From a virus (lineage: Duplodnaviria > Heunggongvirae > Uroviricota > Caudoviricetes), in IMG/VR virus record IMGVR_UViG_3300042561_000621: DNA of 64,000 bases, one strand, 5' to 3'. Made by a program: the position numbers and the translations under genes. The notes under the pieces were generated by a model. It searched no databases. It saw only the letters and a program-made list of their open reading frames with translations, and was not told where the DNA came from. Each line of letters starts with the position of its first letter. Position 1 is the stretch's first letter. Below are positions 1 to 64,000 of this stretch, in pieces.

Positions 1-3000
1 AGTAAACTATTTAAATATGCAGGACAAGCTGCTGATGGTAATACTTTAGGTTATGCTTTAAACTTGTTAGATAAAGGCGGTACATACACTGGTATGAAAG
101 TTGCTAGTACAAAGTTATCAGCAGCAAAGTGGATTATTGGTGCCTTGTTTATACCACAACTTGTTGGTACTGAATACTTACAAAGAACTGGCTTATCATT
201 AGCTGGTTCATTTATAGCACAATCTTTACTAACAACAGGTACAACAAACACTGTTGCAGAATTACAAAGCACTAACTTTGTAAGTGTTAAAGAAGTAGCA
301 AGAGGAATGGGTTTAGATGTTAATACAAGTAACTTAATAGGTGGTGTTGAAACATTAGTTAGTATGGCTGGTATTGCTAATTGGGCTTATAATCATGCTT
401 CTACTTTTGCTCCTGAAATACATGCAAATGTATTAAAAGGACAAAGAGTATTTGACATGATAGATGCAATATCAATTAGCACTGATTCTGATGGACTAGC
501 TACTAATTATAAAAAAGTTACAGGCTTGCAATCTATACAAGATATTGTAGGCAAAAGAGGTGGTCTTAGTGCTAAGATTGGCAATAGTGAAATAGCCTTC
601 AACATTGTTAGAGATAATAATGATAAGATTGTTGGTTTACAGGCTTTAAATGCAAAGGTAATGAAGAACATGACTTCATTTACTATTAGTTTAGGTTTAA
701 CATTAGCTGCTATGCAAACAGCCAGATATGTTGTGTCATCTGTTATTAATAGTGAAAGACAACTAACTGGTTCAGCTTTCTTATCAACTTATTTATTAGC
801 ATTACCAGCTACTATACTTGCTGGTGCAGCAACTATTGATAACATAGCTCACACTGCTAATTGGGTAGGAGCTATGACTGGTAAGAAAGTTGGTCATAAC
901 AACTATTACTTAACAGGGAAAGTTGCTATGGGTGGCTTGTATGCATTACAAGGGGCAACTAATATGATGTTTAAGAATGGTGTAACAACAGCAGTATCCT
1001 TAAGTTTACTAGCAGCTACCGCTTGGTTAGGTTATACACACAAGTTAACCCCTTTTCAAGGTGATATAAACGGACCAAAAGCTGATGAGTTAAACATGAC
1101 AGCAATGACTAAACTTGGTAGTTATGTTGCACATGTTAATAGAAGAATACAAGAAGCTAAAGACAGGGGTAGGGATAATGCCATAAGTGAAAGAGTATCA
1201 CCACTTGAAGTTAATGCAGCATTATTAGCAGTATCTTTAGGTAAGATTATGAACCCTATCTTATCATCACAAAAGGGTAGTACAGCATATGTTACAGCTA
1301 TACAGTCACCCACACCAATCTTCCAGTTTTATAGTGTTATTAAAAAGATAGAAGATAGAGGGGGTAATAGTTATACAACAGTTGGATTAGGTTTACAAGG
1401 ACCACCTGCATTTGGCTTTGCACCTATAAATGTAAGCTTACCAATAGCATTTGCAATGAACAAAGAAAGTGCAAATGGTGTAGCTTTAAAAACAGGTTTC
1501 TTAGGTTCTGGGATAGTACTTAATGAAAACAATAAAGATGGTTTATCTCTTAATGATTATGCAAGTATATATGGTCAGATTGCTCTCTGGAGTAGTGTTG
1601 GATTAACAGTATCCAGTACACTTAGTAGCAATAGATCATGGGGATCAACTAGACAAATACTTAAAGCTGGAGGAACATTTGTACCATCAGAGCCACTTCT
1701 AATTCAATCAATGAGAAGTGGTAGAGATAAGTTTATGGGCATTGCTACTTTACCCTTCTCTGTAGCAATGCAATCAATGAAACTAGCAACTGGTGATTTA
1801 AGAATGCCATCATTAAGATTAACTGGCAGTTCATTTATGCCTCTTATATTTAATGCAATAGCTGCTGGTGTATTCTCACAATTCTTAGTAGGAGTACATA
1901 GAGAAGCAACATTACCTTTTAAAGATTCACAAGATAAAAGTAAAAAAGATACATCTTGGAATTGGTGGGTTATTGGTCCTGGTGCTGCTTTATGGACAGG
2001 ATATCAATATTATAAAGGAACCATAGCAGCATCTAGAACATTAGCAAGCTTAGAAGATGTACTTATAACAGAAGGACCAGACTCTGTTAAGTTTGATAAG
2101 AAAAACATAGATCCTTTTATTAAATCTATGTATAACAATAATGCTTTAGGTATTAAAGGTTTACACACTTGGCTTAGAGGTAAAGGACTACAAGGTGGTT
2201 TATTTGGTACCTTTGCAAAGGATGGTTTAGATACTCAAATTAAAGGACCTAAAGGTAGACTTGGTAAAGGCATTGGATTAGTAATTGCTGGCGGCTTATG
2301 GAACCTCTTCTTAACAGATCCAAGAGTAGGAAAGATTAATCCTCAAGTAGCTTATGGTAACTTAAGAGATGACACAGAAGATACATATAGTGGAAGTATT
2401 AGAAGACTTACAACAATAGGAGTAACAACTGCTGCTTTTGTAGCAACTGCATCCTTATCTACATTAAATATTTGGAACTTTACATCAACTATTGATTATG
2501 AATCATTGATTGATAATTATGAACAAAGATTAAGAACAGTTAAAGTATTAGAATATAAACTTAAAAAAGGTGCTGGTTTTGGTGCATGGGCCAACTTACA
2601 ATATCAAAGAATGAAGTTAAATCAACAAGGATGGGAAGTTCAAGCAATCTATAAAGGTGATATGAATAAAAGTCCTATGATTGAATTTCTTGATGAGAAG
2701 GGTAAAGAGTTAAATAGTGCATTAAAGCAAAAAGATCCAACTGCAAACTTAAGACAAGTTGCAAAGGAAAGAGGAACTGCTGCTTTTACAAACTTACAAC
2801 AATTAGATACAACTGCTGGCACTGATTTAAATAGTATTGCTAAGAATAATGATGCAAAGTCAGTAATAAGTGCTATTAGAAATGGTTATACAGACTTAAA
2901 TCTTCCTCCTGATAAACAAGCTAAAAACTTAAGTAATGCTTTAAAGAACTCTGCTTGGTTAGGTGGTGGTAATTTAGGCATAAGAACTAGACAAATAGCA

Positions 3001-6000
3001 AACTTTGCAAAGTGGGGAGCTGCTGTTGGATTTATATTTAATCTTCCTAATTGGATGTCTAATGCTTTTGGTTATAAAGACTTTCAAGATGTCTTTTTAA
3101 AGGAAGATGAAGTAGGTAATAACAGTTGGAAGCAAGGCATAGTAGATGCTATTAAGATGATGACTGGACATGATAGAGCAAACAATTATGACATTGCTAG
3201 AGGATTAGTTGGACCTAACTTTAAAACAAGTGAAGGAGAGTTTTTATTATCACCTGATACTACTGTTAAGGGTAGTTTAAATAAAGCTATAAAGAACCTA
3301 CAAAAGCTAACATTATTTAACTCACCAAACATATTTATAGGAGCTGAATTAGGTGGTATAACAGTAAGAGCAGATGACAGTGATGCTAGAATTAGAGATT
3401 ACTTTCAACTACAATCAGCATCACAAGATTTTAGTAGTGCAATGTATTCAATGTCAGCAGTATTTGGCTTACAAGAACTTGCTAAGAAAGGCTTTCTAGC
3501 TAACGCTATTGTAGCCAAATTAAGAGGAATAGATGATGGACAAGATCTTAATCAAAACCAACTTAGAAGCTTTGGTGCTGACATTATTACAGCAGTATAT
3601 AGTCAACCAATAAGACAAGGTAAAGATAGAATTAAATTCACAGCACCTGATAAGTTTACATTAGATGCAATGCAGACTAATAAAGCCCTATCAATGTCAC
3701 TTAATCAAAGGTATAAAACACTTAGATCTTTATCTTATGCAAACATGATGCAGCTTGCTAACTTTACTTTGTTAAACAACATGAGTATAGCTGATCCTGC
3801 TATGCAAAATAAGATATATAAAGCTTTAATGAGACTTAATGAAGATGATCAAATGGGTCTAGGTGAAATTAGTCAAAACTTCTTTATGGGGGGTAAATTA
3901 GATGTTAATAAAGTAATACTTAAGGGTAAAAATGATAGTCCATTTACACCATTTAAGTTATCAATAGAAGAAACTAATAGTGAAAATGCATTTTCAGATT
4001 CAATGGGACTAGCAATGAGATCTACTACTAGTCAGTACTTAGAACCAAAGAACTTATTAGAAACTATTACTAGTAATGCTAATCAATTATTACCATCATC
4101 TATTAAGAGTATGGGTCAAATGCCAGGACCACTTTTATTAGCAATGTCAATACTAGGAATAGGAGGTTTATTAGTAGCAACATCTGCTGTTGTATTCTCA
4201 TTTAGTCAATCACAAGTAACTAAAGAGAATACAGCTTTATATAGACAACAAAGTAAGTTCTATGATGAAGGTGATTGGTTCTCTAAAAACAAAGTAGAAG
4301 CAGTTCAATTACAAGGGCCTGCAAAATTAGATGAGGTAACTCAACAATTACAAACTAGTCAATACTTATTATTTAAAAGAACAGGCGTAGTATTTAACAT
4401 AGCAGAAGGGTTAGATAGTAGTTTAATAACTCAATATACAAAACAAATAAATGAATTAGCAGGTGATTTATCCTTTACATTTGATAGCAACTATAGAAAC
4501 TTTTCAAAGAACTATGGACAAGTTGATTTTGATAAGTTAAATGACTTTTATGATAAACAAGTAAGTACTACTACAGAAGTTCCTACTGAAATAACTAGAG
4601 AGCAGAGAATAAATAGAAACTATGCTAGGTCTTTTACTCCAATAATGGCTAATGAGGATTTAAAGGTTACTTATGCAAAAGATCAAAAGATAATAGAACA
4701 TTTGTTAGATGAGTTTACTAACAAACAGTTATTAGATGCTTATTTAGAGGGTCAATACGAGGCTTATAAGGGTCAAAAGGACCCTAGTATTAGTAATAAA
4801 GGTGATTTTGCTAAGAAGTATTATCCTGGTTTTACCTATGATGATTTACTAAAACAACAGGTAGATAAATCATTTATAAGAGTAAATGATAAGACTAAAC
4901 CTGCACATGATTTAAACATCTTTGGTAAAGATAGAAATGCTGATATGTCTCATTCTATTAACAGAATGAAAGAAGTATATGCAGCCAAGTTTGATGTCAT
5001 TATTGATACTTACTTTGATGTGTTAGAGAGTAGAGTTACTGCTACATTTGTAGAGTTTCCAGATAGAAACATATATACAGAATTTATTGGTAGTGACTTG
5101 TATGACATTGACAGACCAACATCACAAGCTGATATTAAAAGCCATTTAACCAATAGAAGAATGGAGATGAAACAAAAACTTAGGATTAATATTAGTGATG
5201 AATTAACTAGATTATTTGCACCTAAGATAAGTGGTATGTGGGCTTTTGCAGATACCTTATTAACACTTGTAAAAGGAGGTAAAGTTGAAAATAACTTAGC
5301 TAGAATATCACTTGGAGCAGCAGATGCTGCCAAAAATACTATTATGGAAATAAGAGCAAAAGGTGGTAATGTCTTTGGTGGTAGAGGCAACATGGGTGCT
5401 AATACAGAACTAGGAAAGGCAGCCTTAGAAGCAGCAGAGAATCAACTTAAAGTTACTACTGGTCAAGGTGTTACTAATAGTATGAATGCAGGGCCAACAC
5501 CATCATCTATTAAAACTAATCTTGCTGGTAAGGGTGGCTGGGAATTCTTAACTTATGGAGGAAGTCTTATAATGAATGCTTTTCAAGCTGCACAATTTGC
5601 AAGTACTAACTTACTTACATTAAGAGCAGCAGCTTCTATTGCTTCATCTAAAACAGGTGAAAGGGAAAAGGAAATGGCCAAAGAAGAAATGGCTAAAGAA
5701 GGTTTTGAAAATATGTTTGCTGGTTTATTCTGGGGTGCAGTATTTGGTAATGAAAGTCTTAAGGCTTGGGGTATACCTACTGCTGTTGGATTAGTAGCGG
5801 GTTATATGGGTTATGACTTTATGCAAAAGAATAAGATTGTTGCTGGTGTAAGTGGAAGTATGTTTATAGTTGGGGGCATTAAACTATTTAAAGATGTTAA
5901 TAAACATTGGGGTCTATCAGTTGCTTTAATAGGGTTAACACTTGTAGGTAGAAGTGTATTTGATATGACTCCAGAAGCTTTAAAAACATTATCACCTGAA

Positions 6001-7500
6001 CTAGGAAACTTTATATCAGAGCAAGGTGATAGGTTTCAAAATTGGGGTAGATCAGGTTTTAGAGCATTACAAGATAATAGTGCTTATGTTACTAGTACTG
6101 CTGGTGCAGCATTTAGTGCAGGTGCTTTTTATAATTTAACTAGAGGTGGTAATCCTTTAATAAATTTAGGTATTTTAACAGTTGGTGCCCTATTATTTGG
6201 TAGTGGTATGGCTAAGATATTTGAAGATAAAAAGAATGTTAACCATAAAGCAGATGCAGCTAGTAGAGCAGGATTACATGTTATAGCTAACATGGTTGCT
6301 AGTAAATATAGTCCTAAACTAATTGATATGGCTGGTAACTTAGTAACTAAAACAATGGGAAGTAGAGCAGCAGAAGAAATAGCAAAGAATAAAGCAATAC
6401 AAGCAACAGGAGAAATGTTTACTAAAGCTGCTAACACAACAATAGGTAGAAGTATAACTAAATCAGCAGCAGCAAAAATAGTTGCTATAGGTGCTGGTAA
6501 AATTGCATTAGCAGCTAAAGGAATAGGATCATTATTAGGATCATTCTTTGCAGGGCCTTGGGGACTTGGAATAATGATAGGTATGTCAATCTTTGAACTT
6601 GTAAGTATATTAACAATACCAGATGAAATGGACAACCTAACATCTAATTTAAGTCATATGCCTAGTCAATGGATTGGACAGCCTGGCAACTTGTTATTAT
6701 CACCATCTAATCAAATATACAATGACAGAAAGTACAAAGATGTAGATGCTAGAAACCCTTTATTCTATGGCACTGTAACTGATGCTGCTAAAGAACAATG
6801 GTTAGAACAAGTAAGTACAATGGATGACATAACAGGTAGAAGTGCTGCTGGTAGAAACACTACATCATTTGATGCTCCTATGACTGGATATGATGCAACT
6901 GCAAGAGGTTATGGACCAAAGGGATTAGATCCAGTTGAAGACATGGCACAAAACATTAGAGGTAGACTATACACACAACAAGTAACAGGTAGACAATATA
7001 GAAATACTAAGATAGATGAAAGTATGAATAGAGAGATAATACAGCAAAGAATGACAACTGCTGAGAAGTTACAAGTACAGATGTGGGAGAGACAGATTAA
7101 CAATGCAGTTGACACACAAAATAAACAAATAACAGGCAAACCACCAACATCTGCTAAAGAATTTAGAAGTATAAATAATCAAGCAATGAAAGACATAGGA
7201 GAAATATCAAGTAAAGTTGCTAGTAACTTAAAAACTATAGAAGGTATAATTGCTAATCCAAATCTAGCATTAATAATGGAACAGTCTAAGATACCAACAG
7301 ATCCTACTAAACAAATATTCTTAGATGGTAAACATTTAATGTTATCTGCTAATAAAGTAGAAGTAACAAAAAATGATTTAGGTCAAAAGGTATATAATTT
7401 TAATAAAACAACTGCTCCTAATGCAGAAATTATAGCTATACAATATGCTAATCAAGGTATTGATCATGTTACTGCTAATACTTTAGGATCTCCCACTTAA
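1..7500 (+). CDS. Giant (>2499 aa, 5'-truncated) virion-associated protein, tape-measure or internal ejection-protein-like
   Basis: The frame is open from base 1 (SKLFKYAGQAADGNTLGYALNL...), so the TTG at 64 is internal. The protein is G/A/T/S-rich with many hydrophobic helices. No catalytic motif was recognised; the function is inferred from size and composition only. Confidence 0.55.
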   Translation, partial: SKLFKYAGQAADGNTLGYALNLLDKGGTYTGMKVASTKLSAAKWIIGALFIPQLVGTEYLQRTGLSLAGSFIAQSLLTTGTTNTVAELQSTNFVSVKEVARGMGLDVNTSNLIGGVETLVSMAGIANWAYNHASTFAPEIHANVLKGQRVFDMIDAISISTDSDGLATNYKKVTGLQSIQDIVGKRGGLSAKIGNSEIAFNIVRDNNDKIVGLQALNAKVMKNMTSFTISLGLTLAAMQTARYVVSSVINSERQLTGSAFLSTYLLALPATILAGAATIDNIAHTANWVGAMTGKKVGHNNYYLTGKVAMGGLYALQGATNMMFKNGVTTAVSLSLLAATAWLGYTHKLTPFQGDINGPKADELNMTAMTKLGSYVAHVNRRIQEAKDRGRDNAISERVSPLEVNAALLAVSLGKIMNPILSSQKGSTAYVTAIQSPTPIFQFYSVIKKIEDRGGNSYTTVGLGLQGPPAFGFAPINVSLPIAFAMNKESANGVALKTGFLGSGIVLNENNKDGLSLNDYASIYGQIALWSSVGLTVSSTLSSNRSWGSTRQILKAGGTFVPSEPLLIQSMRSGRDKFMGIATLPFSVAMQSMKLATGDLRMPSLRLTGSSFMPLIFNAIAAGVFSQFLVGVHREATLPFKDSQDKSKKDTSWNWWVIGPGAALWTGYQYYKGTIAASRTLASLEDVLITEGPDSVKFDKKNIDPFIKSMYNNNALGIKGLHTWLRGKGLQGGLFGTFAKDGLDTQIKGPKGRLGKGIGLVIAGGLWNLFLTDPRVGKINPQVAYGNLRDDTEDTYSGSIRRLTTIGVTTAAFVATASLSTLNIWNFTSTIDYESLIDNYEQRLRTVKVLEYKLKKGAGFGAWANLQYQRMKLNQQGWEVQAIYKGDMNKSPMIEFLDEKGKELNSALKQKDPTANLRQVAKERGTAAFTNLQQLDTTAGTDLNSIAKNNDAKSVISAIRNGYTDLNLPPDKQAKNLSNALKNSAWLGGGNLGIRTRQIANFAKWGAAVGFIFNLPNWMSNAFGYKDFQDVFLKEDEVGNNSWKQGIVDAIKMMTGHDRANNYDIARGLVGPNFKTSEGEFLLSPDTTVKGSLNKAIKNLQKLTLFNSPNIFIGAELGGITVRADDSDARIRDYFQLQSASQDFSSAMYSMSAVFGLQELAKKGFLANAIVAKLRGIDDGQDLNQNQLRSFGADIITAVYSQPIRQGKDRIKFTAPDKFTLDAMQTNKALSMSLNQRYKTLRSLSYANMMQLANFTLLNNMSIADPAMQNKIYKALMRLNEDDQMGLGEISQNFFMGGKLDVNKVILKGKNDSPFTPFKLSIEETNSENAFSDSMGLAMRSTTSQYLEPKNLLETITSNANQLLPSSIKSMGQMPGPLLLAMSILGIGGLLVATSAVVFSFSQSQVTKENTALYRQQSKFYDEGDWFSKNKVEAVQLQGPAKLDEVTQQLQTSQYLLFKRTGVVFNIAEGLDSSLITQYTKQINELAGDLSFTFDSNYRNFSKNYGQVDFDKLNDFYDKQVSTTTEVPTEITREQRINRNYARSFTPIMANEDLKVTYAKDQKIIEHLLDEFTNKQLLDAYLEGQYEAYKGQKDPSISNKGDFAKKYYPGFTYDDLLKQQVDKSFIRVNDKTKPAHDLNIFGKDRNADMSHSINRMKEVYAAKFDVIIDTYFDVLESRVTATFVEFPDRNIYTEFIGSDLYDIDRPTSQADIKSHLTNRRMEMKQKLRINISDELTRLFAPKISGMWAFADTLLTLVKGGKVENNLARISLGAADAAKNTIMEIRAKGGNVFGGRGNMGANTELGKAALEAAENQLKVTTGQGVTNSMNAGPTPSSIKTNLAGKGGWEFLTYGGSLIMNAFQAAQFASTNLLTLRAAASIASSKTGEREKEMAKEEMAKEGFENMFAGLFWGAVFGNESLKAWGIPTAVGLVAGYMGYDFMQKNKIVAGVSGSMFIVGGIKLFKDVNKHWGLSVALIGLTLVGRSVFDMTPEALKTLSPELGNFISEQGDRFQNWGRSGFRALQDNSAYVTSTAGAAFSAGAFYNLTRGGNPLINLGILTVGALLFGSGMAKIFEDKKNVNHKADAASRAGLHVIANMVASKYSPKLIDMAGNLVTKTMGSRAAEEIAKNKAIQATGEMFTKAANTTIGRSITKSAAAKIVAIGAGKIALAAKGIGSLLGSFFAGPWGLGIMIGMSIFELVSILTIPDEMDNLTSNLSHMPSQWIGQPGNLLLSPSNQIYNDRKYKDVDARNPLFYGTVTDAAKEQWLEQVSTMDDITGRSAAGRNTTSFDAPMTGYDATARGYGPKGLDPVEDMAQNIRGRLYTQQVTGRQYRNTKIDESMNREIIQQRMTTAEKLQVQMWERQINNAVDTQNKQITGKPPTSAKEFRSINNQAMKDIGEISSKVASNLKTIEGIIANPNLALIMEQSKIPTDPTKQIFLDGKHLMLSANKVEVTKNDLGQKVYNFNKTTAPNAEIIAIQYANQGIDHVTANTLGSPT

Positions 7501-7573
7501 ATAATGTTTTATTATTACATCTTATATACTGTATAATAGGTAAAGAATAAAATAAAACATAAATTAAAAATAA

Positions 7574-8662
7574 ATGTCTAAAACTATCAGACAAGAAAAC
7601 AGACCAGCAACATATTCTGTAAGTAAACTAAGAACGTTTCATACATGTTCAATGATGTATAAATACAAATATGTAGATAAGATTAGAGACAATTCATTAA
7701 CAAAAGCAACCTTAATTGGTTCCTGTTTACATCAAGCATTAGAAGATAATTACTTTCCTTTTATAGGTATTAATAATCCACCTACAACATTACCTGAACA
7801 AACAATATTAAAGGGTATAAATGATGTACTTAGCAAAGTATTTCTACATGATTTAACAGAGCAGATAGCACAAGTATATACATACTATCAAAGCATACAA
7901 GAGTTATATGTTAGAGCAAGTGCTAATTACATAGGACCAAATCCAATAAGAAAAGGAGATGGAACAGTAGCACAAGCACCTGAAATGACAGGAACATGGA
8001 AGAAAGAATTAGCTAAATTAAAAGTTGATAATATTGAAAAAGAATTAAATTCTTATATTAAATCAGTTGATGCTAGATGGATTAATTTAGATTTCTTTGA
8101 TATTGTTATTACAGTATTAAAAGTAGGAAGTAAGTTTAATTTAGACAGTAGAATTAAAAAAATAATAGGAGTTGAATTAGAGTTTTCACCAGAAACTAAT
8201 GTAATAGTTACTCCTAATACTACAGATAAAGGGCCTATTTTAGAAGCTTATATAGATTTAGTAGCAGAGCTTGATAATGGTGAAATTGCAATTATTGATT
8301 ATAAAAGTGGTAGTCAAGATTATAGTGAAGCTGAAATAGATTTTAACAGTCAGCTATTAATGTATTCATATGCTTATGAACAGTTAACAGGTAAAGCACC
8401 AAAATACATAGGTATATATAATCTAAGAACTAATAAATTATTATTATCAGAGATGATTCCTGCATTTAGAGAACAAGTAATAGAACAATTAACAGGTGTA
8501 CATAATGACATTGTTAATGCTAAGTTTGAAAAGAGATTACCTAACAAAGATACTGCTAATTCTTGTCCTTGTTTAGATCAATTCCATAAACCATGTCCTT
8601 TTTTACAAAATTGTTATCCTCAATTACATGATAAGTTAACTAATCCTTTAAGTAGTTTTTAA
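7574..8662 (+). CDS. Cas4/RecB-like PD-(D/E)XK exonuclease, probable Fe-S cluster
   Basis: YSVSKL..C, G..LH..LE, IDLV...IIDYKSG, QLLMYSYAY, and a C-terminal Cys cluster CPCLDQFHKPCPFLQNC. Confidence 0.85.
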   Translation: MSKTIRQENRPATYSVSKLRTFHTCSMMYKYKYVDKIRDNSLTKATLIGSCLHQALEDNYFPFIGINNPPTTLPEQTILKGINDVLSKVFLHDLTEQIAQVYTYYQSIQELYVRASANYIGPNPIRKGDGTVAQAPEMTGTWKKELAKLKVDNIEKELNSYIKSVDARWINLDFFDIVITVLKVGSKFNLDSRIKKIIGVELEFSPETNVIVTPNTTDKGPILEAYIDLVAELDNGEIAIIDYKSGSQDYSEAEIDFNSQLLMYSYAYEQLTGKAPKYIGIYNLRTNKLLLSEMIPAFREQVIEQLTGVHNDIVNAKFEKRLPNKDTANSCPCLDQFHKPCPFLQNCYPQLHDKLTNPLSSF

Positions 8663-8692
8663 CTATTACTTACAAACAATTAAATATGTATT

Positions 8693-8738
8693 TTATAGGC
8701 TTTATTATAGTAAACATATGCTATAATAAAGCCTATAA
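8693..8738. promoter_or_regulatory. 18-bp perfect inverted repeat containing an extended -10 box (TGCTATAAT, + strand)
   Basis: ttataggctttattatag / ctataataaagcctataa with a 10-nt loop, intergenic. Confidence 0.6.
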
Positions 8739-8903
8739 TTTTATCTATTTATATTTAATTAATTATAATTAATTATAACTACTTATCCTATCTTTATAGC
8801 TAAGGTATTACTTTTCCTTAATTAATCTTTAAGCTAAAATAAATATAAAATATTAAGTTTGATTTTAATAATAAAATTCATACAATAATAAGGAAGAAGA
8901 AAA

Positions 8904-9293
8904 TTGGCTCCACATGAAGGGCGTAGGCAACTATTAAATTATCTTAAAAGAGAATTTCCCTGGAAAAATCCTTTTATATATTCATATAAGAATGAAAGTG
9001 GAAAAACTTTAACACATGAGTTTAGTTGGACACAGGTAAACAAAGCAAGAGTATGGGCTGAGAAGATTAACCCAGAGAACTATAAAATACTAATGTATTT
9101 AACAAAGACAGAAAGAACAAGACAAGCAATTGCAGATGCAATGTATTTAGACATGACAACTGTAAAAAGAAGAGCAGATAAATGTTTAGATCAACTAATG
9201 CATTATTTAATTGGAACATATGTAAACTTAGAAAACTATGATGATTTAATTCAACCAATAGACCTTAGAGCTAAGATTGTAGAGTTTATATAA
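8904..9293 (+). CDS. HTH DNA-binding protein (sigma-70 region 4-like C-terminus)
   Basis: TRQAIADAMYLDMTTVKRR helix-turn-helix pattern. Confidence 0.55.
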   Translation: MAPHEGRRQLLNYLKREFPWKNPFIYSYKNESGKTLTHEFSWTQVNKARVWAEKINPENYKILMYLTKTERTRQAIADAMYLDMTTVKRRADKCLDQLMHYLIGTYVNLENYDDLIQPIDLRAKIVEFI

Positions 9294-9296
9294 AAT

Positions 9297-10079
9297 ATGA
9301 TTGATTCACATTTATTTATTAAAAAGATACAACAAGACTTAAGAGATCAACTAACATTAGATGGTAGAATTGGAGAAGAACCATATCAATTAATACTTAA
9401 TGATTTAGAATATATAAAAAACAAATTAGTAGAAGATGATAGATTAAATACACCTTCTATTATTCCTCCAAATGTAATTGATCAATATGGATTAGCTAGT
9501 TATTTAATACAGTTTTATCAAGCTGGCCAAACTATAATTAGTATTTCTAATTCATTATCAACATTAGCTGGTTTCGCTATTAGTATAGAAGACATAAATA
9601 CATGGCTAACAACTTATAAAGAAACAAATAGTTTATACATTAAACCAAATGAAAATAAAATAGGTTCTATTTTTGATGCAAGTTCAAGATATCAAGATTT
9701 ATATGAGAACTTATCAATTCTATTAGATGATATTAAATTAGCAAATGATAGTAACTTTAAAGGTAAATCAACTACAAAAGAACAAGTATTAATAGAACTT
9801 TTTAGAGAGATGAGAATGCTTACAACTGAAGCTGATAAGTTTGTATCAACTCAAATAAGAGCACAATCTATGAGGACACTAATAGCAGATATAGTTAATA
9901 CTATTGCTGCATATAATCCAATTGTAGCTAGAGATTTAATTACTATTATTAAAATGAAAAGTAGTTTATGGGACTCTTTATTATTAGGTGGTATCTCTCA
10001 ACCAATACTACATGAAGTTGATAAAAATACTATAAAGAAACACAGAGAAGAATTAAAAGAAGAAGAAGATGAAGATTAA
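9297..10079 (+). CDS. Hypothetical helical protein
   Basis: 260-aa ORF tightly coupled to the upstream gene, with an acidic C-terminus. Confidence 0.6.
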   Translation: MIDSHLFIKKIQQDLRDQLTLDGRIGEEPYQLILNDLEYIKNKLVEDDRLNTPSIIPPNVIDQYGLASYLIQFYQAGQTIISISNSLSTLAGFAISIEDINTWLTTYKETNSLYIKPNENKIGSIFDASSRYQDLYENLSILLDDIKLANDSNFKGKSTTKEQVLIELFREMRMLTTEADKFVSTQIRAQSMRTLIADIVNTIAAYNPIVARDLITIIKMKSSLWDSLLLGGISQPILHEVDKNTIKKHREELKEEEDED

Positions 10080-10118
10080 AAAAAAAGGAGGAACATTATT
10101 TAGTTCCTCTTTTTTTTA
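10078..10118. terminator. Bidirectional intrinsic terminator
   Basis: A-run, GAGGAAC, loop, GTTCCTC, T-run, between convergent genes. Confidence 0.8.
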
Positions 10119-10135
10119 ATTTAACTAATATTATT

Positions 10136-10951
10136 TTATCTAAATAATGGATTAAATTTAAAAATCTTACTAAATGTTTTTTGAATCCAAGTTCTTTTTA
10201 AGAGTATAGATTGCAGACAATCTTCTAATTCATTAGATATTTTATAAACTCTTTTTGTTAATGATTTATTACATAAAAAGTCTTCAAAGGATTTATTTAT
10301 AAAATGTATTTCTAATATTCCATATATATCTTTATTAACTGCTAATAATTTGTAGTATTTAGTAGTTGAATCAACTTTATCAATATATGAGTTAACTGTA
10401 TATTCTGACTCTATTTCATCAAATTTTCTATAAGATACAACAGAACCCAACTCTATTTCTTTTTTTATAGTATTTAAAGGTATATTTTGAATTTCTTTTT
10501 TATTAGATTTAGTATCATTACTAATAACTTCATAAATCATACTTAGTTTCATTTGATGAGAATTTGTATGATCAAATGTTCCATTATGTATCTTAGCTAT
10601 AGTAATTCTATCTGCATCTAAAACCCCTAGTAATTGATTCATTAAATCATCAATTCTATCTTGTATTATTAAATCTTCTTTTGTAATATAGTGATAAGTA
10701 TCTATTACTTGTTTAGGTAATATAATTACATTATTTATAGTTGTAACTATATCATTTGTTTTTTGAATTATAAATACAATTAAAAAGAAATATAATATAA
10801 AACTACCATCAGAATAATTTTCTAATCCTACTGCTTTTTTAAAATCATAAAATTTACTAGGAGGTACATTACTTTTTATTTCTGTCTTATTTGTATTATT
10901 AGTATTAGTAGTAATAATATTATTTATGGGTATATCATCTTTTTTAGACAT
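10136..10951 (-). CDS. Membrane-anchored GAF-like domain protein
   Basis: TM segment FILYFFLIVFII followed by LLGVLDADRITIAKIH...YEV...IYGILEIHF, which is a GAF-like pattern. Confidence 0.5.
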   Translation of the reverse strand: MSKKDDIPINNIITTNTNNTNKTEIKSNVPPSKFYDFKKAVGLENYSDGSFILYFFLIVFIIQKTNDIVTTINNVIILPKQVIDTYHYITKEDLIIQDRIDDLMNQLLGVLDADRITIAKIHNGTFDHTNSHQMKLSMIYEVISNDTKSNKKEIQNIPLNTIKKEIELGSVVSYRKFDEIESEYTVNSYIDKVDSTTKYYKLLAVNKDIYGILEIHFINKSFEDFLCNKSLTKRVYKISNELEDCLQSILLKRTWIQKTFSKIFKFNPLFR

Positions 10952-11101
10952 ATAATTATTATTATTTTAGATAATTTATTAGCTATAATAAACATTATTT
11001 ATATGAATATACTAAGACAAATAAATAATTAATAGACTACATTTTAACTGAATAATATATAATAATAAACATTATTAACAGTATATAAAACAATTAAAAT
11101 A

Positions 11102-11221
11102 ATGGCAGCTAAACAACCAGCAAAGAAAACTTACTCAGCAACTGCTAAGAAAGTAAGTGCAAAGAAGTCTACAACTAAAATGAGTTCTAAAATGGTTAAA
11201 CCTAGTATGGGTTGCAAATAA
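11102..11221 (+). CDS. 39-aa Lys/Ala/Ser-rich basic peptide (histone H1 tail-like)
   Basis: Translated by hand: MAAKQPAKKTYSATAKKVSAKKSTTKMSSKMVKPSMGCK*. It is followed by a terminator and falls below the ORF-track cutoff. Confidence 0.6.
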   Translation: MAAKQPAKKTYSATAKKVSAKKSTTKMSSKMVKPSMGCK

Positions 11222-11242
11222 TAAATAATAAATAATAAATAA

Positions 11243-11280
11243 AAAAAGAAGGTCTAGTTATAATATTAGACCTTCTTTTT
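11243..11280. terminator. Bidirectional intrinsic terminator
   Basis: aaaaagaaggtcta / tagaccttcttttt, 14-bp stem, between convergent ORFs. Confidence 0.8.
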
Positions 11281-11302
11281 ATTGTTTATATTTAATTAAT
11301 AA

Positions 11303-11881
11303 CTACTTAATGTTTTTATCAACAATATATGTAACATCTTCAATAACAAAAGAAATAAGCTTTCTTAATTCAACTGTTCTAATGTTACTACCATCAATAC
11401 CATCTGGTAATTCTATATCATATACAAGCATAATACCTAAACCATTGTTAGGAGTATATACAGTGCCTGTAATAGTTCTAAGACTGCCATCATGTTTAAT
11501 AAATGTGGCTGTAATGTCCTCATTCTTTTTTAGTTCACTAATAAGTTTAATAGAGTCCCATACATTTAAATTAACTGTTGTAACTTCATCATCTTCTTGT
11601 TCACCAAATTCAACTGTATTTAAATAGTAAGTTCTAAAAGTACCATTATCACTATAACTAAAATAACTAGTATCAGCTAAAATAATCATTGCATCAGATA
11701 CAATATTTTGACTAAAGTTAGGTCTAAATGTGATTGGCCCGACATCAATAGTTGCATGTCTACTCCTCAATTCATTCTTAATATCAAGTGTAGTAGTAGA
11801 ACCTTTTTCTTTAATTAACCTAACTGCTGTAGCTAAAACTAAATCATTATAAAACTCTGTTGTTGCATCATTATTATTCAT
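11303..11881 (-). CDS. Hypothetical protein with C-terminal WYL/SH3-like barrel
   Basis: ITATFIKHDGSLRTITGT...VYDIE...IRTVELRKL. Confidence 0.5.
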   Translation of the reverse strand: MNNNDATTEFYNDLVLATAVRLIKEKGSTTTLDIKNELRSRHATIDVGPITFRPNFSQNIVSDAMIILADTSYFSYSDNGTFRTYYLNTVEFGEQEDDEVTTVNLNVWDSIKLISELKKNEDITATFIKHDGSLRTITGTVYTPNNGLGIMLVYDIELPDGIDGSNIRTVELRKLISFVIEDVTYIVDKNIK

Positions 11882-11900
11882 TATATTTATCCTTTATTAA

Positions 11901-13079
11901 TTACAACCAAACTATATATTCTAAGTAACATTGTTCTTCTCTGTAAACAATGATTTCACTGTTTAATAAGCCATTACCAGCTTCAACAAAAGTACTGTCA
12001 TACCCTCTTTGCTTTAACTGATCATAAGTTAATTCAAAGTCATTTCCTCTATACCAGCCCTTATAAACATAAGGATTACCAACAAATACTTTATATATTA
12101 GTAACACCTTATCATTATCATAACCAGTATATCCTAATGATTTACTAGTAACTTCAGAAAAGTATATGCCCTCACCGTAAGCCTTACCAGAGAAGCTAAA
12201 GTTACCACTAGGTCTTATTTTTAAACCTTGTTCAATGATTGGTATAACAGAACTACATCTAGTGCCATGTATTAAATGTCTAGAATCAAAATCATGTTTA
12301 AAGTTTCCTACATACTGATTAAACTTATCTTTATGTTTAGGTACATCAACTTTAAACAACCCTTTAATTCTATTTCCAAGCTGTTTTGTTATATATTTAA
12401 TATCTTCTGGATAGTCTTTTACAACATCAATAGTTATATTTAAAGTACTAGCAATAGTGTTAATAATTGGGACATCATTACAAGTTTCTATATCACTATT
12501 AACATCTTCTATAACTTGTGATGCTAAAGCATCTAACTTATCTTGTTCTTGTTCTACAAGTTTATTTAAAGATATATTAGGCAATAAGTAATCTTGTACT
12601 TTCCTCATATATCTAGGAATAACTATATACAACTTTAACAGTAAATCATTAACATGTTGTGTATTATAATCTTCACCAACTTGGGCCAAATCATTAATAT
12701 AAAGTTGTGCTTGTTCTAATTGTCTTCTAGTAACTTGTGTAGCTTTAACACTATAAGTAGTTGATACAAGACCATCTCTATAATCCATCATCTTCTTTAA
12801 AAAGATGTCATATAATTCTTGTGTATATACAATGTTATTGGTTACATTATTACTATCTTTAACAACTGCTACAAACTCAGTAACATCTTTATACCCCTTC
12901 TTTAACTTACTTTTAATTAAAGAATTCCACTGATATAAGGGTTTAGTTATCTCAATACATGAACTATCAACTCTACCATATTTAACTTGTATACATTCAC
13001 TTGTTTCTTGCATCTCATAATACTTGTTATGATTATCTTCAGTTGTCATAACAAGTCTACAGAATCTATAATTAGTCAT
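11901..13079 (-). CDS. WGR-domain poly(ADP-ribose) polymerase (PARP)
   Basis: N-terminal WGR-like NHNKYYEM...VKYGRVD, a helical middle domain, and the catalytic H-Y-E triad: HGT, YGEGIYFS, KSLGY, NSEIIVY. Confidence 0.9.
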   Translation of the reverse strand: MTNYRFCRLVMTTEDNHNKYYEMQETSECIQVKYGRVDSSCIEITKPLYQWNSLIKSKLKKGYKDVTEFVAVVKDSNNVTNNIVYTQELYDIFLKKMMDYRDGLVSTTYSVKATQVTRRQLEQAQLYINDLAQVGEDYNTQHVNDLLLKLYIVIPRYMRKVQDYLLPNISLNKLVEQEQDKLDALASQVIEDVNSDIETCNDVPIINTIASTLNITIDVVKDYPEDIKYITKQLGNRIKGLFKVDVPKHKDKFNQYVGNFKHDFDSRHLIHGTRCSSVIPIIEQGLKIRPSGNFSFSGKAYGEGIYFSEVTSKSLGYTGYDNDKVLLIYKVFVGNPYVYKGWYRGNDFELTYDQLKQRGYDSTFVEAGNGLLNSEIIVYREEQCYLEYIVWL

Positions 13080-13096
13080 ATTAATACACTTTATAA

Positions 13097-13579
13097 TTAT
13101 TTAAATAAGCTTGTATTAACATTACTAATATTAGATGCTAATACAAATGTTAAAGGATTGATTTCATCTTCTGTTACACTCTTTAAAATATCTACAGCAG
13201 TATAAAAATCAGCACTATTATACTTACTAAAATTCAAAGGATCTAGCCAAATAATATTAACTTTAATATTAACACTATCTTCTATAAAACTAAACTCTTT
13301 ACTCTTCCAACTATTAATTGTAGTTACATCATTTAAACAATCTTTTAATACATCCCAAGTATTTTCAAAGTCATCTGAAATCTTTAATAGGCCCTTAATT
13401 TGAGCCAAAAAAGAAGCTTTATCAAATGTCTTTGTACCATCCAATACAAGATAAATGTTATTAGAATCTTCTGTATTTATCTCTGTCATATTATGCCTTT
13501 TGTTTCTTTTTCCTAATATAGGTTCTAGTTTCAATAAGATCCAGTTGTTGCAATTCTGCAATAGCTTTATTAGCTTCAT
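13097..13579 (-). CDS. Barstar-like ribonuclease inhibitor
   Basis: KASFLAQIKGLL...DFENTWDVLKDCLND matches the barstar family pattern. The likely start is the ATG at 13489. Confidence 0.7.
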   Translation of the reverse strand: MKLIKLLQNCNNWILLKLEPILGKRNKRHNMTEINTEDSNNIYLVLDGTKTFDKASFLAQIKGLLKISDDFENTWDVLKDCLNDVTTINSWKSKEFSFIEDSVNIKVNIIWLDPLNFSKYNSADFYTAVDILKSVTEDEINPLTFVLASNISNVNTSLFK

Positions 13580-13703
13580 TAGGAGTAAGCCTACAACTTA
13601 CAGCTTGATTAATTACATCAATATACTTGCTTGTACTATAAAGACTGTAGTATAAAATAGCAGCCTCTTTACTTAGTAATTGATCAGTTAGTGTTATTCC
13701 CAA
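13491..13703 (-). CDS. Small winged-HTH protein
   Basis: LTPNEANKAIAELQQLDLIE pattern. Confidence 0.45.
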   Translation of the reverse strand: MGITLTDQLLSKEAAILYYSLYSTSKYIDVINQAVSCRLTPNEANKAIAELQQLDLIETRTYIRKKKQKA

Positions 13704-13872
13704 TATTTTACTGCCCTATCAATCCAAATATAAAATCTAGTCTTCCACGACTTAAACTTTATTGTTTTATTAACTATATATTCTTCAATTAAACTGCCAA
13801 TAGCAATAAGAATAAATGGACTTATAAAAACACAAACTATTATTAATAATGAAATAAATAGATCTAAAATAT

Positions 13873-14514
13873 TTAATAACCCCAGGCTTTAATAGTATGT
13901 TCAAAGGGATTACCTTCTATATTTTTAACTAATTCAAGCATTTGTTCTACCACATCTCTAGTCTCTTTTTGCACATCATCTTTAATTCTAAGGTTGCACA
14001 AATGCATAAATGCTAAGAAGCTACCAGTCCATATAAACTCTGTCTCTAAAGATAAAGGAAGCACTGATCTAGCTTGTTCTTTAGCAACTCCAAGATCTAA
14101 TAACTCTTTATATCTAGTCTTACAAAATTCAATAACTTCATCTTGTATTGTATGAGCAATGTCTTGATTATCAATCAATCCTTCACTACCTTGTTTAGAT
14201 GATTTAGATTGTTTTCTCCATTCATCTATATAGTAATAGCTATCACTAAAATCAACATATCTTCCACTTATACTATTAATGGAAATTCCAACAGCGTGTT
14301 TAAAAATCTGGCGTTCTACATAAATTGAACATCTAATTCTAAATTGCAACTGAGGATGTCTAAAACAACTAGTATGCTTATGTTTATACAAGTAGTTTAT
14401 AAGCTTTGCATTCTGTTCTTCTGTGTAGTTAGAAGCTTCTTTTTGGTAGGAGACTCTTGCGACAGAAGCCACCATAAAGTCATTACCAAAGTAATTTAAT
14501 AGTTCAACTTGCAT
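13873..14514 (-). CDS. thyX: FAD-dependent thymidylate synthase
   Basis: ARVSY, HTSCFRH, ERQIFKH...SGRY, EQARSVLP. Confidence 0.95.
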   Translation of the reverse strand: MQVELLNYFGNDFMVASVARVSYQKEASNYTEEQNAKLINYLYKHKHTSCFRHPQLQFRIRCSIYVERQIFKHAVGISINSISGRYVDFSDSYYYIDEWRKQSKSSKQGSEGLIDNQDIAHTIQDEVIEFCKTRYKELLDLGVAKEQARSVLPLSLETEFIWTGSFLAFMHLCNLRIKDDVQKETRDVVEQMLELVKNIEGNPFEHTIKAWGY

Positions 14515-14824
14515 TATCTACTCCAACTGTATTTTCAGAACCATCTTTAGCAACTTTATAATTGAACTTAATAGACTTAATATTAAGTCTATTATCACTA
14601 TTAACATTATTTCTAACTTCATTTAGTAGTTGTTTACTATTATAAGTTTGCAATACTTGTCTAGCAACATTTAGAGAGCTATATACAACATTAGTATTAG
14701 AATTAACAGAGTCCAATACTACAACATTTAATTCATTAGTAATGTATTCTGTGCTATGCCTATTTTGTCTTGTAAGTACAAACTGATCTGTACTAATTTG
14801 ATGTATTTTAAACTTATTATTCAT
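14504..14824 (-). CDS. Hypothetical protein
   Basis: Overlap-coupled ORF on the dominant strand. Confidence 0.55.
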   Translation of the reverse strand: MNNKFKIHQISTDQFVLTRQNRHSTEYITNELNVVVLDSVNSNTNVVYSSLNVARQVLQTYNSKQLLNEVRNNVNSDNRLNIKSIKFNYKVAKDGSENTVGVDNAS

Positions 14825-15389
14825 TTAATTCTCTATCTTTTTCAATTTTATTATTAACTATAATCATTAACATCTCCAACCACTTCTTATACAAATCATA
14901 ATTAATATCTTGTGAGCCTTTTACATTTAAACTATTAGGGCAAAGTCTAAGACTAGTGCAAACGTAAGATATTTTAATATATTCTTCTAAATGATTAAGA
15001 GTGTTTTTATACTTATCTGTTTGTGTAGATGCAAGGTTACAAAAGGATGACATAGCTTCAAACTCTTCTTGATAATATTGTTTAGTTGCAGGATGAGAAT
15101 GATAACTAAGCAGAAAATCATAGTTAGATAAAAGCCATTTCCACACATTAACATTAACAAAGAATACATCTTTAATATTATTATCAATAGGTTCAAACTC
15201 TTCTAAAGCACCATAATCATCATATGTACCTAAATATATATTTAAGTTATAAGGTGCTTTAATAATAAATTTAGTATTATCAGTATCAAATAACATATTT
15301 AGAATATTATTACCAACAAACATATAACAGAGTTCACCCTCTCTTATTGGTAACTTTGATAATAAACAAGTCTCAGTCCAACAACCCAT
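14817..15389 (-). CDS. Hypothetical protein
   Basis: 190-aa coupled ORF. Confidence 0.6.
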   Translation of the reverse strand: MGCWTETCLLSKLPIREGELCYMFVGNNILNMLFDTDNTKFIIKAPYNLNIYLGTYDDYGALEEFEPIDNNIKDVFFVNVNVWKWLLSNYDFLLSYHSHPATKQYYQEEFEAMSSFCNLASTQTDKYKNTLNHLEEYIKISYVCTSLRLCPNSLNVKGSQDINYDLYKKWLEMLMIIVNNKIEKDRELNE

Positions 15390-15407
15390 AATAAAACATA
15401 TTATTAA

Positions 15408-15965
15408 TTACAAACCACCACTACTAGCAAAGCCATTATCACCTCTTTCAGTTGGAGGTAATTCATCAACAAACTCAACTTTACAACCATAACCATTAGG
15501 ATTAACAAGTTGTACTAATCTAGTACCTTTAGCAATAATAATGTATTCTAAACCTCTATTCATATCTAGATGTCTTTCTTCTGAATAAACATAACCATTA
15601 TCATTAAATAAAACATGATCTACAAGAGCAATAATATTACCTCTATAAAGATCAATAGTGCCTGGCGTATTACTAATTCTAAGTCTAGTTTTAGCGCCAG
15701 TGCCTGATCTAGGTCTTAAATCATAACCAACTTCATGTTCATGTTGAAATTGTGTGTCTTCTTCATATACATAATAACCAGCAACTTGAACTTGATGATC
15801 AATCTTATTACTACCACTACCAATATAGATCTTATAATCCTCTGGCACAATAAGATCAAACCCTCTATCACCAAACTTATAGTTAGTCTTATAACTATCA
15901 ATGTAAGCTTGTTTTAGTTCTTCATCTTTAACCACAATTCTGTATGTAATATCTTGTCTTTGCAT
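15408..15965 (-). CDS. dut: dUTP diphosphatase
   Basis: GFDL, RPRSG, GTIDLYRG, RLVQL, RGDNGFASSG. Confidence 0.93.
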   Translation of the reverse strand: MQRQDITYRIVVKDEELKQAYIDSYKTNYKFGDRGFDLIVPEDYKIYIGSGSNKIDHQVQVAGYYVYEEDTQFQHEHEVGYDLRPRSGTGAKTRLRISNTPGTIDLYRGNIIALVDHVLFNDNGYVYSEERHLDMNRGLEYIIIAKGTRLVQLVNPNGYGCKVEFVDELPPTERGDNGFASSGGL

Positions 15966-16077
15966 AGTGTTTATACTTTATCTAATATGTTTTTTTATTT
16001 AAATAATCAAACTTAATTTATCCTAGTATATTCAATTATAAATGTGAGAAGGTAGTTGTTGTCTCTTGTAATATCTT

Positions 16078-16422
16078 ATGTTTATAACTGATGAAATACA
16101 ACACTTTATCTCTACTAATGACCCTAACACATGTAAAAGCTTTTACACTAAATTATGTAAGTTATTGTTTAAGAATAAAATACTACAAGAGACTAATTAT
16201 AGATGTATATACTGCAATGGTTTAGCTACAACATTAGATCATATTATAGCTAAAAACAATGGAGGTAATACTCTCCAAAGTAACTTAGTAGGTGCTTGTG
16301 AAACATGTAATAGGAGTAAAGGAACTACTTATTGGAAGATATGGTATAGAGAGAAAAGCTTTTACAATGAAGCTAGTGAAAAGTATATTTGCACTAAGTT
16401 AAAAACTAATAAAAGACTTTAA
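16078..16422 (+). CDS. HNH endonuclease
   Basis: CIYCNG..TLDHII..GG...NLVGACETCNRSKG; oriented against the surrounding operon. Confidence 0.9.
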   Translation: MFITDEIQHFISTNDPNTCKSFYTKLCKLLFKNKILQETNYRCIYCNGLATTLDHIIAKNNGGNTLQSNLVGACETCNRSKGTTYWKIWYREKSFYNEASEKYICTKLKTNKRL

Positions 16423-17405
16423 TCCTTATCTACAAAATCAACAACGCCTAACCCTTTACAATGAGGACAATCAACTAAAGGTTTGTTTATTTCTGTTATT
16501 AGATTAGTTAAATAAGTGTCAATGTTATCCTTTAAATCCTGTAATGAACTACCTTTAAAAGGAGTTACAACTGTATGTTTCTCATAAGGTTTAGGACAAC
16601 ACTCAAAGATAGTAATTGTTCTTTTATCTCTATACTTAGTAACAGTTTTAGGTTTCTTTTTACTCTTACCAAGTATAGTTTCTAGTACATGATAAATCTC
16701 AGTGTTCTCAAGTCTTATATTCTTATTAACTGTTAAACAGAAGTTATAATCAGTTAGAGTAGCCCAAGTATTATCAATGTGTTGCTTAATATAAGATCTA
16801 ATAATGCCATATGTATGCTCAGCACTTAAACAGCAAGGACAACTATCAATGAACATATCAGGTGTTGTTAGTTCATTAATTAATTGATATTCAACTGATT
16901 TGTCAGTTACTCTAACTGTTTGAGTATTATATGCTCCAGGTAATATAGCACAATAATTAAAACCACTTGTATCATTAGGTTCAACTAAATCACAATCATA
17001 TTTAGTTATAACATCTAAGTAAAACTTAATATCTTCTAATTGAGCTGGTTCAACGTCATGTACTTCTTTGTATAAGCTAAATACATCTTCAAATTCTGGT
17101 CTAGCAATCCAACCATCTTCTTGATCATGATAAACAAATTCATCTCTACTATAGGATTTTGGTAAATCAAAAGTAACAGTATCTTTCAACTCATATCTAT
17201 GATTAATACTCTTTGAATATCCTAATCTACTAACTGTAATTGGCACTTTATCTAATTTATACCAATCTTTTTTACATGATGCAACAGCCTTTACACCATC
17301 AAATAATAAACTAGTTACTTGATCATTATAACTGCCATAAGGTTCTGCATTTGCTATAAAACAACCATCATTAAACACTACAATTTTAAACTTAACAGCA
17401 CTCAT
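16419..17405 (-). CDS. Conserved phage hypothetical protein with C-terminal CxxC
   Basis: 328-aa ORF with AAGGA RBS, ending DCPHCKGLG. Confidence 0.6.
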   Translation of the reverse strand: MSAVKFKIVVFNDGCFIANAEPYGSYNDQVTSLLFDGVKAVASCKKDWYKLDKVPITVSRLGYSKSINHRYELKDTVTFDLPKSYSRDEFVYHDQEDGWIARPEFEDVFSLYKEVHDVEPAQLEDIKFYLDVITKYDCDLVEPNDTSGFNYCAILPGAYNTQTVRVTDKSVEYQLINELTTPDMFIDSCPCCLSAEHTYGIIRSYIKQHIDNTWATLTDYNFCLTVNKNIRLENTEIYHVLETILGKSKKKPKTVTKYRDKRTITIFECCPKPYEKHTVVTPFKGSSLQDLKDNIDTYLTNLITEINKPLVDCPHCKGLGVVDFVDKD

Positions 17406-17425
17406 ATTATTAATTCCTTATTACT

Positions 17426-18001
17426 TTATAAGTTTTTCCAAATACCATCAACAATCTTTCTTTTAATAAGATCCTCACTAAATAAATATATATCTTCTTT
17501 GGCCCAATTACACTTAAATTCTTTAGTTAAATAAACATTATTAACACATTTAACTAGATGTTTATATAACTTATCTCTTGCCTTAACAGCCTGTTGATTA
17601 TCATTAAACTCAAAGTTCATTGGATGAAATAATGCATATGTATTAGGATAAACAAAAGTAAAACAGTTGGTAAATAGTAAGTATGTAGCACTACTACAAA
17701 CGCCACTTGTAGCTATTACATTAATATCCTTATAATTCAAATTCAAGTAATTATAAAGCATTAATGTTGGTGTAACAACGCCACCACTACTACCAATGTA
17801 TAAATTAACTTTACTATTAACATGTTTACTATTTAAACATGTTTGTATGTCTTTAATAAGGTTATTAATACCTACTAAAGTTAAATCACCTGTGTACCAA
17901 ATATCATTACCAATAACATTGATATGAGGCTCCCAATCTTTTTTATCATTCATATTATTACTCATATTTACTAAATTAAATGATACCTTACTATAAAACA
18001 A
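17426..18001 (-). CDS. ClpP-like protease subunit
   Basis: LYIGSSGG.V, GVCSSAT (Ser), ALFHP (His), DIYLFSED. Confidence 0.7.
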   Translation of the reverse strand: MFYSKVSFNLVNMSNNMNDKKDWEPHINVIGNDIWYTGDLTLVGINNLIKDIQTCLNSKHVNSKVNLYIGSSGGVVTPTLMLYNYLNLNYKDINVIATSGVCSSATYLLFTNCFTFVYPNTYALFHPMNFEFNDNQQAVKARDKLYKHLVKCVNNVYLTKEFKCNWAKEDIYLFSEDLIKRKIVDGIWKNL

Positions 18002-18468
18002 AACAATTTAGAAACTACTTAAACATATTCTTACTAATAGTATATTCACACTTATTTGAACATGTAACACAAATGTTTCAACTATATGTATTACATTGGA
18101 CAAGACCACAATCATTAGGTTTATTGGGCCTTGTATGGCCTTGGCTAATACATAGTGAATATCTACATTATGGACATGCTTTATTTATGTTAGTTGGTAT
18201 ATACTACCTAACTAAATACATGTATAACAGACAATCTTTATGGTGGATGCAACTAACATTGGTGTTAGCTTTTTACCACCATTTTGAACACTTGTTATTA
18301 CTTATACAATCAATTAGTCATGTATACTTCTTTGATAAAATGATGCCAACAAGCATAGGACAACTATTTATTCCAAGAATAGAATTACACTTTATATACA
18401 ACTTAATAGTTGGTATACCAATGATGATTGCATTAAATAAGAATAAGCTTCATACCCTTCACCTCTAG
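17980..18468 (+). CDS. His-rich integral membrane protein
   Basis: About four TM helices with HLFEH, EYLHYGH, HHFEH and RIELHF motifs; lies on the minority strand. Confidence 0.7.
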   Translation: MIPYYKTKQFRNYLNIFLLIVYSHLFEHVTQMFQLYVLHWTRPQSLGLLGLVWPWLIHSEYLHYGHALFMLVGIYYLTKYMYNRQSLWWMQLTLVLAFYHHFEHLLLLIQSISHVYFFDKMMPTSIGQLFIPRIELHFIYNLIVGIPMMIALNKNKLHTLHL

Positions 18469-18509
18469 TATCAAAAAAGTCTGTAATCTTTATAGCATAT
18501 TTCATATTA

Positions 18510-18875
18510 CTATTCTTTTCTAATTTCTATATTATTATTTCTACAATAAGTATCAATTAACACCTGTTGTGCTTCCCAACCTTCTTTGTCATAAGTAGGA
18601 ATCCATTCTTCATCTATACCCATCTGAGCATCTTTATAGAGAGTACTTAATAGAGTTATTAACTCTTCCTCATTATCTTTATTATTAATACATTTTATTA
18701 TAAATTGACTTTCACTACCTTCTGAGTTATCACCACTATCAACCCATTCAATTGCTTTACAAGCTTCAGCTACTAAGTTTAAATGTTGTTTAAAAGCTAT
18801 TCTGTGAGGTGTTGTTAATTCAAACTCTGCATCTTCTATTCTTCTATATAAATAGTCCATTGAACCACCAGACAT
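18510..18875 (-). CDS. Hypothetical phage protein (MSGGSMDYLY type)
   Basis: 121-aa ORF with a common phage N-terminus. Confidence 0.6.
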   Translation of the reverse strand: MSGGSMDYLYRRIEDAEFELTTPHRIAFKQHLNLVAEACKAIEWVDSGDNSEGSESQFIIKCINNKDNEEELITLLSTLYKDAQMGIDEEWIPTYDKEGWEAQQVLIDTYCRNNNIEIRKE

Positions 18876-18876
18876 G

Positions 18877-19045
18877 TTATTCCTCTTCTTTAATATCTTC
18901 TAAATATTCTTTAATTACATCTTGTAATTTAGTAATAGGTTTTTTATTAGAGCCCCCCAATTATAGCTAACATTCTATATTTCATTCCCCTGTTTTGCCA
19001 CTTTCTAGTAGCTTTATGACTATTAGGTTTTTTAGATAAAGGCAT
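18877..19045 (-). pseudogene. Small ORF frameshifted at a G6 tract
   Basis: MPLSKKPNSH...IIGG reaches TAA at 18947. Removing one G from the run at 18953-18958 gives an open 55-aa ORF whose stop (18877) lies 1 nt before the next ATG. Confidence 0.45.
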
Positions 19046-19049
19046 AATA

Positions 19050-20249
19050 TTAAATCTTTCTATCTAATTCTTTAACTTTACCAAATCTAGGAGCGCCATC
19101 TTCTGTTAACTCAAAGTACTTAATAGTAGTTGGTTTACCTATATATTCATCCTTATTCTTTAACCATTCAGCACACTGTTCATATGTGCCAACAATGTCA
19201 GCATTAAAGCCATCAAACACTGCAATTCTTGCTTTACCACTCCAATTACCTTCCCCTTCTAACATGTCTACAAGTGTATATTCAGAGTCAATCCACTCCT
19301 TTCTTTTAAGTAAATACTTAGTTCTTTTATTAATATAAGGAGTATTAAATTTAATCATCTGACCCTCATATTGATTTTGTAGATATGTTCTATACAAGTT
19401 ATCTATGTATGTAAAGTTGTCACTTATTGTTGAGGTTTGATCTACTAAATATAAAGGAGCTTCTAAAGAAAGATTAACAAACCACAGTATTAACTGACTA
19501 TATCTATCTTCAAATAAATCATCACTAATATAATCAAACACATGAAAGTTAAGTAGTTTAGAATCTAGTCTTTCAACTAATCTATCTGGTTTTGACACTG
19601 TTCTATTATATTTAGTATTTAGTACTTCATCAGTGTTATAGCCTCTTCTAAAGATAGACATGATATCATCAAAGCCAATATCATCATGATTGTATAGTTC
19701 ACCATCTAATACAACATCAGGATTAACATTAAAGAAGGGTATCAAAGTTTCACTAATATGATCACATGACTTAATAACCTCACCTGTTCTAGTAAATAAA
19801 CCTTGCCTTTTAGCTAGACAACGCCCACCATCCATCTTTGAACTTATAAATACTTTTTGGGGTTTTTGCTTTGCTAACTTATCCTTATAATCTTTCCAAT
19901 TAAGAGCTAACATAGGCTTGATTAAAGTACCACAATCTATTTGTTTAATAGACTCAAAATACCCTTCTTTTAGTTTTTTAGTGTAGTTATTATCAACTTC
20001 AAACTTAGCTTGTTCTGACCCTAATCTTTCATTCTTTTTACCTATATTCTTAGGTTTAACAGTAGTCCAATCACTTACTTGTAACTTACCTTCTAATTGA
20101 CCAATAATACTTCTATAACCACTAGCATAAAGTTCTTGACCCCATATTTGAATAGCGCCAGTGCTAGTTCTTTTATATAGAAACTTAATAGTATCAACAT
20201 CAACCTTGTTATCTTTTAATGTTTGTAAATCTTTAATTTGAGTATTCAT
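19050..20249 (-). CDS. lig: ATP-dependent DNA ligase
   Basis: KMDGGR (KxDG), LDGELY, FHVFD, EGQMIK, LLKRK, and a C-terminal OB fold. Confidence 0.93.
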   Translation of the reverse strand: MNTQIKDLQTLKDNKVDVDTIKFLYKRTSTGAIQIWGQELYASGYRSIIGQLEGKLQVSDWTTVKPKNIGKKNERLGSEQAKFEVDNNYTKKLKEGYFESIKQIDCGTLIKPMLALNWKDYKDKLAKQKPQKVFISSKMDGGRCLAKRQGLFTRTGEVIKSCDHISETLIPFFNVNPDVVLDGELYNHDDIGFDDIMSIFRRGYNTDEVLNTKYNRTVSKPDRLVERLDSKLLNFHVFDYISDDLFEDRYSQLILWFVNLSLEAPLYLVDQTSTISDNFTYIDNLYRTYLQNQYEGQMIKFNTPYINKRTKYLLKRKEWIDSEYTLVDMLEGEGNWSGKARIAVFDGFNADIVGTYEQCAEWLKNKDEYIGKPTTIKYFELTEDGAPRFGKVKELDRKI

Positions 20250-20670
20250 TTAGTGCTATTTCATCCATTATTAATATATTCTTTTCTTTATATTTCTTAG
20301 TGAATCTTTTACCATTAAAAGTATGAGTACAGCAGTTACAACTAGGTTCTAATGTAGTGTGATTAATACTTTTATCTACATATTGTAATAAGCCTTTATC
20401 ATCTACATACAAAGAACTATAATAAGTACTTTCACCAACTCTTATATAACCTAATAAAGTATTTACATCTTTATTAGTACTTACCATCCAATGAATAGGA
20501 ATAGTACTATTAAGTCTTGGTTTAACATCTTTATAAACTTCATTCCAAGGTTGGCCCACTTTACTTAATAAGTACTTGAATAAAGGTGTATAATCCCATC
20601 CAAGTTGAGCGCCATGACAGGTGTTGTTATTCTTTTTATAAAGTCTAGATTTAAACATATTAGGCTTCAT
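20233..20670 (-). CDS. Conserved hypothetical protein
   Basis: DYTPLFKYLLSKVG...PSCNCCTHTFNG; coupled ORF. Confidence 0.6.
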   Translation of the reverse strand: MKPNMFKSRLYKKNNNTCHGAQLGWDYTPLFKYLLSKVGQPWNEVYKDVKPRLNSTIPIHWMVSTNKDVNTLLGYIRVGESTYYSSLYVDDKGLLQYVDKSINHTTLEPSCNCCTHTFNGKRFTKKYKEKNILIMDEIALNEYSN

Positions 20671-20680
20671 TTATTAAATA

Positions 20681-20977
20681 TTAAATCTCATTACTAGCAT
20701 TATAAATGTCCAAACTATCCATTATTTTAAGACCTTCATCACAAGTAATTCTGCCATGTAATATATCTTGATTACATAATAATTCTTTTAACAAGTAACT
20801 ACATTCTTTATCATCAATAGTATATTCTGGTACTAAGTTATATAACATTTCTATACCAGTTGCAAAGTGTTGATAAGCAGAACAAGGTGCATCTTCTTCT
20901 TTAATATTAGACATTAATAAGTTATTTAATGCATATGTTATTTGTTGTTTAAGGTAACAATCAGGTTCTTTATTCAT
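20681..20977 (-). CDS. Hypothetical protein
   Basis: ORF in the operon. Confidence 0.5.
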   Translation of the reverse strand: MNKEPDCYLKQQITYALNNLLMSNIKEEDAPCSAYQHFATGIEMLYNLVPEYTIDDKECSYLLKELLCNQDILHGRITCDEGLKIMDSLDIYNASNEI

Positions 20978-20980
20978 ATA

Positions 20981-21745
20981 TTAAACTCCTACTAAAAACA
21001 CTTCTAAATCATCATTACTACCAAATTGATATGGATTATAAATAAGCCTATGTTTGGTTCCTTCCATTTGAATTCTTTGTTCTCTTATTCTTTTCTTTTC
21101 CCACAAAGATAACACTTTTAAATAATCACAACTATTAATTAAAACCCAACATTTATTAGTTTTAATAACAACATTTAACTCTTTAGCTTCTTCTATAAAA
21201 TGACACCAAAGAGTAGGTTTATTATATTTAATAGTTATATAACTCTTAGCTCTCATTCTATAAGATTCATTCTCCTTACCAACATTACAATGTTTAATAT
21301 TAAACTTATTACTATCCCAATGAGTTAAGAAGGTTTCTAATCTATACTGAGGAAAAGCATATAAACCTCTACTCTCAGGTGGACTATGATAACTATCATT
21401 ACTAAAACTACAGTATCTTCTATATCTTTTAAAAGCTTCTAATAAATCTTTATTATTATCTTTCCAAGCATCAATAAGAGCTTCTTGATTATCTTTATAA
21501 TCTATTAAATGTTGTGGCGCAATTATACCTTTATAGTATTCAATACCCTTCTTATAAGACCAGTGTTTATCATATATATAATTGTCCCAATCAATAACAT
21601 TATATTCAATTCCAAACTCTTTCCAACTAACATTAATCTTATTACAAATAGTTTTGAATGCTCTTAATTGTTTCTTATTAACAGTATATTTGTGAGAATT
21701 AGCACTACCAATTCTCACAAATGTTAATGATTTTAAAGGTTGCAT
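20981..21745 (-). CDS. Hypothetical protein
   Basis: 254-aa ORF containing PPESRGLYAFP. Confidence 0.6.
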   Translation of the reverse strand: MQPLKSLTFVRIGSANSHKYTVNKKQLRAFKTICNKINVSWKEFGIEYNVIDWDNYIYDKHWSYKKGIEYYKGIIAPQHLIDYKDNQEALIDAWKDNNKDLLEAFKRYRRYCSFSNDSYHSPPESRGLYAFPQYRLETFLTHWDSNKFNIKHCNVGKENESYRMRAKSYITIKYNKPTLWCHFIEEAKELNVVIKTNKCWVLINSCDYLKVLSLWEKKRIREQRIQMEGTKHRLIYNPYQFGSNDDLEVFLVGV

Positions 21746-22080
21746 AGGACACGTTTATTTAAAAATTCTATTTTTTCTACTTTAATGTCTACAGTTATTA
21801 TATGTTCAAAGGGGTTAGATAAAAAATCAATATCTTCTTGATTGGGTTTTATCATGTATATAGTTGGAATTCCCATTGGTATACAATCCTCTTTAAAATA
21901 AGGGCCATTTATAAAATCAAATGGCTTAATTAAATCTTTATCGCACCAAGTTTTACCTGTACTTTTATAATATCTACCAAACACTATAGCTAAATATAGA
22001 TAAGAAGTAATGTAAGTATTAGCAACTAAGTATGTTAGATCAGATCTAGGACTACCATGATAATAAATGTTATCTGTCAT
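21733..22080 (-). CDS. Possible minimal ADP-ribosyltransferase-fold protein
   Basis: YYHGSP ... YIT ... FEH spacing resembles H-Y-E ART proteins. Confidence 0.35.
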   Translation of the reverse strand: MTDNIYYHGSPRSDLTYLVANTYITSYLYLAIVFGRYYKSTGKTWCDKDLIKPFDFINGPYFKEDCIPMGIPTIYMIKPNQEDIDFLSNPFEHIITVDIKVEKIEFLNKRVLCNL

Positions 22081-22113
22081 TTATAGTGTAATGTTGTGTT
22101 ATCTGAAATAAGA

Positions 22114-22509
22114 TTAATGTATTTTTAAATTAACTATGTTTCTGTTTCTAATAATAAAATCAACTTCATCTTGAATAAAGTTTTGAACTAAATCATATTC
22201 AATTGTTTCTTCTTCAATGTAAGTTTTACAAACAGTATATTCTTCTTTTACATCTCTTATCTCAAACCAAGCAACCCTGATGCATAAAAAATACAATACT
22301 ATCCTCATTAAAGATAGGTCATTTTCTTTTAATAAATCATCAGCCCATTGTCTAAGCTTAGAATAACCTAAAACTTCAAGACCAACTACTCTGTTATTAG
22401 TATCAATGTCAGCATTAATTTCTAATTCTAATTGCATAGTTTCTGCAACTTTATTATCATTAAATGTAATGTATAAAGCATCTACTTGATTATCTATTGA
22501 TAATTTCAT
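22114..22509 (-). CDS. DUF2283-domain protein with C-terminal extension
   Basis: DNQVDALYITF...VAET...DIDTNNRVVGLEVL. Confidence 0.75.
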   Translation of the reverse strand: MKLSIDNQVDALYITFNDNKVAETMQLELEINADIDTNNRVVGLEVLGYSKLRQWADDLLKENDLSLMRIVLYFLCIRVAWFEIRDVKEEYTVCKTYIEEETIEYDLVQNFIQDEVDFIIRNRNIVNLKIH

Positions 22510-23122
22510 TTTGTTTTAACTTCCATTTGTATTCAAAACAGGGTATGGATTCTCCTATAATTTCAAAGAATAACTTAACATCTTTTTGAATCTGTAATCT
22601 TAAAATATATTGAGATTCAGATTTAGAAACTTTACTAATTATAAAATGTAAATTATATTTGCTTAGTAATAATTCTTTAATAAATGTGCATTCGTCCAAA
22701 GTAAAACTGTTAGTAGCTATAGTTATTTGCAAGCCACCTTTACCATATTTAGAACAACATCCATCTCCATAAAACATATACTTTAAAGATATTGGGTTTA
22801 AATTTATTGTTTTAGGTACTATTTTCTTTTTATCTGTGTACCATAATTCTCTTAGTCTTTTATACTTTTCTCTTACTAAAGTTTGTACATAATAAGAAGT
22901 CTTATGATTAAAGATTTTATTTAATTTTTTATCATAACTAACTCTTGCTTTTCTTTCATATATTTTAAATCCTTCTGAATCTAAAACTTCAAGTAAATGA
23001 TCAGCAAACCCTTTATGTATAGTAGTTAATGTCATAAATGTATTCTGTGTCTCCTTTCTTGGAGAAGGAATACTTAAATCTGATAACATTAATCCTTCTA
23101 ATATATCTTCTTGTATTGACAT
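22490..23122 (-). CDS. Free-standing LAGLIDADG homing endonuclease
   Basis: GLMLSD and LKYMFYGDG motifs, IATNSFT. Confidence 0.85.
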   Translation of the reverse strand: MSIQEDILEGLMLSDLSIPSPRKETQNTFMTLTTIHKGFADHLLEVLDSEGFKIYERKARVSYDKKLNKIFNHKTSYYVQTLVREKYKRLRELWYTDKKKIVPKTINLNPISLKYMFYGDGCCSKYGKGGLQITIATNSFTLDECTFIKELLLSKYNLHFIISKVSKSESQYILRLQIQKDVKLFFEIIGESIPCFEYKWKLKQNEIINR

Positions 23123-23157
23123 AATGATTTTAATATTTATATTATTAAAATCATTAT
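23121..23157. promoter_or_regulatory. 15-bp hairpin overlapping the start codon of the homing endonuclease gene
   Basis: ataatgattttaata / tattaaaatcattat with a 7-nt loop. Confidence 0.6.
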
Positions 23158-23186
23158 ACCACTTATTTAAGATATATGTATAATGT

Positions 23187-23711
23187 TCATGTATTTAAAA
23201 GTTCTTTTCTTCTAGTTGCTAATATTTCTTCTAGAAGTACTGGAGTATAATTTATTTGTTCAACTGATACGTTAATATATCTTCTATCAGCTAAATTATT
23301 AGAATGGGTATGTCCTGCCACATTAATCCAGCCTTCTTTTAAGCATTCTGGATGTATTGGTATATGACTTAAAATACACTTTAAACTGGGAAATACTCTA
23401 ACTCCATATATCTCTTGGAAGCCTACTGCTAGATACTCTTTAAGGGTCTGTTGGTCATGATTACCTTTGCAGAGGCGCTTATGACCATTAAGTTGTTTTA
23501 CTAACTCTAAGTACTCCTTCTTAATAACAACATCACCAAGATGATACACATGATCTTGTTTAGTAACAGTGTTATTCCAATTAGTAATTATAGTACTGTT
23601 TAACTCCTCAACTGTATCAAATGGTCTTAGTTTATTACCTTCACTATCTGTCCACTTTAAACTATTTTCATGACCAAAATGAGTGTCACTAATTACATAT
23701 ATCTTAACCAT
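23187..23711 (-). CDS. Calcineurin-like metallophosphoesterase
   Basis: SDTHFGH, HLGDV, KGNHD, SHIP, GHTH. Confidence 0.9.
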   Translation of the reverse strand: MVKIYVISDTHFGHENSLKWTDSEGNKLRPFDTVEELNSTIITNWNNTVTKQDHVYHLGDVVIKKEYLELVKQLNGHKRLCKGNHDQQTLKEYLAVGFQEIYGVRVFPSLKCILSHIPIHPECLKEGWINVAGHTHSNNLADRRYINVSVEQINYTPVLLEEILATRRKELLNT

Positions 23712-23780
23712 TTTATTTAATCCTTATATTATCTACTACTGTTATAACAAGACATAATTATAACAGTAGTAAAAACTTAT

Positions 23781-24947
23781 TTATAATACATGAGCAAAGG
23801 ATAAAAACTTATTATTAAACTTTGATAATGAATAATACAGAGTTTCTTTTAACAAATATAAAGTAATTGGCTCTTCAGATGTAAGTTTTTGTTTACTCTC
23901 TAAAGAAGTATATTGATAATTAACTGTAATACTAAGTTTGTTCTTGTTAATGATTTTAACATTAAGATTAGTATAAGCTAGATCAAAATAAACATCTTCT
24001 GCTTTATTAATATCCTCATTTATTAGTGCCAATTTTTCAACAAAAGTATTATTAAACAATACATACATGTCACCCTGTTTAAACAGCACTTTATCCTTCT
24101 TAACAGATATAGAGTATATGTCATGGTCATCTTCAATTTGATTGTTATGTTCATCACAAACATAGAATTCATCATATAAATTAAACTCAATGTTTAACAT
24201 ATTAATAAGTTCTTCTATGTTGGTATCACTAAACAAGTTGGTAGTTTTAATAATTTGAAGAGTGTTATCAAGGGACAAAACAGGAATACCAACAATAGTA
24301 TCAATCAAATCTTCTTTGTCTTCTCTAGTAGATAACTTATAAACAAGTTGTCTTACTTCAACTTCTTCTAAGGAGCCAAAAGTCTTTCTCCACAATACTC
24401 TAGACAATCTATCAATGAGAGGATTACTAAATTTGTTATTGGCCTTCTCATTACCAATAAGTATAAACAATTGTTTGTTGTTAGTAGAACCATCTAACCA
24501 CTCTAATAAAGCAACACTAGTCTCATCCTCTAACTTCTTTTCATACTCATCAATGAATATAACAAAGTTGTTGAATACATCACTACCAATAACATCTTTC
24601 CATGTAGCTTTATTAATGATATTTAAATCTTGTATATATAATACTGGTAAGCCACTATCTAAAGCCAACTTATGAGCTCTTTTGGTTTTACCACTACCTT
24701 TTAAACCAAGATACAAAACTCCTAAACTCTTATCACTACTGTTAAAAGATTGAAGTACATGATCTTCAAACTTATCTAACAAGTAATACTCATCTAGATA
24801 TTTAAAGTCATTAGTCTTAGTTAGAAACATACCTCTCATATCAGTATATCTAGGTATGTAAACACCTAATGGAATAGAAGTAATAGCAGTAATAGGAAAG
24901 TTAAAATCAATGCTATTGTCTGAATTAATGTAAGCTTGTAGAGTCAT
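23781..24947 (-). CDS. AAA+ ATPase
   Basis: Walker A GLKGSGKT, Walker B FIDEYEK, DRLSR. Confidence 0.85.
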   Translation of the reverse strand: MTLQAYINSDNSIDFNFPITAITSIPLGVYIPRYTDMRGMFLTKTNDFKYLDEYYLLDKFEDHVLQSFNSSDKSLGVLYLGLKGSGKTKRAHKLALDSGLPVLYIQDLNIINKATWKDVIGSDVFNNFVIFIDEYEKKLEDETSVALLEWLDGSTNNKQLFILIGNEKANNKFSNPLIDRLSRVLWRKTFGSLEEVEVRQLVYKLSTREDKEDLIDTIVGIPVLSLDNTLQIIKTTNLFSDTNIEELINMLNIEFNLYDEFYVCDEHNNQIEDDHDIYSISVKKDKVLFKQGDMYVLFNNTFVEKLALINEDINKAEDVYFDLAYTNLNVKIINKNKLSITVNYQYTSLESKQKLTSEEPITLYLLKETLYYSLSKFNNKFLSFAHVL

Positions 24948-24955
24948 TTTATTTA

Positions 24956-26158
24956 TTATTCCTCATTTAAATTTATATTGGCATATAGTGTCATTGGCAC
25001 ATTATCAACTGAGTCTCCCCAAGCTATAACATGAGTGCTGAATATAAACTTAAAGTCTAATTCTGTAAACTCATACAAGTGATCCTCATATCTAACTTCA
25101 TTTGGCTCTAAATTAAAATATTTATTAAAGTTTTTATTAGGAGTACTAACAAGGATTTGTTTTATATAAGGATTTCTTTTACAAGCTAGTATTATACTTA
25201 ATGCTTCCTCATACTCTACATGCTCTAACACTTCTATTAAAAGCACCGTTGTAGGCTCTGTTAGTTGTTCTAATGCAGTATTCCAATTACTATAAAAAGA
25301 AGCTTCTACGCCTAAATACTCTGCTTTAGACTTAGCTTTTTGCAAAGTATTCTCATCAACATCAACACCAATATACATAGTAGCTTTGCTAACTTTAATA
25401 TACTTACCAGGACCACAACCAATATCTAATACACTATCTCTATACTTAATATAAGTAGACACAAACGCAAATCTTTGCTGTTCATTTCTACCAATATTAC
25501 TTAGGTTAATGCTCTCATTGTTTAATAATGGCACCACCTTTTTAGACATATTATCTTCAAGAATGCCTCTAAATCTATGTCTAACAATAAAAGGAATGTT
25601 GTCATTCTTTTTGATGATGTTAGCATAAACATTAACTTGATCAAGGGTTAGATAACTTACATTATCTTTAACAAGTTGCATAAATAGGATTAAAGCTGTA
25701 TATCTTAAAGCATCAATTAAACTACCATTATTAGTGATATTTAACTCTACCAAGTTACAATTATCAGCTATTAAACAATGTTTAATACTAAAATTTTCTG
25801 TATTAAATATAGATAAATGTTTAACATCAATATCTAAACATTCAATTGTTATAGTATTTAAAGAAGGTCCTTCTTCATACTTATTATTACTATCTTTTTT
25901 AATACAATCAAATAAGGTTGTTAATACTGTTAAAGCTGATTCAGCAGAACAATAACCTCTATATACTAAATAATTACCTTCTTTCTCAAATGAATCTTGT
26001 CCAACACCTTCTTCAAAAACAGCCACATATGTTAAAGGATTAACATACTTACCTACCACAAAACCTTTTCTACAATCTCTAATAAGAAAGCCACTATTAG
26101 GGTTCTTATTAAGAATGTAACTTAAATTGGAATTACTAGAATTAACTTTAATTATCAT
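24956..26158 (-). CDS. hen1: Hen1-type RNA 3'-terminal 2'-O-methyltransferase
   Basis: N-terminal SYILNKNP, SAM motif VLDIGCGPGK, EVLEHV, STPN..FN, RYEDHLYEFT; next to pnkp. Confidence 0.85.
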   Translation of the reverse strand: MIIKVNSSNSNLSYILNKNPNSGFLIRDCRKGFVVGKYVNPLTYVAVFEEGVGQDSFEKEGNYLVYRGYCSAESALTVLTTLFDCIKKDSNNKYEEGPSLNTITIECLDIDVKHLSIFNTENFSIKHCLIADNCNLVELNITNNGSLIDALRYTALILFMQLVKDNVSYLTLDQVNVYANIIKKNDNIPFIVRHRFRGILEDNMSKKVVPLLNNESINLSNIGRNEQQRFAFVSTYIKYRDSVLDIGCGPGKYIKVSKATMYIGVDVDENTLQKAKSKAEYLGVEASFYSNWNTALEQLTEPTTVLLIEVLEHVEYEEALSIILACKRNPYIKQILVSTPNKNFNKYFNLEPNEVRYEDHLYEFTELDFKFIFSTHVIAWGDSVDNVPMTLYANINLNEE

Positions 26159-26193
26159 ATTAATACTTATTTATTAATTATTAAAACATACTT

Positions 26194-26255
26194 ATAAATA
26201 CAAGTTAATTATAGTTATATACATAATGTTGTAACTATAATTAACTTGTATTTAT
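26194..26255. repeat. 24-bp perfect inverted repeat upstream of hen1
   Basis: ataaatacaagttaattatagtta / taactataattaacttgtatttat with a 14-nt loop. Confidence 0.85.
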
Positions 26256-26262
26256 TTACTTA

Positions 26263-26502
26263 TTATTTACCCAACAAGTTACTAATCCAACCACCTGATT
26301 TATTAACTGTATCATCATCAATTTGTTCTAAATCTACATTAGGCACTTCATCTATTCCTTCATGTAAATCACTGCTTAAACTATGAACATCATATGTAGT
26401 AAGTACAGCTTCTAATTTATCTGGTTCTGACACATAATACACAGACTCAGACTCTCTACCTTCTTTATCATGATCAATTACTTTTGCTTTCCAAAATGGC
26501 AT
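26263..26502 (-). CDS. Small acidic hypothetical protein
   Basis: 79-aa ORF with AGGAG RBS, between pnkp and hen1. Confidence 0.6.
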   Translation of the reverse strand: MPFWKAKVIDHDKEGRESESVYYVSEPDKLEAVLTTYDVHSLSSDLHEGIDEVPNVDLEQIDDDTVNKSGGWISNLLGK

Positions 26503-26530
26503 AACTTTATTTCTCCTTTATTATTATTAT

Positions 26531-28990
26531 TTATAATCTTGGATCTAGTCCTTGTTCTTTTTTCAATTCAAACATGAGTTTAATTAAAGTATTAACATAC
26601 TCTTTATTAGATTCAACAAACTCAGAAGAATGCATATTTAATAAAGCATTACCAAGCTGCCATTCATTAATACTTACTCTAAGTTTACCTTTAATGCTCT
26701 TCTTATCAATGAATTTATGTAGTATAGAAGTATAATCATGACCATACACTAGTCTTAAATAATCTACGTTTCTAACTTTAATATAAGGGGCTTGTCCTTC
26801 AACATTGTAGTAGGGTTTAACAACAACACCTTCAAGATGACTATATAGATTTTGTACTCTAATAGCTTCTGTTAAATCATTAACATTAACTACATGTAAG
26901 GGTGTATTTAATAAACTTAATAACTCATAGTTATTAAACTTGTTAAACTCACTATTACTATAAAGAATCTTATCTTCAGACTCAACTTTAAGTATATTAA
27001 AAGGCATAAAGTAAGGTGCTTCATTAGAACTATATTTATCTAGTTCAGTGCCAAAGATATTTAGGTTATCTAGATTACTAGTGTTCTTCCAATGACTAAA
27101 ACTACCAACTTGTTTGTTAGGTAAACTTACATTATTAACATAATCATCACTATTCTTATAAGCTTCTAAGTCAGAATAAAAACCCTCTTTAATCATAGTT
27201 TCAATGTGCAACTTATGACTATAATAATATGATTTAAATGTGTTTTCAATTAAACCTTTACCAAGATAAGACCAAGGCATTAACTCACAATCAAATAGAA
27301 CTGAAGTATATGATCCTAGTGAATTAATCCAAGTCATTAATTCATCAGATACACTATTTTCTAACACATCTATAGCAGCATCTAATTCAGGTGTTTGTTT
27401 AAGTTTAAAACCATTTCTAGTAAATACATTATAACCATCTGATGATACTTCTACTTGTGTTCTACTACCCATGTACTTAGGTTGTATTAACACTTGTGTT
27501 TGTCCAGTAGAGGCATAGTAAGATAAAACAGTTTTAATATCTTCTAAAGTACTTTCAGTCTTATCAGCAGGACACATAGTACCACTAATATAAGGCACTT
27601 TATTTCTAATAAAACTATTTAATTTTCTAGTATCATCATCATCTAACTTAACTTCTAAATCCTCTATTGGATACTTAAACTTAGTAATATGTTCAAGTTG
27701 TTTAACACTATCATCTAATAAAGACTTAACAGTAATAAACTTTTTACTATTAACATTATAACCAGTTAACACATTACCATAGCCAACACCTGTATCTAAA
27801 CCAATAGAGTACTTAGTTCTAACTGGCTTATCAAAGGTTAAATGACCATATAAGTGTAAAGGCCAACAACTATTATAATGTTTATCATCATAAATACTAT
27901 TAATCAATTCACACTTATTTTCATCTGTATAATACAAATTAGTCATCTTATCAGGACTAGTTAACAAGTACTTACTCTTACAAGGAGCATGAGTGACAAT
28001 AAAACCTTGACCTCTAATACTAGAATAACTTCTATTATAGAGTTCAATAAACTTGGTCCTATACTCTTCACTAATAGACATAAGTTGTCTACTGTTAAAG
28101 TGTATATTTTCAGTGTAATCTTTATTATTAATATGTTTATACAAGTTCTGCTCATGATTACCTTTCACAAGTAGAATATGAGGATTTGCTAATAAGTAAT
28201 CAATAATAACTGCATTATCATGTGTAGCATAAGAAGGATCACTATACTTAGTATCAATCCAATCACCAACTAAAATTGGCACATTTTGTTCATCTTTGAT
28301 GTTGCTAACAAGTTGCTTTAATTCTTCAACACAACCATGAACATCACCAATAACAGTATAGTTATTACCTTCTACAATTAAGTTATTCTTATCTTCAATA
28401 TAAGTAACATTAACACAATCAATCCTATCAGTAATTCTTACAACCTTGTGATAGTCTTTAGCTTTTAGTTCTTTAAATACATGTTTCTGCAACTTGTCTA
28501 AATGCTTTTGAATAACATATTTATCACCACCATCATTAACAAACCAGTCTTCTCTGTTCTTGTAATCAAATAAGATACAAACAACTTTATAATTATGATC
28601 TCTACAAATATTTAGAATATCAGTTCTAAATTGTTGGTTCAAACCAGTACTATCAATGATTACATGAGGCGCATTTACAGGATAACTGATGTAGCTTTTA
28701 AGCTTAGCATAAAGTAAGTTAAAAGCTTGTTGTGACACTTCAAGCATTCTTGGATCATACTTATTAATATTAGCTTGTCCAAGTAACTCTCTTCTAATAT
28801 CATCAGAAGAAAGCAATACATAATTTAAACTATTTTTATTAATACTAAGATTAAGAAACTCAGCTTCAAGTTTGCTAGCTAACCAGCTTTTACCAGACTG
28901 TGAGGGGCCAACAAATAGGTAAACAGTATAATCTTCACATACAATATTAAATGGTTTGGTCATATTAAAAAACACCTTATATAACAACAT
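26531..28990 (-). CDS. pnkp: Polynucleotide kinase-phosphatase-ligase (bacterial Pnkp)
   Basis: Kinase GPSQSGKS/SSDDIR/DST; phosphoesterase GDVHG, VGDWID, KGNHE, YGH, LDTG; adenylyltransferase ISGTMCP, QPKYMGSR, EGVVVKP, KVRNVDYLR, DPRL. Confidence 0.93.
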   Translation of the reverse strand: MLLYKVFFNMTKPFNIVCEDYTVYLFVGPSQSGKSWLASKLEAEFLNLSINKNSLNYVLLSSDDIRRELLGQANINKYDPRMLEVSQQAFNLLYAKLKSYISYPVNAPHVIIDSTGLNQQFRTDILNICRDHNYKVVCILFDYKNREDWFVNDGGDKYVIQKHLDKLQKHVFKELKAKDYHKVVRITDRIDCVNVTYIEDKNNLIVEGNNYTVIGDVHGCVEELKQLVSNIKDEQNVPILVGDWIDTKYSDPSYATHDNAVIIDYLLANPHILLVKGNHEQNLYKHINNKDYTENIHFNSRQLMSISEEYRTKFIELYNRSYSSIRGQGFIVTHAPCKSKYLLTSPDKMTNLYYTDENKCELINSIYDDKHYNSCWPLHLYGHLTFDKPVRTKYSIGLDTGVGYGNVLTGYNVNSKKFITVKSLLDDSVKQLEHITKFKYPIEDLEVKLDDDDTRKLNSFIRNKVPYISGTMCPADKTESTLEDIKTVLSYYASTGQTQVLIQPKYMGSRTQVEVSSDGYNVFTRNGFKLKQTPELDAAIDVLENSVSDELMTWINSLGSYTSVLFDCELMPWSYLGKGLIENTFKSYYYSHKLHIETMIKEGFYSDLEAYKNSDDYVNNVSLPNKQVGSFSHWKNTSNLDNLNIFGTELDKYSSNEAPYFMPFNILKVESEDKILYSNSEFNKFNNYELLSLLNTPLHVVNVNDLTEAIRVQNLYSHLEGVVVKPYYNVEGQAPYIKVRNVDYLRLVYGHDYTSILHKFIDKKSIKGKLRVSINEWQLGNALLNMHSSEFVESNKEYVNTLIKLMFELKKEQGLDPRL

Positions 28991-29066
28991 TATTAATAAT
29001 AAACAAAAGGACTAAATATATTACAATTTAGTCCTTTATGTTCATTTATAGTATTACAAACTAATA

Positions 29067-29471
29067 CTATTTCTTCAACTTCTGCAACTCTTCAATTGAT
29101 AAATCATCAAGCTGAGCATCTTGTTTTCTAGCAATTCTAGCATCAATCTCTGCATTAAATGCTCTTCTAGCAGCACTATCTTTAGCTTCTTGTGCTTCTT
29201 TATCCTTAACATCAAGGATGTAGCTAACTACTGCCAACTTAAGCATAGTTTCTTCTTGAGCTACAGTTCTAGCAACACTTGTTCTTCTTGTAAAAGTACC
29301 AAACTTAGCAACTTCTTCTTGTAGTTGAGCCTCATAATCAGCCAATGTATCTACAAGTTCACCAGCTCTTCTAATAGGTTTAAGTTGCCACAGTTGTTCA
29401 ACTGATAACTCACCTTGGGGCAGTTGAAATCTAGTACCTCTTCTTGTAACTTGTACAAATAAATCAGACAT
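29067..29471 (-). CDS. Conserved phage hypothetical coiled-coil protein
   Basis: RFQLPQGELSVEQLWQL...LSIEELQKL. Confidence 0.7.
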   Translation of the reverse strand: MSDLFVQVTRRGTRFQLPQGELSVEQLWQLKPIRRAGELVDTLADYEAQLQEEVAKFGTFTRRTSVARTVAQEETMLKLAVVSYILDVKDKEAQEAKDSAARRAFNAEIDARIARKQDAQLDDLSIEELQKLKK

Positions 29472-29510
29472 ATTATTGTTCCTTTTTGTTTTAATTATTG
29501 TTTTGTTTAT

Positions 29511-29536
29511 AGTTATACTTTAATTAAAGTATAACT
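29511..29536. repeat. Perfect 26-bp palindrome
   Basis: agttatactttaattaaagtataact equals its own reverse complement and overlaps the stop of the DUF4926-like ORF. Confidence 0.9.
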
Positions 29537-29900
29537 TAAGTAAATGTTTTTCTTTAATAGCTTCTTGATGTAAAGTTCTACCTTGCTCATCACAAAACTC
29601 TACCTCATACACATCATTGTAAATACCTAACACTTCAACTATAGTACCAACCTGTCCTACTTTAACTTCTGCATAGCCACCAGGAGAAGCCAAAGCAACT
29701 ACATCTGTGATGTCATACTTACTACTAAGTTCAAAGAAATCTTTGTTTAAACTTAGTCTTTCATTACCATACCAAATTTCTATATGATTATGTATACAGC
29801 CTTATGTATTATGAACTTTATACTTTTGGCCTAGTTTAAGCCAATAACCGTCTTCTTTTACAACTTTAACAGTGCAGTCTTTTACTATTTGTTTAGTCAT
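29520..29900 (-). pseudogene. DUF4926-like protein interrupted by an in-frame TAA
   Basis: MTKQIV...VHNT*GCIHNH...YDITDVVAL...VGQVGTIVEVL...YEVEFCDEQGRT. The stop is at 29802-29804, and there is no ATG/GTG downstream before the domain begins. Confidence 0.6.
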
Positions 29901-29987
29901 ATAACCTCTTTATTTATGTTTATCTAATAAGCTTTCAAATGTAAATATAGTAGTTATAAATTATGTTTATAACTACTAAATTATAAC

Positions 29988-38932: not shown

Positions 38933-39515
38933 AATCCCACCATATATTACTATTTACAATATAATCAGGCCAATGTTTTAACAAGTCATAAACATTATGC
39001 TCAGTAATAAAAGCCTCAACAAATTCTTTATCTAAATCAGGATTAATGTATAAATTTAAATAATCAATTCCTTCACAATCATCTTTATAAGCTTTTATAT
39101 CCTCAACTTCAATAGTATACCAACCCTTATTAATTAAAATATTCCAAGGTTTTATATTAAGGTTATAATTACTTCTATACTCTTTATACTTATTAATAAC
39201 ATCTTTTATATCTAAGTTTTTATCAGTAGTGCAAACAAAAGATGTAGAAGGAACTATAGTTTTACAATTACTAACTTCAACATCTAACTTACTTTCTTCA
39301 TTATCAATAATATCTATAACATATATATCTTCTTGAGTCTCATAAATCTTTTGTAAGTTAGGACTTATTAACCAATCAAACCACAACTCATTATTAATAT
39401 TTTCACAAGGCTCAAATTCAATCCAATTCTTATTAATTAAAAAGGAATACACATTAAAGTAGTATTCCTTATATTCTTTTATTAAGTTGTTATATTGTAA
39501 TAATTCATCTCTCAT
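38922..39515 (-). CDS. Hypothetical protein
   Basis: Coupled ORF. Confidence 0.55.
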   Translation of the reverse strand: MRDELLQYNNLIKEYKEYYFNVYSFLINKNWIEFEPCENINNELWFDWLISPNLQKIYETQEDIYVIDIIDNEESKLDVEVSNCKTIVPSTSFVCTTDKNLDIKDVINKYKEYRSNYNLNIKPWNILINKGWYTIEVEDIKAYKDDCEGIDYLNLYINPDLDKEFVEAFITEHNVYDLLKHWPDYIVNSNIWWDYEQ

Positions 39516-39520
39516 ATTGT

Positions 39521-39778
<258 letters not shown>

Positions 39779-39780
39779 TA

Positions 39781-40491
39781 CTATAATTCTACATTCTTTG
39801 TAACAACAGTTTTAGAATAATATAACTCTTTACTACTATTATTTAATTCTATATTAATCATTTCTTTTATTTCTTCATTACTTAAATCATCAAAGCATTT
39901 ATCATCAGATAATCTATAATCTTTTTCATCTTTAAATACTAACTTATTATCTTCTAAAGTAGCCCAACCATCACAATCAAACCTATCTAATTCTGGTAAG
40001 GGCAGTTGTTCTATATTAGTAATATTGTATATTACACATTCATAAGGACAGGCCCAATAACAACCTTCTACAATTAACTTATTATTATAAATACCAACAA
40101 TATTAGACCAACAAAAGCCAAATCCTTTATAAGCTTCATCAGGAAGATAAACATTAACTGTTTGACTAACTAAATTAATAATAGAATAACCTTGATAATC
40201 TTCGCCAATGATTAAATAGTTATTATAAAAGTAATAATAAAAGTCACTATAGTTTCTTTTTACTTCACTTATAACTTGATTAGTAATTAAACTTTTAACA
40301 ATAATATTTAAAAAGCCCCAACAATTAGGAGCAGTTTGATAGTTATAAACTGTTAAACTATAGTTATTACAAGGGGAAATAATAACCTCTTTAATCTCTC
40401 TAGTATTATTACTACCAAAGTATTTTAAAGTAGATTCTCTATACTCTTTATACTTTTTAATGTCTGATACAAAATAGTTTGTTGTTGTCAT
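39781..40491 (-). CDS. Conserved hypothetical protein
   Basis: GEDYQGYS...GFCW...EGCYWACPYE. Confidence 0.65.
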   Translation of the reverse strand: MTTTNYFVSDIKKYKEYRESTLKYFGSNNTREIKEVIISPCNNYSLTVYNYQTAPNCWGFLNIIVKSLITNQVISEVKRNYSDFYYYFYNNYLIIGEDYQGYSIINLVSQTVNVYLPDEAYKGFGFCWSNIVGIYNNKLIVEGCYWACPYECVIYNITNIEQLPLPELDRFDCDGWATLEDNKLVFKDEKDYRLSDDKCFDDLSNEEIKEMINIELNNSSKELYYSKTVVTKNVEL

Positions 40492-40824
40492 ATTATTTAA
40501 ATGCCTATTACTTTTTTACCCTCTTCACTATTTAACCATTCCTGCCAATTCTTATAAGGAGCAGTTGATATAACACCTGCCATTACTTGTTCTGGTTTAG
40601 TAATATAGTACTTATTAAAACCCAAACCTTTTTTATACTTTCTTTTTACTATCACTGTATAAAACTTCCTACTTATTTAATAGTTGTTGATGGAATTTAT
40701 ACCAAAGCTGATTTTTGAAAAGCCATTTAATATAATAATCTTTAGAGTCTATTTCTTTTATATAATCTTCTATAACTTATTTGGGAGATTTTAAAAGATT
40801 TATTAAATTAGGAATTGATTATAA

Positions 40825-40945
40825 TTAAATCAATCTCTGGCACTGTTTCAATACTTCTTTGTCCCAAAAGATAGCTTCTTGTGTTTCAGCATTGTCTAAA
40901 ATAGATTTAATTTGATCAGATGTTACTTTATTATTTGTACTCATT
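40825..40945 (-). pseudogene. Truncated N4 gp49-like ORF ending in a 27-bp copy of sequence from 42151-42177
   Basis: MSTNNKVTSDQIKSILDNAETQEAIFWDKE, followed by an apparently foreign tail VLKQCQRLI*. Confidence 0.4.
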
Positions 40946-40992
40946 TGTTTATTGTTTTATATAGGTTTATTTATTAATAACAAACTTAAAGT

Positions 40993-41649
40993 TTAATCTA
41001 TATACTCTTCTTTTTTAATAAAAGCAAAGTGTCTAACAAACTCATCACCTACTTGCCAATAATAATATAATGGCCAGTTATAACTTATAACATTAGATCC
41101 TTCATTAGTATAATTTACAACAGTGTAATAATTATTATTATCTTCTTCAATATTTTTAATAGCCTGCTCAAGAATAAGCATTTCTTTAATAGTACTAACT
41201 CTAACTTGAACACCTAAATAATCTGCTCTACTTAAATCAATAAACTTTACATCTTTACTTCTTAAATTATTTTCTAAGACTTTTAATGACATAAAATATT
41301 CATTTTTATAATCAAATTGATGTTTATCTCTAAAGTCTTTAAGTTTTAATGCTTGTTTATATATATTAATTTCTTTTGTATATTGAGCCTTTTCTTTTTC
41401 AAGTCTATCCCCAATTGATAAATATATTTTTAAAGCATTAACAGCTTCATCTTTAGTATTATAAATTATATTCTCATACTTATTAGCTTCATGTACAAAT
41501 ACATAATCCTTAGTTAATTGTTTACCATCTAGAATTACAATCCACTTAGTTTCATCAGTATTATTAAAGTAATCAATAGCTTCAATTATATAAGACTTAT
41601 CTTTATAGTTTACTTCATATTTTAAAGAATGCAATTCTAATTCAATCAT
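40993..41649 (-). CDS. Hypothetical protein
   Basis: 218-aa ORF. Confidence 0.55.
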   Translation of the reverse strand: MIELELHSLKYEVNYKDKSYIIEAIDYFNNTDETKWIVILDGKQLTKDYVFVHEANKYENIIYNTKDEAVNALKIYLSIGDRLEKEKAQYTKEINIYKQALKLKDFRDKHQFDYKNEYFMSLKVLENNLRSKDVKFIDLSRADYLGVQVRVSTIKEMLILEQAIKNIEEDNNNYYTVVNYTNEGSNVISYNWPLYYYWQVGDEFVRHFAFIKKEEYID

Positions 41650-42130
41650 ATTATTTACTCCAAATTAAATACTGTTATTAACACACTCAACATCAAACTC
41701 AGCTATAGGAATAAACTCCTCTAATACAACCTGACCCCAAGTAGTTTTAGTGTTGTAAGTATATTGCCTTTGTTGATAGCCTATTGCTTTTAGCATTTCT
41801 ACTTAATGAAGTATAGAAAAACCTTGCAAACCCTCTTTAACAATAGACTTGTTAATCTCTGACTCTAACCATTTAGCTCTAGCTTCAGCAGCTTCACTAG
41901 CCATATTATAAACTTGTTGCATTAAATTATCTGGCATAATTAACCTATTTACTATAAATTAAATATACTAAATACATTTGTTCAATAATAAATAATACTA
42001 AAAAGAAGAGGCCCCATTTAACACCTTTATCTTCATGATCTTTCAACTGTTGAATATGATCATCTGTAATAGTATTCATCATCTCTTTAATTAATAAACT
42101 TACTTCTTCTTTGTTCATATATACTACTAT

Positions 42131-42520
42131 TTAAAAGAATGTAGTTGCTGTTAAATCAATCTCTGACACTGTTTCAAAGTTATTCTTATCATTTACAGCA
42201 TGTATGTTGTACATAGCATAAGAGGTTTCATAACACACAAAATCATCAACTATATATAATACATCTGGCATACCCATAACATTAACAATATCACCTTGTT
42301 TAAATTTAGGAGGCACTAAATACTGTTGTAAGTCAGTAATTGTTTCTTGTAATTGTAGTACAAGTTGATTAAGTCTTTCAATCTCTTTTTCTTTGATAAT
42401 ACAAAGCTCTTTATAAACTGTTTTATCTTCTGATGTTGTCATTATATTATGTATTAATTTATTGTTACTACTAAATCTTTTACAAAATTTAGATTTAAAT
42501 GATTGGGCCAATAACCACAA
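42131..42520 (-). CDS. Hypothetical protein (coiled coil plus SH3-like C-terminus)
   Basis: PKFKQGDIVNV motif. Confidence 0.55.
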   Translation of the reverse strand: MWLLAQSFKSKFCKRFSSNNKLIHNIMTTSEDKTVYKELCIIKEKEIERLNQLVLQLQETITDLQQYLVPPKFKQGDIVNVMGMPDVLYIVDDFVCYETSYAMYNIHAVNDKNNFETVSEIDLTATTFF

Positions 42521-43239
42521 GGATTAGATATAACTCTAGTATTACCTAACATAAAATTACAGCTCATATGATCATGGCCTTTTACCCAAAATTTAGCACC
42601 ACTATAAGCTACAAATTCATCTAAGTTACTAGCATATGCAGCACTAACAATATCTTTGTGATAGCTAGGTTCAAGGCATTTAATAGTAGGAGAATGATGA
42701 GTAACAATACCAACATTTAAATCTTTAAAGACTTCTAAGTATGTTTCTAAGAAATTTAATGATTCATAGTGTGCAAGCAATAAGTCTTTAGGAGCCAGTT
42801 TTCTATAGCCTTCATTACTATTTCTAATACAATTAAAATCATTCATCCTTTTATAGCATTCATTCATTGCCATACCTTGAGGTATAAGAGGCTCAAACAA
42901 CTTATAGTCAGTCCACAAAGTACAGCCTAAAATAACTAAATCTTTATAGATGTAATAATCATTTTCTAGTACATGAATGTTAGTATTTTTAGCAGCTTCT
43001 TTTAATTTGTCTAAAGCTTTTGGATATGACTGAAAATAATATTCATGATTACCGCATACATATATAATTGGCTTATTTATATTCTGTTCTAACAACCATT
43101 TAATACTCTCAGTACCAGTATGAATATCACCAGCTAATATAATTAAATCACTATCAGTATCTTCTATTTTTATGTCTTTATTGTTCTTATAAAACTCAAC
43201 ATGTAAGTCACTAAGAGGCTGTATCTTATACATAATCAA
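42454..43239 (-). CDS. Metallophosphoesterase
   Basis: SDLHVE, AGDI, GNHEYY, GCTLWTD, THH, GHDH. Confidence 0.9.
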   Translation of the reverse strand: MIMYKIQPLSDLHVEFYKNNKDIKIEDTDSDLIILAGDIHTGTESIKWLLEQNINKPIIYVCGNHEYYFQSYPKALDKLKEAAKNTNIHVLENDYYIYKDLVILGCTLWTDYKLFEPLIPQGMAMNECYKRMNDFNCIRNSNEGYRKLAPKDLLLAHYESLNFLETYLEVFKDLNVGIVTHHSPTIKCLEPSYHKDIVSAAYASNLDEFVAYSGAKFWVKGHDHMSCNFMLGNTRVISNPCGYWPNHLNLNFVKDLVVTIN

Positions 43240-43405
43240 TACCTAATGTTGTTAGCTTAGTTTCATTTAACTTAATGGATTTATTGTGTAATTGTTCTAT
43301 TAAATTTAATACATAACCTTCATCTGATTTAGATAGCATTAATTGATGACAATCATCATTATCTAACTTAACTATAACAACTATATCTTTAATCTTCATT
43401 GTTAT

Positions 43406-43855
43406 TTAATTCCACAATCTTTGAGCATATTTACCAAGTAACATAAAAGCTTCTTTTACTTTAGCTATTTTATAATCAAACTCCTCATTTTTAAAGATAT
43501 AACCATTATATTCAACTAATAAAAGTAAAAAACCTTCAAGTATAGTTTCTATAATTTGTTTTAAAGAACCCTCTTCAAATGACTGTTCCAATGTAAAATC
43601 AGTCATATAAAATACATACAATCTAGGTAATAAGAAAACAACAATAGATCTATCTAAATCCCATAATTGACTTAAATCCCAGCCATAATTGTCTATTAAA
43701 TGTATATTATTATCATCAACTTTTAAACACTCTACTGACTCTCTTGATAGTTGTAAATCAAAAGTATTATATAAAGCTTTTAAACCATCTTTATAATCTT
43801 TATATTGTAGTAGATCCTGTATATTATTAATAGATTTTTCTTCTTTATTGTTCAT
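43406..43855 (-). CDS. Hypothetical protein
   Basis: WDLD...LPRL motif; coupled ORF. Confidence 0.55.
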   Translation of the reverse strand: MNNKEEKSINNIQDLLQYKDYKDGLKALYNTFDLQLSRESVECLKVDDNNIHLIDNYGWDLSQLWDLDRSIVVFLLPRLYVFYMTDFTLEQSFEEGSLKQIIETILEGFLLLLVEYNGYIFKNEEFDYKIAKVKEAFMLLGKYAQRLWN

Positions 43856-44057
43856 AGTAATCCTGCTTATTTACAATATAAGTATTATAAATATAATCAT
43901 AGTACTCATCTAACTCTTGTTTATAAATATTTAACAAGAAATCTTTAAAAGATATAATTAATTCTAAAAGACCTTTATTAATACAAGAAGTAATATAATT
44001 AATGTATATTTCCTTATTAAGTTCTGTATTATAATTTTTATCTGCCATAATATCCAT
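43845..44057 (-). CDS. Hypothetical protein
   Basis: Coupled small ORF. Confidence 0.45.
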   Translation of the reverse strand: MDIMADKNYNTELNKEIYINYITSCINKGLLELIISFKDFLLNIYKQELDEYYDYIYNTYIVNKQDYYEQ

Positions 44058-44431
44058 TAATTCATTCCTGCAATTACTGGTTCTTCTTCTAAATTATTTA
44101 ATAAATATAAATGTTTAGCACATTCAATATTAGCTATATAAATTGTTTTATAAGGACCGCCTTTATATTGAATAGAATCATAATCAATAACATAATAAAA
44201 AGGATGATCTGATTCAGGAGCTAGTCTATGAACATGTTGATAATAATGATTATCACTGTTTAACTTTGTGTTTAAATTAGACCCATCTTTAAGTAAATCT
44301 TTACCACCAAACATAGTAGAAATAGATATATATATTTCTTCTACTGTTGGTATAACTTCTTCTTGTTGTGCTTTTTTACTCATTAACTTTCTTTGTATTA
44401 TATTTGTTATAATATTACTATTTAAAGACAT
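44057..44431 (-). CDS. Hypothetical protein
   Basis: Coupled ORF. Confidence 0.5.
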   Translation of the reverse strand: MSLNSNIITNIIQRKLMSKKAQQEEVIPTVEEIYISISTMFGGKDLLKDGSNLNTKLNSDNHYYQHVHRLAPESDHPFYYVIDYDSIQYKGGPYKTIYIANIECAKHLYLLNNLEEEPVIAGMN

Positions 44432-44618
44432 CCTACTGAATTAGGCCTCTTTTTAAAGGGTCTACCAACTACTGCTCTTTGAGCAGTACATCTATTAACT
44501 TCATGCCATCTATTATCTGTTAGCAACACTTTATAAACTATATGTTCTTTATATACTGTTGTTTGTACTTGACACACATATAACAAACCATAAATATTTG
44601 CACAAATAAAAGCTGTAA

Positions 44619-45029
44619 TCATATTGTATACCACTCTAATTCATCATAACCATTAAGTTTACATTGTTCAATCCAATCATTTAAATCTTTAATATGTTCA
44701 AGTCTTGTATCCCTATAACCTATAATTGGATTATCAATTTTCTCATTACCTAAACATCTTTCAAGATCTAAATCATATTTTCTAGCTACTTCTTCTGGTG
44801 AATCATGTTCATCATAATCAAGATAATATATAGGTTCTTTAGAATATTCATCTGGAAAGGCCAGTACCCAATCACAATACTCTTTATATTTATTATTACT
44901 ATCAAGTATCTTATATGTAATAGTAGTTGGTGTTTGATAACAACTAAACTTTCTACTTATATAATGAGTTTCACCAGTCTTAACACTTGTTACCTTCATT
45001 AAAGCTTCCAAGTATATATTCATTGACAT
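44619..45029 (-). CDS. Hypothetical protein
   Basis: CYQTPTTITYKIL motif. Confidence 0.55.
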   Translation of the reverse strand: MSMNIYLEALMKVTSVKTGETHYISRKFSCYQTPTTITYKILDSNNKYKEYCDWVLAFPDEYSKEPIYYLDYDEHDSPEEVARKYDLDLERCLGNEKIDNPIIGYRDTRLEHIKDLNDWIEQCKLNGYDELEWYTI

Positions 45030-45389
45030 AATATTAGTTTTATAATTTTTATACTAAAAAAAGCAGCTTTTACACTGCTTCTTATACCTAATGTACCTTA
45101 ATTTTAGTCTTCTTTTCAAATAACAATTTTCTTAGACAGCCCTTTCTACTTAGTTCTCTAAACACTTTTAGAGTCATATCATCAGTGCCATTATTAGTTA
45201 ACTTGTTATATATAAAGAATTGGTCATTAGTCATTATAAATGTATGAGTAACACCAGTATATAAAGGGCTTTTTATATAAACTTTATTTTTATACATTAT
45301 CCACAACCATCACAATAATAATCTGACTCTATTAAATATGTACCTTTAGGAATTACACCCTCATTAAACATATCTGTAAGTCTATCAGA

Positions 45390-45614
45390 CTATTCATCAT
45401 AAACATCAGGTTTTGATGAAAAACTATTATTGTTAGGTATATTAAACATTGTTATACCACTATATTCCCAATCATATCCAATATGAATATTATCAACCTT
45501 ATAATGTAATTCAAAAAGGGCTCTTAAATCAGCCCTTTTAAAGTAATAACATTCAATTTTATTAGCTTTAACAATAGTATTTAAATGTTTTGATGTTTTC
45601 ATATGCCTATCCAA
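45390..45614 (-). CDS. Hypothetical protein
   Basis: Coupled small ORF. Confidence 0.45.
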   Translation of the reverse strand: MDRHMKTSKHLNTIVKANKIECYYFKRADLRALFELHYKVDNIHIGYDWEYSGITMFNIPNNNSFSSKPDVYDE

Positions 45615-45795
45615 ACTTAGTTTCAGTTAATTGTATAACTATATTCTTATTAGTATTACAACATAAAGCTCTTACAATCCATTGTTCTTTACCATTATAT
45701 AAGCCATAATCAACTTCAATATTAGTGATTGGTCGAGTTGTTATTCTACCCTTACCATTCTTATAAGTTACTTCTATTAATCTACTATCATTCAT
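45607..45795 (-). CDS. Small WYL-like domain protein
   Basis: IEVTYKNGKG..TTRPI...EQWIVRALC. Confidence 0.55.
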   Translation of the reverse strand: MNDSRLIEVTYKNGKGRITTRPITNIEVDYGLYNGKEQWIVRALCCNTNKNIVIQLTETKFG

Positions 45796-46090
45796 TGTTT
45801 AACACTTGAATGATATCTTTAATTGCATATGTTCTAGGAGCATCTTTGTCTAAATCCCAAACATCAAACAACCATTGTGGTTCTGGATGATATTCTGTTT
45901 GACCCCAATATAAATTACCAATTGGTTGTACTTTTCTAATATCTGTATTACCTTTCCAATTTTTATACAGTAGTGTTAATACTTTATTATTATCTATCTT
46001 CAAAATCAAATCCTTTTTTAATGCTTTATTAGTAAAATCTTTAATTGACTCATTAATTTGTTGAAAGTTGCCACAAACCTTATTACTCAT
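45788..46090 (-). CDS. WYL domain protein
   Basis: YKNWKG...RKVQP...YWG.TEYHPEPQWL...DLDK...RTYAIKDI. Confidence 0.8.
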   Translation of the reverse strand: MSNKVCGNFQQINESIKDFTNKALKKDLILKIDNNKVLTLLYKNWKGNTDIRKVQPIGNLYWGQTEYHPEPQWLFDVWDLDKDAPRTYAIKDIIQVLNNE

Positions 46091-46721
46091 GCTTTGATTC
46101 CCATGTATTAACTAATAGTCCTGTCATTTTACAATAATATCTACACTCACTATAAGACCACTTACTAATTAAGTTTATTAGTTCCTCTTGTAACTCATAC
46201 TGAGCCCTTTTACTATCCACAATAGAAGCTTCATTCATCCATTTAACCCACTGTGTTTCTAACATTCTAACTTGAGTTGTTAATAAACCCCAGTAAGAAC
46301 TAATCTCATCAGCACCGTATTTAATAAACTCTGTTGGCTCTAATTGACTGTCTATATACTCTAATCTAACTAATATGCTATTAATAACATCTTTAGTATT
46401 AACCTCATATGTAGCATATTTTGGAGTGAATATCATAGCTCCAATGTTCATCATGCAATTTTGTAAGCTATCTAACAACTTATATTCATTTTGTTGTACA
46501 TTATAAAATCTTTTAACACAGCCAAGCCAAGCATTAGTTAAATCTACTTGAGCTTGTACTACACATGTTATATGATCTTTTCTCAGTGTAATAGGTTCAT
46601 TGTCTTCACCATTATGAGCATGTGTAAACCCTTTACTACCTACTCCAACTACTTTACTTGTAACTCTTTTAGCCATTATATTAAGCCTCTTATTTACATA
46701 TATTAAGCTCTTAAAATTCAA
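46083..46721 (-). CDS. Divergent PduO-type ATP:cob(I)alamin adenosyltransferase homolog
   Basis: GSKGFT, RKD...VDLTNAWLG, LQNCMMNIGA, EFIKYG, QVRMLE and INLISKW..ECR align with PduO motifs. Confidence 0.6.
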   Translation of the reverse strand: MNFKSLIYVNKRLNIMAKRVTSKVVGVGSKGFTHAHNGEDNEPITLRKDHITCVVQAQVDLTNAWLGCVKRFYNVQQNEYKLLDSLQNCMMNIGAMIFTPKYATYEVNTKDVINSILVRLEYIDSQLEPTEFIKYGADEISSYWGLLTTQVRMLETQWVKWMNEASIVDSKRAQYELQEELINLISKWSYSECRYYCKMTGLLVNTWESKHE

Positions 46722-46766
46722 CTTAAATTAAACAAATAATCAACTTAATATAAATGGCTAGAATAA

Positions 46767-47427
46767 TTACACAACACTAACATTGTTTCTTCTAAGACCA
46801 TTTAAAGCCCAATGTTTATCATTCTTTATAACAAATCTACTACTTACAAACTTAGCAATATTAAAGTTAGAATCATTGTATTGATACTCATTATTATTTC
46901 TAACAACATAACCTTCAACTATATCATCTCTATACTTATCTAAAGTGTTAAATGACTTAACTTTAGTCTCATCATAAATTCCTTTATACAATACTGGAAC
47001 AGGAGTTATATTAAGTATGAAACATATGTTTAAAGTATCTTCCCATGATAAACATGTTGTACCATTCCAAGCACTATGTAGCAAAAACACATCTTCTAAG
47101 TTGTTATAATTAATAGTATGTGTTGTATACATATTCTCACCAACAAGTCTTAAATTGGGCCATTTATTGTGCAGTAACATATAGTTATCTGTATATAATT
47201 TATTAGTCCACCAACTATGTAAGTAATCATTAGATTCATGTTGTCTACTACTTTGTATAGATCTACTGTGGAACGAACCATCATTATAAAGTGAAACTGA
47301 AGCTCCGTCATACTTAACAGTAACAATAACATCTTTGTTATCAAACATATTGTTATGTTTAATGGTCTTATCATCTTTACTCATTACTTCTGACCAAGGA
47401 AGATGATATATTCTTGGTGCTTTTAAT

Positions 47428-47435
<8 letters not shown>
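46767..47435 (-). CDS. RNA ligase family nucleotidyltransferase
   Basis: PRIYHLPWS, KYDG, HSRS, GENM, EGYVVR, AKFV. Confidence 0.85.
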
Positions 47436-47709
<274 letters not shown>

Positions 47710-47710
47710 A

Positions 47711-47905
47711 TTAATCGAAGATAACTACATATTCAGATTTAATAAGTGGGTTAGTAACAACACTAGGATTAGTATTTAATACTTCAATTTTAGGATAATC
47801 TTCCTGCCCATAGAATATTTCAGCAACTTTAATATTGCCATATTTAACTTTAATTTTCAATAGTTTACTAACAATATCATCAATAGTTTGTAATTCTTCT
47901 GACAC
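47711..47905 (-). CDS. Hypothetical protein
   Basis: GTG start preceded by an (ATAA)n run. Confidence 0.45.
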   Translation of the reverse strand: MSEELQTIDDIVSKLLKIKVKYGNIKVAEIFYGQEDYPKIEVLNTNPSVVTNPLIKSEYVVIFD

Positions 47906-48326
47906 TTATTTATTTATTTATTTATTTATTATAAAACATTATATTATCAGTTACATCTTTATAAAAGAAGTGTGTTTTATCACATCTTATACACTTTTTA
48001 GCAACTACCAAATTATATCTATATCCAAATATCCAACTATGAATATTTAAATTACAAAGAATATTCATTTATTTTTGTCTTTTGTTACTTCATACCAAAA
48101 GCTAGAAAAGTAGGTCTTATTATTAATAATAAACTTCAAACTTTCTAAGTTATCTGGTAAATCAATAACAATATTATCTAATCTTCTAGCCTTAATTACT
48201 CTCATTTATTTATTTGTATCATGACAATAAAGTATTTGTTTATTGCATCTAGTGCATTCTTTACTAACAATCCACCCACTAATATATGAATATTCCCAAT
48301 CATGTATGTTTAAAAAACACAATAAC

Positions 48327-48554
48327 TTATTTATCATTTTTGTTTATAAAAGCCTTATAAAAATTGTTATACCAAGGTGTTAGATTTATACTAAAAGCCT
48401 TATTAGGATCTGTTTCACTAAAGTTATATTGACTAGAGTCAAAACCTCTCTCAGCCATTAACATCTCAGCAATTGACTGAATAAAAAGAATCTTACCTTC
48501 TTCTATATTTATAAAGAAGGTAAGATTTGCTGTAATCATATAGTATGTTTTCAT
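48327..48554 (-). CDS. Hypothetical protein
   Basis: 75-aa ORF. Confidence 0.45.
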   Translation of the reverse strand: MKTYYMITANLTFFINIEEGKILFIQSIAEMLMAERGFDSSQYNFSETDPNKAFSINLTPWYNNFYKAFINKNDK

Positions 48555-48575
48555 TTGATTAATAAGTATTTATAC

Positions 48576-51500
48576 TTATCGGATGGGACAAGCAGAAGTA
48601 GAACAGGCACTACCTAAATCAACATCATCAATATCAACACCAATACCTAAAGCTTCTTGTTCTAACTTAGCTAATAGCTCTTCATTAACATAAAATCTAC
48701 CATCTTTAACCCAGTCAGAATCTTTAAATGAGGCCATCATATTATTATATTCATCCTCAGTTATTTGATCATTAGGAAAAAGAGGATGATTACCTGAATA
48801 GTAAGATAAGAAAGCAGCATTAGTAAATCTTGACCAGTTCTTTTCAGCATGTAGTTCTTCTGCTAGACTATCCCACTCATCTTCTTTGGCAGTAATAGTA
48901 GATGACACCATATGATCAACATACTTATCACTAAATCTAAGTACGTTTTGCAACTGTCTACTAGCACTAACACTGCCTTGTGATTCAACCATTCCAGAGT
49001 TAATAGGAAACTCAAATAGGACAGCATTACTACTATTAAAAGCTACTTCTTTTTCTTCTAAAGATGATTGTCTAAACAATTCAATTGCCTGCCAAATATC
49101 AACTGTTGGATATATTTTACTTAAATCATAAGGTGTGGGAATCCAACTAAAGCCTTGTTGCTTCAATGTCTTAGCAAGAGCATCATTAGCACCCATTTGT
49201 ATTCTATTAATATAATAAGGAGCCCAATCCCAGTGAACACCACTAGAAGAACCTAATACTTTACTTCCTGTATTATGTGATTTGATACCACCTTGATAAT
49301 ACCAATGAGGATCACTTACTTCTATATCATAAGTATTAATTAAATCATCTAATATAATTACACTTTTAACCTTATAAGGATTTTTATGAATTCTATCACT
49401 AATAACAATAGGATTATTAATGTTAGCTTTTATAGAATGAGTATTTATAAAATCAATAGCTTCTTTAGTTGAATAACTTCTACTCAGTTGTAAATCGCAA
49501 TAAGTGCCTGATCCTTTAGTAGTTTCTCTAGTATATTTATAACAACTAAATGATAAACCAACTGCTTCTGTTACTTCTTGAAACATTCTAGCAAATGTTT
49601 CATTTTTAGTAGTAATAGTACAACCATCATTTTTAAAACAGCCATCATTATCTAAATAACCGCAGATAAAAGATAGTATACAGTCTTTGCTAGATCTTCT
49701 AATAATAAGGGGAATGCTAAAATCTTTTGTTTTTAACAAGCCATTTATAGTAAGAAAGTTAATTAGATCAGAAGAACTAATAGTTGTTCTATACATATCT
49801 TTAGTGTTATCTTTTTTAGCAATACAAGTAATATTAAATAGTTCTTTTGTTATGTCTATAAACTTTTGAACTACTTCAATGTAACCACTACATAAACTAA
49901 TTGTACCACTATTAATAGAACCATTAGCAAAAATTGTACTAACCCACCAAGCTAAATTATTAGAGGTACTAATAGGAAATACTATATCTTCTTCTCTTAA
50001 ATGATTATATTTGACAGCACATTGAGCTAACAACTCATTAGTTGTTTTATTATAAGTGTCTAATTTAATATCTAATACATCACCAATTTGTAAATTAACA
50101 GCATTTTTCCACAAACCATTAACACTAAAAGGATGTTGTAAGGTACTTGTTAACTTTCTACCATTATTAAGAATAATCTCTACTACTTGACTAAGACCGT
50201 TGTTATAGACCTTATTAATAGAATATCCACTAGTGGTTTTATTATTAGTAACTATAGAATTAAATCCTAATTTACTAACATCTCCAATCTCATCAACTCT
50301 TAATAATCCTTCAGTTGTAGTTCTTAGATGATTAATTTCTAAGCAACCTTCCGGCTTCACACAGCAGACCATTAATGGTCTTTCAACTCTTAACTTAGCA
50401 CTATAAATATCTGCTTCATTGTTGGCCCAACCATTAATTTGTTTCATTAGTTGTTCCTGTTCTGCATAAGACAAATCTAATTTAGCAAATAGTTGAATCC
50501 AGCCAGTAATAGAGACACCTAACAACCTTTCAGCCTTCTGAGTATCATCTAATTCTGATCTAGGCATAGTAACAAATGTTTGTCTGGTGCCCATTCTAAC
50601 AGTAAGTCTAATAGCTTGTTCTAATGCTGCCTCATCTAACTTATAACCTGTAATTGCACACATATCATTGTTATTACATTTCTTAATAACAAACTTGTTA
50701 ATAGGTAATGTTGTTAGATTACAGAAGCCAACACCTAATCCAAACATATAACCAACAGATAATACTATTTCAAAGCAGTTATGACTAATAAATCCTTCTA
50801 CAACTCCCCAATTAGTCTCAGGTTCTGTAAAGTCATAAACTTTATCATAACCAACAGATTTAACAGAAGTAACAAAAGGAGATTGATTAGTTAAATGCTC
50901 AAACAACATCTCCGTTTTATAAGTGTGATAAAAATTAATAGTATTAAAGAACTCTAATTTGTCTTTATATCTAGCAATATTTACATCATAACTTTCTTTA
51001 CATTGATAAATTCCATTACTGAATTCTACTGCTTTAGATTTATTAGTTGTAATATATACCGAACTTAAATGAAAATCTTCTTTTAAAGTACTTAACAATT
51101 GTTCAGCTAAAACTTTAGAAGCGGTTTTAAAAGTTACTCTTCCATGTCCTTTAGTAAAACTACCATTAGCACTATATAATCCACATAAAAAAGCCGCCTT
51201 ATCTAATTTATTTAGATTGTAATAAGAATTTGGTAATTCTCTTTCAGGAGACACAACTCTATTTATTTTGTATTCTTCAACTAATTTATCTAATTCATTT
51301 ACATAATAACCACAAGTAGAGTTAGTAAAGCTCTTATCATATGAATATCCAGCTTCTTTAATTAAAGTAAAAATATCTAAGTCTTTACTGCCTATATTTA
51401 ACAATTCACCTCTAGATTTAGAGGGAATTGTTAAATTGCCATCTCCTAAAGTAAATCCTAATAATACAAGTTCTAAAGAATGATTAATTGGTTTTTTAAG

Positions 51501-53012
51501 AAAAGGCACCAAATGCTTACCCTTTAAATCAATAGCTTTTGATTCCCCTTCACTGGTTAAATAAACATGATCTTCTGTGCAAAATATACTTGATTTATTA
51601 CTTAAAGCAACTTCAAATATCTCTTTAGTTCCAGAACACCATACCTTAGATTTTGTAATATTACCATCTTTATTAATAATATAAGGTTCAGTACCATTTA
51701 ACTCCTCAAAAGTTTTATAACCTTCTGTTGTTAAAAGTTTCATATCTCCACGATGGCAAGGATTGGAGCATAAATCACAGAACCATTGCCAGATATCTTT
51801 AACAGTTACATCTGGTCTATACTTTCTAACTGCTAACCACTTCTTACCAACCATCTTTAAATAGTTAGCAAAGCCCGGATCACCAGCATTAGCAATTACT
51901 TTAAATCTTTCTTTTAACCATTCAACTGATGGTTTATAAGCATCAATAAACTTCCACAATTCTTCTTTAGTAACATCCGGATTAGCTTCTAGAAACTCTC
52001 TTAGTTCAGATAAATGTTTTGTGCCTAATGCCTCAGTATTATTACTTTGAATCCTATAATACTTACCTTTTAACTTAGGATCATCAAATAGATTTACCTT
52101 AGCATTAGCTAATAAATCATCTCCCTCTTCAAAGAGACAAAGCAATGCAGATCTCCTAGTATTACCAGCAACAACACCTTTAGCAATAGCACAACAAATA
52201 TCTAAGCAATCAATACTTCTAAGCTTGTCAGAAGGACATTGATTAATGATATCAAATACATCCTGTAACAAAGTTTTAAGTGCTTCATGACCACTAGCAG
52301 TACCACCAAAGCCATTAATTCTTTCACCTAAAGGTCTAACAGAGTTAAAATTAAATACAATCTTTTTACAATCATCATGTGCAAAAGCTGCATTTAATAG
52401 ATACAATAAAGCATCAATCCAACCTTTTCTGCTATCTCCTACTTCAATATAAGTCTTTTCACATAAATAACGAGTATGTTCTATAGGAACATAATATGTT
52501 TTAGCAGTTGTATCTTCTAGTCTATCTTTTTTATCTTTTGCCTTATATTCTTCAAACTCAATATCAAATTTATTAATATTTGGTAGTTTATTAATATCAC
52601 TACTAAATACTCTAAAGCCAACACCTGTACCAAGCATTAACAATTCAAATACAGTAGTAAAAGCTTCTATTCTATTAATAGCTAAAGCTGAGCAATTGAA
52701 TGAAGATGCAGGGTGTTTCTTATTAGCTTCAGTGCCAGCAATCCACATAGATCTACCAGAGGGTAATGCTAATAACTTATTCATATGATCTAACATGATA
52801 GATCTTTCTAAGTTATATTCTTCATCTGTAATAATATCTTTTACTAAATCTAGATTAGCATCAACAACTCTTGTATTTCTTTCAACAAATGTCTCTCTTC
52901 TTTTCTTGTTAGGCAGCCATCTTCTATAAGTTCTAATATCAACCACAGAACCAACAGGACCAAAATCAGGTTTAATATCTTCTTCCTTTTTAACCAATTC
53001 AAATTCAAACAT
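48576..53012 (-). CDS. nrdJ: Class II (adenosylcobalamin-dependent) ribonucleotide reductase with two inteins
   Basis: RTYRR, PSGR, FNCS, GTGVG, GNTRRSA, NP|CFEI, KPEG|TGS, C-terminal CSTSACPIR. About 793 aa after intein removal. Confidence 0.93.
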   Translation of the reverse strand: MFEFELVKKEEDIKPDFGPVGSVVDIRTYRRWLPNKKRRETFVERNTRVVDANLDLVKDIITDEEYNLERSIMLDHMNKLLALPSGRSMWIAGTEANKKHPASSFNCSALAINRIEAFTTVFELLMLGTGVGFRVFSSDINKLPNINKFDIEFEEYKAKDKKDRLEDTTAKTYYVPIEHTRYLCEKTYIEVGDSRKGWIDALLYLLNAAFAHDDCKKIVFNFNSVRPLGERINGFGGTASGHEALKTLLQDVFDIINQCPSDKLRSIDCLDICCAIAKGVVAGNTRRSALLCLFEEGDDLLANAKVNLFDDPKLKGKYYRIQSNNTEALGTKHLSELREFLEANPDVTKEELWKFIDAYKPSVEWLKERFKVIANAGDPGFANYLKMVGKKWLAVRKYRPDVTVKDIWQWFCDLCSNPCHRGDMKLLTTEGYKTFEELNGTEPYIINKDGNITKSKVWCSGTKEIFEVALSNKSSIFCTEDHVYLTSEGESKAIDLKGKHLVPFLKKPINHSLELVLLGFTLGDGNLTIPSKSRGELLNIGSKDLDIFTLIKEAGYSYDKSFTNSTCGYYVNELDKLVEEYKINRVVSPERELPNSYYNLNKLDKAAFLCGLYSANGSFTKGHGRVTFKTASKVLAEQLLSTLKEDFHLSSVYITTNKSKAVEFSNGIYQCKESYDVNIARYKDKLEFFNTINFYHTYKTEMLFEHLTNQSPFVTSVKSVGYDKVYDFTEPETNWGVVEGFISHNCFEIVLSVGYMFGLGVGFCNLTTLPINKFVIKKCNNNDMCAITGYKLDEAALEQAIRLTVRMGTRQTFVTMPRSELDDTQKAERLLGVSITGWIQLFAKLDLSYAEQEQLMKQINGWANNEADIYSAKLRVERPLMVCCVKPEGCLEINHLRTTTEGLLRVDEIGDVSKLGFNSIVTNNKTTSGYSINKVYNNGLSQVVEIILNNGRKLTSTLQHPFSVNGLWKNAVNLQIGDVLDIKLDTYNKTTNELLAQCAVKYNHLREEDIVFPISTSNNLAWWVSTIFANGSINSGTISLCSGYIEVVQKFIDITKELFNITCIAKKDNTKDMYRTTISSSDLINFLTINGLLKTKDFSIPLIIRRSSKDCILSFICGYLDNDGCFKNDGCTITTKNETFARMFQEVTEAVGLSFSCYKYTRETTKGSGTYCDLQLSRSYSTKEAIDFINTHSIKANINNPIVISDRIHKNPYKVKSVIILDDLINTYDIEVSDPHWYYQGGIKSHNTGSKVLGSSSGVHWDWAPYYINRIQMGANDALAKTLKQQGFSWIPTPYDLSKIYPTVDIWQAIELFRQSSLEEKEVAFNSSNAVLFEFPINSGMVESQGSVSASRQLQNVLRFSDKYVDHMVSSTITAKEDEWDSLAEELHAEKNWSRFTNAAFLSYYSGNHPLFPNDQITEDEYNNMMASFKDSDWVKDGRFYVNEELLAKLEQEALGIGVDIDDVDLGSACSTSACPIR
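49272..50345 (-). mobile_element. Intein 2 in NrdJ (358 aa, LAGLIDADG-type)
   Basis: KPEG|CLEINH...TYDIEV...SHN|TGS, with internal FICGYLDNDG. Confidence 0.9.
50778..51758 (-). mobile_element. Intein 1 in NrdJ (327 aa, LAGLIDADG-type)
   Basis: NP|CHRGDMKLLT...VYDF...SHN|CFE, with internal LGFTLGDG and LCGLYSANG motifs. Confidence 0.9.
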
Positions 53013-53076
53013 AGATAATAGTAATAATAATTTGTAGTATACTTTAGCCTTAAATTATCAACTTAAGTTTAAACAA

Positions 53077-53117
53077 AATAACATATTACTTATAACTAAA
53101 CTAAGTAATATGTTATT
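53077..53117. repeat. 16-bp inverted repeat upstream of nrdJ
   Basis: aataacatattactta / taagtaatatgttatt with a 9-nt loop. Confidence 0.8.
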
Positions 53118-53139
53118 AAATTATTAGACTACAAATTAA

Positions 53140-53532
53140 TTATTTGGCACTTTTCTTTTTAAGTACTACTTCCTTTTTACTAGTAGGAACAATATCATTA
53201 CCAAATTCATCAGCTTTTTTCTTAGATTCATAGTTAGGAATAGAGCCTTCTTCATATGGTACAAGTGTTATAACTCTATTCCATTCTCTATTAGTAATGG
53301 CTTTTACAACTTGAGGATTACCTCTACTAGCCTTTAAAGCACCAGCACCAACACCTTTAATTCTAATCTTAGTAGCACTAATCTTAGTAACCTTAAAGCC
53401 TTCTGGTACATCAAATGATGCATCTACAATAGCTTTATTAAACTTTAAAGAGTTTAAATGAGCATTAGCAATTCTAGTTTTATCACTAGGAGCTCTTTTT
53501 CCACTGTTCTTACCTTTTACTGGTTTAGCCAT
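53140..53532 (-). CDS. Highly basic small protein, probably nucleic-acid binding
   Basis: Lys-rich termini, AAGGA RBS. Confidence 0.6.
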   Translation of the reverse strand: MAKPVKGKNSGKRAPSDKTRIANAHLNSLKFNKAIVDASFDVPEGFKVTKISATKIRIKGVGAGALKASRGNPQVVKAITNREWNRVITLVPYEEGSIPNYESKKKADEFGNDIVPTSKKEVVLKKKSAK

Positions 53533-53757
53533 GATGTTATATCCTTATTATTTATTAATGTAATTTACAAATGTTTTTTCATCAAACTTTTAATTGAACT
53601 GTGGTAAAACTTGTACTAAAAAGTTAGTGACTATTGTTTTATCATAGTCATTATTCAAACTTCTTACAGCGTTAGCAATAGCTATAAAGTGTTTTTTTGT
53701 CATCTTATTATTTATGTAACATATTGGACCTCTTAACAACACAGATTAAAATTAGAC

Positions 53758-54255
53758 CTAAACTTTATGAATCTTAGCATAATAGCAAGCTATAGTGTAT
53801 GCGTCACTAATACCATCATTCTTAGGATTAATATCTTTAGCAAACACCATAGATTTTCTTTTAGTAGGTTTTAATTTAATAGGTTCACCAGGGTCAATAA
53901 TGTCAGTTAACATGCTTGCTTGCCAAATCTTAGGCAATACTTGTTCTACCACAAATTCCAAAGAATCTAAGATACCTAAAAGATATCCGAAATTAGACAA
54001 TGTAGTTTGTGCTGACTTAGTGCCATCTTTACCTCTCATTATAACTTGAGTTTCAATAATAACTTTATTAGTTAATAAAGACCATTCTTGCAACTTATTG
54101 TATATGTTTTTACCATGAAGCCAAGTTTTTTTATCCTTCTTATAAGTTGGAGTATTAAGCACTTCTACTACTTTACTTGTAGTGATGTTATATAAACACA
54201 TAGCGCCTTGCAAACCTGGATCTAAGCTAATCACATATTTATCTTTACTTTGCAT
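53758..54255 (-). CDS. RuvC-like Holliday junction resolvase
   Basis: ISLDPG, IIETQ, P..WQ, DGISDAYTIA. Confidence 0.8.
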   Translation of the reverse strand: MQSKDKYVISLDPGLQGAMCLYNITTSKVVEVLNTPTYKKDKKTWLHGKNIYNKLQEWSLLTNKVIIETQVIMRGKDGTKSAQTTLSNFGYLLGILDSLEFVVEQVLPKIWQASMLTDIIDPGEPIKLKPTKRKSMVFAKDINPKNDGISDAYTIACYYAKIHKV

Positions 54256-54257
54256 AT

Positions 54258-54294
54258 ATGTATACTCTTTATATTGATATTAAAGAGTATACAT
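54258..54294. promoter_or_regulatory. 14-bp hairpin immediately upstream of the resolvase start codon
   Basis: atgtatactcttta / taaagagtatacat. Confidence 0.6.
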
Positions 54295-54324
54295 TAATAC
54301 TGTAAATAATAATAAATTTATATT

Positions 54325-54693
54325 TTATTTATAATCATTTAAAAATGTTTTTCTAGCTAATATATAAAGATTAAAATCTTTTATATTATTTACTCTTACA
54401 TTATTAAATGCTGCTTCTTTTAAAAAACTAATATTAAATTCCTCATTTATAAAAAAATAACAATCATTAAGTATACAACTATATACTTTTAATTTATTAA
54501 TATTTTTATCTAAGTCTTGTTCTATTAAATCTAATATATGTAAATCAAAATTTATTAAATCATTTATAATAGAAAGCCAATCATTATTATCTTCTTTATT
54601 ATAATTACATAAATAACCAATAACAGTATTAATTTCAGGAGTTCTAATTTGCAAAGTTAAATATGTAATTAGTTTTTTAATATATATATTCAT
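54325..54693 (-). CDS. Hypothetical protein
   Basis: Coupled ORF. Confidence 0.5.
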   Translation of the reverse strand: MNIYIKKLITYLTLQIRTPEINTVIGYLCNYNKEDNNDWLSIINDLINFDLHILDLIEQDLDKNINKLKVYSCILNDCYFFINEEFNISFLKEAAFNNVRVNNIKDFNLYILARKTFLNDYK

Positions 54694-54694
54694 A

Positions 54695-55399
54695 TTAATG
54701 TTCTTTTAAATTATAATTATTAGCCATCCAAAGAGGACATTGTTTAAGTTTATTTTTTAAATAAGCATTAATTAAAACTACTTTAGTTCTTTCTTTTAAC
54801 AAACATCTAGGCATAAGACCTAACTTTGATACTTCTTGAATTGTAAAATTAGGAACACCATATAAAAATGAATCTAATAATTGTTTTTCTAATCTAAGAA
54901 GTAATGCCCAAAAATAAACAAAAATCATATAAGGATGTGTATTTTTATCTAATATATCTACTTGACTATATAAATCTTTAACAATATGTTCATTTCTAGA
55001 ACTAAAGTAATAATAATTAGAACCTTCTTTTGATAAAGTTCTTTTTATTCTATTAAATCTTTTAAATGTTACTTCCCACATATTTCCATAAAAAGAAACT
55101 TCATCATCAAATACTAAATCAACACAACTAGTAACTAATAATTCTTTATCAATTATCATATTCATAATGACTAAATAATGTGGATATAGTCTATGTAAAA
55201 ATTCATATCGACAGTATTTTAAAAGAGTCATTAAATCGGGATATAATAACTCAGTAATTAATTCTTTAACTACTTCATCATTTTTAATAGATACTCCAAT
55301 AATTATAAAAGGAATGTATAAAGAATCCCCATTACCCGATTGAACTGCTACACAGTTAATAATATTATTATTTAATAACTCCTTATTATCTTCTATCAC
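54695..55399 (-). CDS. Hypothetical protein
   Basis: 234-aa coupled ORF. Confidence 0.55.
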   Translation of the reverse strand: MIEDNKELLNNNIINCVAVQSGNGDSLYIPFIIIGVSIKNDEVVKELITELLYPDLMTLLKYCRYEFLHRLYPHYLVIMNMIIDKELLVTSCVDLVFDDEVSFYGNMWEVTFKRFNRIKRTLSKEGSNYYYFSSRNEHIVKDLYSQVDILDKNTHPYMIFVYFWALLLRLEKQLLDSFLYGVPNFTIQEVSKLGLMPRCLLKERTKVVLINAYLKNKLKQCPLWMANNYNLKEH

Positions 55400-56555
55400 T
55401 ATAAAAATCCAATATACTTACAACATAATTATAACTATCTTTACCAATTAAATTATAAAATACTTCTCTATTTTTATTATCATTTGTTACTTCAATTAGT
55501 TTTATTAAACTTATATGTTTACTTCTATCTTCTTTATATAAATTTATTAAAAAGTCTATAAAAGGTGTCATATTATTCTCTAATAATTCCTTACTAATTA
55601 AATTTTTACAAAGTAAATCATTAATATCTTTAGCCTCTAAAGGTAAATATATATAATATTTAGTAGTAGGATTAAGTAAGATTAAATCAATAATTTGAGG
55701 TATTAGTTGTTTGTAAGATTTATAGTTATTAAATTCATCTTTATCACTATCAAAACAAAAACATATTTGTTTAAAAGGAGATAGTTTATTACTATAGTTT
55801 AATAATCCTTGTACTCCTAATATACCAACAGCTTGTAATCCTAATTGATATAAAGATATAGTATCAACAAATCCTTCTGATATACATAATAATTTATTAG
55901 TATTATATAAATCTATAAATTGTTCTAATATTAAAGTATTTATACTAACTTCTAAGTTTTTATATCTTGGTATTAATTGATTAAAAGGTCCAATATATCT
56001 ACCTACAAAAGAGGTTATATAACCATTATTTGATATAACTGGAAATACAATTCTATCAATAAAAAACTCTTTATTATTTTTAAATAAACCATATTTATTT
56101 AAAAGACTTCTACTAAAATTACTTCTTAGATTTGTACCTGAGGCATAACCAATATTTATCATTTTAATAGTATTTAATGCTAGTCCTCTATTTAATAAAT
56201 ATTGTAAAGAATTTCCTTCTAAATCATTAATATAAGTATTATTAACTTCTTTATAAAAATTATATTTAACTGTGTCAATATTAGTTTTTGTTTTAATATT
56301 AAATCTTTCAGCTAAATCTTTAATAGATTCTTTATAATTATCTTTTGTGCCAAATAACAAATAACTATTAAGACCTATAACATCTGCTTTAAAACCACAA
56401 GAAGCACTAAAACAATATACAAATTCATTATTAATAATAGATGCTTTTTTAACTCTATTACAACAAGGACAGTCTATTGTTTTAGTATATTTAGTAGATA
56501 ATAAATCACTAATCTTTACATTACTTTTAATTTCACTAAGAAGATCCCATGCCAT
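55386..56555 (-). CDS. DnaG-type DNA primase
   Basis: Zn finger CPCC...CFSASCG, YLLNRG, DRIVFP, SFVGR, KYKN-like RYKN, TOPRIM SEGFVD...CFDSD. Confidence 0.88.
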   Translation of the reverse strand: MAWDLLSEIKSNVKISDLLSTKYTKTIDCPCCNRVKKASIINNEFVYCFSASCGFKADVIGLNSYLLFGTKDNYKESIKDLAERFNIKTKTNIDTVKYNFYKEVNNTYINDLEGNSLQYLLNRGLALNTIKMINIGYASGTNLRSNFSRSLLNKYGLFKNNKEFFIDRIVFPVISNNGYITSFVGRYIGPFNQLIPRYKNLEVSINTLILEQFIDLYNTNKLLCISEGFVDTISLYQLGLQAVGILGVQGLLNYSNKLSPFKQICFCFDSDKDEFNNYKSYKQLIPQIIDLILLNPTTKYYIYLPLEAKDINDLLCKNLISKELLENNMTPFIDFLINLYKEDRSKHISLIKLIEVTNDNKNREVFYNLIGKDSYNYVVSILDFYSDRR

Positions 56556-57343
56556 TATTAATAAACCTTAGATACTCTGGATCAATATAACAACAACTAT
56601 CAAAGTCTTTAACATTTCCTATAACTCTAATGTTTTCTACATTTGTATTTCTAGATAAAGCAACATAAGCCATACCTGAACACTTACCCATAAACTTATC
56701 ATTAGTGCCCATACTTACTTGTAACTTCTCAGTTGTAATACCTTGTATACTATGAATAGTACATGCAAATGATAACTTAAGAGGTACATAATTTATGCAT
56801 CCTTCTTCAACATTAGTTTCAGGATTAACTATCTTCTTTTTAATCTTTTTAATAGCAACTGATTTATCATTTCTTAATAGGTTGATAATAATAGTATCTT
56901 TATATAGTTCTTCTACTACAGCCATATCACCATTAGCAACATAATTACCATCTACAGTTGTATGATTAGTAATACATCTAACTAAAGTGCCAACTTTAAG
57001 TATAACTGGATCTAAGAATGAATTCCAAGAACTATCAACTTTACCAGTTTTAGTACCTCTATATTCAAACTCATCATAACCACTAATACTTCTAAGTCTA
57101 GCTAAGTTATATGCTTCTACTTTAGCTTTTGTACTAAACAATGTTAGTCCTAAAAAGTTAGATTGAACTTCATTAACAAAACAATTATTATCAATTAATA
57201 GTTGTTTGATTTTCTGTGTCTTACCAACTCTTAAATCATTTAAAGCTTCTTTAAACTGTAGATTTGTTTGTCTATATATAGTAGTTAAAAACTCAGTTTC
57301 AAACCTATTAATGTATATACTTTTGAAGTATGGTTCAGCATTT
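56536..57343 (-). CDS. PIF1/RecD-like SF1B helicase, exon 2
   Basis: Open frame (A)NAEPYFKS...IYRQ...LRVG...PLKLSFACTIHSIQG...YVALSR. Confidence 0.88.
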
Positions 57344-58522
57344 CAATTATGTTATCGTAAAGGCTTTTTATCCTCTACTTCCAGGAGTTTCCTCCATTAT
57401 ACCTAGTCAATTCTAGGCTGGTTCGGCATATCTTATTACCCAAACTAATTTGGGTAGTCCAGTCTCTTGGAATAATTATATTCTTCTTGGTGTAACACCA
57501 AGAAGGTTCATATTCTATGCTCTGCAAGGTCTTTAGCTTTTTAATTCTAAAGATTCTCTCACGGTTAACATAGCTTGCTCCATTTTTAATCTTTTTCTTT
57601 CTAAACAAATATCAGAATTATTATATAAATAGTTATACAAAGATTTTATATCTTCTACTCTCCAATATCTAAGATTATAAATAGTAGTTGTTCTACTTTT
57701 TACCTTAGAGTAATTTGGACATTCCTGAATAGATCCTAATGCACCGCAGCTAGAATATATTTCTTCATTAAGCTTTTCTATAAAAGACCTAGAAGTACAG
57801 GTGAATTTCATCAATCTATGAATTCCATTTTTCCTGCCTTTATATATTGCTTGCTTTACAGTAATAGAGCCATCTCCATCAAAAAACCCTCTAATAAGAT
57901 GAGGCATAAGACTTGAATCTAGTGATGGGAAATCCATACCATCAATGGACTTGTTAGGTTTTACTCCTAAATTAATCAAATCATGGTACATATCTTCACT
58001 GTTTAAGCTTAAGCCGTATTGAGCTTTTCTATTATTAAGTGGTTCTCTATAATGTATTTTAAGTTGTGATTCAAGATCTTTATAAAGAGAGTAAATTATA
58101 TTAGAATCTTTATCTTGTAAGAATATACTAGTAGTATAGCCACTTCTACATACGCAACCATCTGCAAACAAAAATCCTAAGTAATAAGCCTTTCTTGCTG
58201 TATTTATATTATGAAAATAATTATAATTAAATTTAGGTTTACACAAGAGTTTAGTATTTAAACCCTTTTCTATAAACCATCTTCTAATAGTTTCTTCTGA
58301 GAAGTTTCTACTAGAAGCTATTTCTCTCATAGTTATTCCATTTTTATATAATTCATATAATTCTAATATCTGTTGAAATTCTGGTCTTTTCATGTTGTAT
58401 AAATAAATCAATTACCTATATAACATAGTAAACCTTATTATAGACATAAAGTGAGCAGCCTTAGCCTTCCCTGATATACTGGTCTTTTCTATCACACATT
58501 ACTGTGTGTAGCCACAAATTCT
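57344..58522 (-). mobile_element. Group I intron (IA-like, with P7.1) in the helicase gene
   Basis: P1 CCAU|AG..UUGUGG; P2 CACAC/GUGUG; P3 CCAGU/ACUGG; AUAUCAGGGAA; P7 GCAUA/UAUGC; P7.1 CUUCUUGGUG/CACCAAGAAG; P8 UACCCAAA/UUUGGGUA; P9 stems; 3' end ACAUAAUUG. Splicing restores GDIAQLAPINAEPYF. Confidence 0.9.
57533..58411 (-). CDS. Intron-encoded LAGLIDADG homing endonuclease with N-terminal HTH
   Basis: YYLGFLFADGCV and LIRGFFDGDGS; N-terminal ITMREIA...SEETIRRW. Confidence 0.9.
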   Translation of the reverse strand: MIYLYNMKRPEFQQILELYELYKNGITMREIASSRNFSEETIRRWFIEKGLNTKLLCKPKFNYNYFHNINTARKAYYLGFLFADGCVCRSGYTTSIFLQDKDSNIIYSLYKDLESQLKIHYREPLNNRKAQYGLSLNSEDMYHDLINLGVKPNKSIDGMDFPSLDSSLMPHLIRGFFDGDGSITVKQAIYKGRKNGIHRLMKFTCTSRSFIEKLNEEIYSSCGALGSIQECPNYSKVKSRTTTIYNLRYWRVEDIKSLYNYLYNNSDICLERKRLKMEQAMLTVRESLELKS

Positions 58523-58908
58523 ATGGGAGCCAACTGTGCAATATCACCTGTTAGATATAACTCTAACTCTTTACCAATCATCCCACCAAACACATCTAAT
58601 GATTTAATCAATGCATCAATATAATCTCTAGCTAACATTGGAGCTTCATCTATTGCAATACCATTATAATCTTGAAAGATGTTGCTATAAGTCTTAAACA
58701 ACTTACCACTTACAATACTTTTAACAATATCAGCACCTGTTAAAGCTCTTAATAGAGAATGTATAGTAGTTGCTGATTCACTTAAGTTAACACTTGCAAT
58801 GCCAGTACTAGCAGTTAAAAACAACTTGTTAGTATCAACCTCTTCTCTTAACTTAAAACTTTTACCTACTCCACTAGCCCCAGCCACCATCTTTATCTTT
58901 GTTAGCAC
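58523..58908 (-). CDS. PIF1/RecD-like SF1B helicase, exon 1
   Basis: Walker A GASGVGKS, TGIAS, TIHS, IDEAPML, GDIAQLAP. The spliced product is 397 aa. Confidence 0.88.
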
Positions 58909-58923
58909 TTTATTTCTCTTAAA

Positions 58924-60120
58924 CTAATTAATAAACACATTCTCTTCACCATATATACTGTTATATGTATTAAGTCTAGTTTTAGATTGACCTGCTGGCC
59001 AACCAATAGGATCAATAAAGTCTATTACTTCACCATAACTCTTAGTAAAACTCTTTCTAAGTACTCTACCAACCCTTTGTAATAACAATGTTGCAGATGA
59101 GTTAGCAGCAGCTAATACAACTACTTCTAAACCAGGTAAATCAGTACCTTCTGTTAATATGTTTGGCCCTGCTATTAATACACAATTAGGTTTATTAATA
59201 TTAGTTAAACCTTTAACATCACCACCTTTAATAATGTGTACTTCCTTGTTACCACAATAAGTTAATTCTATTAATTCTTTAAGAATAACAGCATGATTAT
59301 TCTCTGTAGTATTAACCTTATTAACAATAATTACAGTTGGTTTATTAGGTTGTATTAACTTAACTATTAAATCATTTCTACCTTTATTGTTAATAATTAA
59401 ACTATCAATTTGTTTGTTATATGCAAAGTGGGAAAAGGTACAATTAATAAAGTTTGGATTACAATAAGCAACAGGACTTTTATATAAGTTAATTCTTGGT
59501 AATGATATACATCCTAATTGTATTGCTTCCTTCTCTGTTAACTCATACAATAAAGGGCCATATAACTTATCTATTAAACTATTAACAGTGTAATCATCTG
59601 TATAGGGAGTAGCTGATAAAGCAGTAATACATTTAACATTAACAAGTTTATTATATAACTCAATACCACTTTGATTGATATACTTATGACTCTCATCATA
59701 TATAACATAGTCAATAACATCTAAGTTATCAATTTTATTTAAACTACCAACTAAACCAACAGTTATATTAGCCCAAATAGGTGTTTTATTACCATCACCA
59801 ATACTATCAATAGTTATACTTGTATCTTTTAAATATTCTTTTAAAACATTAGTAATTTGATGTAATAAATCAATCTTAGCAGCTACAACAAGTATATGTT
59901 TTACATTAATCTTTCTACATAACTCAGCTATAATCCAAGTCTTACCAGTACCTGTAGCAAGCTTTAAAACACCACTACCATTAGTTAATACTTGTGCTAT
60001 AGCTTCCATTTGATGTTGATATAAACCACTTGTCCAACCTTTAATAAAAGGTAAAGGGACTGTTTTATTAGTCCCTTTAAAACAAGTATTAGAAGTGTCT
60101 AGTAATTTATCCTTTAACAT
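58924..60120 (-). CDS. SF2 DExH helicase (UvsW-like)
   Basis: ATGTGKT, DESH, SATP, EGTDLP, QRVGRVLR. Confidence 0.9.
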   Translation of the reverse strand: MLKDKLLDTSNTCFKGTNKTVPLPFIKGWTSGLYQHQMEAIAQVLTNGSGVLKLATGTGKTWIIAELCRKINVKHILVVAAKIDLLHQITNVLKEYLKDTSITIDSIGDGNKTPIWANITVGLVGSLNKIDNLDVIDYVIYDESHKYINQSGIELYNKLVNVKCITALSATPYTDDYTVNSLIDKLYGPLLYELTEKEAIQLGCISLPRINLYKSPVAYCNPNFINCTFSHFAYNKQIDSLIINNKGRNDLIVKLIQPNKPTVIIVNKVNTTENNHAVILKELIELTYCGNKEVHIIKGGDVKGLTNINKPNCVLIAGPNILTEGTDLPGLEVVVLAAANSSATLLLQRVGRVLRKSFTKSYGEVIDFIDPIGWPAGQSKTRLNTYNSIYGEENVFIN

Positions 60121-60131
60121 TAATTATTAGT

Positions 60132-61274
60132 TTAAAAACCTGATAAGTTAGTAGCTTTAGTAATCTCTTCTTGTTGTTGTTGAATAACTTCAGCAGAAGG
60201 AGGAACATAATTACCTCTAAGTTCAGTTGTAAACTTATTAAAAGGGACTTTAGTTTCTACAAACTCAGGTTTATTTTCTTTCCAATGTTGTACAATAGGT
60301 GCCAATTCAGAACTAACATAACCACCATCTGATAGAAATGATAGATTAGCAACTGGATCATTAGGAATAATATCAATTACTAGTTTCCATTGAATGATAT
60401 TAAAGAAATTAGAACTAGCTTTTCTTACCTTTTCAAAGAATGAACCAAATCCATCAATAGGTTCAATACCCTTATCTTTATCACCAAATGAACCAGCAAT
60501 ATAACTACCACTTAGATTCATATAAGCTGGTAGAAACTCATGTTTGATTGGTGTAGTTTTACCATTAGCAAGATCCCAACTAGAAGCAAAATGAATATCA
60601 CTAACAGGAGTATATACAGTGGTTTTAGTCTTCTTATTAAGCACACCTAGATGAGTAATATAAAGTACTAATACACCCTTCTCTTTACATCTATCCTTAG
60701 TATCTGATGCATTTACATTACATCCTTGTTTAATACAATCAGCACATAACATACCCTTACTACCAACAGCATTAGTTTTAATTAATGCTTCACTTGGCAC
60801 CTTATAACCATTAGTAGAACCCTTACTATATTGCCATTTAACAGGAATAATAACTGGTTCATTAGTTACATAATCACCCTCCTTTTGACCAATAACTTTA
60901 CAGTGAGATGTAAACTTCTCATCTTTAAACTCAGACCATTCATGTGCATCATTATACTCAACAGCATAAGCTTTAATAGATGTTGGAATGATTTCTCTAT
61001 CTAACTCTACATCAGAGAAGGGAGTAAGAATATTCTTACCAGCCTTTTCTTCTTCTGGAGTACTAGCTTTACTATAAGGCATATAAAAAGTATAAATACC
61101 CTTCTTAGCATAATCACCAATCTTATAAAAGTCTTTTGGTACTACATTATAAGGAGTAATGCCAGCATAGTCTTTATTATTACTACTTGAATATTCAGTC
61201 TTATTAGAAGTGTCAAGGATGCCTAATTCAGCCATCAACTTCATTGATTCTTCTACTTGTGTCAGATCAGCCAT
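60132..61274 (-). CDS. Possible ssDNA-binding or recombination protein with a Zn motif
   Basis: CADC...C..C motif; located within the replication module. Confidence 0.35.
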   Translation of the reverse strand: MADLTQVEESMKLMAELGILDTSNKTEYSSSNNKDYAGITPYNVVPKDFYKIGDYAKKGIYTFYMPYSKASTPEEEKAGKNILTPFSDVELDREIIPTSIKAYAVEYNDAHEWSEFKDEKFTSHCKVIGQKEGDYVTNEPVIIPVKWQYSKGSTNGYKVPSEALIKTNAVGSKGMLCADCIKQGCNVNASDTKDRCKEKGVLVLYITHLGVLNKKTKTTVYTPVSDIHFASSWDLANGKTTPIKHEFLPAYMNLSGSYIAGSFGDKDKGIEPIDGFGSFFEKVRKASSNFFNIIQWKLVIDIIPNDPVANLSFLSDGGYVSSELAPIVQHWKENKPEFVETKVPFNKFTTELRGNYVPPSAEVIQQQQEEITKATNLSGF

Positions 61275-61966
61275 TATATTTGTTCTCTTGTTTGTGCATA
61301 TAATTCTAACTTAATTAATGCAAACTTAAGAGTAATACTACCCTCTAATACTGTCATCTTTAATAATTCAAAGTATGATAAAACTTGTGCATCTATGTTT
61401 TTACAAGAGTTTAAAACTCCTTTTATAATAAATAGATACCAAAGTGTATTAGAATCCAAACTTAAAATAGTGGTGTAATTAACTCCACCTTTACCTATAT
61501 TGTTAATGTAATCCCAAACATCAACTCTACTATTAACATATAATATGTTTAATAGTTTTACTGTTATAACTTGTTCTAATCCTTCTAAGTATTCCAACTC
61601 ATCAAGCCATTTATAAGGATTAGCCCATTTCTTACATAAGTCTATAAAGTAGTTATAAGATACAAGATCAAATAACTCTAACTTACTACTTATTAAATTA
61701 CTAAAATCACTAAATCCTAGTTGACTCTTAGCTAACTTATCATCAACTACAAGTATTATATTATTACTTTTATATTGAGGTATTTTACCTTTATACTTTC
61801 TAATTAGATAGCAACTACTAATAAGTTCTCCATCATCATTATAACTTGGACTAGCCTTATTTAAGTTGTTTATATAATTACTTTCAACGGGTGTTGTTAT
61901 TATTAAAGGTTTGTATTTATAACAAAAATACAAATCCTCACTACTCTTAATATATACAATACTCAA
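61274..61966 (-). CDS. Hypothetical protein, possibly a clamp-loader accessory (delta-like) subunit
   Basis: Coupled to the dnaX-like gene; positional inference only. Confidence 0.3.
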   Translation of the reverse strand: MSIVYIKSSEDLYFCYKYKPLIITTPVESNYINNLNKASPSYNDDGELISSCYLIRKYKGKIPQYKSNNIILVVDDKLAKSQLGFSDFSNLISSKLELFDLVSYNYFIDLCKKWANPYKWLDELEYLEGLEQVITVKLLNILYVNSRVDVWDYINNIGKGGVNYTTILSLDSNTLWYLFIIKGVLNSCKNIDAQVLSYFELLKMTVLEGSITLKFALIKLELYAQTREQI

Positions 61967-63002
61967 GATAATAATCCTCTAAAGATTTAATACTTGTAAA
62001 TGATTTAATATCTTTTGTAGTGATAATAACTTGTCTTTCTTCTTCTTGTTTAAAACCTTTTAATAGACTTATATAATTAGATAAAGATACTTTTATATTA
62101 CCACTTGAATACTTAATAAGTAAATCTAAATCATGTATAAGATTATCACTTGGTATCTTACTTATTTGTTCTATTAAATCATCTATTAACAACTTAATAA
62201 GAACATTACTATTACATTGTCTTAGCCATTCATTACATATATTTATAGCTGCTTTATAGTTTTTATTATATAAAGAGTGCCATAAATCTAACCTATTATT
62301 AGCGTTACCTAATAGTATTTGTCCAATGTTTTTACTTTCATCAATAGTATTACAATATTCAACTAAACTACTAATCTTCCTCAAATTACCATCTGATAGT
62401 GAAGCCAATAACTTAGCATCTTTATATGTTAAAGACCAATTATCCATAACATAATCAATACAATCTTTAACAGTATGACTATTAAGTTCAATCTCTTTAC
62501 ATCTACTTGATAAAGCATCTAATATAGTATTAGATAATTTACTTAAGTCCATAGATATAAGTATCCAAGTGGTAGTCTTAGGTGTTATATCTATATATCC
62601 TAAAAGGCTTTGTATATGACTACTAGTAAGTAACTGAATCTCATCTAATACTACAAACTTTCTAGTAAAACCAACACTATTTAAATACAAAGGTGCTTCT
62701 TTAGCCCATAAGTTTATATCATATAGCATGTCTGACATACCATCTAAACTAGCTACTTGATGCCATTTTACATTGTCCATCTCTCTAATATTAGATAAAC
62801 AATATTCACATTCTCCACAAGGTTTATTTGACTCACCAGCACACAATACAGACCTAATACTTAACTCTGTAAGTAAACTTTTACCTACACCTGGAGGGCC
62901 AGTAATAAGTATTGCAGAAGGAAATTTATTCTTACTAATACAATTCTGCATATATTTAACTGCATTAGTTTGACCCTTATAATCATCCCAACTAATAGTC
63001 AT
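61947..63002 (-). CDS. DNA polymerase III gamma/tau/delta'-like clamp-loader subunit
   Basis: GPPGVGKS, PCGECEYC Zn module, LDEIQLL, SRC. Confidence 0.85.
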   Translation of the reverse strand: MTISWDDYKGQTNAVKYMQNCISKNKFPSAILITGPPGVGKSLLTELSIRSVLCAGESNKPCGECEYCLSNIREMDNVKWHQVASLDGMSDMLYDINLWAKEAPLYLNSVGFTRKFVVLDEIQLLTSSHIQSLLGYIDITPKTTTWILISMDLSKLSNTILDALSSRCKEIELNSHTVKDCIDYVMDNWSLTYKDAKLLASLSDGNLRKISSLVEYCNTIDESKNIGQILLGNANNRLDLWHSLYNKNYKAAINICNEWLRQCNSNVLIKLLIDDLIEQISKIPSDNLIHDLDLLIKYSSGNIKVSLSNYISLLKGFKQEEERQVIITTKDIKSFTSIKSLEDYYLEYCIY

Positions 63003-63016
63003 ATAAATTAATTACA

Positions 63017-63655
63017 TTATTGTTCATTAATAACTCCAGCTAACTGCATAAATCTAATTATATCTTGTTTAAACAGCCAAGTATGACTATAAGGTAGTAC
63101 AGGTAATACTAAACTACCATCATCATTCTTTGGTAAATACCTAAGAGGTGTAATAGGATTCCAAGTAACAACACAAGGCCTTCCAGCATAAGTTAAACTT
63201 GTATCATTTCTATACTTGCCAATAGTTGCTTTACTACCAAATAACTGTATTAAAGCTTCAGATGAAGCTATTAATATAGGAGTTTTATCCTTACATTTAC
63301 TTAATTCAAATTGAGTCCAATTACCACATTGAGTAATACAACTTATTAGTTCCTTTTTAACATTTTTAGTACTACAACTAATAGCATTAGTAAAGAAGAA
63401 ATGATTATCTATTGTTTGATTATTAGATATAGATCTCATAACCTTTCTAAGAAAACCTCCAGCATTTAAATAATTACCAGCTTCAACTAATACTTGCTTT
63501 TGTAACTCTTCTTCTTTGCCACTATAAGCACTAATTATAATACCTTTAACATTAGCTAAAGGTATTTCTGATTGGCCCCATATAGGAGCAGATCTAGCAC
63601 TTGATAAGTGACAATTAGAACAAGTAGTAGGTAAACCAATAGCTCTATATGTCAT
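63017..63655 (-). CDS. Divergent family-4 uracil-DNA glycosylase-like protein
   Basis: CSNCHL.....PIWG, FFTNAISC, C..W, VVTWNP. The canonical GEAPG is replaced by SAYSG. Confidence 0.6.
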   Translation of the reverse strand: MTYRAIGLPTTCSNCHLSSARSAPIWGQSEIPLANVKGIIISAYSGKEEELQKQVLVEAGNYLNAGGFLRKVMRSISNNQTIDNHFFFTNAISCSTKNVKKELISCITQCGNWTQFELSKCKDKTPILIASSEALIQLFGSKATIGKYRNDTSLTYAGRPCVVTWNPITPLRYLPKNDDGSLVLPVLPYSHTWLFKQDIIRFMQLAGVINEQ

Positions 63656-63897
63656 AGATGTAGATAATCAGCTAAAGCATTAATAACTTTTTCTTTACTA
63701 GCATCTTGAGCAAAATATAAAACTTTATCAGTATAATCTTTTTCCATATGAGTTTTATTATCTTCATCCCAATGTCTAACTAAAAAACAAACTATTTTAT
63801 CTAGTTGTTCTTTAGTAAATGTATCTAACAAGTCTCTAAACAAATTAACAGTTAATACTAACTGCTTATCTGTCATCTTTAAATCTTTAACTTCCAT
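63652..63897 (-). CDS. Hypothetical protein
   Basis: 81-aa ORF with GGAAGGA RBS. Confidence 0.5.
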   Translation of the reverse strand: MEVKDLKMTDKQLVLTVNLFRDLLDTFTKEQLDKIVCFLVRHWDEDNKTHMEKDYTDKVLYFAQDASKEKVINALADYLHL

Positions 63898-64000
63898 TAT
63901 TATCCTTCCATGTCAATAAAACTTTGAGCTCTCATAATTTCTAAATCATCATTATCCCAAATCTCTTTTTGTTTATCTAATAACTTTTGAGCTAATACAA

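Follow-up and report, generated by a model that had tools for sequence, protein, structure and literature searches.

The interrupted helicase gene

The minus strand of the window (the whole 64,000-nt stretch of DNA that was analyzed) carries a helicase gene whose two coding segments lie on either side of a gap of 1179 nt (58522-57344), and the gap contains the gene for a LAGLIDADG homing endonuclease (Table 1). The source phage is uncultivated, AT-rich, and of the jumbo type. The interrupted gene encodes an SF1B Dda/PIF1/RecD-like helicase, with motifs I to VI in order and matching profiles. Exon 1 specifies the Walker A motif GASGVGKS, motif Ia (TASTGIAS), motif II (DEAPM), and motif III (GDIAQLAPI), while exon 2 specifies motifs IV (LTTIYRQ), V (CTIHSIQGIT), and VI (YVALSRNT). 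The Pfam families PIF1, AAA_19, and AAA_30 match exon 1, and the "Dda-like helicase" profile PHROG 325 is matched by both exons at adjoining positions (494-616 and 631-889). Joined, the exons comprise 1194 nt, i.e., 397 codons plus a stop, with the frame open throughout.

Table 1. Features of the interrupted helicase locus (strand, −).
Feature	Position	Strand	Evidence
Helicase exon 1 (motifs I, Ia, II, III; end ...GDIAQLAP-I[AU])	58523..58908	−	Pfam, PHROG 325, intron-less alleles
Helicase exon 2 (motifs IV, V, VI and stop codon)	56536..57343	−	PHROG 325; 98% identity to P0001
Predicted group I intron, 1179 nt, IA-like	57344..58522	−	Absent from intron-less alleles; core mapped; family model matches 3′ half
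LAGLIDADG homing endonuclease gene, P5a loop	57533..58393	−	Pfam, PHROG 4645, PDB 2DCH
P1/P10 region	58512..58526	−	Read from sequence; relatives with same layout
P2 hairpin, GNRA (GUAA) loop	58489..58511	−	Sequence; GUAA or GCGA loops there in relatives
P3 5′ strand GACCAG; J3/4 UAUA; P4 5′ strand UCAGGG	58484-58479; 58478-58475; 58474-58469	−	
Tetraloop-receptor-like GGCUAAG; P5a 5′ strand GCUGCUC	58466-58460; 58459-58453	−	Partners found 3′
P5a′; receptor 3′ half; P4′ CCGUGA	57580-57573; 57572-57567; 57564-57559	−	
P6 hairpin UCUUUAG/CUAAAGA	57553-57547 with 57536-57530	−	
P7 G(A)GCAUA/UAUGCC	57522-57516 with 57430-57425	−	Covariation on alignment A4
P7.1 GAAUA/UAUUC; distal hairpin	57515-57511 with 57474-57470; 57506-57483	−	Alignment A4
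P3′ CUGGAC; P8; J8/7	57462-57457; 57456-57437; 57436-57431	−	
P9 three-way element, GAAA loop	57421-57378	−	
P9.2 hairpin GUAGAGG/CCUUUAC	57378-57357	−	
3′ tail GAUAACAUAAUUG, ending in omega-G	57344	−	

Alleles of the same gene without the insert delimit it. The insert is absent from the intron-less alleles P0001-P0007, of which P0001 and P0002 are the closest. In intron-less alleles at 96-98% identity, the frame continues as ...GDIAQLxPINAEPYFKS...; exon 1 aligns with residues 1-129 of intron-less alleles, P0001 reads GDIAQLSPINAEPYFKS across the junction, and intron-less homologues carry PF05970 and PF13604. Four DNA loci (L005-L008) likewise lack the insert and are uninterrupted at this point, and an IMG/VR search with the helicase returned one distant relative (26% identity) as its sole match. 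At least four other alleles are broken at the same codon, with exon-1 ORFs that are 68-95% identical and stop just after GDIAQLAPI. The read-through tail of four such ORFs is DFCGYTQ and a stop, versus EFVATHSNV and a stop in the 64-kb window; as judged from the protein tails, this is consistent with a 1-nt difference in length and, therefore, with a stretch under no coding constraint. Further alleles that bear the intron are P0021-P0025 and P0091-P0094. Intron-plus and intron-minus helicase alleles coexist, a distribution that fits homing.

The original prediction had assigned motifs I-III and IV-VI to the two segments given above with 1179 nt between them, and these coordinates proved exact. 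Its splice junction, after CCCAU and after AAUUG with a product of 397 aa in frame, agrees with both the open frame of the joined exons and the intron-less alleles; the comparison with such alleles, which it had proposed as a check, found them uninterrupted through the junction.

Two explanations other than an intron can be weighed at this point. LAGLIDADG-bearing inteins are common in helicases, a precedent for one in this gene, but the insert is out of frame, with stop codons 10 codons into it, Pfam detected neither a Hint domain nor a reverse transcriptase in it, and its RNA has group I rather than group II features; the probability of an intein, or of a group II intron, is negligible. Alternatively, a free-standing endonuclease gene may have fractured the helicase gene, leaving a two-piece enzyme that is made without RNA splicing. 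Phage genes split by inserted endonuclease genes do exist, and exon 1 runs on into a stop codon, giving a short ORF. Exon 2, however, is not translatable alone, because a UGA (57345-57343) shuts its frame at the junction and its first in-frame start, a TTG at 57141, is preceded by 67 codons that include motif IV. This second explanation, which also leaves unexplained the group I fold of the insert and the nature of its ends (see below), is thus very improbable. The intein, the group II intron, and the split two-polypeptide helicase were all rejected.

Group I architecture of the insert

Outside the endonuclease ORF, about 320 nt of the insert fold as a conserved, covarying group I RNA, in which the P3 and P7 strands cross to form the group I pseudoknot with P8 between P3′ and P7′. 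In alignment A4, pairing reaches 100% for P7, 99.5% for P7.1, and 94% for P8. The P7 pair 29-191 is G-C in all 40 sequences, whereas at the flanking pair across the bulged base 20 sequences have A-U and the other 20 have G-C. In the 3′ half, aligned over 40 family members, paired cells make up 97.2%, versus 32-45% when the partners are slid, and compensatory changes altering both sides occur in 25 of 34 pairs, a count equaled by none of 500 shuffles. P3 also covaries: a perfect 6-nt complement located 3-5 nt before the P4 strand is present in 32 of 86 members, compared to 3.2% with swapped partners. The complete group I core that had been predicted is present, as traced manually, through covariation, and by means of a purpose-built model, with its P4-P6 part drawn tentatively.

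The ends of the insert follow the U/omega-G rule for group I introns. Only cuts after CCCAU and UUG give both a U before the 5′ splice site (a U.G pair in P1) and a 3′-terminal G; the sole alternative with an identical mRNA, a cut one base downstream, would place A at both positions. With exon 2 beginning AAAUGC, codon I129 would be restored as AU/A, and the predicted spliced junction is ...GCUCCCAU/AAAUGCUG... (slash, junction; exon 2 side also written as AAAUGCUGAACC). P1 has only four pairs, between CCAU of the exon (58526-58523) and the guide segment GUGG (58515-58512), with U58523 opposite G58515; directly adjoining in the guide, AUUU (58519-58516) pairs with exon 2 AAAU (57343-57340) as P10.

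Apart from P3, the 5′ half (P1-P5) was examined on few sequences. A P4-P6 domain can be drawn from P4, the receptor, P5a, and P6, with covariation assessed by eye on about six sequences. Five of six positions are paired in P3 (one A.A) and, likewise, in P4 (one G.G). J3/4 is AAAA in most relatives and UAUA in the window copy. The tetraloop-receptor-like element and the P5a 5′ strand have as their partners UAUGUU and GAGC(A)AGC, respectively, and one relative (L003) has the canonical receptor CCUAAG...UAUGG.

Detection and lineage of the intron

A search with cmscan against group I models had been suggested as a check on the original prediction, and in this respect the expectation failed: Rfam gave no group I match for the whole window, a 2-kb region, or the 276-nt core, whether the gathering threshold or a cut-off of E ≤ 10 was applied. 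Weak Rfam matches (mir-2558, snoRNAs, RUF2) were dismissed as chance. Because RF00028 gives no match, identification of the intron rests on the structure model built here. RF00028 also misses five related loci, of which four carry ORF-less members of the family, and none of seven related loci scanned with Rfam gave a group I match for this lineage; two other introns in one locus (L120) do match it. We read the RF00028 miss as a gap in the reach of that model, not as counter-evidence to the fold.

The dedicated covariance model, R1, comprises 155 positions and 38 relatives, with the window copy excluded. R1 matches 57342-57528 on the minus strand over its full length (model positions 1-155 of 155; 123.1 bits, E 8e-27), the sole match in the 64 kb, and has zero matches on intron-less loci. 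Another held-out relative, CB452P1, scores 128 bits.

Similar elements are widespread in phages. The 3′ 50-140 nt of the intron have matches in 36 GenBank phage records, and in all three loci inspected the match adjoins the 3′ edge of a gene-splitting gap. A 27-nt 3′ motif is present as a single copy in the window, and at least 116 IMG/VR stretches contain it. Among the relatives sampled, the conserved tail extends to a G located 4-7 nt past GAUAAC, beyond which locus-unrelated exon sequence begins. The lineage, whose carriers include Clostridium and Staphylococcus phages, splits tape-measure, terminase, capsid, ribonucleotide reductase (RNR), and other genes. Its distinguishing features are a P7 of unusual sequence (GCAUA/UAUGC), one composite P7.1, and a P9.2 hairpin and 3′ tail that scarcely vary. 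It is tentatively suggested, at less than even likelihood, that these introns form one large, coherent lineage that is wholly missed by Rfam and systematically unannotated, and that no SF1B Dda/PIF1-like helicase had been described with such an intron before the window copy.

The endonuclease gene

The endonuclease has 286 aa when read from ATG 58393, or 292 aa from TTG 58411, and contains an N-terminal HTH and the motifs LGFLFADGC and IRGFFDGDGS, both with acidic residues. It matches PF14528 (LAGLIDADG_3; 28.5, cut-off 22.5), PF00961 (LAGLIDADG_1; 23.4, cut-off 23.1), PHROG 4645 (E 2.8e-46), and PDB 2DCH (E 5e-4, aligned across both motifs). By these motifs and profiles, the protein is a double-motif LAGLIDADG monomer with predicted cleavage activity. 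Its homologues are 76-79% identical, in addition to a 212-aa fragment at 99%.

As had been predicted for this gene, it is placed in the P5 region, namely in the P5a loop, with its 3′ end overlapping the ribozyme core. The last ~48 nt double as P5a′, receptor, P4′, and P6; all but the last 3 nt of the region 57530..57580 are inside the ORF, and its UAA stop (57535-57533) falls within the P6 3′ strand. Across the 76-79% homologues, the last 32 residues are near-invariant, with two substitutions, both in P0024. No evidence was found for an endonuclease-specific promoter, a scan of the intron having given fewer promoter-like sites than shuffled sequence.

The state of the endonuclease gene also bears on whether the intron has decayed, such that it has lost splicing or depends on a protein for it, and the helicase gene is either nonfunctional or in need of a maturase or host factor. 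The single mismatches in P3 and P4 and the short P1 point in this direction, and protein-assisted splicing has a basis in the maturase activity that is possible for LAGLIDADG proteins (PMC3984707). Yet both exons are intact and nearly identical to the uninterrupted alleles, the 3′ core scores almost as high under R1 as that of CB452P1, and the endonuclease ORF is itself intact and kept in at least five alleles. Decay is, thus, unlikely, and a mobile group I intron is the preferred reading.

Comparison with known introns

The td, nrdB, and nrdD introns of phage T4 belong to subgroup IA2 and are accompanied by I-TevI, I-TevII, and I-TevIII. The helicase intron resembles them in being of a self-splicing type (splicing here being predicted), in carrying the gene of a homing endonuclease within a peripheral loop, in interrupting a conserved motif of a DNA-metabolism gene, and in having an extension between P7 and P3′. 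In contrast, its endonuclease is of the LAGLIDADG family, rather than GIY-YIG or HNH, and is encoded in P5a with a 3′ end overlapping P5a′-P6, rather than in P6; its P7 is GCAUA/UAUGC instead of the usual GACUA/UAGUC, and it is missed by RF00028.

Subgroup IA2 introns have been described in prophage tape-measure and other phage genes of Gram-positive hosts (Tourasse and Kolsto 2008, PMC2504315). These are likewise phage-borne IA-type ribozymes at conserved sites of phage genes, whereas the present intron interrupts a Dda/PIF1-like helicase gene of an uncultivated AT-rich jumbo-type phage; a common lineage with the B. cereus introns of that study may be proposed, matched by description rather than by sequence. 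Among annotated proteins, the endonuclease is closest to those of the I-MsaII type (~30% identity, covering 93% of its length), i.e., intron-encoded LAGLIDADG (DOD) endonucleases in a recA-like gene of Twort-like Staphylococcus phages (PMC5618024). Both are carried by phage group I introns, in different host genes and at low identity, the comparison covering the endonucleases.

The crAss-like phages, too, are large uncultivated phages with a high intron load, although the source phage here is of another group; introns with LAGLIDADG ORFs interrupt their PolB, primase, and ATPase genes and were recognized via protein domains only, with Dda/PIF1-like helicases absent from the list of targets (Yutin 2021, PMC7886860). 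Since there is good documentation of group I introns that interrupt replication genes of phages, the original description of the helicase as an unusual target was overstated. A limited literature search found no published group I intron in a Dda/PIF1-like helicase. The kind of intron is, then, already known, and what is new is the gene that it occupies.

Proposed mechanism and implications

Direct support exists for the break in the gene, the alleles with an empty site, the RNA architecture with its covariation, and the intact endonuclease motifs. With splicing and homing inferred from sequence, the insert is very probably a mobile IA-type group I intron in a Dda/PIF1-like helicase gene. Helicase mRNA would first be made as a precursor, in which the internal guide AUUUGUGG would grip both exon ends, one through P1, whose U.G pair lies at the 5′ splice site, and the other through P10. 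The L9 GAAA loop and the P5 receptor may brace the P4-P6 domain, and the invariant G-C pair beside the bulge, within the P3-P7 pseudoknot, would serve as the guanosine-binding site. An external guanosine would attack after U58523, and the freed exon would then attack after omega-G 57344, such that exon joining would restore I129 and yield the 397-aa helicase. The LAGLIDADG protein, for its part, would cut intron-less helicase alleles, and repair would copy the intron in. The known working of such elements is unchanged by the present case.

For annotation, the helicase ORFs 58908..58523 and 57343..56536 should be joined and the endonuclease labeled as intron-encoded. The latter is a candidate new LAGLIDADG specificity, the target of which presumably spans the region encoding helicase motif III. 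If the proposed lineage is real, split phage genes are being called as two "hypothetical" halves; because RF00028 fails on the whole lineage, a model made for it, e.g., R1, would find many of these genes, including those for tape measure, terminase, capsid, RNR, and helicase.

The helicase gene is split by a group I intron

The minus-strand helicase gene is divided by 1179 nt that contain an endonuclease ORF (Table). Both flanking segments match PHROG 325 ("Dda-like helicase"), and the stretches of the profile that they cover are adjacent: 494-616 for exon 1 and 631-889 for exon 2. The exon-1 ORF continues past 58523 into ten unrelated codons (...GDIAQLAPI-EFVATHSNV-stop), while the exon-2 frame is shut at its 5′ end by a UGA at 57345-57343 and has no start codon within its initial 67 codons. 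The neighboring SNF2/ResIII helicase and DnaG-type primase genes identify the locus as a replication module. The final 20 nt of the helicase gene (56536-56555) also belong, in a different frame, to the primase ORF, an arrangement that suggests translational coupling within this module. A weak Rfam mir-2558 match within exon 1 (58712-58794; 29 bits, E 0.004, gathering score 70) was taken as chance.

Table. Genes and RNA elements of the split helicase locus
Feature	Position	Strand	Description
SNF2/ResIII helicase	58924-60120		neighbor of split helicase
Helicase exon 1	58908-58523	minus	motifs I-III; Pfam PIF1, AAA_19, AAA_30 matches
Helicase exon 2	57343-56536	minus	motifs IV-VI; open frame
DnaG-type primase	55386-56555		neighbor of split helicase
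P1			CCAU with GUGG; includes U58523.G58515 pair
P10			AAAU of exon 2 with AUUU immediately 5′ of P1 guide
P2			hairpin, GUAA loop
P3			GACCAG with CUGGAC; 5/6 paired
J3/4			UAUA
P4			UCAGGG with CCGUGA; 5/6 paired
P5			tetraloop-receptor-like GGCUAAG...UAUGUU
P5a			GCUGCUC with GAGC(A)AGC; endonuclease gene in loop
P6			UCUUUAG with CUAAAGA
P7			G(A)GCAUA with UAUGCC
P7.1			composite stem: GAAUA with UAUUC plus distal hairpin
P8			present in drawn structure
P9			bears GAAA loop
P9.2			GUAGAGG with CCUUUAC
3′ tail			ends at G57344

An exon-2 protein search recovered uninterrupted full-length homologues of 390-397 aa, the closest at 98% and 96% identity, and in alignments to them the last residue of exon 1 adjoins the first residue of exon 2. 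At the junction, the window reads ...GDIAQLAPI + NAEPYFKS..., and the intron-less homologue P0001 reads ...GDIAQLSPINAEPYFKS...; in four metagenome loci (L005-L008), the helicase is uninterrupted in the DNA itself. The original prediction, which placed the cuts after CCCAU and AAUUG, expected a 397-aa joined protein, and proposed this comparison with intron-less alleles, is thus confirmed: joining 58523 to 57343 yields 1194 nt, or 397 codons plus a stop. Moving both cuts one base downstream gives an identical mRNA, but group I chemistry requires a U preceding the 5′ splice site and a G at the 3′ end of the intron, and only the predicted cuts provide both.

Four further exon-1 ORFs (68-95% identical) likewise stop directly after GDIAQLAPI, with the tails DFCGYTQ-stop or NFCGYAQ-stop. 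These protein tails are consistent with a 1-nt length difference from the window in the first intron bases, suggesting that the stretch just past exon 1 is free of coding constraint. Among close relatives, then, some carry the insert and others have an empty site, the pattern that a homing element should produce.

Ribozyme core and its covariation

A complete group I core had been claimed for the insert, and P1 to P9.2 could indeed be drawn (Table), with the P3 and P7 strands crossing to form the group I pseudoknot; covariation in P3 and from P7 to the intron end, and an independent model of the latter region, agree with this structure. The third P4 pair is A-U in the window versus G-C in CB452P1, the closest GenBank phage match, and the relative L003 carries the canonical receptor CCUAAG...UAUGG. 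P3 and P4 of the window copy contain a mismatch apiece, which puts its splicing efficiency in question.

On a MAFFT alignment of 40 sequences covering the region from P7 to the terminal intron G (omega-G), the proposed structure is 97.2% paired, and sliding the 3′ strands by 1-3 columns lowers this to 32-45%. Both bases vary in 25 of 34 pairs, and none of 500 shuffles reached any pairing or covariation measure. Pairing in P7 is 100%, the G-C beside the bulge being invariant and the closing pair A-U or G-C in a 20:20 ratio; P7.1 is 99.5% paired, with all five pairs covarying. For P3, a perfect 6-nt complement lies 3-5 nt (usually AAAA) upstream of the UCGGNN P4 strand in 32 of 86 introns, as compared to 3.2% perfect complements when P3′ strands are exchanged among introns; this set holds ~19 distinct P3 sequences. 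A covariance model trained on 38 relatives, leaving out the window and CB452P1, gave a single full-length match in the window at 57342-57528(-) (123.1 bits; E 8e-27, a rough value given the short calibration) and no match on four intron-less helicase loci.

An additional hairpin inside P9 (window 57402-57417), with a conserved GAAUUGA or GAAUUAA loop, occurs in a subset comprising the window, CB452P1, L120, L023, L068, L124, and L012. Across introns of unrelated genes, there is almost no sequence variation in the P9.2 hairpin, in its 8-nt loop AUAAAAAG, or in the GAUAAC that follows (window 57351-57377; alignment columns 266-293), a conservation far above that of the catalytic core and partly due to how the set was collected. 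This region is possibly a tertiary contact or protein-binding site.

Endonuclease overlapping the core

The endonuclease ORF (286/292 aa) exceeds the Pfam cut-offs for LAGLIDADG_3 and LAGLIDADG_1 and matches PHROG 4645 (E 2.8e-46); its alignment to the LAGLIDADG enzyme of PDB 2DCH covers both motifs, LGFLFADG and RGFFDGDG. Homologues share 76-79% identity, with a further fragment at 99%, and the nearest annotated relatives, at ~30% identity, are intron-encoded DOD enzymes of the recA-like gene of Twort-like phages. As proposed from the sequence, the gene lies in the P5 region and its 3′ end overlaps the core: the ORF crosses P5a′, the receptor, and P4′, and its stop falls in the P6 3′ strand. 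The last 32 residues (window 57536-57631) are nearly invariant among homologues, with two substitutions, both in P0024, which would fit double duty as RNA core. About 16 of these 32 codons overlap drawable core helices; the upstream half may therefore hide an extra RNA element such as P5b.

An intron lineage beyond RF00028

A search with group I models, also proposed originally, failed: Rfam gave no group I match, either for the insert or for the 276-nt core alone, under the gathering threshold or a cut-off of E ≤ 10. By BLASTN, however, 36 GenBank phage records, mostly from Staphylococcus, Clostridium, and Clostridioides phages, match its last 50-140 nt. In each of three loci examined, a gene is split by a gap whose 3′ edge holds the match. 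One gene encodes a terminase large subunit, and its gap contains a homing endonuclease; the second encodes a tape-measure protein, and the third is hypothetical. A 27-nt pattern from the 3′ region occurs in at least 116 IMG/VR stretches, followed at every locus by 4-7 nt, a G, and unrelated sequence, as expected for omega-G followed by differing exons. Compact members of ~300-400 nt (L076, L068, L023/L031, and L120) are too short for an endonuclease gene, and Rfam misses these as well. L120, an IMG/VR contig fragment, has group I introns at three places (146-492, 851-1149, and ~6420-6737): RF00028 recognizes two of them, at 45.7 and 92.8 bits, and the third is the missed lineage member. The lineage is thus beyond the reach of RF00028. 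In Clostridium phage c-st (AP008983.1/NC_007581.1), the 3′ motif occurs at 123820-123868 (90% identity) with no annotated feature, probably marking an unannotated group I intron.

That group I introns of phages can carry homing endonucleases is textbook knowledge (PMC3984707). Known targets in Bacillus and Staphylococcus phages are terminase, polymerase, lysin, and recA-like genes; Tourasse and Kolsto described IA2 introns in tape-measure genes of prophages (PMC2504315), and in crAss-like phages, many group I introns that bear LAGLIDADG ORFs interrupt replication genes (PMC7886860). The 3′ exons sampled for the lineage number 67 and include tape-measure, AAA_24, terminase, capsid, and RNR genes but no helicase other than that of the window, and no description of an intron in a Dda/PIF1-like helicase was found in open-access literature text.

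The structural details originally predicted (junction, joined frame, core, and endonuclease placement) were all borne out, and the insert is a genuine group I intron, a further case of a known type. Judging from sequence comparison, it is probably mobile and active, capable of both splicing and homing. Its points of interest are modest: the host gene, the overlap between endonuclease and ribozyme core, and a whole lineage that escapes the standard Rfam model.
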